Position numbers and translations under genes: made by a program
Shown: piece by piece, positions 1-64,000 of the stretch
Numbering within the stretch: the stretch's first letter is position 1
Layout: each line of letters opens with the position of its first letter
Assembly: GCA_014905635.1 (NCBI GenBank)
Contig: JABVCE010000002.1
Span: 186,001-250,000, forward strand
Length of the DNA stretch: 64,000 bases
Origin: Scenedesmus sp. PABB004
Lineage: Eukaryota
Direction of reading: 5' to 3'
Notes under the pieces: model-generated
The model's database searches: none
Told to the model about the DNA's origin: nothing
Seen by the model: the letters and a program-made list of their open reading frames with translations, nothing else

Positions 1-1538
1 AGGCGGCGGGCGGCGGCCGCCGCGCGCGCGCGCGCGCGGCAGCGGGCGGGCGGGCGGGCGGGCGGGCGCCTCCCGCCCGCCGCGTGTACAACCAGCAATT
101 GGTCGCGGCGCCCAGCCGCGGCCCGCGCCTGCACGGGGTGGGGGGGGCGGGGCGGGGGCCGCCGGCGCGCGCCGCGCGCCGGCGGCCGGCGGGCGGCGGG
201 CGGCCCGCTCGGCCGCGCCCGCGCGCACATGCACAGGCCTCTCTTGCTTCCAGGGGCGACGCAGGTTTCGGGAGGGGCGGCGCGCGGGCCCCCCGCAGAA
301 TGCCGGGAAAAGGGCAGCGCGCCCGCCGGCGGCAGCCGTCGCACGCCGCCGCTGACGGGCGGGCGTGGGCTGCGCGCGCCCGCCTGGCGTCGCACGCGGC
401 CGCGCGGTCTCATTGATTGTGCCGCGCGGCGGCGGCGGCGCAGGCGCGGGGAAGCGCCAGCAGCGGGGCCGACGCGGCGCCGCGTGGGCGGGGGTGATCG
501 ATCGGGGCGCGTCAACCCTGGGCAGGCGGGGCATGGGCGTGCGTGGCGGGCGCGGCGCGGGCGGCGCCGCGGCGCGGCGGCCGGCGGGGGCGGGCCCTCC
601 GGGCGCGCCCCCGTGCGGCGCGCGCGAGCGGGGTGCTGCTGCAGCGATGCAGCCGCCTTGTGTGTACACTACGGCTGGCAAGAGCGGCGGGCGGGGCGCG
701 CGTGAACGGTCGGGCCTCTTCGCCGCCTCTGTTGTATTGGGTGGCGCGTGTACCTGTATGGTGGTGGTGGTGCGTCCCGTGTGCTCGGATGGAACGGAGT
801 GTACCACCAAGCGTTGGCTCCCTCGGCGGCGCGGGCGTGCGCTGCGTGCGCTGCGCGCCTTTTGTCTCGACTCGACTTGTGTTTGGCCCCCGCGCGCCGC
901 GGCGGCGCGTCTCGGCCGCCCGCGGGGGCGCGCCGGCTGGGCCGGCCGCGTGTGCGCTGCAGGCAGCGCCGCGGCGTGGGGCCGTGTGCCGCGAGGCACT
1001 GCTGGCTGGCTGGCGGGCGGAGTGCAGGCGCTGCGTCGCGGCGCCGTCACAGAGGCGCGCCCGCGCGTGCAACCCCAGGCCAGGTCGCCGCCCCCGCACG
1101 AGCAGCTCGAGCTAGATAGAGGCGGCGGACGGCGGGCGCTCGCTCGCTCTCCTGGCCGCTTACCCTGCCGCTGCTGCCCTCACGGCCGCAGCCGCTCCCT
1201 TCAGCAGCAGCGCACGCACGCCGCCGCGCATCGCCGCAGCGCGCCGCACCGAGGCACACACGGATCGCCAGCGCCCCCGGCCCCGCCCGCCCCGTCCCTC
1301 CCGCTAGGCGCTAGGCTCTGTCCCCGCCTGCACAACAATACCCAGACTGCCGACGCGCTGCGGGCGGCGCTGGCCGCGCGCGCGCCCGCTGCTGGCCGCC
1401 GCCCCTCCCCACTCCGCGCGCTGCGCGGCGCGGAGTGGCGCCGCCCGCCCCGCCCTGCCCCCGCCCCCGCCGCCGCTGCGGCGCCGGCCCGGCCCGCCCC
1501 GCCCAAGCTGCAGCTCGCTCGCGTCGCCGGCGCCGCGC

Positions 1539-2784
<1,246 letters not shown>

Positions 2785-3144
2785 GGCGCCTGCTGCTGCG
2801 GGCGCGCGCCGAGGGAGGCTGCTGCTCCGCGCGTCTGCTCCGGCCGCTGCGCAGCTCGCGGTCGCGCCGAGCGTGGTGCGTGCGACGGCGATGTCGCGAG
2901 AGCGGGCTGGGGGGCCCGAGCGCCCACGCCCTGCTCTCCCGCGCCCCGACCGGCCGAGGTCCAAGCGCACAGCGCAGGCCGCTGCGGGTCACGCCGCGCC
3001 TCCCAGAGACCGCCCGGACCGCTCTCTCGCTTCCGCGCACGTGCTGACGCCCCGCAGGCTCGCACAGACGCCGCACGGCTCTTGGCGCGCTCGCGGCGCA
3101 TCGAACCGAAGCCTCTCCGCCGCCCCGCGCGGGCCGGCGCCAAG

Positions 3145-5531
3145 ATGATGCCCATGATGGGGATGGTGCGGCGATCGCTCACGTCGGCCCGCCCGCCGCC
3201 CGCGTGCGGCCCTGGAGGCGGCAGGGGCGTGCTGCTGCTGATCGCCCCCCCGCCCGCCCCGGCCCCGCCGCGGCGCCGGCGCCGCAGCAACCCCAAATCA
3301 TCCTGCTCAAGGAGGGCACCGACACGAGCCAGGGAACGCCGCAGCTGGTCAGCAACATCAACGCCTGCATGGCGCTCGCCGACACCGTGCGCACGACGCT
3401 CGGCCCGCGCGGCATGGACAAGCTCATCCACGACGACAAGGCGCGCCCCGCCGCCGGGACCGCCGTGCCACCGACGTCAGCGGGGGGGGGGGGGGGGCAC
3501 GTGGCCGCGCGCTGCGCGCGCACCGGCGGCGACGGCGGCGGCGGGGGCGGCGGCGGCGGGGGCGGCGGGGGCCCATCGGCGGGCGCGGCGCGGCGCGGCG
3601 CGGCGACGGGCTGCGTGGCGTGGGTGCAGCAGCGGCAGGAGAGACCGGCCGCGGCGCTGCCGGCGGGCTGCGTGCGTGCGGCGGCGGCGGCCGACCGGCG
3701 GCGCCCGCGCGCGCGCCGCGCGGCCGCAGGGGCGCGTGACCATCTCCAACGACGGCGCGACGATCATGAAGCTGCTGGACGTGGTGCACCCCGCCGCCAA
3801 GACGCTCGTGGACGTCAGCCTCTCGCAGGACGCCGAGGTGCGCGGCGACGCGCGGCGCGGCGGCAGCTGCGCGTCGCAGCCGCCGGCGTGGAGGCGCGGG
3901 CGGCCACCCGCCCCGCCGCGGCCGCCCACCCCCGCCGCCCGGCGCCGCGCCGCGCAGGTCGGCGACGGCACGACCACGGTGGTGATCCTGTCGGGCGAGT
4001 TCCTGCGCGAGGCCAAGCCCTTTGTGGAGGAGGGCGTGCACCCGCGGGTGCGGCGCCGCGGGCGTCGCGCCCGCCCCGCTCCGCGCTCCGCCGCCCCGCC
4101 CGCGCCGGCCCTCTCGCCCTCACCCCTCACCTCTCCGCTCCCCCTGCCTCATCCCCGCGCCGCAGAGCATCATCAAGAGCTACCGCGCCGCGTGCGCGCT
4201 CGCGGTGGAGACGGTCAAGGCGCTGAGCGTGAGCCTCGAGGGCAAGGGCGACGACGAGAAGCGCGAGCTGCTGATCAAGTGCGCCGCGACGAGCCTCAAC
4301 TCCAAGCTGGTGCGGGGGGAGCGCAGCGCAGCGCGCGCCGCGGGCGCGCGGGGCGGGACGCTGCCCCGCCCGCCCGCGCGGGGGCCGCGCCGCGCCGCGG
4401 GGTGCCGCGCCGCGACGCGCCCGCCGGCGCGCGCCGTGCGCGCGCGCAGGTGTCTGGCGAGCGCGACTTTTTCGCGGCGATGGTCGTCGACGCGGTGCGC
4501 TGCCTCGACCCCTCCACGCTGGAGGTGCGCATGGTGGGCATCAAAAAGGTCATCGGCGGCGGCCTGCGCGACAGCTTCATGGTCGACGGCGTGGCCTTCA
4601 AGAAGACCTTCTCCTACGCCGGCTTCGAGCAGCAGCCCAAGGCCTTTGACAGTGCGGCGCGCGCGCGCGCGGCGGCGGCGGCGCGGCGCGGGGCGGGGCG
4701 TGCGCGGGGGCGTGCGCGGGGAGGCGCCCCTGCTCCCGGCGCCTCACGCCCCCCTCTTTCCTTTACCCCCCTCTCTCCCACCCCCCCCCCCCCCCCCCAG
4801 ACCCCAAGATCCTGCTGCTCAACATCGAGCTGGAGCTCAAGAGCGAGAAGGAGAACGCAGAGGTGCGCGCGCGTGTGCGCGCCGGCGCCGCCCGCCCTGT
4901 CCCCCCTGCTCCCCCCTCCTCCGACCCCTCACCCCCTCGTTCCCTCACCCGTTCACGCGCCCTCACCCCTTCACACCCCCTCGCGCCCCCACCCGTGCAC
5001 GCCCCGCCGCCCCGCCGCCCCGCCGCTCCAGATCCGGCTGGACGACCCTGCCGCCTACCAGTCGATCGTGGACGCCGAGTGGAACATCATCTACGACAAG
5101 CTCGCCAAGTGCGTGGCCAGCGGCGCGAGCATCGTGCTCTCCCGCCTCGCCATCGGCGACCTCGGCACGCAGTACTTTGCCGACCGCGGCGTCTTCTGCG
5201 CGGGGCGCGTCCAGGAGGACGACCTGCAGCGCGTCGCCAAGGCCACGGGTGCGCGCCGCGCCGCGCCGCGCGCGCTGCGCGGCGCGCCGGGCCTGGCGTG
5301 CGCGGCCGCCCGCACCGTCCCGCGCTCTCACCCCCTCACACTGTCATGACACCCCCCCCCCAAACGCCCCCAGGCGCGCGCATGCAGACGACGGTGAACA
5401 ACCTCGACACCGCGGTGCTCGGCACCTGCGCGCGCTTCGAGGAGCGCCAGGTGCGCCGCGCCGCGCCGCGCCCCGCCCGCCGCCGCGCCCCACCGCCGCG
5501 CCCTCCCTCTCTCCCTCTCCCTCTCTCCCTT

Positions 5532-5574
<43 letters not shown>

Positions 5575-6463
5575 GCACACGCACCCCCCCCCCCACACAC
5601 ACACACACCCACCCACCCACCCACCCGCCCACACACACACCCCGCACCCACCCGCCCACCCGCCCACCCCCGCCAGGTCGGCGGCGAGCGGTACAACCTG
5701 TTCACCGGCTGCCCCCAGGCGCGCACAAGCACGATCGTGCTGCGCGGCGGGAGCGAGCAGTTCATCGACGAGGCCGAGCGCTCGCTGCACGACGCGATCA
5801 TGATCGTGCGCCGCGCGCTCAAGCACGCGCACGTCGTCGCGGCGGCGGCGCGGTCGACATGGCGCTCAGCGCCGCGCTGCGCGGCCACGCGCGCGGCATC
5901 GCGGGCAAGTCGCAGCTCTTCATAAACGCCTACGCCAAGGCGCTCGAGGCCATCCCGCGCCAGCTCTGCGACAACGCGGGCTTCGACGCGACAGACGTGC
6001 TCAACAAGCTCCGCCAGAAGCACGCGCTCGCTGACGGCTCCGGCAAGGTGCGGCGCGCAGGCGGCGCTGGCGCGCGGGCGCGCGCGCGGGCTGGGCGTCG
6101 GCCGGCCGCCAGGCCCCGCGCGCGCCGCGCGCGGCGCGCGCTGGAGCTCCCCGCCCACCCCGTCCGCCCGGTCGTCTGCCTGCCGCCGCCGCGCCGCTGC
6201 CTGGCGCGTCCGCACAGTACTTTGGCGTGGACGTGAACAGCGGGGGCGTGGTCAACACGTTTGACGCGTACGTGTGGGAGCCCGCGCTGGTCAAGCTCAA
6301 CGCGATACAGAGCGCCACCGAGGCGGCCTGCCTCATCCTCAGCGTCGACGAGACCGTGCGCAACCCGCGCAGCGAAGCGCCCGACGCGTCGCCCATGGGC
6401 GGCGGGCGCGGCATGGGCCGCGGCGGCATGCGCGGCCGCGGGCGGGGCATGATGCGCCGCTGA
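3145..6463 (+). CDS. CCT7: T-complex protein 1 subunit eta (CCT7), multi-exon
   Basis: [84 protein letters not shown] and a GRGMGRGG tail. Apparent 1-nt deletion near 5841. Confidence 0.96.
5500..5645. repeat. (CT)n/(CA)n microsatellite in a CCT7 intron
   Basis: Direct reading of the sequence. Confidence 0.85.
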
Positions 6464-6684
6464 GCCGCGCCGCGGGCCGGGGCGGCGGCGCGGCGCAGCA
6501 GCGCGCGGCGCGGACCGGACCGGGCGCCTCTCCCCCTGTACAGCTGTAGCGTGTGTGCGTGTGCGTGCGCGCGCCGCCGCGGCCGCGCACCGGGGCGCGG
6601 CGGCACGCCCGGAGGCGGCGCGCTGCAGGCGCAGCGCGCTGGCCGGCGGGCCGGCTGCCAGCCGTGTGGGTGCGGCGGGCCGGG

Positions 6685-6689
6685 TGTAA
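6685..6689 (+). promoter_or_regulatory. TGTAA chlorophyte polyadenylation signal (CCT7)
   Basis: TGTAA about 220 nt after the CCT7 stop. UGUAA is the established chlorophyte signal. Confidence 0.55.
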
Positions 6690-6719
6690 TCGTCGGGCCG
6701 CGGTCACAACTCGCCAGGC

Positions 6720-7870
6720 CCTATGGCGCGGGCGCCGCCCCCGCCCCGGCCTCCTGCTGCCCGGCCGCTGCTGCGCCCCCGCCCCAGCCTGAGGCTGCTG
6801 CTGCCGCCGCCGCTCCTCGCCCCACCGCGCGAGCAGCGCCCCGACCTCTGGCGCGGCGCCTTCGAGCGACCGCTGCAGGCTGCGGCTGTCGCGCCGGCTG
6901 GCCGCAAGCAGCAGCTCGTCCAGCACGCCCTCGAGCTGCGCGAAGCCCGCGGCCGCCGTGTACGCTCGCAGGAAGGCCGCAAACTCGGCCGAGCTCAGCG
7001 CGCCGTCGCCGTCGGCGTCGTGCGCCGCCAGCACGCTCGCCGCCTCGCGCAGCAGCGCGGCCATGTCCTGCGCGGGGCGCGCGCAGCGAGGCCGCGCTGG
7101 GCGCGCGCCGGGCGGCGGCCGGGCGGCGGCCGGGCGGCGCGCTGGGCGTGCGGCGCGCACACCTGCTTGGTGGCGGTCGGCAACGAGCTGAGCTTGGCGA
7201 GGCCCTGGCAGAGCTGCGCAAAGCTGACGCTTGCGGCGCCGCCCGACCACAGCGCGAACAGCGCCCCGAGCTTGCGGCTGGCGCTCGGCGGCGCCTCACC
7301 GTTGGCGGCGGGCGGCCCTGCGCCCGCCGCCTCTGCCGCCTGCGCCGCGGCTGCAGCTGCGGCCGCCTCGCTCGGTGGTGCCGGCGCTGCTGCAGCTGCG
7401 GCCGCCTCGCCCGGTGGCGCCGGCGCGTGGGTGCTGGCCAGCAGCAGCTTGCGAGCGGTCTCGAGCAGCGGCACGCCGGCGAGCTCCGACACCCTGCGCG
7501 CGGGCGCGCGCTCGGCGCCGCCCGCTCCGCCGCGCTGGCCTGCGCGCGGCGCGCAGCGCGCCGCGCCGCTGGCCTCCGCTCCGCCCCGCTGGCCTGCGCG
7601 GCGCGCCGCGCCGCGCCGCGCCGCTCACTTTGAGAGCAGTGCCTCAAACTCCTTCCGGCTCAGTTTCTGGTCAAGGTTCGCATCCGCCACGAGCAAAGCC
7701 TCCAGGGCAGCGTTCGCCGCGCTCGCGCCGCCCAGCTCGGGGCTGAGTGCGTGGAACAGCGCCGTGACTTCCGACAGCTCCAGGTGCTCCGTGCGCTCGC
7801 GGTCGAAGGCATCAAACAGCGCGGCGATCGCCTGCGCTGCGTCGCCGCCCGGCGCCGCCGCGCCGGGCAT
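6720..7870 (-). CDS. EF-hand calcium-binding protein (3' end uncertain)
   Basis: Exons with EF-hand-like loops FDAFDRERTEHLELSE, DANLDQKLSRKEF and HDADGDGALSSAEF, plus GT-AG junctions near 7627 and 7161. Confidence 0.65.
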
Positions 7871-8160
7871 CGCTGGCGGTGCGGCGGCGACGAGGCCGCT
7901 GCCGCTGCTGCTGCGCTCGCTGAGCGTTCTGCTGCTGCTGCTGCGAGCGCTCTGAGCGCCTGTCCTGTCCAAGCGGCGCCGGGCTCGCTGCGCTGCGGCG
8001 CTCGCTCTGCTGCGGCGGTCTCCTGCTGCTGCTGCTGCTGCGCCCGCTGCGGCTCCTCTCGTGTCACGTTGATCTGGATCGCACTCTGGTTCGCCTCCAA
8101 GCCGCATGTTGCCAATTGCCGCCGTGTCGCGCGGCGCCGTCCCAGAACCGCCGCCGGGGC

Positions 8161-8224
8161 TCAGCCCGCGCGCCCGCGGCCGCGCGCGTGCCCCCGGCCC
8201 CGTGCGGCGGCGCCGCGCCCGCGC

Positions 8225-8259
<35 letters not shown>

Positions 8260-10131
8260 AGCGCTGCCCGCCCCCGCGGCCGCCGCCTCGCCCTCCTCGC
8301 CCTCCTCGCCCTCCTCGGTCTGCTGCAGCGCGCCCGGCGGGAGGGTGGACGGGGCCTTGGTCACGTAGAGGAGCCCCGACAGCGCCTCGGCCTCGCCCGC
8401 GTCCGGCAGCGGCGACCCGTGCCGCTTCTCCCACTCCGCCAGCAGCTTCTGCACCAGGCTCCGGTCGGGCTCGCCGTCGGCGGCGTGCGGGCGCCAGGGG
8501 GCCGGGAACCAGGCCAGCACGGCGCCGCGCGCCGCCTCGCCGTCGGACAGCAGCGCGCGCACCTCGCCCGCGTCGAGCGCCGGCCCGCCGCCGCCGAGCA
8601 GCAGCGCGGCGGCGCGCTGGAACGCCATCGTCGCGGTCGCCGCGTCGTGCCGCGCGGCCGCCGCCGCCGCGAGGCCGCGCTCGAGGAACGCCGCCGCGAG
8701 CGGCATGGCCTGGTTGTTCATCGCGCAGCGCGCAAACAGGCTGTACCCGAGCGCGTGGCCCGGCAGGCACGCGGCCATGGCGGCCATGTCCTTCTGCTGC
8801 GCCGCGTAGCACGCGGCCTGGCGCTGCGTGTCGCCGAGCAGGTGGCACACCGCGCCCATGTGGTGCTCCACGAGGCCCCGCACATAGTGCATGAGCCACC
8901 GCACCTGCGGCCCGCGGGGGCGGCGGCGCGCGGCGCGGCGGGCGGTGGAGTGGTGCGGCGGGTGGGCGGGGCGGGGCGGGCGCAGCGCGCGGTGCGCAGC
9001 GCCCCGCGCCGTGCGCGGACGTCCGACCTGCGCGCAGCCAAACTCGAGCGGCGCGGGCGGCGCGCCGCCGTCGGCGCCGCCGTCGCGCACGAGCCACGCG
9101 CACGGCCCGCCGCCGGCGGACGCCACGGCGGCGTCCACGAGCGCGGCGAGCTGCGCGTCGAGCGCGGCCGCGTTGTCGGCGTCGGCGCAGCTCGCGATCG
9201 CGAGCGTTGCGTAAACCAGCAGCGCCTCGTCCGCGGCTGCGCACGCGCACACACGGGCGGCGCGCGGGCGCGGGCGAGCGTTGGGCGTGGGCGCGGGCGC
9301 TGGCGCGGGCGTGGTGTTGTCTGCGGCGCGCAGCGCAGCGGCGGCGCGGCGGGCTCACGCAGGTCGTTTGGTCCCTGTGAGAAGTTGAGGTAGACGTAGA
9401 GGCTGATGAGCGCAGCGGTGGCCATGCGGAGCAGCTCGCTCGCGCTCGTGCACATCACGTCGGGCCCGACCTTGGACGGCACGCCAAACGCCGCGCCGCC
9501 GGCGCCCGGCGCAGCGGACTGCACGAACGGCGCGACCATGCCGCTCGCGGTGAGGGCGGGCTCGAGCAGGTCGCCGTGGATGATCGCCTGTGTGCCGCTC
9601 ACGCCCTGGAAGTACGCCGCGAGCCAGGCCAGCAGGATGCTGCGCGGCGGGGCGGGGCGGGGCGGGGCGAGGCGGGTTGCACGCACGACCTGCGCCTGCC
9701 GAGCAGCGCTCAGCTCCTGCATGCATGCGTGCGGGCGGCCGCCAGCCCGGCGCCGCGCGCGCACCCGTCCTGGTCGGCCAGTGTCTCCTCATCCGGCGGC
9801 TTGCGGCTGAGCAGCTGCGCCTTCACGTGCTCCAGCAGCTCCAGGCTCTTCAGCAGCGCCCTGCCGGCAGCAGCCGGCGCGCGGACGGCGGCGGGCACGG
9901 CGTCGGCGGACAGCGCCGGCGGGCGGCGGGCGCGGCAGCGAGCGCCGCCGGTCGCCACCTGCAGCTGAACGAGCGCTCCGAGGGGGCGATGTCCTCCAGT
10001 GGAGCCAGGATGGAGGCGAGCGTGGGCGCGGCAGCGGCGCCGCCGCCGCCGGCAATGGCCGCCGCCGCGCCGTCGCCCTCGAGCTCGGCCTGCTGCTCGC
10101 CCGCCGCCCTTTCCGCGGCATCCTGCACCAT
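8161..10131 (-). CDS. Hypothetical multi-exon helical protein
   Basis: Coding-like segments (MVQDAAERAAGEQ.., LLKSLELLEHVKAQLL, SILLAWLAAYFQG..YLNFSQGPNDL, VRWLMHYVRGLVEHH..LLYVTKAP) flanked by splice sites. No family recognised. Confidence 0.6.
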
Positions 10132-10913
10132 GACGGGCACGACGCGACTGCTGCCGCGGGCCGGCGAGTGCTGTGCAGCTGCGGCGCTGGCGGCTCGCTG
10201 CTGCGCACGCGCGGGCGGCGCTGCGGCTCGCGCGGCGGCTGGGCGCGGTGCGGGAGCTCTCTCTGGTGGCCCACGAGAACGGGGGGCGACCTGGGCCTGG
10301 GGTTTGCACGCCCGGGCGAGCGTGCGTCTGTCACACGCAGCGCCTGCACGCCGCGCCGCCGACCCCCACCCGCGCCGTGCCTTGCGGCGGCGGCGGCGGC
10401 GGCGGCACACCGCCCGCGCCGCCGCCGCACTGCCTGCACAGCGCACACGCGGCCGGGGCCGCCGCGCGCGCGCGGCTCTCGGCGAGAGCCGCCGCGGCCG
10501 CGGCGCTCGCGCGTCACGGCGCTGGCGGCGCATTTGCGGCGGCGGCGGCGTGCCAGTGTTGGCGCGCGCTCTGCGGCGGCCCGCCGCGCCGGGCCGGCGC
10601 GCGCGCGCGCTCGCCCCCGCGGCGCAGCGCGGCGCGGCGGCACCTGCCTGCCTGCGTCGGGCGGGTGGGAGGGGCGCGCGAGCGAGCGCCGATCGAGCAC
10701 CGCGGTGCCACCCGCCGGGCGCCCCAACCCTCGCGGCACACCCGCCCGCGCCCGAGACGGCCCGATCGCGCTGCGCGCCCGCCCGCGCACACCGAGCGCG
10801 CGCTGGTCCGCGGCGGTGCACCCGCCAAGGCGAGCCCCGCAGCCCGCAGCAGCGCCGCGGCCAGCTCATGGACGGCCGCAGCGCCTAGGAGGGCAGCAAC
10901 GGGCGCCGCAGCC

Positions 10914-11892
10914 ATGGAGGAGGCCAGGGCGGCCAACGGCGCGGAGCTGGGCGCGCCGGCAGAGTCGGGGGCGTCGTGCGGAAGCGAGGCAGCAGCGATG
11001 GAGGGCCTTGAGGCCTCCCCGGCCCCTGCGGACCGCCCCGTGGGCGAGCGGCTGCTGTTCTGCGCCGAGGTGCTGATCGGCTACAAGGTCGAGGTCCAGG
11101 TGCGGCCCCGCGGGCCGGCGCTGGGGGGGTGGGGCGTGATGGCCTCGCAACCCCCGGGCCCCACCGCGCCCCTGGCGCCGCGCCGCAGCTCGTGGACGGC
11201 ACGGTCTGGGAGGGCGTGTTCCACACCATGAAGGTGGAGGGACCCCACACGCACGTGGTGGTCAAGTACGCCAAGGTCGTGCGCGACCCGTCCATCACAG
11301 CAGAGGGCCTGCAGGCCCTCGCGCAGGCGCCAGAGGCCGTGCGGCTGTTCCACTCCGACGACGTCGCGGGCGTGGTGGCCAAGGACGTGCGCATGGCGCC
11401 GGAGGACCTCGGCAGCGAGGCGTACGACCTGGGCTTCGAGACCGACGCCGCGATCAGCCGCGGCCGCGGCGGGTGCGCGCCGCGCCGCCGGGAGCGGCGG
11501 CGGCGCCGGCAGCGGCGCAGGGAACGGCGGCGGCAGCAGCGGCGGCAGCAGCAGCAGCAGCGGCGGCAGCAGCGGCAGCAGCAGCGGCAGCAGCAGCGGC
11601 AGCAGCGCGCCGCGCCGCGCCTGCCGACGCCCGTCGCCGGCCGCTCGCAGGCTGGTGAACCGAGAGCTCGTGGCCTGGATGCCCGACCCCGACGACTCCG
11701 CCGACGCGGCGATGTTTGGGCTCGAGGAGAGCCACACGGCGGGGTGGGACCAGTTTGCGGTCAACGAGAAGAAGTTTGGCTACCAGTCGGGCTGGAACGA
11801 GGACTACTACACCGTGCGCCTCGACAAGAACAAGTGAGCCGCTGCAGCGGCAGCACGGTGGAGCCGGCGGCAGCGGCAGCAGCAGCAGCAGC

Positions 11893-11926
<34 letters not shown>

Positions 11927-14900
11927 GCTCACGCGCCGCGCCCGCGCCGCGCCGCCCGCGCGCGCAGGTGCGGGATCGACGAGGAGACGGCGGCCCGGCT
12001 GGCGCGGGAGATTGAGCGCGGCGACACCAGCAACCCGCACCTGGCGGAGGAGCGCGGGCAGGAGGTGGACGACTCGGGGGTGAGAGACCCCGCGCTCCGC
12101 GCGCCGCGCGGCGCCGCCGGCGCAGCAGCCGGCGCTGCCAGCGCCGGCAGCGGGCCGGCAGCGCGCGCCGACCTGCGCGCCCGCACCGCCCCACCCCGGC
12201 CCGCGCCGCGCCGCCCCGCCCGCGCCGCCGCGCCGCCCTGCCCCGCGCGCGGCGCAGCTGGACGAGGAGGACAAGTATTCGGGCGTCATCCGGCCGGAGG
12301 ACCTCATGCGCATGCGCGCCAACGCGCACCACCACATCCACATGCAGCGCCAGAATGGCGCGGCGCCGCAGCAGCAGCACCACCCGCAGCAGCCCAAGCC
12401 CGCGGCGTGGTCGCGCGCGGGCTCGGGGCTCAGCGCCGTCGCGGGCGGCATGCAGCAGCGCCCCGGGACCGCGCCGCAGGCGCCGCCCGGCATCGGGCCG
12501 TCGGCGGCGGCGGCCGCCGCCGCCGCCGCCGCGGCGGGCAGCGCCGGCCCGCTCGCGCCGCCGGGGCTGCCGTCGGCGCCCGTCTCCATCCCCGCGCGGC
12601 CCAGCGCCAGCGGCGGCGGCGCGCTGGTGGGCTCGGCGGGCGTGAGCAGCAGCCCCGCGAGCGGCGTGAGCGGCTCGGCGCCGGTCGACATCGACCCGCG
12701 CCGCGAGGCCAACAAGGTGCGCCTGAGCCTGACCGGCAGCCTGGGCAAGAACCGCAGCAGCCCCTACGGCACGCCCAAGGGCATGAAGAGCCCGCTCATG
12801 AGCCCGCTCATCAGCGACCCGCTGAAGGTCGCGGCGCTCAACCTCGAGCCCGGCGTCACAAAGGCGCGGCGCGCGCGGCGGCGCGGGCGCGGCGCGGTGG
12901 CGGCGCGGGCACGGGCACGGCGCGGCGTACGCGCACGCGCGCGCGCGCGGCACGCCGCTGAGCGCGCCGCCCGCCTCGTGACGCGCGCGGCCAGGTGGAC
13001 GACGCGACGCGGGCGGAGTTCATCCGGTACAAGGCCCAGCTGCAGGCGCAGCGCGACGCGGCGGCCGCGCAGAGCGCGCTCTCCTCCGCGCTCGCGGGCG
13101 CCAAGCTCGGCGCGTCGCCCGGCGACGCGGGCGGCGCCGAGCCCGGCGGCGCGGAGGGCGGCGCGCCGGCGGCGGCGGCCAAGCCCAAGCTGTCCAAGCT
13201 CAACCCCAACGCCAAGCCCTTTTCCCTCAACATCAACGCCAAGCCCTTTGTGCCGGGCGGCGGCGGCAGCAGCAGCTCGCAGCAGGGCGCGGCGGCGATG
13301 CCGCCTGTGCCGCCGGGCGTCGGCGCGCCGCCGGGGCTGGGGCCGGGGGGCATGATGATGCCGCTGGGCGCGGGCGGCCCGCCGCCGGGGCTCACGCCCG
13401 TGCCGCCGGCGCGCATGGGCGGCCAGCCACCGCCGCCGATGCCACCCGGCGGTCCGGGCATGGTGCCGCCGCCGCCGGGTGCGATGCACGTGCCGCCCGG
13501 CGGGCTGCCGCCGGGCGCGGTGCCGCTGCCGCCGGGCGCGGTGATGGGCCCCGGCATGCACATGGTCGGCCCGGGGCCGCACCAGGGCGGCGCGATGGTC
13601 ATGGGCCCGCAGGGGATGGCCCCCGCCGCCGTGGCGGCCGCAGCGGCTGCCGCCATGGGCATGGGCCCGCCGCCGCCGGGCATGATGCCGCCGCCGGGCG
13701 TCATGCCCGTGCCACGGCCGCCCATGGGCCCCGGGGGGCCGCCGCCGCCAGGTGAGGCCGGCGCGGGGACGCAGGCGCGGGCGGAGCCGCCGCGCAGCGT
13801 CCGCGCGCGCCGCCACCGCTCCGCGCCGCGGCGCCCTGACCGCCGCGCGCCGCGCCCGCGCGCGCCGCGCGCGCAGGCATCGGCAAGCCCGGCGGCCCGC
13901 CGGACCGCGGCGAGCGCGGGCCGCACCCGCCGCCGCGCGGCGGGGTCAAGGGGCCCATGGAGCGCGGCGACCTGCCGCCCGGCGTGCCACCTGGCGTGCC
14001 GCCCGGCGCGGGGCACCACCCGCCGATGCGGGGCGGCATGGGGGGCCCCCACATGGGCGCGCCGCCGCCGCCGGGCCGCCGCCGGGCGTGGGCCCGGGCG
14101 AGGGCGGGCCGGGGCCGATGGGCATGGGGGGCGGGCCGATGCACCCGCGCGGCGACAGCGGCCCGCCGCCGCAGATGGTGCCGGGCGGCATGCCAATGGC
14201 GCCGCCGATGATGGTGCCCCCGGGGCACCGCGGCGGCCCGCCGCCGCCCGACGGCCCGCCCATGGGCCGCGCGGCGGCGAGGGCGGCAGCTTCTCGCGCG
14301 GCGGCGACCACCGCGGCGGCGACCCGCGCGGCATGCACAACAGGGAGCCGCGCAGCGGGCGCGGCTACGGGCACACGCCGGAGCGCGACGGCGAGCACAC
14401 GCCGCCGCCGCCCGGCAGCGGCGGCAGCACGCCGGGGCACATGCACCCGCGCGGCGGGCCGCCGGGCGGGCACGGCCCGCCCTTCCCGCCCGAGGGGCCC
14501 CACGGCGGCATGCACGGCGGCGGCCCGCACGGCCCGCCGCCGTACGGGCAGCCGCCGCAGCACCGCGGCGGCCCCGACGGCCCGCCCGGGCGCGCGGACA
14601 GCAGCAGCAGCAGCGGGCCGGGCGGCGGCGGCGGGTACAGCCCGGCGCCGCACCACGAGCGCGGCCCGCCGCCGCCGCACGGGCCCATGGGGCAGCCGCC
14701 CGCGCCGCCCGCCGCTCGCGGCGAGGGCGGCAGCTTCAGCGGCCCGCAGAGCGGCGACCGCGGCGGCCCGCACGGCCCGCACGACCGCGGCGGCGACCGC
14801 GGCGGCGAGCGCGGCCCGCCGCCGGGCCCCTACGGACCAGGCCACCCGGGGATGCCGCACCACGCGATGGTCGCCTCGAGCGGCGCGATGCACCCGGGCA

Positions 14901-15913
14901 TGCCGGGCGGCATGATGGTGGGTCGAGTCTCCCACCGCGCCGCGCACGGCCCGCTGCGCACCGCGCGCCAGCGCTCACCCGCCGCGCCGCGCCGCGCCGC
15001 GCCGTCGGGCAGGCGATGCCGATGCTGCCGCCGGGCGTGGTGGGGCAGTACGGCCCGGGCGGGCCGGTGATGCTGCAGTACGGCCCCGGCGGGCCGCAGG
15101 GTCCGGGCGGCGTCATCTTCGCCGGCCAGCCCGCGTTCATGGTGCCGCCCGGCATGCAGGCGCGCCCCGCGCGCGCCGCGCGCGCCGCGCGCGCCCGCGC
15201 CACGCGCGCGCCACGCGCCGCGCGCCGCGCCCCGCGCCCGACCAACAACCCCTCCGCCGCCGCCGCCGCCGCTGCTGCTGCGCGCGCAGCCGCCGCCGTA
15301 CATGTACGTCGGCGTGCCGCCCGGCTCGTCGCCGCAGGGGCGGCCGGGCTTCTTCCCGCCGGGCGGGTACCCGATGCCCATGTCGCCGGGCGGCATGGGC
15401 GGGCCCATGCCGCGCCCGCCGGGCGGCGGGCAGGGCCACGACGGCCCGCACGGCGCGCCGGGCACGCCCACCGCGCCCAGCCCGCACGGCATGGCGCGCG
15501 GCCCCGGCGGCGGCAACCGCGCGGAGCGGCGCGGGCAGTTCAAGCAGCAGGGCGGCCCCGGCGGCCCGGGCGGCCCCGGCGGCCGGCGCGAGGGCGGCAG
15601 GGACGGCGGCGGCAGCGGCGCGCAGCCGGCGACGCCGCCGGGCGTGGGCAGCAGCAGCGGAAGCGCGCCGGCGACGCCGCCGGGCGTGGCCGCCGCCGCG
15701 GCGGCGCCGCCGCCGCCGCCGCCACCGCCGCCGGCTGCCGGCGGGGATGACGGCGGCAGCGGCGGCGCCGGCAGCACAGCCGAGCCGCCTGCGCCGCCGC
15801 CGGCGCCTGCGCCGCCTGCGCCGGCAGCGCCCGCGCCGGAGCCGGCGGCAGCGGCAGCGCTGGTGCCCGGCGGCGGGGAGGGCGGCAACGGCTCGCCCCC
15901 GGCGGCCGAGTGA
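10914..15913 (+). CDS. Ataxin-2/Pbp1/CID3-4-like protein (Lsm, LsmAD, PAM2, Pro/Gly/Met-rich C-terminus)
   Basis: Lsm (LIGYKVEVQ|LVDGTVWEGVFH), FETDAAIS, LsmAD (WDQFAVNEKKFG..YYTVRLD..AARLAREIE..NPHLAEERG..DEEDKYSGV) and tandem PAM2 KLNPNAKPFSLNINAKPFVP. Apparent 1-nt deletion near 14266. Confidence 0.9.
11500..11925. repeat. (CAG/CGG)n tracts in two introns of the ataxin-2-like gene
   Basis: Tracts at about 11500-11606 and 11865-11925. Confidence 0.75.
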
Positions 15914-16259
15914 GCCCCCGGCGGAGCGCCCGCGCCCGCGGCCGGTTGCATGCTCGCGGGGGTGTGCTGCGGCGGCAGCACGATTCTGCCGCGCGCCGCC
16001 CGCGCGGCGCCCGGGCGGTCGAGCGGACGTTTTAACGCGCCGTGCCCCGACAAGTGCAGCGGCGCGGCGCCGGGCCAGCAGTCCTTCGCCAGAGCCGATC
16101 CCGATCACGATCACGTAGAGCCAGACGCCTCAAGGGCGCACCGCTGCCATTGCCGTTGCCGCCGCAGCGCCGCGCCGCGCCGCTGTGCACAGCGGGCGCG
16201 GCTGGACGGCGGGCGCGCGGTCCTCGAAGCGGCGTGATGCCGCGGAGAGGCCTCGCGCG

Positions 16260-17143
16260 ATGAAAATGTGCGTGGCGAGCTGCCCGGCGCGCGAGCAGCG
16301 GCGGCCGGCTCGCTGTTGCCTCACGCGCCGCCGTCTGCGCACGGCACGCAGTGTCGAGCAGAACGGCGGGCTGCTGTCCAACCACGAGGTCGCACAGGTT
16401 GGTGCCGGGAGCGCCGGCCGCGTCTAGGCGGGGCGCCGCCGACGCCGCTGCCGTCGCCGCAGGTGCTCAAGGACCGCGGCGCCGACCCCTCCGCCGGGCT
16501 CAACGTGCGGGCCAAGGCGTCGGAGAAGACGGTGCGTCGTCAACAGGCGACGGCGCCGGCAGCGCCACGCGTGCCGCCCACGGCGGCGGGCGGCAGCGGG
16601 TTCGCGGGCTCGCGGAGGCGCGCGCCCCACCCTGCGGCTGCCACGCCTGCCCGCCCGCCGCAGGTGTACGAGTACCTGGTGTCGCACGGGGGCCGCCCAG
16701 GGACCGCGAGCAGCTGGCGGCGCTCATCGCCGACCTGAAGGTGGGCTGCGCTCCGTCACGCGCCCGCCGACGCCGCTGCCGCACGGGGCCAGGCGGCGGA
16801 GGGCCGCCTGCCACGCGCGCGGCCTGGCCGGCAGCGGGCGCTGCCGCCGCCGCGCGCACGGTGCCCGCCGCGGCCGACGCCCCGCCGCCTGCGCCGCCGC
16901 CGCCTGCGCCGCCGCCGCGCTGCGCTGCGCTGCACGCAGCCGCTGGGGCTGACGCGCGCGGAGCTGGTGCAGGTGCTGAACCTCGCGCCCAGCACGCCGG
17001 TGGAGGTGCACCTCATCGTGGAGGAGTGCGAGGAGCGGCTGAGCGAGGCGCAGGTCGCGCAGCTCATCGACGCCGTGGCGCGGCGCCTCGGCCCGGTGCC
17101 GCGCGGCGGCGGCGCCAGCGGCGGCGACGCGATGCAGGAGTGA
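16260..17143 (+). CDS. RPC17: RNA polymerase III subunit RPC17/RPC9 (Rpb4/CRCP family)
   Basis: MKI|VEQNGGLLSNHEV..VYEYL..LTRAELVQVLNLAPSTPVEVHLIVEECEERLSE. Apparent 1-nt deletion near 16698. Confidence 0.85.
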
Positions 17144-17448
17144 CGCGAGCTGCTGACGCGAGCTGCCCGGGGGTGGAGCGAGGCAGGGAGCCAGGGGCAC
17201 GTGCCGCACGGCGGGCGGCGGGCGCGGCGCTGTGACGGTCTCTCGTCTCCGACTCTCCGCGTGCCCCCCGCCCTTTCACGCGCCTCCCATTCGCGTGCAG
17301 CGTACGACGCACCGCTTGCGCGGTCCGGCGCGGTCGGCGCGCGGCGCGCTCGCCTCGACAAGGACGGGGGGACCGCGATAACAGCAGCGAGCTCGTTGGC
17401 GGCGTGCCGCAGCCTCCCGGGGCCTGCCCACGCGGCCAAAATCCCCGA

Positions 17449-19120
17449 ATGGCTCACCTCGCGCCGTTCGTGCTGCTGCTGGCCGCGGCAGCGGCGGCAC
17501 CGGCCGCGGCAGCGGCGGCACCGGCCGAGCGGCTGAGCCTCGCGGAGTGCATGGCTCGAGGCGGCGTGGAGCTCATCGGCAGCGACCACCCCGGCTACGA
17601 CGCCGCGCGACGAACGTACAACGGCTTCTCCTCCGCCTGGCCCACGGGCGTCGCGCTGCCGGCGACCGCGGCGCAGGCCGCCGCCGCCGTGCGCTGCGCG
17701 CGCGCCGCGGGCGTGCCGGTCAACCCCCGCTGCGGCGGGCACGGCAACGAGGGCGAGAGCGTGATCACGGGCCACCTCACGCTCGACCTCCAGAGGCTCG
17801 CGGCAGTGAGGCTGTCGCGCGACAAGCAGACCGTCCGCGTCGGCGGCGGCGCGACCATGGGCCAGTGCGTGCGCACGCCGCGCCGCGCGCCGCGCTGCGC
17901 GCGCCGGCTGGCTGCTGACGCGCGCGCGGCTGGCTGGCTGGCTGCTGACGCCCGGCGCGGCTGGCTGCTGACGCCCGGCGCGCCGCGCGCCGCGCGCCGC
18001 GTGCCGCGCGCCGCGCAGGCTGCTCGCGGGGCTCTGGCGGCAGAGCAACGGCACGCGGGGCTTCCCGAGCGGCTCCAAGTTCAGCGTCGGCGTGGCCGGC
18101 TTTGTGCTCGGCGGCGGATTCGGCTCGTTCCACCGCTGGGCCGGCCTCGGCGCGGACCAGCTCATCGCGCTGACCGGCGTGACCGCGGCGGGGGGCCTCA
18201 TCACCGCCAACGCCACGCACCACGCCGACCTGCTCTGGGCCAGCCGCGGCGGCGGCGGCGGCAAGTTTGTGGTCGTCACCGAGATGGTGCTCGCGACCAT
18301 GGACCTCAGCGGCGGCACGACCAATTTTGAATTTGCGGTGCCCCACGACCGAGTGCGGCGCGGCGCGGCGCGCCGCGGCCGCGGGCCGCGGCGCGCGCGC
18401 GGCGCGCGCGCGCGCGGGCGCGCTGCTCACGCCGCCGCGCCGGCGCCGGCCGCCGTCGCAGGCGATCGAAACGATGGTGTGGTTCCAGGCCTGGGCGCTG
18501 GGCCTGCCCAACCGCTTCATCCCGCGCTCAGGCATCGAACCCGACCCCACCAGCCCTGGTCGCGTGACGTACTTCATCGCGGGACGCGTGGGTCGCGCGG
18601 GGCTGCGACGGAGCGCGCGCGCGCGCGCCGCACCGCGCGCCGCACACGCCCCTCGCCCACCGCCCCGCGCTCAGCGCCGCCGCCGCCGCCGCCGCCGCAG
18701 TTTTTCGGCGGCGAGGCGGACGCGAAGGCCGCGCTGCTCGCGGCGGGGCTGGAGGTCAGCAGCGGCGGCCTCGCGCGCCTGTCGGACTTAACGTTTACGT
18801 ACGAGCGCGACATCCTGCGCTCCTTTGCCACGGAGAACGAGCTCGGCGCGGCGCTCGCGGGCGGCGCCGACCTGCTGTCGGTCATGTCCAACCGCAGCAC
18901 GTTTGAGTTTGAGTACAACTGGTACTTCAAATATCGCTCCCTCATCCTCGACGCCCCGCTGCCCCGCGATGCGCTGGCCATCGTGCTCGACGCGGCGCAG
19001 GAGTACCCCGGTGCGCCCGCGCGCCGCGTGCGCATCGCGCGCGCGCGCGCAACCGGCGCGCAGCGCGTCCGCCCGCCGCCTCACGCCTCACGCCTCGCGC
19101 CCCTCCCCCCCCCCCCCCCA

Positions 19121-19212
<92 letters not shown>

Positions 19213-19792
19213 CACAGGCTTCCACGTGGAGGTGAAGTTCCTCGGCGGCGCCGTCGCCGCGGTGCCGCCCGAGGCGAGCGCGGCGAGCCACCTGCGGCGC
19301 GGCGCCATCATCTTCATCCTGCGCGGCACAAAGGTCGCCCGCGCGCCGCCCGCCGCGGCCGCGGGCGCGGCGGGCGCGTGCCTCGACGCCGCCGGCGCGG
19401 CCGCGGCGGCCGCCGCGGCGGGCGCCGAGGTGCGCGCGGGGTCGCACAACGCGACGCGCACGATCAAGGCCGTCGCGGCGAGCCTGGGCGCGCCGGTGCG
19501 GAGCTACATCAACTTTCGCGACAGCGACGTTCCAAGCTTTGTGCCGGACTACAGGGCCGCCTATTACGGCGACAACGTGGCGGCGCTGGAGTGCCTCAAG
19601 GCAAAGTACGACCCCGGCGACCTCTTCAGGCAGCCGCTCGACATCGAGCCGCCCCCCGGCGGCGCGCCGCCGGGCTGCGCGCCGCTGCTCGCGCGGCTGG
19701 GCGCCGCGACGGCGGCGTACTCGCGGCAGCTCGGCGCGCGCGTCGCGCGCGGCGCGGCGGCGGGCGCGGGCCGCGCGGGCGGGCGGCGGTGA
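17449..19792 (+). CDS. Secreted FAD-linked oxidoreductase, berberine-bridge-enzyme-like
   Basis: Signal peptide, RCGGHGNEG flavin-attachment motif, VGVAGFVLGGGFG, DLLWASRGGGGG, and C-terminal BBE domain YINFRD..YYGDN..KAKYDPGDLF. Confidence 0.88.
19122..19210. repeat. (CA)n microsatellite, intronic
   Basis: About 44 CA units directly before a 3' splice site. Confidence 0.95.
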
Positions 19793-20084
19793 CGGCGTTG
19801 GCCGCGCGGGTCCGGGCGCGCAGGTCAAGGCGCGTTACCACGTCCCCACCGCCGCGGCCCCCGCTGTTCCGCGCGCCCATCGCACGAGGGGGGGCGGGCA
19901 ATGCACTGGTTGGTGTTCAAGTGCCCGACGACGCGCCGCCCCGGTTCGGTGTGCTGAGCCCCGGCGCCCCCCAGGCAATGTGCAGTGCGCTCTCTGTTCT
20001 ATGCCAGAGCGCGCGCGCAGGCCCGGCGCCCCGCGCCCCCCGCCGCGGCCGCCGCCCCCGCTCAGCCGCGCTGGGTGCGCGCGG

Positions 20085-21820
20085 TCACAGGTTGGTGACG
20101 CCGCGCGGGATGCGCACGCTGAGGCCGTTGAGCATGGTCTGCAGGTACCCCGCCGCGACGGCCATGTCGCCGCTGTCCAGCACCGCGGCCCACTCGTGGA
20201 AGGGGACCGCCAGCACAGTGTAGCCCCGGTACTGCAGCGCCCAGCGCGTCGCCGCGGCGGCCGCGGTGGGCGCGTACGGCGGGTTGCGCGCGCACCACGC
20301 CGGCGGCACCACCTGCCACGCGACGCACACGCCGCTGTGCTTCAGCGGCAGCCCCACGCGCACGAGGCCGTCCAGCGTTAGCACCGGCTCGCCCACGGGG
20401 AGGTGGAGGTGCTGCAGCGCCTGCCCGGCGCCGGCGAGCGCGCGGGTCAGCGGCGGCGGCGGCGGGGGCGCGCAAGTGCGGGCGCGGCGCAGCGCGGCGC
20501 GGCGCGGCGCGCACCTCGCGCACGCTGGCCTCCAGCGCCCGCTGCGTGAGCACGCGGGGGTCGCGGAACTTCCAGCTGCTGAAGTGCTGCGTCTGCGGCT
20601 GCTCCGGCGCCGCCTGCTGCGCCGCCTGGTGCTGCTCGTACTCGGGCGACACCCGCACCGCGTCGAGCAGCCACGCCGCCGCCGCCTGCGGCTGCAGGTG
20701 GCTGGGCAGGCTAATGGTGCGCGGCGCGGCGCGCGAGAGCTGCGCGCGGGCGGGCGGGCGGGCGGCGCGCGCGCGGGCGGGCGGGCGGCGCGTCGGTCGG
20801 GCGGGCGCGCGTGGCAGGCGCCGGCGGCGCACGAGGCCTGGCGGCGCGGGCGGACGCGCGCGGCGGGCGCGGGCGCCGCGCGTGGGGCCGCGTGGGCGTG
20901 GTGTTGGTGCTGGTGTTGGGTGTTGGTGGTGCCGCGCACCTCCTTGACGTACACGCTGTAGCTCTCCGCGAGGAGGGGGTTGGGGTCGAGCATGACGTGC
21001 CCGAGCTGCTGGTACCGCATGTGCGCGCCCCACAGCGCGGCGAGCTGGGCCTCGCTGAACGCCTCGGCCGGCACGAGCGCGAGGACCTTGAAGCACTCCT
21101 TGGCCATGCCGCCGTGCAGGTGCCCCAGCATCGCAAACGCCCAGCACGCGTCGACGAGCGCGGCCGCGAGCGGCCCGCCCTCGTCGTAGACGGGGCGGCA
21201 GTCCGCCGGCACCGCGGCGGCGCCGTCCCACGACGCGACGGGGCACTCGTCCGCCGCGGGGGCCGCGCGGTACCAGCCGCGGCCACTGGCTGAGGAGGGG
21301 CTGTCGGCGGCGCCGGCGTCGGGCGCGGCCGTGGTGACCACGCCCCGCGCGCCGGCGGGGCTGACCGGCCGCGTGGCCGGCGGCTGCGGCGGCGGCCGCT
21401 GCAGCGGCTTGACGCCGGCGCCCGCCGGGGGCCGGCCGGCGCTGCTGCCGCCGCTGCCGGCGCGCGCGGCGTCACGCTTGATGTAGGTGGTCGTGGTCGT
21501 GCCGTCGCGCCCGACGCTCGTGACGGCGACGTAGTCTGGGCCCAGCGGGTTGGCCTCGACGCAGTCGGGGCCCGGCGGGTTGGGCTCAGCGTACTCGTAG
21601 TCACTCGCCGCGCTCGCCGCGGCCGCCCAGATGCTCGCCGCGCCGCTGCTGCTGCTGCGGCCGCCGCCGCCGCCGGCGGGCGCCGCGGGGGCGGCGCCCG
21701 TGCCGTTGCTGCCGGGGCTGCCCACGGCGGCGGGCGGCGGGGCGTGCACCGGTGCGTGACCGCCGCTGGTGCCGTTGCTGTCAAGCGCCGCCGCCGCGGC
21801 GCTGCTGCTGCTGCTGCTGC

Positions 21821-21853
<33 letters not shown>

Positions 21854-23317
21854 GGGCCATGCCAAACCCCTGCCATGTGGGGCTGGCCCCCGGGCCGCCG
21901 CTCCCCGGGCTGCCCGCGCGGCCGCCAGCGCCCGGCAGGCTGCCGAGGTCGCCGCCCGGCGCCGCGCCGCCGCTCGTGCTGAGGCTGGCCAGCAGCCGCT
22001 GGCCGTCGGTGCTGGTGCGCAGGTTGCGCAGCACCACGCTCACGTGCCCCGCCACGCGGTCCAGCGTGCAGGGGTCGGGCGCGGCCTGCACCGCGGCGAG
22101 GCCCCACATCAGCCGGCCGATGCAGCTCAGCGGCCAGGCCTCCACCTGCGCCGCCATGTGCCCCAGCGCCGCGGCGTGCAGCGGCGGCGAGCTGAAGCGC
22201 AGCACGCCCAGCGCGTGCACGAGGCGCGAGAGGTCGTCGGGGCAGAACGACTGGCGGCGCGCGGCGGCGGCGGCGGCGGGGCGCGGCGGCGGCGGCGGGC
22301 GCGGCGTCGGTGGCGGAGGCGGGCGCGGCGGGCGGCCCGCGCGAGCGCTGCGCCCGGGGGCGCGGCGGACCTCGATGCGCGCGAGTGCCGCGGCCGTGAG
22401 GGCGGCAAAGAGGTCATCATCGTCATCGTAGTGCCCCACCCCGGCAAACGCGGCCGCCGCGTCGGCCAGCGCGCCCGGGCCCAGCGCGGGCAGGCCCTCC
22501 CACAGGAACTCGGTCGCCGCGGCAAAGAGCTCCTGGCTGTACGCGCCGGGCGTGTGCGCCGCCGCGCCCGCGTACGCGGACAGCAGCGCGACCAGCTCGG
22601 CCGGGGTCAGCGCGCCGAGCGCGTTGTACAGCACCGGCACCGCCTGGGTCGCATGGGCGGCCCGCCGCGCGGGCGGCGGCGGCGGCGCGCGTGGGCAGGG
22701 CGACGGGAAGGGGGGCAGGGGGGCTGCGCGTGCGGCTGCAGCCGCACACGCAGGCCGTGCGCGGCCGCTCGTCACTGCCGCCGCGGGGCGCGCACCTGCT
22801 CAAAGAGCTCGCCGTGCCCCGGGCCCAGCCGGGCAAAGAAGAGCAGGCTGCGCACCAGCAGCGCCGGCTCGGCCGCGTCCAGGGACGCCAGCAGCTGGGC
22901 CTGCGCGGGCGCGGCCGGCGCGGCGTCGGCGGTCGCGGGCGCCGCTGCGCCTCCCCGCCCCCTGCGCCGCCGCGCTGGCGCGCACGCGCCGCGCACCTTG
23001 TACTCGTGCGCCAGCCACCGCTGCTGCGGCGGCGCGGCCGCCGCGCTGGCCGCGAGGCTCTCCAGCGCCGCCAGGCTGGGCGCGTCCGCAATGGCGGCGC
23101 GCAGGCCGGCCGGCGACTGCAGGTCGGGCGCCGCGCTGCTGGTGCCGCTGCTGCGGCTGCTACTGCTGCTGCTCCTGCTGCTGCTCCTGCTGCTGCTGCT
23201 GCTGCTGCTGCTGAGCGCCGCCGGGCGCGCCAGCGGCAGCGCCACGTGGCAGCAGCGCCGCAGCAGCACCTGCGGCAGCGGCAGCGGGAGACGGGCGGCT
23301 CGACGCGGGGGCCACAT
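20085..23317 (-). CDS. Organellar helical-repeat (OPR/FAST-like) protein with C-terminal RAP domain
   Basis: Helical repeats (DDLSRLVHALGVL, CIGRLMWGLAAV, VDACWAFAMLGH) and RAP-like end TRWALQYRGYTVLAVPFHEW. The start codon is uncertain. Confidence 0.7.
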
Positions 23318-24056
23318 GCACGAGGCTGTTGGCGCAACCCTGGCCCGCCGCAACAGCGCGCGGCCGCACCGGGTGCGGCGCCAGCGCGCCGCGCGGCCAC
23401 GGCGGCGCTGCGCGCACGGCGGCGGCGCGCGTGTGCATCGCCGCCGCCGGCGCGGGCTGGCCGGGGCACAGCCACAACCCCGGCCTGCCGCCCGGCGGGC
23501 TCTGCAGCGGCGCCCGGGGCCCTGCGGGCGCTGGCGGGCGCGGGGTTGTGGCGCGCTCAGCGGGAGCGCCCCCTCGCGCGCCCGCGCCGCTGGCGGCCGC
23601 GGCGCAGCGTCCGTGACGGGAACGAGACCCTCGGGCACCCGCCGGGCTGGCCGCCGGGGCGCTGCGGGCGCCCTGGGGCGCGCAGGCGCCGGCCGCGCTC
23701 GCCCACCTCGGCAGAGCCGGGCCGCCAGGCGCCCCGCGCCCGCCAGGCGGTACATGACCGACGACGGGCCACCACCACCGCGCAACGTGTCGGCGAGCTA
23801 GGGCGGGGCCGCCTGCTGCTGCTGCTGCCCGGGTGGCCCTGCTGCTGTCGACGGCTGCTCCGCCCGCGTGCCCACGCCGTGTGTGCCGGAGGTGCGACTG
23901 TGGAGCGTGGGAGCCGCGGGCTGCGGTGGGGAGGGGCCGGGTTCGTACGCACGCCGGCCGCCGCGGTCCGGTCGCGGCGCAGCGCAGCGCAGTCACCCGG
24001 CGCGTGGCGCAGCGAGCGCACGACCACAGCGCCGGCGCCGCGCTGCGGGGGGTCGG

Positions 24057-25489
24057 TCAGTAGACGTGTGGGATGATGCGCCAGGGCACGCGCGCGCAGT
24101 AGGCGTCCCAGTCGCGCCCGTACTTGGCGCGGCAGGCCGCCTCGTCGCGGCGCTCGCGGTGGAGCAGCAGCGCGGCAAAGTAGATGCAGTAAAAGTAGGG
24201 CACCACCGCCGCCGCGCCCTCGGCGCCGCAGGGCATGCACCAGGCGAGGCCCATGAGCCAGTCGCCGAGGTAGTTGATGTGCCGCGCCGCGCCCCACCAG
24301 CCGCTCACGAGCAGCCGCGTCCCGCGCGCCGTCGGCATCGACCGCAGGTGCGCGACGCTCGGGTGGTCCGGGTCGCGCCGGAACGCGTTCTTCTGGCCGT
24401 TGGCGCCCCGGAAGATCGCGTAGCCCGCGCCCTGCACCGCGAGCGTCGCGGCGACGCCGGCGGCGCCGAGGCGCGCGGGCGGGCGCGACGCGAGGAAGCG
24501 GGCCTGCGTGCAGAAGGTGAAGGGCACCCACGCGAGGTCGCCAAAGGCCAGCATGAAGCCGAAGCCGTCGGTCGTGATGTCCATGGTCGTGAGGATGGCC
24601 GCCTCGTTCAGCAGCGCGTCGGCGACGTACCAGAGCTCAAAGCCGTTGACCAGCGCCATCGCGACCGTCACGCGGCCGTGTTCCGCGTACTGCGCGTACG
24701 CAAACGACAGGTTGAGCAGCGCCCAGCCGATCATCCCCGGGTAGAGCTCGCAAAACTCCTTCACGTCCACGCCCCCCACACGCGGGTTGAGCTCGCGGCC
24801 CATCCAAAAGTCATACACCCGCACACCCCGCGCGCCGCCGGGCGCGAGCAGCGCGCCGCGCGCGAACGAGGCCCCGTACGCGGCGGCCGCGAGCGCGGTG
24901 CTCGCGAGGATGGCCGCCGTCGTGAGCGGCACAAAGTTGGCCGCGGCCCAGGTGAGGTCGAGCGACCCGGTGCCAAAGCTGAGCAGCGCCGCGGTGCCGT
25001 AGACGATCACAAACACGGGGAAGGCTGCGCCGCGAGCGCGGCCGGCCGGGCGCGGCGGCAGTGGGCGCGCGCGGGCAGCGGCGGGCGCGCGCCCTGATCG
25101 CGGGCCGGCGGCGGCGGCGAGCGCGCGCCGCCGATCGCAGCGGCGTGTGCGCCGCGGCGCCGCCAGCGCCGGCCTGCCCGCTGGCCCTCACCGTTGAGCT
25201 TGTAGGTGAGCCGCCGCTTGTCCGGCAGCTCGACGCCGCGCGCGGTCTGCCCCGGCAGCAGCAGGTGCAGGGCCAGGATGAGCGCGAACCAGCCCAGCAC
25301 CGCGACCATGGCCTCGTGCGTGTACAGCTGCGTGCCTGGCGGCCAGCCCGGCACGCTGAGGCGCGGCCAGAGGCTGAGGCAGCCGTCGGCGTTGCACGCC
25401 CAGCTGAGGCCCAGCACCACGGCCGGCAGCGCCAGCATGATGGCGCCCGGGCCGTAGGGCCCGAAGAACTCCCACTCCTCGTGCGCCAT
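24057..25489 (-). CDS. ERG24: Delta14-sterol reductase (ERG24/FACKEL family), 2 exons
   Basis: YDFWMGRELNPR, DVKEFCELYPG, TTMDITTDGFGFMLAFGDLAWVPF, GWWGAARHINYLGD, CRAKYGRDWDAYCARVPWRIIP. Confidence 0.92.
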
Positions 25490-25874
25490 GACCCCTGATC
25501 GGGCCGCGGCGGCGCGGGGCGGGCGGCGCGCGAGCAGCGGCGCGCCCGTGCGGGGCCGCTGAGACGCGCACGCGGGCTGGGCGGGCGTCGATCAGGCGCG
25601 CCGCGCGGCGGGTCCGACAATGGCCGCGCCTGCGGGGCGCTGGCGCCGCGTGCGGCGGCACAGCGCCGCAGCGACCGCTGGACCGCCGGCGCAGGCCGCA
25701 CCCGCGCGGCGCGGCCGCAGCGCTCGCTCGCAGCCGCCGGCCGCTCGCCACGCGTCAGCCGGGATCGGCCCCACTACCTTTTTACCCACTCGCCCACTCG
25801 CTGGCGACTAGTCAATGCCTCCGCATCCAGAGCTCGCGCGCCTGGTTTAGACTAGCGAGCGCCGCGCAACCCCA

Positions 25875-25965
25875 CCCGAGCCGTCCGGCTCACCGCTCGA
25901 ACCAACCTCCCGAGCCGTCCGGCTCACCGCCGCCACTCCACCCCCTGAACCGTCCGGCTCACCGC
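25875..25965 (-). repeat. Three 22-nt hairpin-forming repeats in the METE 3' UTR
   Basis: mRNA-sense GCGGUGAGCCGGACGG(C/U)UC at 25944-25965, 25909-25930 and 25875-25896, with a period of 34-35 nt. Confidence 0.85.
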
Positions 25966-25988
25966 CGCCCGCCGCCAGCCCCTCGCTC

Positions 25989-28900
25989 TCAGCGGCAGCA
26001 CACGCCGGCGCCGCAGCCGCCCGCGGGGACCAGGTTGTTGGCGGCCGGCTCGGCCGGCGGCGCCGCCGACACGCGCGCGCGCAGCACCGCCGCGGCGTCG
26101 ACCAGGTTGCGCAGCGCGGGGATGACCTCCTCCCAGCGCCGCGTCTTGAGCCCGCAGTCGGGGTTGACCCACAGGTGCTGCGGGCGGCCCGCGAGCACGC
26201 CGGAGTCGAGGAAGCCGGACAGGCGCTCGACGAGCCACCCGACCTCGGGCACCACGGGGCTGTGCACGTCGTACACGCCGGGGCCCAGGTCGCGGCCGTA
26301 GCGGGCGGCCGCGAGCGCGGAGACCATGGCGTCGCCGGAGCGGCTGTTTTCAATGGTGAGAACGTCGGCGTCCATCGCGTCCACCGCGGGCAGGATGTCC
26401 TCAAAGTCGCTGTAGCAGAGGTGCGTCACGACCTGCACGCCCGGCGCCGCGACGCCCGTGCACAGCCTGGCGGCGCAGGGCGGGGGCGGGCGGGGGCGGG
26501 CGGGGGCGGGCGGGGCGCGTGGTGCGCGCGCGCACGGGCGGTGAGGCCCACGCGTGCACCGCAGCCAGCCACAAAAGGCACGCAAGCACGAACAAACCAC
26601 GCACACACACACACACACACATATCTGAACAGCCACAGCCGCGGTGCGTTCCGGGATGGTCGCGCCTGCTGAGCGCCCGCGCCCCTGCCCCCGGCGCAGC
26701 TGCGCCGCCGCCACACCACCGACGCGCGCGCCGCCCGCACGGGCGGCGCGCGCGCAGCGCGTCAACACAGCAAGAGGCTCCAGGAGTCGAACCTGGTGGT
26801 CCCTGGGTGATCAGGGTGCCATGCCACATGGCCTAACCTCTCACAGTGGGTGGCGGCGGCGTGCCGGGCGCGCGCAGCGCTGAGCGCGTGCGCGCGCCCA
26901 GCAGCGCTGGCCGAGGGCGGCCAGCCAGGGGCCTGGTGGGGCGGCGGCGGCGCGGTGGTGCCGCCCCCGCCGCGTCCAGGCCCCCGGCTGGCCTCGGGTG
27001 CGGGGTGAGCTGCCCAGAGCGCGGCCCGGTCGCAGCAGCAGCGTGCGGCACACGCGCGACAGGCAGGCGGCAGCGCGCGAGCACGTGCCCACTCCTGCAC
27101 AAACGCGCAAGCCCAACCCCCCTGCCCCCCCCCTGCCCCGCCCGCACCTGAAGGCGTCCACCGCCCAGCCCAGGTAGCCCTCCCAGCGGTCGTGCTTGAG
27201 CGGCAGGCCCTCGCGCAGCGCGGGCTCGTCCACCTGCGGCCGCGTGGGCGGCCGTGAGCCGCGCGGCGGCCGTGGCCACGGGCCTGCCTGGCCTGGCCCG
27301 CCGCCGCCGGCTGGCTTGCCGCCGCCACCGCTGGGACACAGATGGCCAGCGCACTGACAGTCAACTGCACGCTGACACGTCACATCTGCGCACCTGGATG
27401 ATCTTGCACCCCGCACCCTGCAGCGCGTCGACCTCGCGCCGCAGCGCCGCCGCGAGCTGGGCCGCCTGCGCGGCGCGGCTGATGTCCTTGCGGGGGAAGC
27501 TCCAGTTGAGGATGGTCACCGGCCTGCGAGGCGGGGCGTGGCAAGAGAGAGGAGGTCCAGTGATGGCGCGCGCGTGCTGGCGGCCAGGGCTCCTGACCCT
27601 GTGCGCACGGGCAGCGAGGGCGGGGGCGGCCAGCCCGGTCGCCGCGTGCGCTCACCCGGTGAGCATGCCCTTGACCGGCTTCTTGGTGAGGCCCTGGGCG
27701 ACCTTGAACTCGCGCACCGTCATCGGCCCCGCCCATGCGACGTCGCCGGTGAGCAGCGGCGGGCGCACGTAGCGCGAGCCGTAGCTCTGCACCCAGCCGT
27801 GCAGCGTGAAGGCCAGGCCGGTCAGGCGCGCGCCAAAGTACTCCACCATGTCGGTGCGCTCCGACTCGCCGTGCACGAGCACGTCCAGCCCCAGCCCCTC
27901 CTGCACGCCGATCGCGTGCGCGACCGCGGCGTCCATCGACGCCTCGTACGCCGACGCGGTGATGTGCCCCGCGCGCAGCGCCGCGCGCAGGCGGCGGACC
28001 TGGCGCACGGCGTGGTGCGGCGCGGCGTGAGCGCGGGGGCGGGCGCGCATGCGGGCGCTCAGGGCGCGCGCGGACCAGCCACAAACGGCACGCAAGGACG
28101 AACAAACACAACACGCACACACACGCCTAAACAGCCGCAGCCGCGGTGCGCTCCGGGATGGTCGCGCCTGCTGAGCGCCCGCGCCCCTGCCCCCGGCGCA
28201 GCTGCGCCGCCGCCACACCACCGACGCGCGCGCCGCCCGTGCGGGCGGCGCGCGCGCAGCGCGTCAACACAGCAAGAGGCTCCAGGAGTCGAACCTGGTG
28301 GTCCCTGGGTGATCAGGGTGCCATGCCACATGGCCTAACCTCTCACAGTGGGTGGCGGCGGCGTGCCGGGCGCGCGCAGCGCTGAGCGCGTGCGCACGCC
28401 CAGCAGCGCTCGCCGAGGGCGGCCAGCCAGGGGCCTGGTAGGGCGGCGGTGGGTCCACCGCCACCTCCAGCCCCCGGCTGGCCTCGGGTGCGGGGTGAGC
28501 TGCCCAGAGCGCGGCCCGGTCGCAGCAGCGGCGTGCGGCACACGCGCGACAGGCATGCGGGGCGGCGCGCACGCACAAGCAAGCCCCCCCCCCTCGCCCG
28601 CGCGCTCGGGGCAGCGCCGCGCCGCCACACCACCAACACCAACCTCAGGCGTCTGCGGGAAGGAGCCGATGGTGGTCGTGGGGAAGGCGTGGAAGGCGAG
28701 CTGCTTGTCACGGCGCGACTCGTACGGCTCGGCGCGGCGCAGCAGCGCGGGATCGACGCCCGGCAGGCGCCCGCCCTCGGCGGCCGCGCCGTCGGGCGGC
28801 AGGCCCCACGCGCGCGCGGCGTCGGCGCCCGCGGGCGGCACACCGCCCGACGCGAGCGACGCCAGCGCGGCGAGCTTCTCCACCGCAAACGCGAGGCGCG

Positions 28901-30454
28901 GCAGGAGGTCGGCGGGCAGGTGCCCCGCCTCGGCGGCGGTCGTGTAGGGCAGGTGCTGCAGCGGCGCGGAGGGCTGCACGCTGATGGCCGTCACGCCGTG
29001 CGCGCCGGCGAGCTCCGCAAGCACCGCCGCCGCGGCGGGCAGGTCGTCCGCCCACACGCTGCGCCCATCGACGAGGCCCGCGCCGAGGCGCTTGCCCGCG
29101 GGGAAGCCGTGGCGCCGGATCAGCCCGAGCGTCGCGTTGCCGGCCGCCGCGCCGGGCGCGCCGCAAAAGTCGAGGCTGACCGCCGCCACGGGCAGCGCGA
29201 CCGCCCACTCGTAGGCGGGGCCGAGGTCGTCGTAATAGGTGACCAGGTCGATGGGCAGGCCCACGGCAGAGAGCGCGGCGTACGCCGTCTCATACTCGGC
29301 CCGCGCGGCGGCGCCGGCGTCGGTCGCGAGCGCGGGCTCGTGCAGCTGCACCTCGGGCGCGCCGAGGCCCTGCAGCGCGCGCAGGAGCTGGCCGTACGCC
29401 GGCAGCAGGCGCTCCACCGCGTCGCCCAGGCCCAGCCCCGGCGCGCGGCGCGCGAGCAGGGCGTAGGTGACGGGGCCTATCAGGATCGGCACCGCCGCGT
29501 CGCGGCCAATCGCCGCCTGGGCGCGGGAGACCTTGTCCAGCAGGGTCTCGAAGCACGGCGCCGTCACCGCAAAGTCGGCGGCGAGCTCGGGCACCTGCAA
29601 GGGCGGGGGGGGGGGGGCAGGGCGGCGGGCGGGCGCCGGGTCAGCGAGGGGCGGCGTGGAGCGGCGAGCGCGCACGCGCGCGCGCGCGCGGCCGGGCGGC
29701 CGGGCGGCCGACCAGGCAGGCCCGGGCGCGGGCAGCGCGCGCGGAGCACGCGGTGGGCACGGGCGCACCAGGAAGTGGTAGTTGGTGTCGAAGAACTTGG
29801 ACATGTCGAGCGCGGCCGCGCCGCCGGCGCCGCGGGCCATCGCAAAGTAGAGCTCGAGGCCGGACAGGCCCGCGAAGCGCGGCGGCGCGAGGCCGAGCGC
29901 AAAGGTGACGTCCAGGACCTGGTCGTAGAGCGTGCCGTCGACGCCCACCCGCGTCACGCCCCCGCCCGCCTGCGCGCGCCAGTCGGCGGCCTGCACGGCG
30001 TGCGCGACGTCGAGCAGCTGGGGCGCCGTGAGCTTGCCCGCCCAGTGGGCCTCCAGGGCGGCCTTCATCTCGCGCTTGGGGCCGATGCGCGGGAAGCCTG
30101 CGGTGCGGCGGGGCGGGCGGCGGCTTGGTCGGGCCGGAGGGAGCGCGCGCGCGCGCGGGGCAGCTGGTGCGTGGCAGCTCCGCGACGCGCGCGCGCGCGC
30201 GCAGAGATCGCGCGGGGGCTGTTAAAGCTGTGTGGCAGCTCCACGGCGCGCGAGCGCGGCGCCGCGCGGCGCGTCGGCAGCGCGCGCCCGGGGCGCGATC
30301 GCAGCCCGGCATGCGCCGCAGGCGCGCGCGCAGGCTGCGCCGGCACGGCGGCGTGGCGCTGACGCGATTCGCTTCAGGTTGCGCCGCGCCATCGCGCAGT
30401 GCGGGGGCGGGGGCGGCGGCTCTCACCAAACGTCGCGGACGACAGGGTGGCCAT
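25989..30454 (-). CDS. METE: Cobalamin-independent methionine synthase, 7 exons
   Basis: [90 protein letters not shown], Zn ligands THLCYS..E and [11 protein letters not shown]. Confidence 0.97.
26565..27065 (-). repeat. Intronic ~500-bp module, copy A (METE intron 6, 26467-27147)
   Basis: Near-identical to 28075-28555 (offset 1502 in the core). Confidence 0.92.
26772..26842 (-). ncRNA. tRNA-like cloverleaf element, copy A
   Basis: GAGAGGUU-AG-GCCA(UGUGGCA)UGGC-A-CCCUG(AUCACC)CAGGG-ACCA-CCAGG(UUCGACU)CCUGG-AGCCUCUU. All four stems pair and the T-loop/B-box is canonical, but the anticodon loop is 6 nt. Confidence 0.8.
28075..28555 (-). repeat. Intronic ~500-bp module, copy B (METE intron 3, 28000-28643)
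   Basis: Near-identical to 26565-27065. Confidence 0.92.
28274..28344 (-). ncRNA. tRNA-like cloverleaf element, copy B
   Basis: Identical 71-nt sequence to copy A. Confidence 0.8.
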
Positions 30455-30828
30455 GGCGCCGCGCGTGTGGGAAGGCTGGGGCGCTGGGGCTGCGCGAAGA
30501 GATGGGTGGAAAGGAGGCGGTCGGAAATGGCTGGCCCGGGCGGGCGGGCGGCCTTTACGGGCGCCGGGCGGGAGGCGCGCGGGTTGTGCGCGAGGTTTTG
30601 GAACCACCCGAACTGCTCTTTTTTGAGCGCGCCCTGACACCGCCAGCCGGCAGGACATCGCACACAAGCGTCTCAGGTCGCGGGAGCGCGGGCGATCCCT
30701 GGCGCGCCGCCGCGGCGCCGGCGGCGCAGCTGCGCAGGGGTGACGTGCGGTCACCGGCGAGGACCAACCGCGCGCGGCGCCCTGAGCCGCCTGGCTCAGG
30801 CAGGCGCGCCGCCGGCACAGGGCGGCGC

Positions 30829-33800
30829 TCAGCCCAGCTCCGGCCAGCCCCGCGCCGCGCCGCCGGGCGTCTCCGCCGGCGCGGCGCCGCCGTCCGCGGC
30901 GGTGGCCGCGTCGAGCGCCACCGGCGCGCGGCTGAACGGCGCGACGCCGTGCTCCAGCACCGCCTGCGCGTGGGGCAGGCGGGTCAGCGGCGGCGGCGCT
31001 AGGCACGCAGCGTGCGCGCGGGAGCTGCGCCACGCACCATCTCGTACTCCTCCGCCTCGAAAAAGTGCCCGCACGGCCCCACCACCACGGGCGTGTCGCC
31101 GTCGAGCAGGCGAAACCACTGCGCCGGCAGCGCGTCCCCGGGCCAGCGCCGCACGAGCACCTCGGCGGGGCGCAGCCGCCGCAGCGCGGCGCGGCCCAGC
31201 CGGATGGGCGCGTGCGGCACCGCGGCCTGTGCGGCGGCGCGGCACGGCGGGGTGGGGCGCCGCCGCGCGGCGCTCGGCGCTCGGCGCGGGCGGCCGTGCG
31301 TGGCGCGGGCGCCGCAAGCGCCGCCCCGCGCGCCTGCGCTGCGAACGAGTCCTCCAGCATGCCGCGGCCGGCGTCGTCGTCGTCGAGCCGCAGCACGTTT
31401 GCGCCGCCCGGCTCGCCGCCACCGAGCTCGGCGCCGCGGCCACCGGCTGCGCCTGCAGCCGCGCCGAGCGCGTCCTCGCCCAGCAGCGCGAGCGCCTCGT
31501 TGTCGCTCAGTCCCGGCTCGAGCTCAAACTCGACCAGCGGCAGCGCCTCGTACGTGATGAAGCTGCGCAGGAAGGGCGCGCCGCAGCTCGCACAAAAGTC
31601 GCCCTGCGCGCGCGCGGGCGGGCGGCGCCGCGGTCGGCGGCGCCGCGGCGCGCCCGGCCCGCGCCGTGCCCGGCCCGCGCCGTGCCCGGCCCGGCCACGC
31701 CGGCGCGCGCGCCTGCGTGTTGAGCAGCGCGTTGGTGGCCTGGCAGCGGTAGCAGATGGGCTGCAGCTCCTCCGCGTCCCTGAAGGGCTCCGCGCGCAGC
31801 ATGAGGCTGGCGAGCTCCACCTCGGCCGCGAGCGCCGGCGGCAGCGCAAGGCCCTGCGCGCGGCGCGGCGGCGGGCGCAGGCCGGCGCGCGGCTCAGGGG
31901 CACCGTCGCAGCGGCCGGCGCAGCGGGCGGGCGCGCGCGCGCGCGCGCGTCAGCCGCCCACCTGCAGCCTGCCGTACGCGTAGCGCGCGAGCTTGAACGC
32001 GCCGCACGCGCGCGCCTGCGCGCCGAGCGCGAGCAGCGCCTCGGACAGCGCGACGCCGGGCGGCGGGTCGCGCCCCTGGCAGCGCATCAGCAGGAAGCGC
32101 GCCGCGTTGAAGAGCGTCGCGCCGTCCACGCTGCGGAAGGGCGTGTGCGCGGCGGCGTGCACGAGCGCGTGCGCGGCGTAGAGCTCCGCGGCATTGTAGT
32201 GGGCGCCAAACGCCGCGAGCGCCGCGGCGTCGCCGTCGCCGTCCTGCGCCCCAGGCGGGCCCCGCACGCCGCGCAGCGCCGCGACCGCGAGCTGCAAGTG
32301 CCCGTGCGCCGCGTCGGCGAAGCGCCGCTCCGCGACCGCGCACTCGGCGAGCTGCCGCAGGATGGCCAGCGCGCGGTCGGGGAAGCCGCCGCGCGAGTAC
32401 GCCGCGACCGCCTCGGCAAACCTGGGTGCGCGCCGGCGGGCGCGGCGGGCGCGCTCAGCGCCGCGGGCGCACGGGGGAGCGGTGCCGCGGGCCGCCCGGC
32501 CGCCCGCGCCTGCGCTCGCAACGCACGGCGCGCGCCGTGCGCGTGCACGCGCCTGTCCTGCGAGAGCAGCCAGCGCGCGTACGGCGCGTACACGGTGCCG
32601 CGCAGCTCCTCGTGCCCTGCAAGCAGCAGGAAGGCGTCGTCCCAGCGCCCCGCGTCGACGAGGAGCGAGAGCAGCCCCGGCACGTCGCCCAGCTTCAGCA
32701 GGCCCTCCTTGGCGGCGTCGGTCTTGCCTGCCGGCGCGCCCGGGGCGTGTGGGAGGAGCGCGCTGCACGGACGCGCCCCGCGGCGGGGCTCCGGCGCGGC
32801 CGAGGCCCGGGCAGCAAGGGTGGCGGCGGCGCCGCGCGTGCCCGTGTCGCGCACCGGCGCGCCGGAAGGCGGCAGTCGCGGCGGCGATGGCGCTCGCGTC
32901 GGCGCCGCGGTCGAGGGAGCGCATGAGCCCGAGCAGCCGCTCCCACCAGCCGTGCTTCGCCAGCAGCGCGATGGCGCGGTCAAACCTCCGGGCCTGAGGA
33001 GGAGGAAGGGGTGGCGGCGGCGGCGCTCGGCGCGACACAGGCGGGCACGCGGCCTGGCAGCGAGCCCGCGCGCCCCTGCTGCGCCGGCGCCGGCGCGGCT
33101 CGGCAGCTCGCTCCAACCGCGGTGCCCGACCTTGATGTACATCTCCGCCGCGGCCTCGTAGTTGGCCGTCTCCTCGCTCCACTCCGCCTGGCGGCCGACG
33201 AGCTCCGCGACGACCGCTCCGCCGGCGCCGCCGGGCCCGCCGCTCGCGGCGACCTCGGCCCAGTGCTTGGCCTCGTCGTACATGCGCATGCTGGTGAACA
33301 TCTCCACCGCCTGCCGCGCAGGGCACAGGTGGAGTCGGTGCGGCGCGGCGTGGGCAGCGGGCAGAGCGCGGCGGGCGGGGCGGGGCTGGCCCCCGCTCCC
33401 CTGCCCCCACTGCCCCCGCACCTTGTCGAGGCGGCCCTCCGCGACCAGCAGCTTGGCGGCGGCGTCAAAGTTGCCCTGCCACGCCGCGACGTCCGCGAGC
33501 AGCAGGCCCCGCGCCGTGCCCGCGTCGCGCCCCGCGCCGACGCGGTTGACCAGCTCCACCGCGCGCACGTCGCGCACGCGCACAAACGCGGCGCGCGCGA
33601 CGTCCAGCTCCAGCACCTGTCCCGGCCGCGGCCGCGGCGCGTCAGGCGGGTCGCTGCGGCAGCAGCTGCGCGGCGCGGGGCGGGAGCAGCCTCGCGGGGC
33701 GGCAGCAGCCGCACGGGGCGGCGGCGCACCTGCAGCGCGGCGAGCGCGAGCGCGCGCCAGTCGGCCTCGGTGACGCCGAGGCAGGCGACCGCGTACGCGG

Positions 33801-36800
33801 ACGCGACGTCGTCGCGCTCCAGGTAGCGCGCCATGCTGCTGCTCTGGGGGACGTCGATCGTGGCGACGCTGACCGACTGGAGGCAGAACACCTTGCAGCC
33901 CTGCGGCGGCGCCGCGCGGGGCCTTTGAGCGCGGCGGCGCGCGCCCAGCCTCGGGCGCGCCCGCTGCGCCGCCGCACTCCCCCCCCCTCCCCGCGCGCCG
34001 CGCCTTGAAGCCGACCACGAAGCCCTGCATCTTCTGGGCGTGCAGCGGGAAGTCGCCGGTCTTGATGACGAGCTGCCCGTTGCCGCTGAAGCAGAGCATG
34101 TCCTCAAAGTGGCTGTTCCACGCCACGCTGTTGGCGCCCTTCTCCTCAAACAGCACCTCCTGCGAGGAGACGCGAGCGGCGGCGGAGGCGCGAGCGCCCG
34201 GCGTCGTCGAGCGGCGGCGCTGGCTGCGTGGCGCCCCACGCCGGCCGGGCTGCGCGCCGTGGTGCCCCAGGTCAGCGCCGCCGCCGGGCCGCGCCTTGGT
34301 GTGCAGGTCGTACACGACCACGCTGTTGGTGTCGTCCACGAGCGCGAGCTTGCGCCGGCTGCTGCTCAGGTCCAGGCACCTGCGCGCGCGCGCCGGCAGA
34401 GCACGCGCTGTGTGCTGCCGCGCTGCGCCCAGCCGCCCGCGTGCCTCGCTGGGGCGCCGCTGGTTCGCCTGCGCGCGCACCGTATGCTCGAGCCGTGCTG
34501 TATCAGCGGGATGGGGAAGGCGTTGTCCACGTAGAGCTTGAGCACCGCGCCGCTCTTCAGCCCCACCAGCAGGCCCTCGTGCCCCGGCGGCCCGCCCGCG
34601 ACCTTGATGTAGCGCACCACCGCGTCCATCACCCACTGCCGCACGAGCGCGCCCTCAAAGCTGTACAGCTGCAGCAGCTTGTCCTGCGACCGGCGGCCGG
34701 GCGCGCGCGGCCGTCGGCCCGCGGCGTCAGGGCCGCCGGGCGGGGGCCAGGCGGCGCCACTGCGCGCGAGAACGTGGCGGCAGCGCGCGCGCGCACCTGG
34801 CAGAGCAGCAGGTGGCTGCTCGCGATGACCAGGAGGTTGCAGTCGAGCTTGCGCGTGATCTTGGCGGCGCTGCGGTACTGCATGTCCAGCTCGTCGGCGC
34901 TCGGGTCGAGCTTGTACAGCACCACGCGCGACGGCAGCTGCACCGCGACGCGGTCCTTGTACACGGCGACCTTCTTCACGTAGTCCCTGTGCGCAGCCGC
35001 CGCCACGGCGAGCCGCGGCCGGCCGGGCGCTCGACGGCGCCCGTCCCACCCCACGCGCCCGCCCCGCCGCGCTGCGCGCAGCGCGCAGCACGGCGGTGTC
35101 GGCGCGGGGCGGCGCCCCTCGGGCGGCGGCGGCGCACCTGCACTTGATGCGGACCTTTTGCTCGGTGATGAGGTGCTGTATGATGACGTCGCTCATCGCG
35201 TCGCGGTACGCGTAGCGCTCGCCGTACAGGCCGTGCACCGTGGCAAACGACAGCGACAGCACCGCAACGCTCCCGTCCTCGCACCCCACCGCGACGCAGT
35301 TGGCGCGCGGCCGCGGGCGCACGACCCAGGCCCACGACTCGCGCGCCGCGACCTGGGTGAGGTAGATGCCCTCGCGCGTGAGCAGGTGCACGCACCTGCG
35401 CGGCCGGTCGCGCGGGCGGCGGGCGGGCGGCGGCTGGGCGGGGCCGCGGACGCGGCGGCGGCGGACACGCGCCGCCGCCGGCGTCTCCTACTGGCCCGCA
35501 GCGCCGCGCACGGCCGCCGGCCCCGACCCCGGCCCCGGCTCCGGCCCGCGGGCGCCGAGCGCACTTGTCTGAGCCGCCCGCGAGCAGGTAGTCGTCGCCG
35601 AAGAAGGCCAGGCTCAGCGGGTCGCCGTCGAGGGACCGCTCCTTGAGCTTGGGCTGCCCCGTGGCGCTAAAGAACTTGAGCTGCCCGTCCAGGCAGCCCA
35701 CCGCCAGCAGGGCCTGGTCCTGTGGGCCAGCGGGCGCGCGCCGGCGGGGCGCGCTCGGCGGGGCGCCGCCGCCAGGGGCGGCACGCCGCGGCGCGCGCGC
35801 GCGCCGGCCGCAGCGCCGCCGCGCCTGCGGGCTCCACGCGACGCTCCACACGGGGCTGCTGGCGGCGGTGAAGCGCTGCTTCTCGCCGCCGGCCTTGTCC
35901 CGCAGGCTCACGCTGCCGTCAAAGAGCCCCAGCGCCAGCAGCGCGCCATCGCCGGTCCAGGCCATGCACACCACCTTGGCGGGCACCTGCGCGCGCGGTC
36001 GTGGCGGAGGCGTCGGCGCGGGGCTGCCGCAACCCCTGGCGCACGGCGAGCGCGTGCGGCCAGCAGCGAGCGGGGCGCGCGCCTTGTGCTTGGCGACCGA
36101 CTTTGCCTCCGGCGACCACAGCCCAAAGTCGGCCGCGGTGCCGCTCGCGAGCTGCTGCGTGACGGGGTTGTAGGCGAGGCACTGGATGGAGTCGTTGTGC
36201 GTGTACTTCAGGATGCCCTCCGCCTGCGCAGCAGCAGCCCCGCGGCGGCGCGCGCCGCGGCGTCGGCGCTTGCGGGCGCGCGCAAGATGCGGCGCCGGGC
36301 AGCCGGCACCACGCCGCGCGCCCCCGCGCCGCCGCACGCCTTGCTGGTCCAGATGATGACCGTCTTGTCGGCGCCGCCCGACGCAAAGCGCTTGCCGTTG
36401 GCGGCATAGGCCACCGCGTACACCGCGCCCTGCGTGGCAGGCGTGCCGCGCGTCGGCGCAAGCGCCTCGCCGCAGCGCTGCTAGCACGCCGCCGGCACGC
36501 GGGGGCGGCGGCGCGCAGGCCCCCGCCGCCCTTCTGCGCGCCCGCCGCCGGCGCGCCTTGTGACCCTTGAGCACGTGCAGCAGCTCGCCGTCGGCGGCGT
36601 CGTAGATCAGCACGCGCGCGCCCACGCCCGCCACCAGCTGCGTGCCATCTGCCGGCCGGCGGCGGGGTGCGCTGCGCAGTCAGCCGGCGCGCGCCGCGCG
36701 CACCTCCCGCCCGCCCGCCCGCCCGCCTGCCCGCCGCGCACCCGGCCTGAAGCAGAGGTCGTAGCACACGTTGCGGACGCCGTCCTTCTCGGGCTGGGGG

Positions 36801-36910
36801 GCGGCCGCGGCGGCTCGGGCGCGGCGCTGGCACGCGCAGCAGCGGCGCGCCGCGCGGCGCCGGCCCGGCCGGCGCACCGGCGTCTCCTGCCAGGCCACCA
36901 CGGGCCGCAT
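30829..36910 (-). CDS. IFT122: Intraflagellar transport protein 122 (IFT-A), many exons
   Basis: WD40 N-terminus ([43 protein letters not shown]), [40 protein letters not shown] and C-terminal [24 protein letters not shown]. Confidence 0.93.
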
Positions 36911-37884
36911 GGCTGCTCCACCTGCCTTCGCCTCCGCAGCCGGCCTAGCAGCGCCGCTGCCTCATCGCACGCCGGGCGGCGGCGCACGAGCAGCGCCGCC
37001 GCGCGCGGGCCCTGACCGGCGCGGCCCCGCGCCGGCAGCCGCTGCGGGGCCACGCTGCGTGACGGTGGCCGATTCTGAGCAGCGTTGACGGTCGCCCGAG
37101 CGGTGCCAGGCCCCCGGGCGCCTGCGTCGGCGCGTGAGGCGCTTGCGAGCCGCAGGCGGCGGCGTGCGGGGCGATGCCGGGACTGGCGAGGCGAGTGCGC
37201 AACGATCAAACCGCAGCACGCGTCGGCGCGACGGCAAGTCCGTCAGGGCCGCGCACCGTGCGCCGCCACCGGTCAAAGTGACGGTCGCGCGCTGCCGCTG
37301 CTGCCTCTGACGGCGCAGCTGCTGGGTCGCGCCGAGGAAGGGCGCCTCTCCGGCTGCCGGCTGCCCACGCTGCAGACCGCCGGTGCTGGGGCAGAGCAGC
37401 GGCCCGCATGTTCACGGCTCAACGCTCACGGCACGCGTCCTGCGCAAGGCAGGCAGGCAGGCAGACAGGCAGGCAGGCAGGCAGGCAGGCAGCCAGGCAC
37501 CCCACCAGACCACCACTGGATCGCCCATCCCCGCCAGCAGCACGGCGCGCGCCAGCCCGGGGCTGGACGCGGCAGTCAAGTTCAGGCGCGCGCATCTCTG
37601 CGCGGCAAGTCATGATGTACAGAACAGAGCGCGGTGAGAGTGATGGGTGGTGCATGGCAGTGTGACCAGAGCGCCGTTCGAGTCGGTCATCCCCCGGCGG
37701 CGGCGGCGGCAGCTGAGCGCGCGCCGCGCGGCCCCTCCTGCAGCGCGGCGTGCGGGCACACGTGCCGCGCAGGCCCCCTCAAGTTCTTGGCCCCCAAGCC
37801 TCCAGTTTGAAGCGGATCAGCGACAGCACAGCCTGCAGAGGGCCCCCTCCCCCTGCCCTCCCCCCAGCCCTGATCGCGGCGCGC

Positions 37885-40058
37885 TCAGATGAGCGGCGGC
37901 ATCTCATTGTCGTCGTCGTCCTCCTCCTCCTCGTCGCCGACGCCGGGCGTGTCGGGCGAGCACGCCATGAGCGTGGGCAGGACGTCGGGCCGGCCGGCGG
38001 GGCGCTGCGCGAGGGTCTGGAACGTCTCGGGCGCCGCCAGCTCGGCGATCATCGCAAGCTGCGGGGCGCGCGCGCGGCAAGGCGCGGCGCGGCGGGCAGC
38101 GTGGGCGCCGCGCCGCGCGGCCCGCGTGCAGCCCCGGCGGCGGGCCGGGCTGGGGGCGCGCGGCGCGCGGCAGCGCGCTCACCAGGTGCGACGGCAGGCA
38201 GCCGAGGTGGCTGCCCTGCGGCGGCCACGGCGCGCCGGTGGGGTCGCCGCCCTCCACGCCGCCCTCCGCGCCGCACGCGTCGGGCGCGGCGCCGTGCTGC
38301 AGCTGCAGCTCGACGGTCGTCGTCGCGCCCGGCGGCGCGTCGACGTCCATCGGCGCGCCGCCGCCGCCCCGGCCGCCCTTGTGCAGCATGGACTTGAACA
38401 TGCGCAGCAGCGTGGGCTTGCCGCCCGCGCGGCCCCCCGCCGGCAGCAGCGCGCCGTCCAGCGGCGCCGCCGCGGCGGCCGCCTCGGCGGCGACGCAGGG
38501 CCGCCGCCCGGCAGCGCCGCGCCGGCGGTGGTGCTGCAGGCGATGCGCGTCACGCCGCCGCCGCCGGGCGGCGCGGCGCCGGTAGTGACCTGGATGTTGA
38601 CCGTCGTCGACGCGCCGAGCGCGCGCTTGGGCGAGCTCACGGTGAGCGTGGCGGTGAAGTGCGCCGCCTCGCTGCTGATGCTGAAGCTCGCCGTCGCGCC
38701 GCCGCCGCCGTCGCAGCGCAGCGGGCTGCCCCCGGCGCCGCGCGGCGTCGGCGTGGACGCGGTCAGGCTGATGGCCAGCGGCGACGGCGCGCCCGGCCGC
38801 GGGCTGGGCGGCAGCGCTAGCGGCGCCGGCGGCGCCGCCGCCGCGCCGCGCCGGCCGCGCCGCGGCGACAGCAGCGCCTTGGCGGGGCTGAGGCAGGACC
38901 GCGGCCGCGCCGGGCCGCGACCGGGGCTGGCCGGCCCCGGCGCGCAGCGCTTGGGCGGCGACGGGAAGAGCGCGGCGCCCGGCGGCGGAGGCGGCGCGGC
39001 GGCGTGGGGCTCGAGCGCCTTGTGCGCGAGCAGCAGGGCCTGCACCTCGGCCTTGTAGGGCGCGGGGAAGCAGGCGTGCGTGGACAGCTGCAGGCGCGGG
39101 AGCGGGTGGGAGGGAGGGAGGGAGGGAGGGCGGCGGCGGCGCGGCGTGTCAGCGGGGCGCAGCCGGCCGGCGGCGAAGCGCAAGCAAACGCGGCGCCGAG
39201 CCGTGCGCCCTGCCCGCGCGCCCGGGCCGCGCGCGCACGCACCGACCAGGCGAGCCGCGGCGGCGGCGCCACCTCCACGGTCTGCTCCTGGGTCATGCCC
39301 ACGACCGAGGGGCGGCCGGAGAGCAGCATGCGCGTGCCGCTGCACACCTCGCGCACGATCCAGGGGTGCGTGCAGTAGGTGTGGTAGCGCTTGACGCTGC
39401 CGGGCTCGAGCACGCTGTACACGACCTGCGCGGGCGGCGGCGGCGGCGAGCGGCGAGCGGCGAGCGGCGGGGTGAGAGCGGCGCCGCGGCGCCAGCCTGG
39501 CGCGCGCCCGGCGCGGCGTGCAGCGCCGGGGTGCCGGCGCGCGCGCGCGCGCGCTGGGGGCGGGGGCGCCGCACCTCGTTGCCCTGGAAGTCGAGCCAGA
39601 GCGCGCGCACGCGGAAGGCGCTCTTGTTGGCAAACACGACCACGCTCGCCTGCTTGGAGTGGATCGACTTGAGCCGCACCGCGCACGGCTCCACCAGCGC
39701 GCCGGGCGTGTCGGGCGACTGCCACGTCGCCTGCGATTGGGGGGGGGGCAGGAGAGGGGGGCGTCAGGGGGCGGTGGGTCGGGAGGCGGCAGCCGCGGCT
39801 GCGCATGCGGGTTTGCTTGCGCGCCGCGGGGGCGGCGCGAGCCTGGCGGTGCGCCCCGCGCGGCGGCCCCCGCAAGCACCTCCTCGGTCTCGGTGGCGGG
39901 GCGCTCGCGGTACTGCAGCCGGTTGTCGACGCCCTCGAGCGGCGGCAGGCCCGGCTCGGGGTCAGGCAGGCCCGCCACGCGCCGGAGCGTCGCAGGCGCC
40001 GCCGCCGGCGCGAGGGGCGCGGGGGCTCCGGGGCGGCGGGTGCGGGCGCGGCGGCCAT
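37885..40058 (-). CDS. von Hippel-Lindau beta-domain-containing protein
   Basis: LKSIHSKQASVVVFANKSAFRVRALWLDFQGNE|VVYSVLEPGSVKRYHTYCTHPWIVRE matches the pVHL beta-domain pattern. Apparent 1-nt deletions near 40021 and 38498. Confidence 0.78.
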
Positions 40059-40682
40059 GGCGGCGAGCGGCGGCGGCGGCGGCGTGCAGCAAAAGTCGAC
40101 GGCGAGCAGCGGACCGCCGCGCGTCGGCCCCTGGCGCCCCTGGTCGCGGGCCTGGGCGGCGCGGCGCGCGGGTGCCTGCGGGAGGTGGGGAGGAGGGTGG
40201 GGCGGGCATGCGCGGGAGTGGGCGCGGGCGCGGCGGGGCGCTGCAGCACGCGGCGACCGCGCGACCGCGCCCGCGGGCGCGCAGCGGGCCCCGCGCGCGG
40301 CGGCAAGCCCGCTGAGGGCAGTTGCGGACTGCGCGGCACCCACCTGGCGGCCGGGCGCGAGCAGAAAGGGCGGGAGCAGAAAGGGCGCGCAGCTGGGCGA
40401 CCTGGACTGGCGCGTGCGGGCCGGCCGGCGTGCGCGGGCGGCTGGCGGGAGCTCAGAGTGGCGAGGGCGAGGAGCGGGGCGCGCTTAAGGCGGCCGGCGG
40501 CGGCGCGTTCAAACAATGCCGGCGGCGTTTTACCGGCGCGCGGCGCGCCCGTTCTGCGCCGCCGCCGCCGCCACCGGCAGAGGCCCGGGCCCGCGCCACC
40601 CAGCTTGCCGGGCCGGCGGCCCGACCGGCGCGCCGCCGGGCGCGACTCGCGTGCGCGTGCGCGCGCGCTGGCCGCCGCGGCC

Positions 40683-43600
40683 TCAGGTGCTCGCGCCCTC
40701 GTCGCCGCTGCCCTCCTCGCCCTCCTCATCGTCGCTGCCGCCCGAGTCGATGTCGGGCAGCGGGCCCTCGGAGTCGGAGCTCTCGCCGCCCGCAAAGCCG
40801 GGCGCCGGCTTGAGCGCGCCGAGCACGCCGCCGGCCGCCGGGCCGCTCGGGGCGGGCGCCCCGTTGGCGCCCGGCGGCTGCGCTGGCGGCGCCACGGGAG
40901 GTGGACCGCGCGCGGCGCCTCCGCCCGCCGCCGCGGCGCCTCCGTCCGCCGCCGGCGCGTCATCCTCGTCCATCTCCTCGCCGCAGTCCACGGGCCTGCC
41001 GCCGCTGCGCGCGAGGTGGTCGCCGCTGGCGTCGTCGCCGCTGGCGTCCAGCCGCGGCGCCCGCTGCTGCTGCTGCTGTTGCACCTGCTGCTGCGCCTGC
41101 TGCACCTGCTGCTGCACCTGCTGCACCTGCGGCTGCACCTGCTGCTGCACCTGCTGCGCCTGCTGCGCCGCCTGCCCCCCGGCCTGGCTCACCGGGAAGC
41201 CCATGACCACCGGCCCTGCAAGCGCGGCTGCGGCCGCGGCCGAGCTCCCGGCGCCGTCGCCAGCCTGCTGCTGCTGCTGCTGCAGCGGCTGCTGCTGCTG
41301 CGGCGCGCCCGGCGGCGCCGCGCCGCCGCGCGCGGCGGCGGCGGCGGCGGCGGCGGCCGGCGGCGGCAGGCCCGCGCGCCCGAGCGCCGCCTCGAGCGCG
41401 CCCCACATGCGCGGCCGCGGCAGCGGCGGCAGCGCCTCGAGCCCCGCAAACTGGCGCACGGCCGCAAGCGGCAGCGCGCGCGGGTGCAGCAGCGCCTCGA
41501 CCTCCACCGCCGCGGCCGCGGCCGCGCCCGCCACGGCGGGGTCGCCGTCGGCGCGGCCGGCGCGGAACAGCGCGAGCGCCTGCTCCAGGAACGGCCCACG
41601 GCTGCCGGCGCAGGGCACGAGCACCGACGCGAGCAGCGCGCGGCACGCCGCGACGCGCAGCCCGCCCAGCCCGGCGGCGCCCGCGCCGGCGCCGGCGGCC
41701 GCCGCGGCGCCGAGCGCGGGCGTCTGCTGCAGCCTCAGCGCCGCCGCCGCGGCCGTCGCGGCGGCGTGGTAGGCCACCGCGTCGGCGTGCGACCGCACCT
41801 CGGCCGGCAGCAGCTGCCCGCCGGCCTCCAGCAGCGCCGCCAGCAGTGCGAGCGCGGCGGCCGCCGCCGGCAGGTCGCGCGGCGCCGCCGCGAGCCGCGC
41901 CGCCTCGTCGCCCGCCGCGGCGGCCGCCGCGACGCTCGCGGCGGGGTCGAACGAGTCGAGCTCGTGGCCGCCCGCCGTCCTGGGGCGCTTGGCGGGGCGC
42001 TGCGCCGCGCGCGCGCCGCCCGCGCCGCCGGGCGCGGCCGCGGACGCCGCCGCCACGGCGGCGGTGGGGCCGTAGAGCTCCAGCACGACGCAGGCCATCG
42101 CCTCGCCCGCGAGCGCGCGCGCGCGCCTGCCAGGCCCGTCGCGAGCAGCAGGCGCGCGGCGGTCTCGTACACGCACGCGCGTGCCGCGGCGGGCCGCAGC
42201 GCGAGCCCGGCGCCGCCCGCCAGCTGCAGGCCGCGCAGGCCGGCGCGCGCGAGGCGCAGCAGCGCGCCCTGCAGCGGCAGCTGCCGCCCCGCGGCGTCGG
42301 CCGCGAGCTGCACGAGCCGCCAGCCTGCGAGCTGGAGCTGCGGCTGCAGCGCCAGCAGCTCCTGGTACATCGTGGCCGACCCCGCGACCCCGCCGGCCGC
42401 GACCGCCGCGGCGGCGTCAAACTGCGCGAGCCGCGCGCCGAGCTGCGCGAGCGCGTAGCCCGGCAGCGGCGCGGCCGCGCCGAACGGCCCCGTCACGAGC
42501 GCCTGCAGCGCCGACACGCACGTACCCAGCAGCAGCCGCGCGGGCAGCACGTGCCTCCGCACGCCGCTGCTGGCCGCGCCGCCATCCGCGCCGGCCGTCC
42601 CCGCCGCCGCCGCCTGCTGTGGCTGCCAGGGCAGGCTCGGCAGCCAGCCGGCGGGCGCCGCACCGCCGTCCGGGGCGCCCGGCGGCGCGAGCGCGCCGCG
42701 GGCGCGCGCGTCGGCCGGGCGGCCCTCCAGGCCCATGAGCATGTAGTCCAGCACCTCGTGGCAGCTCGCCAGCAGGCGCCGCGCGGCGTCGCTCCACGCG
42801 CCCGCGTCGCCCGGCACGGCCGGCAGCAGCGCGGCGCACGCCGAAGCCTGCGCGAGCACCTGCTGCAGCGCCGCCGCGCGGCCCGGCGGCGGCGGCGGCG
42901 CCGCCGCGCCGGCGGCCGCCGCCGTGGCGACCACCAGCTGCGGCAGCGCGCGCTCCAGCGCCGCCGCCGAGGCGCGCAGCGCGCTGGGCGTGCAGCGCAG
43001 GAGCGCGGCCAGCGCGGCGAGCGCCGCGGCGAGGCAGCCCGGCGGCAGGCCCGGCGCGCCGAGGACCGGCAGCAGCTGCTGCAGGAGCTTCGGCACCACG
43101 CCCGCGACCTCGCGCCGCACGCCCGGCAGCTCGATGTGCGCCGCGAGGCGGCCAAACAGCAGCGCCACCGCGTGCGCCGCCGCCGCCAGCAGCGCGGCCG
43201 CGCCGGGGCCGCCGTCGGCGCCGCCCGCGCACGCCGCCGCGCCGCGGCGCAGCGCCTCTGTCAGCTGCGCCGCCCACCCGCCCGTGCGCTCCAGCAGGCT
43301 GACGGCGTCGCAGGCGTGGATGCAGCCCGCCAGCAGCTGCACCGCCATCGCCTGGTCGGCGAGCTGCGCGCGGCGGCGGCGGCAGCAGCGGCAGCAGCGG
43401 TCAGGCCGGCGCCGCGGCGCGGGCGCGGGCCGTGGCGCTGCTGCCAGCAGTCTGTTGAGTTCAGCGCGTCGCGCGGGAGCTCTCGCCGCGCGACCGGGCG
43501 GGCGCTGCTGCGCGTAGCGAGCGCGACTGCGCGGCCGCGCGCCATCACTCACCGCTCCCCGAGCCACCAGGCGCGCTGCGGCGTCCAGCAGGCCCTCACA

Positions 43601-43783
43601 GGCAGCCACGGCGCTGTCCCTCTGCCCGGCGTCGCCCGCTGCGGCCGGCGCGCCGAAGAGCGGCCGCGAGAGCAGCGCGGCGAGGGCATGCCGCACGAAG
43701 GCGGCGCTCAGCGGCGGCTCCTTGCCCAGCTGCGTCCGCAGGCCCTCCAGGAGGCTGACGCACGCCGCCACGTCCGCGTCCAT
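40683..43783 (-). CDS. RIX1/PELP1-like pre-rRNA processing protein
   Basis: Long helical ARM-like region, EALLHPRALPL motif and acidic tail SDSEGPLPDIDSG, as recalled for RIX1 homologues. Apparent 2-nt slip in a (CG)n run near 42120. Confidence 0.7.
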
Positions 43784-43940
43784 TGCTGCCGCGCTGGGCG
43801 CCGCGCGCCACGCGGCGGCTGCTGCGCCCGCGCTGCCGGCGGCGGCGGCGGCTGCTGCCGGCGCTGGCTGGCTGGCGAGCTGGCTGGCTGGCTGCTCAGG
43901 GCGAGGGGCAGGCGGACTGGGCGGGGCGCACGAAAAACTG

Positions 43941-43945
43941 TTACA
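43941..43945 (-). promoter_or_regulatory. TGTAA polyadenylation signal
   Basis: TTACA on the + strand, immediately after the stop at 43950. Confidence 0.5.
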
Positions 43946-43949
43946 GCGC

Positions 43950-45701
43950 TCACGTCGTCAGGCCAAAGTGCGAGATGTGCTGCTGCGGCGGCGCGCCGCG
44001 CTTGGCCGCCGCCTCGTCGAGCGCCGGCGGCGGGCCAAACGCGAGCGCGAGGCCGCCGTCGAGCAGGAGCAGCAGCAGGTTGGCAAAGACCAGGTCGCAC
44101 ACGATGTGCCCCCGCACCGCCCACACGCCCGCGCGGTCGCGCGGCGCCAGCGCGCCCGCCGCGCCCGCGCCCGCCGCGGCGCACAGCGCGGTGCCCGCCA
44201 CGCGCACCGCGTTCTTGCCCGCGCGCAGCGCCCAGCGCCGCGCAGCGCGCGCCGCCTCGCCCGGCGGCGGGGCCGCCGCGCCGGCCGCGAGCGCGCCCAG
44301 CGCCGCGCGCAGCTGCGCGAGCTCGCCGCCGCGCGCCGCCTGCTCGGGGTGGTGCGCGAGGCACTCCGCGCCGACCAGGCGCTCGCCGGCGCCGCCGCCC
44401 GCCGGCGGCGGCGCGCCGGCGCCGGCGTGGCCCGGGCGCGGCTGCAGCGCGTGCAGCAGGCGCCGCGCCTCGTCGAGCGCGTCGTACGCGCACGCGACCA
44501 GCAGCTCCGCGCCGTACATCGGCAGGCTGGTGCGCAGCATCGTGCGCGTGTAGCCCGGCCACAGCGCCCACGCGGGCACGTCGGCGTAAAAGTGCGCCTT
44601 GCGCGCGAGGCTCTCCCTGGCGGGCGCGGGGCGGGGGTGGGCGCAGGGCGGGAGCGCGGGGGGGGGGGGGGGGGGGCGCCGCACGCGGCGGGGCGCCCGG
44701 CCGCGCCACGCCGCGCCGCGCCGCGCCGCACGCGGCGGGGCGCCCGGCCGCGCCACGCCACGCCGCGCCGCGCCGCACCGCGGGTCCTTGAGCACCTTCC
44801 ACGCGGTCCGCCTGCTCGCGCGCGCCGCGACGGCGTGCTTGATCTCACTGCGCGCGAGCGCGGTCAGCAGCTCGCGCAGGCTGTTCCAGCTCGCCTTGAC
44901 CAGCTGCTGCAGGAGGTCGGGGAACGGCGGCAGCTGCGCCTGCGTGCCCTGCTGGGCGCGGCGGCGCGGCGGCGCGGTGGCGCGTCGGCGAGCGTGTCGG
45001 CGGGCGGCACGTCGGCGCGCGCGCTGCGGCGGCTGCGGCTGCGGCGCGGCGGCGGCGGCCCCGCGGCGCGCCTGCTGCAGCGCCTGCTCCTCCGCGTCGA
45101 GGGCCTGGTAGAGCCAGATGTTGGTCTGCAGCAGGAACACCAGCCCCGAGCTGCGCCGCCGCGGCGTGGGCGGGCGCGCCGCGGTGTCGGTGGCGCGCGG
45201 CGCGCGCGCGCGCGCGCATGCGGGGCGGCCCGCCGCGCGGCCCCACTGAGCGCAGCAGGCGCCCGCGGCGCGCGCACTTTTTGAGGTAGAGCCACATCAG
45301 CTTGTGCGGCGTCAGCAGGCTCAGCGTGCTGGGCAGCGTCACGGCCGGGTAGACCTGGCGGCGCGCGCGCGGCGAGGCGCGTGGGCGGGCGGCCCGCCGC
45401 TGCCGCGGCGCCGCGCCGCTGCCGCCGCCCCGGCACGCACCTTGAGCGACGCGGTGCTGGTGTAGCCCAACGGGCAGGCGCCGCCGCCCCAGTGGCGCTT
45501 GGGGTCGGGCAGGCCCGCGGCGGGCCAGGCGTCCGCGCTGGCGGGCGGCAGCAGCATCGCGCTTGCCGCCCGGGCCAGGCCGGCCGCGGCGCTGGCGGCG
45601 AAGCCGCAGGCCGGGCCACACGCATCCTTGCCGAGGCTGGGCGACGCCCAGGCGAGCAGCTCGGGCGGGGGCGGCGCCAGGAGCGCGGCGAGGCCCGGCA
45701 T
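43950..45701 (-). CDS. Hypothetical multi-exon protein, possibly membrane-associated
   Basis: Coding-like exons (MPGLAALL..TASLK|VYPAVTLP..WLYLKK|..FLLQTNIWLYQ..|..ESLARKAHFY..HFGLTT*) with splice sites. Confidence 0.6.
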
Positions 45702-45991
45702 CGCTGCGAGCGCCCCTCTGCACGAGAGCCCGCGGCGCGCGTCAGGCCTGGCGAGCCGCGGACTGGCGAGCGGCGCAGGGGTGCCGGCGATCTGCGCCCG
45801 GAGATCCGAGCGCGCGCGCGGCGCCGAGCGCGGCGGCAGCGGCAGTGGGCGGCGCGCTGGCAGCGGCGGCGGCGGCGCGGAGCGTGCACACAAGGGAGCA
45901 GGGCGCCACCCGAACAATGTTCCCCTGCAGCACAGCTGCGCCGCCGCGCAGGCCCCGCGGACCGCCGTCGCCAGGGCTTTGCACCACGCGG

Positions 45992-48358
45992 TCAGGCGCG
46001 CTGTGCGTCGTCGCCGACGGGGATGCGGTCGCGCAGCCAGTCGAGCAGCGCGGCGGTGCCCTTCTCCAGCACGGGCCGCCGTATCGTGCGCAGCGGGTTG
46101 CCCGCCAGCGCGAGCACGCGCAGGTGCCCCGACATGAGACCCAGCGCGGGCGGTAGGCCGCCAAGGTCATTGTTGGACAGCTCGAGCTCGGTCAGCCTGC
46201 GCCCGCGCACAGCGGCTCAGCGCAGCCGCCGCTGCACCGAGCGCCGCCGCGACGGGCGCGCGTGGGCGCGCGCGCACGCACCTGGTGAGCTGCGTGACCT
46301 CGGCGGGGACGGCCGCGATGCTATTGCTTGCCAGACTCAGCTGGCGCAGCGCGCGCGCCTCGAGCACGGCGGCGGGGACGGCGGTCTGCCCCGTGCTCTG
46401 CAGCAGCAGCACCTCGAGCTGCGGCGCGCCGCTCAGCGCGCCCGGCGCCAGCTGCAGGCCGCTCGAGCCTGGCGGCGGGCGGCCGGTCGTCGGGCGGGGC
46501 GGCGGTCGTCAGGCGGCCTCGCGGCGGTGGGCGGGGCCACGTGGCGCCGTGCGCACGACTGCGGCTGCCGCGTGGCCCCGCCGGCGGCTCACCTGAGAGG
46601 TCCAGGCTTCGCAGCGCGGGGCAGCACGCGAGTGCGCCGTGCGCAAGCGGCGCGCGCCACGCGTTGCGCCGCGCCTCCAGCGTGTGAAGCGCGCCGAGCG
46701 CGCTCTGTGCGGCGCCAACAAGGGGCCACTGCCCCAGGCCGCAGCCGTTGAGGCGGAGCACACGCAGCGCAGCCAGCTGCGCCAGCGCGGCGCCGTCGAG
46801 CGCGTCGCCACCGAGCTGGTTGTCGCTCAGGTCCAGCACACCCAGGCTGGCGCCCGCCTGCCAGACCTCAGCTGGGACGCTCGTCAGGCCCTTGCCCGCC
46901 AGCACGAGCTCCCCGCCGCCGCCCCCGGCCCCGCCGCCGCCGCTGCTGCCGCGCGCCCGCGCGCCGCCGGACGAGCCGCGCTCCGCAGCGGCCACGGCCG
47001 CCGCAGCCACGGCCGCCTCGGCCTCGGCGCCGCCCGCGGAGGCGCTGCCGCCGCCGCCGGCCCTGGCGCCGCCCTCCGGCAGCTGGCTGCGGAGGTGCTG
47101 CAGCAGGGCGGAGAGCGGGCCCGCCCACAGCTCGCGCCGGATGAGGCGCAGGGGGTTGCCGTCGAGCGGCAGGCTTCGCAGCGTCGTCATGTGACCGAGC
47201 GCCGGCGGTAGGCGCGCGAGGCCGTTGTTGGTGAGATCCAGCAGCGCCAGCGGCAGCGAGCACAGCGTCTCCGGCAGCTCCTGCGCGCGGCGGCGGCGGC
47301 GGCGGCGGCGCCGGCGTCAGGCCCACACGGCGCGGCGCCCCGCCCCCCGGCCTGCCTGCGGCCGCGCCCTCGGCGCGCTCGCGCGCCCGGCGCCGCCGCG
47401 CCTTGATTTGATTGTTTCGCAGGTCCAGCGCCCTGAGCGCGGTCGCCATGCCCAGCGCCGGCGGGAGCTCGCGGATGGCGTTGAAGCCTAGACCAAGCGT
47501 CGCCAGCGACGCGGCGCGGCCGAGGCTCGCCGGCACCGCCGTCAGCCTGTTGCTCCGCGCGTCGACGCTCGCCAGCCGCGGCAGCGCGCCGAGGGCGTCG
47601 GGCAGGGCGGTCAGCAGGTTGTGGCTGACGTCCAACTCCGTGAGCGCCGTCCAGCCGGACACCAGCGCGCCAGGCAGCTCCGCCAGCGCGTTGTGCGAGA
47701 CGTTGACCGCCGCCAGGGCGCCGGCGGCGCCGAGGCCGGCGGGCAGCGCTGAGAGCTGATTGTCTGCCGCGCTCAACGCGGCGAGGGCTGGCTGCCGCGC
47801 GCCCAGCGCGTCCGGCAGCGCGGTCAGGCCGCAGCCGCTGCAGGCGAGGCTCGCGAGCGACGCGATGTACGCGACCTCGTCCGGCAGGCGGCCGAGGCGG
47901 GGGTTGGCGCTGACGTCGAGCACGCGCAGACACGCCAGCGACGCCGCGCCGGGCGGCAGCGCCGTGAGCCGGTTGTGGCTGCGCGCGCGGGCGGGCGGTG
48001 GGCGCGCGCGTGGGGCAGCGGCGGCGTGCGGGCACGGGCGCGGCCGCGCGGCCGCGGGCGCTGCCGCGCACGCGAGCAGGAGCGTCTGCAGCGCCGTGCG
48101 CGTCCACAGCTGCTCCGGGAGCGCAGAAAGCTCGTTGTGGCTGGCGTCGAGCCGCGTAAGTTCGCTGGCCTCCCACCACTTGACGCCCTCGCCGGCCGGC
48201 TCCCACACCGCCGCCGTCAGCTCGGCGAGGCCGCGGCAGCTGAGGTTGAGGGCGCCGGTGGAGTGCGACGCGGAGATGAGCCGCTCGAGCGCGCGCTCCC
48301 CGCCGCCGGGCGCGGCGACGGCGTCGGCCCCAAACGGCGGCGGTCGCCGGCGCTGCAT
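45992..48358 (-). CDS. Leucine-rich repeat protein, LRRC40-like
   Basis: GALNLSCRGL..KWWEASELTRLDASHN, many LxxLxLxxN repeats, and two GNPLR.IRR caps (end: GNPLRTIRRPVLEKGTAALLDWLRDRIP). Confidence 0.82.
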
Positions 48359-48763
48359 GTTTGAACGGCCGACCGCCGTGCGCGCGCCGGCGAGCGGGGG
48401 CCCGTCCGCCCGTCCGCTGTGGGTGTGGCGGGCGGCGGCAGCAGCTCCTGGACTCGCGCCCGCTGCCGCCGCGGGCGCTGGCGCTGGCGTGCGCGGCGGG
48501 CCTGGCGCGCGGAGCAGCGGCGGCGCGGGCGACGGGTCGCGCGCAGGTGCTGCCGGGCCGCCAGTCACAGAGTGGTGCCGATCGGGCGGCTGGAGAGAGC
48601 CGGGCGTTCGCGTCTTCACCGGGCCTTGCCCGCTCGGCTGCCCGGCGTCGTCCCCTCTGCTGCTCACTCTGCCGTCGAGCCGCCGCGCGGGCGCGTCGTG
48701 GCGCCAGAGCGTCGACCCCTGGCCCGTCTGAGCGCGCGCGCGGCCCCGAATTTGCGTGACTGA

Positions 48764-51262
<2,499 letters not shown>

Positions 51263-51374
51263 GCGAGAGGCAGGGAGCGGCGCGCGAGCGGCGGCGGGCG
51301 GGGGGCTGCGCGCGCAGCCGCCGCCGCTGGGCGACGACGAGGGGAGCGTGTGTGCACCTGGCCTGGCGGCGAGA

Positions 51375-51409
51375 GGAACCCAAAAGAACCCAAAAGAACC
51401 CAAAAGAAC
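51375..51409. repeat. (GAACCCAAAA)x3.5 tandem repeat downstream of the NTRC stop
   Basis: Direct reading of the sequence. Confidence 0.8.
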
Positions 51410-51563
51410 ACCAGCAGGGCGCAGCGGCCCTGAGACCCGCAGAGTTAATGTCCAGCGGCATCATCACGGCGCGCGGCCGCTCGCACGCTCCTCTGTGGCC
51501 ACGTGGCAGCCGCTGCCGCGCCGCACACGCCGATCGCGCAGCGTCACCCGGCAACCTTCCTCG

Positions 51564-52372
51564 ATGCGCCCGCCCCACGGGCGCGGCCGCGCCGGCGCTG
51601 GCGCGGCCGCGGCCCTGCTGGTGGTCCTGGTGCTGCTGCGCGCGGAGGCGTGTCCCATGGGCAGCGACCCGTGCGGCCAAGGTGCGTGGGGGGGATGATG
51701 GTTGGCTGCGTTCTCTCCTCGGCTCGTGCGCCGCGCAACGCGCGGCCCGGCGGGGCCCGTTGGGCGACAGACCGGTCTTGGAGTCGCGTCGTGGCGTCGG
51801 CGCGGCCGCGGGGCGCTCAGGGGGGCTGCGCCGCGCCGTTCACGCACGGCCGCCGCTGGCTCCTGCCGGCGCGCGCACCGCAGGCTGCACGCCGGCGCTG
51901 GGCGCCTGCAGCGAGGGGCGCTGCTACGACCGGCGGGGCGCGCTGGTGGAGTGCGAGCCCCCGTACGAGCTGTGCGCGGGCGTGGCGTGCGCCGTGGACG
52001 AGTTCTGCGCCGGCGCGGCGTGCGTCCCGGACAGCTGCAGCAACCGGCGAGCGGCGGCCTGCCCCGGCGACAGGAGCCCGCTGCGCTCGGTCACGTGCAC
52101 CGACGCGCGGCACCGGGAGTGCTTCCGCTCCGAACGCTTCAACTGCAGCTTGGCCCCCGGCGACGCGCCGCCCGAGATTGCGTGCGCAGACGAGGCGCGC
52201 CAAACCAGCGGCGCGGCGCGGCGCGGCGCCATGGTGAGCGGCGCTGCGCCGGCGCCGCCGCCGCCGCCGCCGGCGGCGCAGCGCGCTGACGCGCCGCCCG
52301 CGTCGCGCGCGCCGCCGCTCGCAGGTGCTGGGCGCGGCGCTCGCTGCGCTGGCCGGGGCGCTGCTCGCGTGA
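51564..52372 (+). CDS. Small secreted Cys-rich protein with putative GPI-anchor signal, 3 exons
   Basis: Hydrophobic signal LLVVLVLLRAEA, about 16 Cys, and C-terminal TSGAARRGAM|VLGAALAALAGALLA*. Confidence 0.65.
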
Positions 52373-53559
52373 GCGCGCGCGGTGCTGGGGCTGGGTTCAC
52401 CGACGGACATTGGTTGACGGACTCGGACTGACGCACAAGCGATCGCGGCGGCGCCGCGGGCCGTCCGAGGCCTCGCTCGGCGCCTCCAGAGCGGGCGCAC
52501 GGGCTGGTTCGACTGCTCTAGGCTGCCCAGGCAGGCACACACAGCGCTCAGACAGACAGGAAGGCGGAGGACAGGGAGGCGGAGGTTAGGCACGTGACCA
52601 AGCGTTATTTGAGGGCGCACCTGTGGCCGAGGGGGGCAGGCCGGGGCGGGAGTGCGGGGGGAGGGGGGGCGCGGGGCGGCAGCTTGGCCCCGCTCGTTCA
52701 TAACGCGCGGCTGATGTTATGTTGTTCACACAAGCACTGCAGCGAGCGCGGACGCGGTGTTTGCTGAGCACGCCGTGCCACTTGCACTGGCGGGCGCGTG
52801 CCCCCGCCCCGCGGCACGGGGGGCGCGCCACGCCGCACACATAGGTGAGCAGCTTGTTTGGGAGTGCGCCCGGCGCCTGGCGGCCGGCCTCACTTCAGCG
52901 TGCATAAGGCGTGCATCCCTTCAGCGCGAAGCAGCAGCAGCGCCGAACGCTTCACAGCTCGGATCTGTCTCGCGAGAAGAACGTCGGTACAAGCCCTCGC
53001 TTCGCAAGGGGGGTGTGCGGCAGAGCGCTTAGCAGCCGGCCGGCGCGCTGCCGCGGCGCGGCGCGGCGGGCTGCGGTGTGTGTGTGCCCTCCAACAGGAC
53101 GTGTGTTGGGCCTGTTTTGCGTGCGCGCGGGGGCGACGTGTGCGGGGTCAACGTGTGTACACATGTACACACGTGTGTGGGTGTGTCAGCCAGCCCAGGG
53201 CCGCTGCGGACGGGCCTTCCTTCACCAACCGCGCGCCCGGGACGCCGGCAGCGGCACGGCGCATGCCGCGCCTTCCTTCCTTCGTGTGTAAGCGACGCGT
53301 ACGTGGCCTCACGAGCGGCGCTGCGGTTACACGCCGCCCGCGCGCCGCGACCATGCGGCCGCCGCCTCTCCGCGCCGCGGCCGTCGGCTGACAATGCATC
53401 AGCGCGCGCGCGCGTGCCGCGAATCCCCGGCCCGTTCAGCGCGCCGGCCCGCGCATCCTGCTCGCAAGTGTCGGCCGGCTGTGATGCATGCACGGTTGTT
53501 CAACCCGCCGCTGCTGCTGCTGCTGCTGCTGCAGGCGCGGCCCCGTGGCGCGCGCGCGC

Positions 53560-55044
53560 TCAGGCGGTGGCGGCCGCGAAGCGCTTGGCCACAGCATCCC
53601 AGTCGATGAGGCTGTCCACGAAGGTCGTCATGTAGTCGGGCCTAGCGCCACGCGCGGCGGCGGGCGGCGGCGGCAGCGGCAGCGGCGGCGGCGCGTGAGC
53701 GAGGAGAGCGCGGGCGCAGCCACAAACGCACACGCACACGCGCACACACGCACCTCCTGTTCTGCACGTCCAGGTAGTACGCGTGCTCCCTGCCAGGGGC
53801 AGGGCGGGGCGGGGCCGGGGGCGTGGGCCGGCGCGGCCGGGGCCGGCGAGGGCGCCGGCTGGCGCCGGCTGGTGCGGCGGCGGCGCGCTGGCGGCCCGTG
53901 CAGCCACCGCTGCCGCGGCGCGCGCACCAGACGTCCATGGTGAGGATGGGCGTCTTGCCCTCCACCACGGGCGTGACCGCGTTGGGCGTCTTCTCGATGG
54001 TCAGCTTGCCCGCCTTGTCCGCGACCAGCCACGCCCAGCCGGAGCCAAACTGCGTGGCGCCTGCGCGCGCGCGGCGGCCGCGCGTCGGCGGCCGCGCGGC
54101 GGCGGGCGCACGGCGGCGGCCCGCGCATGCGCCGGCACGCGCCGCGGCGCACCGGCGGCCTTGAACTGGGTCTTGAACTCGTCGAGGCTGCCGAACGAGG
54201 CGGTGATCGCGTCGGCGAGCTTGCCCGTGGGCGCGCCGCCGCCGTTGGGCTTCATGCTCTCCCAGAAGAAGGTGTGGTTCCACACCTGCCGCGGGCGCGG
54301 ACAGCGGTGGGCGCGCGCGGGAGCGAGGGGCCGCGCGCTGCGGGCAGAGCAGCGCCTCGCGCCGCGCCGCGCCGGCGGCGGCAGCAGCAGCGTCGCTGCC
54401 GCTCGGCGCCGCTCGCCGCCGCTCGCGGCTCCCCCCCCCCCCCGCGCACCTGCGCGGCGTTGTTGAACACGGGCGTGGGGGTGCCCTTGTTCCAGGACGC
54501 CAGCACGATCTCCTCCAGGCTCTTGCCCTCCAGGTCGGTGCCCGCAATCTGCTTGTTCATGTTGTCCACATACGCGCGGTGGTGCTTGCCTGCGGCGCGC
54601 CGGCGGCGCGACGAGGCGGTGGGCGGGCGCCCGGGCCGCCAATTGGGGGCCGGCGTGGGCCGGCGCGGCGCGAGCCCGCGCGCCACGCCGGCCGCGAGCG
54701 CCCGGGCCGCAGAACGCGGCCCCGTCGCGGCGCCGCGGGCCGCCGCGCCCCGGCGACGCGCCAGGGCGACGGCCCCGGCCAGCACGCGGCCGTCGCGCCT
54801 GCAATGGGCGTGGTGCGGCGCCGCTGCGCGCCGCGCGGGGCCGGCGCGTCGCGATCGCGCGGCCGCGCGCCGCACCCCAGTGGAACTCGAGCGTCTGCTT
54901 GCTCATGTGCGGCTCCAGCGCGTCCAGCGCGTAGGGCGGGCTCTTCAGCTCCAGCGCGCGGCGCAGCACGAGGCCGCGCGCCCGCGCCGGGCCGCGCGCG
55001 GGCGCGGCGGCAGCGGCCTGCTTCGTGGACAGAGCGAACGCCAT
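53560..55044 (-). CDS. FSD1: Chloroplast iron superoxide dismutase, 6 exons
   Basis: [63 protein letters not shown]. Confidence 0.96.
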
Positions 55045-55404
55045 GGTGGTGCGACTGGGCACGCGTGATCGGGCGGGGCGGCGCGGGAGTGTGGGTGGGG
55101 ACTCGCGCTGCGCTGCTGCTGCTCTGGAGCGCCCCCGAACCGCCGCCCCGGCAGCCGCTCGCCGTCGCCCGTCTCTCCTCACCTCCCGCTCGCACAGCCA
55201 CACGCCAGCCCCGCTCCTCCGCGCGTCGCGAGCTGCACTGCTGCGCCCAAGAAGGGCGGCCACCGCGCTCCGCGCCGGCCGCTCTCGCGCCCAGCCCCGC
55301 GGCAGCCCCGAACGGAGGCCGCCAGCCCCGCGACATCCAGGCGGGAGCTGCAGCCCCGCGGCGGCGCGGCGGCGAGCGCTGCTCTCGCAGCCCCGCGCCG
55401 CGCG

Positions 55405-55665
55405 ATGGTGTGCCCCATGCGCTTCGTGCTCGTGGGCGTCAGTGTGGCGCTGGCGTGGATGGCGGCCTGGCGCTGCGCGGCGGGCAGCGGCGCGCGCGCG
55501 AGCGAGGCCGGCGGCGCGCGCGGCAGCGGCGGCGGCGCGCCGCAGCGCCGCACGAGCTGGGCCGAGGCGGGCAGCACGCTGCTGGACATGTTCACGGGGC
55601 GCTACCTCATCAACCACCTCCGCGGCGGCGGCGGCGCGCCCGACGCAAAGGCAAAGGCCGAGTGA
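55405..55665 (+). CDS. Small single-TM protein of the green-lineage MCPxRF..DMxxGRYL family
   Basis: [28 protein letters not shown] resembles, from recall, plant small proteins annotated 'methyltransferase-related'. Confidence 0.7.
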
Positions 55666-56152
55666 GGCCGCCGCGGCCGCCGGCCGGCCGGCGCGGCCTG
55701 TAGACTAACCAGACCAGCAGCAGGAGCGCCCTGTACATGTGTGCGTGTGCGTGCGATGATGTGCACAGGATTTTGCCGCCGCGCCTGCATGCACGCCTCG
55801 CCCCACCTCTCCTCGCCTCGCTCGCGCCGAGCGACTGCGCAGTCGCACGACGCCCCCGCGCCGCTGGGCAGCTGAAACAGCGCTGCCGGCGGCGGGGCCC
55901 GGCCGCCCCCCCCCCTGACCGGCGGCCGCCCGCCACTGCGGGCTGTAACCTTCCTTGAGCAGAGGGGTTCGCGACCGGCGCGCGGCGGCCGGCAGCAGCT
56001 GCACCGCACCGCGCCGCCGGCGACGGCGGGCGCCCGTGCGCGCGCGGGCCCGTGGTTCGCGGAGCCCCGCTGATGGGTGGGGGGTTGTGCCTGGTCGCGC
56101 GGCGGAGCACCGGGGGGGGGGGGGGGGTCCTCCGCGCGCGCCGCCGCGGCGC

Positions 56153-56853
56153 TCAGTCGCTGTGCAGCCAGAGGTGGTCCTCCAGGCGCTGCGGCTCGCG
56201 GCCGACGACCTCGTCGACCTGCTTGCCGCCGCGGAAGATCGCAAACGTCGGCGTGTACTTCACGCCCGCCACCGCGCCGCGCATCGACTCGACCTGCGCG
56301 ACCGCGTAGCGGTGCTGCGGGTACTGCGGCGCACGCCGCGCGCGCGTGCCGGCGGGCGGGCGGGGGACGCTCAGAGACACACGCGGCTGCGGCGCCGCGC
56401 CCGCCACGGCACGCCGCCCGGCGCCGCCGCACGCGCGCGCGCGCGCGCGCGCCGCTGCCGCCGTGCCTTTTTGGTGAGCGCGAAGAACTGGGGGAACATC
56501 TCGTGGCACTTGTGGCACCACGCCGTGCCAAACTCCACGACCGCCGTGCCGGGCTTGCTCGACGCGAGGAACGCGGCGAGCGCGGCGTCGCTGCGCACGC
56601 CCCGCATCGCGGGCGGCCCGACGGGCGGCGCCGGCTTGGGGCTGGGCTGCGGGCGGCGGCGGCGGCGCGGCGGCGGCGCGGGCGGGCGCGTCGGGCCGGG
56701 CGCTTGCGCGGCCGGCGGCAGCGGCGCGCAGCAGCGCGCGCCTGCTCTCGCGCCGCTGCCGCCGGCGACGGCGCGCACCTTGCCCGCGTCGTCCTCCAGC
56801 AGAACCGTGCGGCTGGGAGGGTCGAAGCTCTGCGACAGCCAGCCCACCTCCAT
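56153..56853 (-). CDS. Atypical thioredoxin-like protein (WCHKC), 3 exons
   Basis: VVEFGTAWCHKC..|..VKYTPTFAIFRGGKQVDEVVG..QRLEDHLWLHSD*. The start is inferred. Confidence 0.85.
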
Positions 56854-57143
56854 CGCGACGCGGTCGGCTTGGGCGGCGTGATGCCGCTGCTGCCGCGCCG
56901 GCGCTGCCGCTGCTGCTGCGTGCTTCCGGCGCAACAGCAGCAGCTGCGGGGGCAAGACGTTGTTGTCGTGCGTGGAAGGGCGACCGCCGCCGCCGCCCCC
57001 GCCAACCGCGCAGGCGTCGCCGAACCCCGCCCCGACAGCTGATTGCGCTGCTCCCTCAGGGCCGCCCGGCGCGCCACCCTGCGCCCCACGCGCACCGTCC
57101 CACGCTGCCGCGCCCCTCGCCGACGCACAGCGGCGGGGCCGTG

Positions 57144-58666
57144 ATGGACGGCGGCGCGGGTGCGCTGCGGCCGCGGCGGCGCGGCGCGGCGCGGCCCCTG
57201 GGCGGCCTCGTCCACCGCCTCGGCTCGCGCAGGCCTGTTCGCGCCCGGCAACCGCGCCGCGCTGGAGGCGAGCTTCAAGGCGTTTGCGGCTCGCCCGGAG
57301 CACCGCCCGCTGCTCGAGGCGCACCAGCGCGACGAGGTCGCGGCGGCGCTGGCGCTGCAGGAGGCCAGCCAGATCCGGGCACTCGAGGCGGAGGCGCGTC
57401 GCCGGCGCCGCGCGCGCTGCCGCCGTCAGCCCAACAGCCAGCCCGAGCGCGCGCGGGGCGCCCCACCGCGCCGCGCAGGTGGCGGCGCTCGACGCGGCCG
57501 ACCGCAGGGCGCTGGCGCCGGTGCTGGGCTCGCCGGTGCTGCGCCAGCTGCTCGTCGGCCTCGCCAGCGACGGCGCGCCGAGCGGCGGCGGCGCGGCCGC
57601 AGCGCCGGGCGGCGGAGGGCTCCAGGGCTGGCTGGCCAACCCGCGCGTGCTGCAGCTGCTGCGCGCCGCGAGCAAGGCGCTGCGGCGGGGCGCCATCAGC
57701 GAGCAGCAGCTGTGCGGCGTGCTGCGTGCGGAGCGCGCGCGGGACGAGCAGGCGCGCGCCGGCGAGCCGGCCGCGGCGCCGCACCAGGCCACGCTGCCGA
57801 GCCACCTGCTGGTGGAGGCGCTCAACGAGCACGTGAGCGCGCTGCTGTCGGCTGTCGGGGCCGGGGCCCTGGCCGGCGGTGCCGCGGCCGCGGCGGCCGC
57901 ACCGCCATGCGCGCGCGCCGCGCCGCACTGTCGCGCCGCACCGCCGCGCACCGCAGCTGGCGGAGCGGCATGCGGGCAACGCTGCGTTCCGGCGGGCTGA
58001 CCTGGGCGCTGCGTTGCACCACTACAGCCGCGCCCTCGCGATCGTGAGCTTTGTGGTCGGGGCCAGCGCGGACGACCAGGCGGAGGTGGAGGCCAACCGC
58101 GCGGCGGTGCAGCTGAACATCGCGGCGGTGCACCTTGCGCAGCAGGTCGGCTGGGCCGCTTGACCGGGCACGCCGCCGCGGCGTGCGCATGCGGCCGCGC
58201 GGCTGCGGCGGCGGCCCGCGCAATGCTCCCGCGCGCTCCCGGCCCGGGCCCGCGCGCAGGACTTTGGCGCCGCCGTGGCCGCGTGTGACGAGGTGCTCGC
58301 TGGTGCGGCGGTGCGCGGAGAGGCGGGCGGCGAGGTGGCGGTCAAGGCGTGGCTGCGCCGCAGCAAGGCCAACGCCGGCCGGCACGAGTACGGGGTGCGC
58401 GGCCAGGGCGCGCGCGCCGCTGCCGGCGGGCTGGCGGGCGGCCGTGCGGCTGCCGCTTCAGCTTAACGAGGCGGGGGCGATCGCTGGAGCCGCCCGAGCG
58501 CCGCGCGCAGGCCGCCCTGGCCGACCTGGAGCGCGCGGCGGCGGCAGACCCCTGGAACGACGACATCCCGCGCCTGCGCGCCGGCGTGCTGCGTGCGCAG
58601 CGCGCCGCCGCGGCCACGACCGATAGCGCGCTCGCCGCCAGGATGCTCGCCGCGCTGACGCCGTGA
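57144..58666 (+). CDS. TPR-domain protein (FKBP/co-chaperone-type TPR at C-terminus)
   Basis: GNAAFRRADLGAALHHYSRAL, QLNIAAVHL, KAWLRRSKA, ALADLERAAAADPWN. Confidence 0.8.
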
Positions 58667-58763
58667 TGGGTGGGCCCGGGGCCCGCGCGCGGGGGGATGC
58701 GGCCGGCGCGCGCAGCGGTCGCCGCCGCCAGTTGTTGTGTTGAGGTTACCGCCGCCGTCGCGC

Positions 58764-59896
58764 TCAGTCCGCGTCGGCCTGGCACGCCGCGAGGTGCAGC
58801 CCCGAAAAGAGCTGCTCGTACCACACCTCCACCGCGACCGCCCGAAAGTGCTCGCCCCGCGGCGCGTTGACCGTCTCGGAGCACTTGAGCGCCAGCGGGT
58901 ACACCGTCTCCTGCCCGCTCGCGTCCAGCACCACCGGCGCCGCGCTGCGCCTGCGCCCGCGGCGGCGGCGGCGGCGGCGGCGGCGGCAGCGTGTGCACGC
59001 GCGGCGTGCGCACGCGCGCGAGCGGCCGCGGGCGCGCGCGTGGGGCCGCGGCCGCTCGCGTGGCGCGGCGCCCACTCTGAGCTGCAGTGCAGCCGCAAGC
59101 CGCCCACGCGCGCTGTGTGGTCCTTCTCCGCCGAGTTTGCCCGCCGCCACTCGATGGCCGCCACGCCCTGGCCACGGGGGCAGTCCACTGCGGCGGCGCC
59201 GGCGCGCGCGGCGCGCAGTCGGCGCAGCGCCCGCGCGGCCAGCGGCCGCTGGCCGCGCAGCCGCCGCCGCGGCCGCCGCCGCCGCGCCTGGCTTGCTCGA
59301 CGTCGTGCCGGGGTCGGGGTTGCCAAAGACGCGCGTGTCTGGCCCGGTGCCCTCAAACTCGACGTCGAGCCTGCCGCTGCTGCACTTGACGCGCAACGCC
59401 TGCACCGAGAGCTCCGCGAAGCCCACGGCGCGGCCGAGGTGCACGTCAAAGCCGGTGACAAAGCCGCCGTCGCAGCGCACGAGGCGCCGCGCGCCCTCGT
59501 GGAAGCCCATCGCCTGCGTCGGCACGCCCTGCGGCGGCGCAGCGCCGCCTGCGGCGCGGCGGCGGCGGCGGCGACGGGCGCGCGGACGGGGGTCGGCCCA
59601 GATGGCCGGTGCAGCCCAGAGCGCTGCTGTGACCCGACCCTGAGCAGCGGCGCCGCGAGCGCGGCGCTGGCAAGAGCGGGGCGGGGCGCTCTTGCTGCCG
59701 CTGCTGCTATGCAACCGCCGCCGCGCGCGGCACTGCGCGCGGCCGGCGCGCGCTGTGCGGGCGCTGAGAGACTGCCGCCACAACGCGAGGGCGCACCCGC
59801 CACGCCCGCCAGCGCCGCGCCCAGCCAGAGCAGCAGCAGCGCCCGCGGCGGCGACCGCTGCGGCGCCCGCGCTGCCGCCGTCCGCGGCGGCGCCAT
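58764..59896 (-). CDS. Secreted beta-rich protein, possibly beta-prism (VOMI/jacalin-like)
   Basis: Signal peptide and internal repeats CDGGFVTGFDV..VQALRVKCS and CPRGQGVAAI..VGGLRLHCS. Confidence 0.55.
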
Positions 59897-60151
59897 GTGG
59901 CCGAACGTGCGTGCGCGGGTGCGTGCTCAAGGGCTGTGCGGTGACGGGCGCTACGACGCTGCAGGCGCCCAGGCTCGCCGCGCGACCGCCTAGACCTCGA
60001 CCCTGCGCACGACTTCACAAACGCGCTGCGCCGTCCGTCTCCACTCCTACACCCGCGGTCGCGCCAGCCACCGTCCTAGGCTCACCTCACGGTGGCGCCA
60101 GCGCTCCGACAGCGACGCGCGGCCGCGGTCACCGTGGTCAACCGCGCAGCC

Positions 60152-61348
60152 ATGGCGCCGCTGCCGGCCGGGGCCCCCACCAGCGCGGCGCACAAGGTGC
60201 TGGCCCTGGCGGGCGTGCCGCCGGCGGCGCGGGGGCAGGGCGACGTGTGGTTCATGCGCGACCGGCTGCACGAGCGCTGCCCCTTCTTCAGGCTCTGGCC
60301 GGCGCAGCTGCAGGGCCTGCTCTGCCGCCTCGCGGCGCCCCGCGTGGCCGTGCGCAACGAGATTCTCGCCAGCCAGGGCGCGCGGCCGCGCGAGCTCGTG
60401 CTCATCCTGGACGGCGAGGTGTGGGCCGCGCGCCCCCAGCAGCCTCCCCCGCCTGCCATCGGGCTCCGCCTGCCGTCGGGCAGGGCCGAGCTCCGGCCGG
60501 CCGCGCGCACCGCAGGCGGCCGTCGCGGTGCGCGCCACGCCCGGCCGCAGCGCGCTGCGCGACGTCGCGACGCTCGGCGCGGGCGACAGCTTCGGCGAGG
60601 CTTCGCTCCTGGTGGGCGCGCGCGGCCCTGAGCAGCCTCTCGCCGGCGGGCACCGCGCGCGGCGCGCGCGCGGCGCGCGTGTGCAGCGCGCACGCCGCGC
60701 CGACGGGCGCCCGCCCCCGCGCCCCAGGGCGCGGCGCGGCACCCTGCGTTCGTCGTGGTGCGCTCGCCGCAGCTGCTCGCGCTCGCGGTCGACGCCGGCG
60801 AGCTGGCCGCCGCGATGCAGCAGCTGCTGGCCGCGCCTGCAGAGCCCGGGGCGCCCGGCCCGCAGCAGTCGGAGCAGGGGCGGCAGGCGTCGCCCGCGAG
60901 CGACGGCGGCGCGCTGCTGCTCGGCGAGCCCCGGGGGCGGCCGCCAGCGCCGGTGGCGGCTGCGCCGGTGGCGGCGCATGTGTGGCAGCTCAAGCGCCGG
61001 CAGCTGCGGGTCGCCGCGGCGGCCGGGGCGGGCACCGTGCCGCGCTCGCGCGGCGGCAGCGCGAGTCGCCGGGCGCCCCAGCGGGCCGCAGCCGGCAGCG
61101 AGCCCGCTGTGAAGACCCCCGACGGCGCGAGCGGCGGCGCGAGCAGGGACGGCGACCGTGCCGCGCCCCCGCCGCCGGCTGCGGCCGCGGCGCCGGGCGC
61201 CGGCGGCGAAGAGGCGCCCGGCGGCGGCTGCAGCGGCGGTGCGGCGGTGCTTGCGGTGCCGTTGCGGCGCGGCACCCGGCCATCCTCGGCGCCGCGGCGC
61301 GCCGCGCGGCGGGCGGCGGCGGTGCGCCGCCGCGGTGAGCCCTGCTAA
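60152..61348 (+). CDS. Cyclic-nucleotide-binding domain protein (3' end uncertain)
   Basis: PFFRLW..EILASQG..LVLILDGE|..VATLGAGDSFGEASLL. Confidence 0.7.
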
Positions 61349-61518
61349 CGCGCCGCCCGCGGTGACCACCGGCGCCGCGGCAGGGCGCCGATCACTCCCC
61401 GAGACGCGCCCCACGCGCATCCAGCCTTGACAACGCACAGCTACCCCCCACCGCGCCCGTGGTCCTCGGCAACAGCAGCAGGCTCGCTCCGGCACCCGCT
61501 TTCCGCCCGCACAGGGCG

Positions 61519-64000
61519 ATGTCGCTGCTCTGCGCGCTGCCCCTGGCCGCCGCCGGCGGCGGCCTGGGCGCGTACGCCGGGGCGCTGTGTCCCGCGCTCT
61601 CCGCGCTCAGCGCGAGCCTGTCGCCGCGCCTGCGCGCGCCCGCCCGGCCCCGCCTGGGCCTGCGGCACGCCAGCAGCGCGTCGGAACGGCCCACGGCGAT
61701 CAGGTGCGTCGCTGGGGCGCCGCGCCGGGGCGCCAGGGCCGCGCTGCGCGAGGGGGCGAGGCGACGACGTGCGGCATCGGCGCCGCCCGGGCGCGCCGCG
61801 GCGCGCTTGCGGCCTGGCGGTCGGCTGGCCGCGCCCGCGAGCTCCCGGGCCGCCTCACGAGCAGCGCCCGCGCCGCCCCGCCCCCGCAGCTCCAGCAGCG
61901 CGCGGACCCGCTCTGCGCTGAGCGCGGCGCTGCCCGCGGCCAGGTGCGTGGCGGGGCGACGCTCGTGTCGTACGGCGGCAGCCGCGGCGGGGCGGGCCCG
62001 CGCGGCCGGGGTGCGCGGGGGAGGCGGCGCCGAGCGCGCGCAGGGGCGTCCCGGGCGGGCCGGGCGCCGCCGCGGCCCACGCCCTGCCGCGACCGCCTGG
62101 CGCCGCCGCCCCGCAGCCGCTCCTTCGCCGCCAGCGCCGCGGAGCCGGCGTTTGCGATCCCCGACACCCGGCCGCCGCTCGCGCGCGACACGGGCATCAA
62201 CGTCGCCAAGTTTGTCTCCGAGCACTACACGCCCTACGCCGGCGACTCCAGCTTCCTGGCGGGCCCCAGCGACCGCACGCGCGCGCTGTGGGCGACGCTG
62301 GAGAAGCTGTGCTGCGAGGAGCTCGAGCAGGGCATCAGCGGCGTCGACCCGGCCGTGCCGTCCACGATCACCGCGTTCCCGCCGGGCTACATCGACCGCG
62401 AGAAGGAGGTCATCGTGGGCCTGCAGACCGACGCGCCGCTCAAGCGCGCGATCAAGCCGCTCGGCGGCATCAACATGGTCAAGGCCGCGCTGCAGGCGCG
62501 GCGGCGGCGCGGCGCGGCGGCGGCGGCGCGGCGCCGGCAGCGGCGCGGCGCCGGCAGCGGTCAGCAGCGCGCGGCGGCGCGGGCGCGGCGACGGGGCGGG
62601 CGCGGCGGCGGCGGCGCGTTTGCTTGCGCGCGTGCGCGGGCGCCGACGCCGCCGGCCCTTGCGCGCAGGCGTACGGCTACGAGCTGCCCAAGGACATTGA
62701 GTACGTCTATAACAAGGTCCGCAAGACCCACAACAGCGGCGTGTTTGACGCGTACACCGACGAGATGAAGCGCGCGCGCAAGAGCGGCATCCTCACAGGT
62801 GCGCGGGGCGTGGGGGCGCGGGGCGCAAGGGCGCGCGGCGCGCCGCGCAGCGGCGGGCAGCAGCGGCGGCACGGCGCGCCGCGCGGCGCGAGCCCGCCGC
62901 CCGCGCGCGCGCCCGCCCGCTGCGCAGGCCTGCCCGACGGCTACGGGCGGGGGCGCATCATCGGCGACTACCGGCGCGTCGCGCTGTACGGCGTGGACAA
63001 GCTGATCGAGGCGAAGAAGGCAGACCTCAAGGCGCGCCGCCCGCGCCGCGCGGCCGCGCCGCGGCGGCGGCCGGGGCCGGCGGCGCCCCGCGCCGCGGCT
63101 CTCACCGCCCCACGCCGCCGCGCCTCTGACCGTCGCGCGCCGCCCGCGCCTCTGTCCGCGCCGCGTCCGCCGCGTCCGCCGCGCCGCCAGTTCAACCTGC
63201 TGGGCGTGATGGACGACGAGAAGATCCGGCTGCGCGAGGAGGTGCAGGAGCAGATCCGCGCGCTGCAGGAGCTCAAGGAGATGGCCGCGAGCTACGGCGA
63301 CGACGTCGGCCGCCCCGCCGCCAACAGCCGCGAGGCCGTGCAGGTGCGCGGCGCCGCGCCCCCGCGCGCCGCGCGCGTCCCCCTCCTCACGCCTGACTCA
63401 TCCTGCCCGCCCGCCCGCCCCGCCGGCCCGCCGGCACCGGCAGTGGGTCTACTACGCCTACCTGGCGGCGGTGAAGGAGCAGGACGGCGCGGCGATGAGC
63501 ATGGGCCGCATCGACGCCTTCCTGGACACCTACTTTGAGGCCGACCTCGCGGCCGGGCGCATCACCGAGCCCGAGGTGCAGGAGCTGGTCGACCAGTTTG
63601 TCATGAAGATGCGCATCGTGCGGTGAGGGAGACGCCGCCGCGCCGCGCCGCGCGCACCGCGCCGCACCCACCGCGCCGCTGCCGCGGCCGCCAGGGGCGC
63701 GCCAGGGCGCCGCGCCGTCGCCCACGCCGCCCGCCCACGCCGCCCGCCCACGCCGCCGCGCGCGGCCCCGCAGGCAGCTGCGCACACCCGAGTACAACGA
63801 GCTCTTTGCCGGCGACCCCACCTGGGTGACCTGCGTGCTGGGCGGCACCGACGAGCTCGGCCGCTCCATGGTGACCAAGACGGCGTACCGCATGCTCAAC
63901 ACCCTGGTGCGACGCAGCGCCGCGCCGCGCCGTCCGCGCCCCCGCCGCTCGCTCACGCTGCGGGCGGGACGCACGCGCGTGCGCGCGGCCTCACACCGCC
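61519..64000 (+). CDS. PFL1: Pyruvate formate-lyase, 5' part (runs off the window)
   Basis: [93 protein letters not shown]. Confidence 0.96.

What the first reader, a model, noticed from the sequence alone, without database searches (positions are those of the whole stretch)
26467..28643. Same ~500-bp module duplicated inside non-adjacent METE introns 3 and 6
Seen: 26565-27065 and 28075-28555 are near-identical in the core and diverge at the edges. The splice-site ends of the two introns and the flanking exons are unrelated, so this is neither a tandem gene duplication nor a whole-intron copy. Homology extends about 220 nt upstream of the tRNA-like head, which does not fit a simple SINE insertion, although the downstream body plus (UG)n-rich tail is SINE-like. 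No target-site duplication was seen. Inference: either a selected regulatory cassette kept homogeneous by gene conversion, or an unusual mobile element.
Basis: partly seen in the sequence, partly recalled or inferred. Interest (0 to 1): 0.7.

Follow-up and report, generated by a model that had tools for sequence, protein, structure and literature searches.

The report
tRNA-shaped RNA cassette in algal introns
Two introns of a green alga's vitamin-B12-independent methionine synthase gene each carry the same tightly folded RNA of about 420 bases with a tRNA look-alike at its centre that cannot decode a codon, which may be a new handle by which the cell cuts or regulates this gene's transcript.

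Summary
The duplication is real: METE introns 3 and 6 share about 500 nt at 92% identity, found only twice in the genome. Independent metagenome contigs hold parts of each copy. The module is one folded RNA: its 5' flank pairs with its 3' flank (z about -9.5 against shuffles; other METE introns -0.2 to -2.7), which explains the 'upstream homology'. At its centre sits a sense-strand cloverleaf with 21 of 21 stem pairs and an intact G18/G19-T54-C56-G57-A58 elbow, but a 6-nt anticodon loop, a broken A box and no T-run. It is neither a decoding tRNA nor a SINE. None of six point differences between the copies breaks a pair (about 4% in simulation). Best reading (0.5): an intron-hosted, Pol II-made tRNA-like RNA that works like Arabidopsis GUT15 or mascRNA, copied once within the gene, where RNase P cleavage or protein binding competes with splicing. 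Function is inferred: no RNA data and no orthologous introns were reachable. The scan had not noted it before.

The parts
25989..30454 (-). Host gene METE (cobalamin-independent methionine synthase), 7 coding exons, 781 aa, single copy in G000
   Evidence: closest protein 73% identical, labelled Tetradesmus by its source
28000..28643 (-). Intron 3 (644 nt, phase 0), hosts copy B
26467..27147 (-). Intron 6 (681 nt, phase 2), hosts copy A
26565..27066 (-). Duplicated module, copy A
28075..28555 (-). Duplicated module, copy B (92.2% identical to A)
26632..27049 (-). Folded scaffold of copy A: closing helix 27049-27025/26655-26632 (21 bp), nested helices of 14, 7, 15 and 16 bp, about 80% of bases paired
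   Evidence: predicted; 138 of 167 pairs with p>0.9
28134..28539 (-). Folded scaffold of copy B, same architecture
   Evidence: 128 of 164 pairs with p>0.9
26773..26841 (-). tRNA-like cloverleaf A (69 nt, 62% GC): 7-bp acceptor, 4(+2)-bp D stem, 5-bp stem with 6-nt loop, 4-nt variable loop, canonical T arm; A at position 8 and U at position 14; leader and trailer predicted to pair (acceptor helix extended to 10 bp)
28275..28343 (-). tRNA-like cloverleaf B, identical to A
26919..26993 (-). Side hairpin H1 of copy A (30 bp with bulges); its tip is rewritten in copy B (28421-28483) but stays a hairpin
26862..26903 (-). Side hairpin H2 (19 bp); copy B 28364-28405
26722..26755 (-). Side hairpin H3 (15 bp); its 4-nt loop is inverted between the copies (copy B 28224-28257)
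26565..26626 (-). UG-rich tail outside the scaffold (copy B 28075-28128); microsatellite length differs
28553..28561 (-). 9-nt direct repeat, left copy (weak TSD candidate, copy B only)
28047..28055 (-). 9-nt direct repeat, right copy
27097..27123 (-). Probable eroded homology 5' of the module (matches 28573-28594)
   Evidence: weaker under plain scoring

Best explanation
The module is an intron-hosted structured RNA made as part of the METE pre-mRNA by RNA polymerase II. About 420 nt fold on themselves, leaving both splice sites free, and display a tRNA mimic that kept the elbow read by tRNA-processing enzymes and lost what is needed for decoding and for Pol III transcription. SHOWN: the duplication, the copy number, the predicted fold and its strength, the cloverleaf anatomy, and a PRORP gene in the genome. 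INFERRED: (1) the cloverleaf descends from an old tRNA, perhaps a bacterial or organellar-type tRNA-Gln, and is kept by selection on RNA shape; (2) PRORP and RNase Z, or another elbow-binding protein, engage it on the nascent transcript; (3) cutting or binding competes with splicing of introns 3 and 6, lowering or tuning METE mRNA and possibly releasing a small CCA-tailed RNA of about 70 nt, as for GUT15; (4) pairing of leader and trailer in the scaffold makes access conditional; (5) the second copy arose by one local DNA-level or whole-intron duplication, and two copies add dose.
For: Fold z -9.5 in both copies, and -10.4 with the cloverleaf removed; other four METE introns -0.2 to -2.7 (40 shuffles each). 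Lowest of 152 window tiles (next -4.4; the tile grid cut copy A in two). In 1380 tiles from 600 kb elsewhere in G000, 3 of the 25 lowest-residual tiles reached shuffle z of -9 or lower; the four inspected were long simple hairpins without a tRNA call. Cloverleaf pairs have p 0.82-1.0 within the whole intron. 21 of 21 stem pairs are standard although the best identity is 45 of 69 to 54 tRNAs fetched from G000 and 48 of 69 to bacterial tRNA-Gln. The cloverleaf is 62% GC in an 82% GC scaffold. G18, C56 and purine 57 are present; these are required by PRORP, whose activity does not need the anticodon arm (PMC5039416, passages). PRORP is in G000. No A box and no T-run, whereas 13 of 16 listed control B-box sites have the A box and 13 of 16 a T-run. 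0 of 6 point differences break a pair; random sets did so in 14 of 339 and 15 of 351 runs. Sense strand folds better than antisense (G-U 14 against A-C 7 and 5). Precedent: GUT15's intronic tRNA-like RNA is Pol II-made, CCA-tailed and inhibits splicing of its host intron (PMC6152437).
Against: No expression, processing or splicing data. No homologue found in any other organism, so no covariation evidence (these collections hold few eukaryote genomes). The leader and trailer are predicted paired, which should hinder RNase P and RNase Z. C-to-U changes keep G-C pairs as wobbles by default; the simulation allows for this but gives only about 4%. The cloverleaf is not significantly better conserved between the copies than the scaffold (about 0.19). 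Strongly folded introns exist elsewhere in this genome, and local duplications of 150 nt or more occur in 6 of 60 10-kb stretches. METE in Chlamydomonas is reported to be controlled by its promoter (PMC12538271, passage). No such element in the METH region.
Confidence: 0.5

Rival explanations
1. Inert or fading relic of a tRNA-bearing, fold-back mobile element (SINE-like or retrocopied RNA) that landed in one intron and was copied to a second. It is tolerated because it folds away from the splice sites; the structure was selected in the element's past, not for METE.
For: 9-nt direct repeat around copy B; removing the segment would leave an intron of ordinary size (about 140 nt against 132-174 nt for introns 2, 4 and 5; my arithmetic). 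tRNA-derived SINEs exist in Chlamydomonas (PMC3747384, table passage). The copies differ by only about 2-3% in the core, so little time has passed to test selection.
Against: Only 2 copies in 40 Mb by BLAST and by two 22-23-nt patterns with 3 mismatches (the tool warns that counts are lower bounds and that common words are skipped). A box broken, tRNA part central, no LINE-like or poly(A) tail, tail hits are plain microsatellites. Copy A has no matching direct repeat beyond a GC 7-mer. No parent tRNA above about 70% identity, yet all stems pair.
Confidence: 0.25
2. A cis-acting splicing switch: the tRNA mimic is not released but binds a tRNA-handling protein (for example a SAM-dependent tRNA methyltransferase or a synthetase) or changes fold, so reporting methionine/SAM/B12 status and opening a cryptic 5' splice site at its 5' edge.
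For: Host gene is the B12-independent methionine synthase of a genome that also has METH. Both copies are sense, in the same gene and nowhere else. GT dinucleotides in donor-like context overlap the cloverleaf's 5' edge in both copies (26844 and 26837; 28346 and 28339), buried in the extended acceptor helix. Green algae use intronic TPP riboswitches to steer splicing (PMC12371167, passages).
Against: No cobalamin, SAM or other riboswitch family matches at E up to 10. No METTL16-type motif (motif recalled). Such GT contexts are expected about 0.4 times per 600 nt by chance (my arithmetic). One dominant, very stable fold is unlike a two-state switch.
Confidence: 0.12
3. Intronic small-RNA precursor (miRNA or AGO-bound sRNA) in which the hairpins H1-H3 are the product and the cloverleaf serves as processing signal or passenger.
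For: Chlamydomonas makes most miRNAs from introns and UTRs (PMC4817775, title and passages), and intronic sRNA loci amplify locally within one gene (PMC10226591, passages). G000 has long intronic hairpins with enclosing stems.
Against: H1-H3 are 15-30 bp, interrupted and over 80% GC, against about 35-55 bp near-perfect hairpins in the controls. H1's tip is rewritten between copies. miRNA family hits are far below cut-off.
Confidence: 0.07
4. DNA-level element: an isolated B box that binds TFIIIC as a chromatin boundary (known from yeast ETC sites; recalled), with the fold incidental.
For: Perfect B-box consensus with a broken A box.
Against: Does not explain full cloverleaf pairing, the 420-nt scaffold or the sense-strand wobble bias.
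Confidence: 0.03
5. Assembly artefact: one module written twice.
For: No single read or contig spanning both copies was seen.
Against: The copies differ at 39 of 501 columns, including a loop inversion and a rewritten hairpin tip. Run X2 has a 198-nt contig at 26727-26924 with 0 differences, carrying four copy-A letters; run X3 has a contig at 27766-28132 joining exon 4 to the copy-B tail, with 3 differences, none in the tail (depths about 4).
Confidence: 0.03

Closest known systems
Arabidopsis GUT15 intronic tRNA-like RNA (PMC6152437)
   Same: Sense-strand cloverleaf inside an intron; good T loop, deviant A box, non-canonical anticodon arm; not a Pol III unit.
   Different: Host there is a lncRNA, here a metabolic enzyme gene, twice. 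The primer and probe sequences printed in its Table 3 look unrelated by eye. No 420-nt scaffold is described for GUT15. Processing and splicing effect are shown there and untested here.
mascRNA / menRNA of MALAT1 and NEAT1 (Rfam RF01684)
   Same: Pol II-embedded tRNA mimic with divergent D and anticodon arms; shared GUGG...GGCAC letters in the Rfam alignment.
   Different: 16.4 bits against a cut-off of 42.5; ordinary tRNAs of this genome score higher. Intronic, not 3'-terminal. No U-rich triple-helix element upstream (no run of four T in the scaffold).
Bacterial and organellar tRNA-Gln(UUG)
   Same: D-arm letters, 7-nt D loop, short variable loop and T arm; 118 of 120 prokaryote hits to a loosened pattern were tRNA-Gln, best 48 of 69 identical; in G000 the D/T signature occurs otherwise only in organellar Gln and Cys tRNAs and chance sites.
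   Different: Pattern was partly shaped from recall, so ancestry is only a lead. Positions 8 and 14 are swapped (A8, U14), the anticodon loop has 6 nt, no Gln anticodon.
Chlamydomonas tRNA-derived SINEX-3, -5, -6 (PMC3747384)
   Same: tRNA-derived segment followed by a body and a simple-repeat end, in a green alga.
   Different: No 5'-terminal head, no intact A box, no LINE-like 3' end, two copies only.
Plant mitochondrial t-elements (PMC11658184)
   Same: Non-decoding tRNA-like structures that direct RNase P/Z cuts in longer transcripts.
   Different: Those lie at mRNA ends in mitochondria; this lies in nuclear spliceosomal introns.

Membership tests
Functional nuclear tRNA gene | Cloverleaf with 7/4/5/5-bp stems | tested here: met
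   21 of 21 standard pairs, p 0.82-1.0
Functional nuclear tRNA gene | 7-nt anticodon loop | tested here: not met
   6-nt loop; ARAGORN calls a two-letter anticodon, also with intron search on
Functional nuclear tRNA gene | A box (T8, A14) and downstream T-run | tested here: not met
   A8/T14; no four-T run in 150 nt downstream
tRNA-Sec | UCA anticodon, long variable arm | tested here: not met
   18.5 bits against cut-off 47; the true tRNA-Sec lies at L174
tRNA-derived SINE | Dispersed multiple copies | tested here: not met
   2 copies
tRNA-derived SINE | tRNA head with A and B boxes at the 5' end of the element | tested here: not met
   about 225 nt of shared sequence lie upstream; A box broken
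tRNA-derived SINE | Target-site duplication | tested here: inconclusive
   9-nt repeat around copy B only; chance 1.3-16%
tRNA-derived SINE | 3' end shared with a partner LINE | tested here: not met
   tail hits are microsatellites with unrelated flanks
mascRNA-menRNA (RF01684) | Score above the family cut-off | tested here: not met
   16.4 against 42.5 bits; 0 over cut-off in G000, 68 of 18354 candidates scored
mascRNA-menRNA (RF01684) | Upstream U-rich/A-rich triple helix (feature recalled) | tested here: not met
   no four-T run within the scaffold
Pol II-hosted tRNA-like RNAs (GUT15 type) | Sense cloverleaf in a Pol II transcript with good T loop and deviant A box and anticodon arm | tested here: met
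   features from PMC6152437
Pol II-hosted tRNA-like RNAs (GUT15 type) | Elbow residues needed by PRORP (G18, C56, purine 57) | tested here: met
   requirement from PMC5039416; PRORP in G000
Pol II-hosted tRNA-like RNAs (GUT15 type) | Released as a stable CCA-tailed RNA; affects host splicing | not testable with these tools
   needs RNA data or a minigene
Cobalamin, SAM or TPP riboswitch | Match to the family's sequence-structure model | tested here: not met
   no riboswitch family at E up to 5 or 10
Intronic pre-miRNA | Long near-perfect hairpin yielding precise small RNAs | tested here: inconclusive
   hairpins shorter and more interrupted than control hairpins; no small-RNA data

The most novel reading that the evidence does not exclude
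The cassette is a eukaryotic tRNA-mimic sensor for the methionine cycle. Displayed twice on the METE pre-mRNA, it recruits a tRNA-handling enzyme (PRORP, a SAM-dependent tRNA methyltransferase or a synthetase) whose action depends on methionine/SAM/B12 status, and so decides between splicing and destruction of the transcript. That would be a metabolite-responsive RNA control of an algal B12 gene beyond TPP riboswitches and promoter control.
Probability: 0.12. Interest if true: 0.9.

Novelty: new variant of a known kind. Interest (0 to 1): 0.58.

Why it matters
Few tRNA mimics are known in eukaryotic nuclear transcripts (PMC10424219 says only a limited number), and the described ones sit in lncRNAs or organellar mRNA ends. 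One inside introns of a metabolic enzyme gene, held in a 420-nt scaffold and present twice, would extend RNase P-type or tRNA-mimic control to spliceosomal introns of protein-coding genes. METE expression decides whether an alga needs vitamin B12, so a post-transcriptional lever on it bears on algal B12 dependence. The element is short, discrete and directly testable in a minigene. I did not find it in print: searches (listings only; the library lacks most subscription papers, and Cognat 2008 on Chlamydomonas tRNA-related SINEs was not held).

Tried and rejected
Viral contigs: 0 hits for three patterns and no METE relative. Phage BLAST: no match. No RNA holder listed; this says nothing on expression. 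Parts without contig cover were not used. Covariance model R1 (built from the two identical copies, so no covariation) on the window plus 45 loci, on 28 loci, and on 600 kb including the METH region: nothing above 22 bits except the two copies. B-box pattern in G000: 106 sites, 100 listed, about 40 nuclear stretches fetched, no second element of this type. Rfam tRNA search scored only 63 of 216 candidates, so the tRNA comparison set (54 sequences) is incomplete. Nuclear tRNA-Glu, -Asp and -Arg as parents: weak identity only. Split, permuted or intron-containing tRNA: halves are in normal order and the loop is one base short, which splicing cannot mend. snoRNA C box and hammerhead core motifs (recalled): absent. 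Recent organellar insertion: own organellar tRNA-Gln is 38 of 69 identical and the flanks are 82% GC. 3' flank homology of the two introns: not significant. Bacterial promoter/terminator scan: nothing, and not relevant. The GUT15 supplement gave figure legends only; its alignment figure could not be seen.

Full report
1. Observation. The window comes from a 40-Mb, about 79% GC eukaryote; its METE is closest to green algal proteins (73% to one labelled Tetradesmus, 58% Raphidocelis). METE lies on the minus strand in seven coding exons (I chose the GT/AG combination that keeps the Pfam-matching frames) and is single-copy. Introns 3 (28643-28000) and 6 (27147-26467) share 27066-26565 / 28555-28075 at 92.2% over 501 columns. 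Differences cluster in a rewritten hairpin tip, a 4-nt loop inversion and the UG microsatellite; six isolated substitutions and one single-base gap lie in the folded core. This is the only non-simple duplication in the window. Local duplications of at least 150 nt and 85% identity occur in 6 of 60 sampled 10-kb stretches of the genome, so the duplication alone is uncommon but not remarkable.

2. Not an artefact, not a repeat family. BLAST of the module gave the two copies plus low-complexity hits; the 89-nt core gave 2 of 2 candidates; two 22-23-nt patterns with three mismatches gave the two copies and one 3-mismatch site. The tool warns that such counts are lower bounds. Three freshwater metagenome runs were laid on the gene: X2 holds 26727-26924 with no difference, including four copy-A letters, and X3 joins exon 4 to the copy-B tail. 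No record spans both copies and depths are about 4.

3. What the module is. ARAGORN finds the same tRNA-like gene with a two-letter anticodon in each copy, sense to METE. It folds as a cloverleaf alone and within the whole intron (pair probabilities 0.82-1.0). Laid out by tRNA positions it has a 7-bp acceptor stem, A8 and G9, a 4-bp D stem with a 7-nt loop holding U14, G15, G18, G19 and A21, a 5-bp stem with a 6-nt loop, a 4-nt variable loop and a canonical T arm. The invariant U8 and A14 are swapped, which destroys the Pol III A box. There is no T-run behind it, and its upstream flank is GC-rich while the genome's true tRNA genes mostly have A boxes, T-runs and AT-richer flanks. It cannot decode and is unlikely to be a Pol III unit.

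4. The sequence upstream of the cloverleaf pairs with the sequence downstream in nested helices of 21, 14, 7, 15 and 16 bp, with three side hairpins of 15-30 bp; about 80% of 420 nt are paired. The fold has z -9.5 in both copies against 40 dinucleotide shuffles, -10.4 without the cloverleaf, and -7.6 on the antisense strand, while the other four METE introns give -0.2 to -2.7. It is the lowest of 152 window tiles. Among 1380 tiles from 600 kb of the genome, I reshuffled the 25 lowest residuals and 3 reached z of -9 or lower; the four tiles inspected were long simple hairpins of pre-miRNA type with no tRNA call. Both splice sites stay outside the fold.

5. Signs of selection, and their limits. 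All 21 stem pairs of the cloverleaf are standard although no tRNA compared exceeds about 70% identity (45 of 69 among 54 from G000; 48 of 69 to bacterial tRNA-Gln), and it stays at 62% GC inside an 82% GC scaffold. Of six point differences none breaks a pair; random sets with the same transition share did so in 14 of 339 and 15 of 351 runs. Against this: that is about 4%, from two sequences; the cloverleaf is not significantly more conserved than the scaffold (about 0.19); gene conversion is not shown; and no homologue outside G000 was found, in collections that hold few eukaryote genomes.

6. Origin. The D- and T-arm letters resemble bacterial-type tRNA-Gln, but the pattern was partly shaped from recall, so this is a lead. 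Copy B is bracketed by a 9-nt direct repeat (chance 1.3-16%), and similarity between the introns reaches close to the donors (4-12 of 1114 controls; weaker) but not the acceptors. One consistent history, inferred only: an old insertion or in-situ build-up in one intron, a later duplication of most or all of that intron, and faster decay of the unstructured ends.

7. Mechanism. PRORP needs G18, C56 and a purine at 57 and does not need the anticodon arm (PMC5039416, passages); the element has all three and the genome encodes PRORP. GUT15's intronic tRNA-like RNA is made from a Pol II transcript, gains CCA and inhibits splicing of its intron (PMC6152437: abstract, passages, Discussion, first part of Methods and supplement legends seen). 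mascRNA and plant t-elements are cut by RNase P and Z and not charged (PMC11658184 and PMC10424219, passages). I therefore put 0.5 on an intron-hosted tRNA mimic whose cleavage or binding competes with METE splicing. The predicted pairing of leader and trailer argues against free release and leaves room for a conditional or purely cis role. Rivals: tolerated relic of a mobile element 0.25, metabolite-responsive splicing switch 0.12, small-RNA precursor 0.07, TFIIIC site 0.03, artefact 0.03. METE is B12-repressed through its promoter in Chlamydomonas (PMC12538271, passages), so an RNA switch is not required to explain known regulation.

8. Comparison and novelty. It works most like GUT15 and mascRNA, but is not a member of RF01684 (16.4 against 42.5 bits; true tRNAs score higher), of tRNA-Sec (the real genes are at L174), of any riboswitch family or of the SINEs (membership table). 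Paper searches listed nothing that describes it; I read only listings for most, and Cognat 2008 was not held. Earlier notes of this scan held nothing on this DNA; one note on a split algal tRNA prompted me to reconsider, and reject, that reading. Verdict: a real and unusual element, a new variant of Pol II-hosted tRNA-like RNAs, with function inferred and not shown. Interest 0.58.

Noticed in passing
L174 (G000:C1:4384050-4385700): tRNA-Sec (UCA) in at least four tandem copies about 170-178 nt apart, plus a fifth 3' part about 850 nt further on; no T-run right behind them.
   Followed up: no
L394:8900-9250, L415:215-340, L430:3140-3245, L388:3100-3390: Long near-perfect hairpins in apparently enlarged introns, typical of algal intronic miRNA precursors.
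   Followed up: partly
L380:3777-10000: Tandem array of a 172-bp unit, over 99% identical, at least 6 kb long.
   Followed up: no
window 25871-25969: Three copies of a 30-nt repeat just downstream of the METE stop codon, 34-35 nt apart.
   Followed up: no
L431:4183-4529 and 6046-6391: Inverted duplication of about 350 nt at 90% identity, 1.5 kb apart, apparently non-coding.
   Followed up: no
L145 (G000:C13:2111330-2111450): A tRNA 3' part with B box and T-run but no A box, 1.4 kb from an intact tRNA-Ala; probable pseudogene.
   Followed up: no
G000:C67:1359298-1360543 and C13:2235419-2236077: B12-dependent methionine synthase (METH-type) exons and a PRORP gene; the genome holds both methionine synthases.
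   Followed up: partly
window 26736-26739 and 28238-28241: The 4-nt loop of hairpin H3 is inverted between the two copies, a hairpin-mediated micro-inversion.
   Followed up: yes
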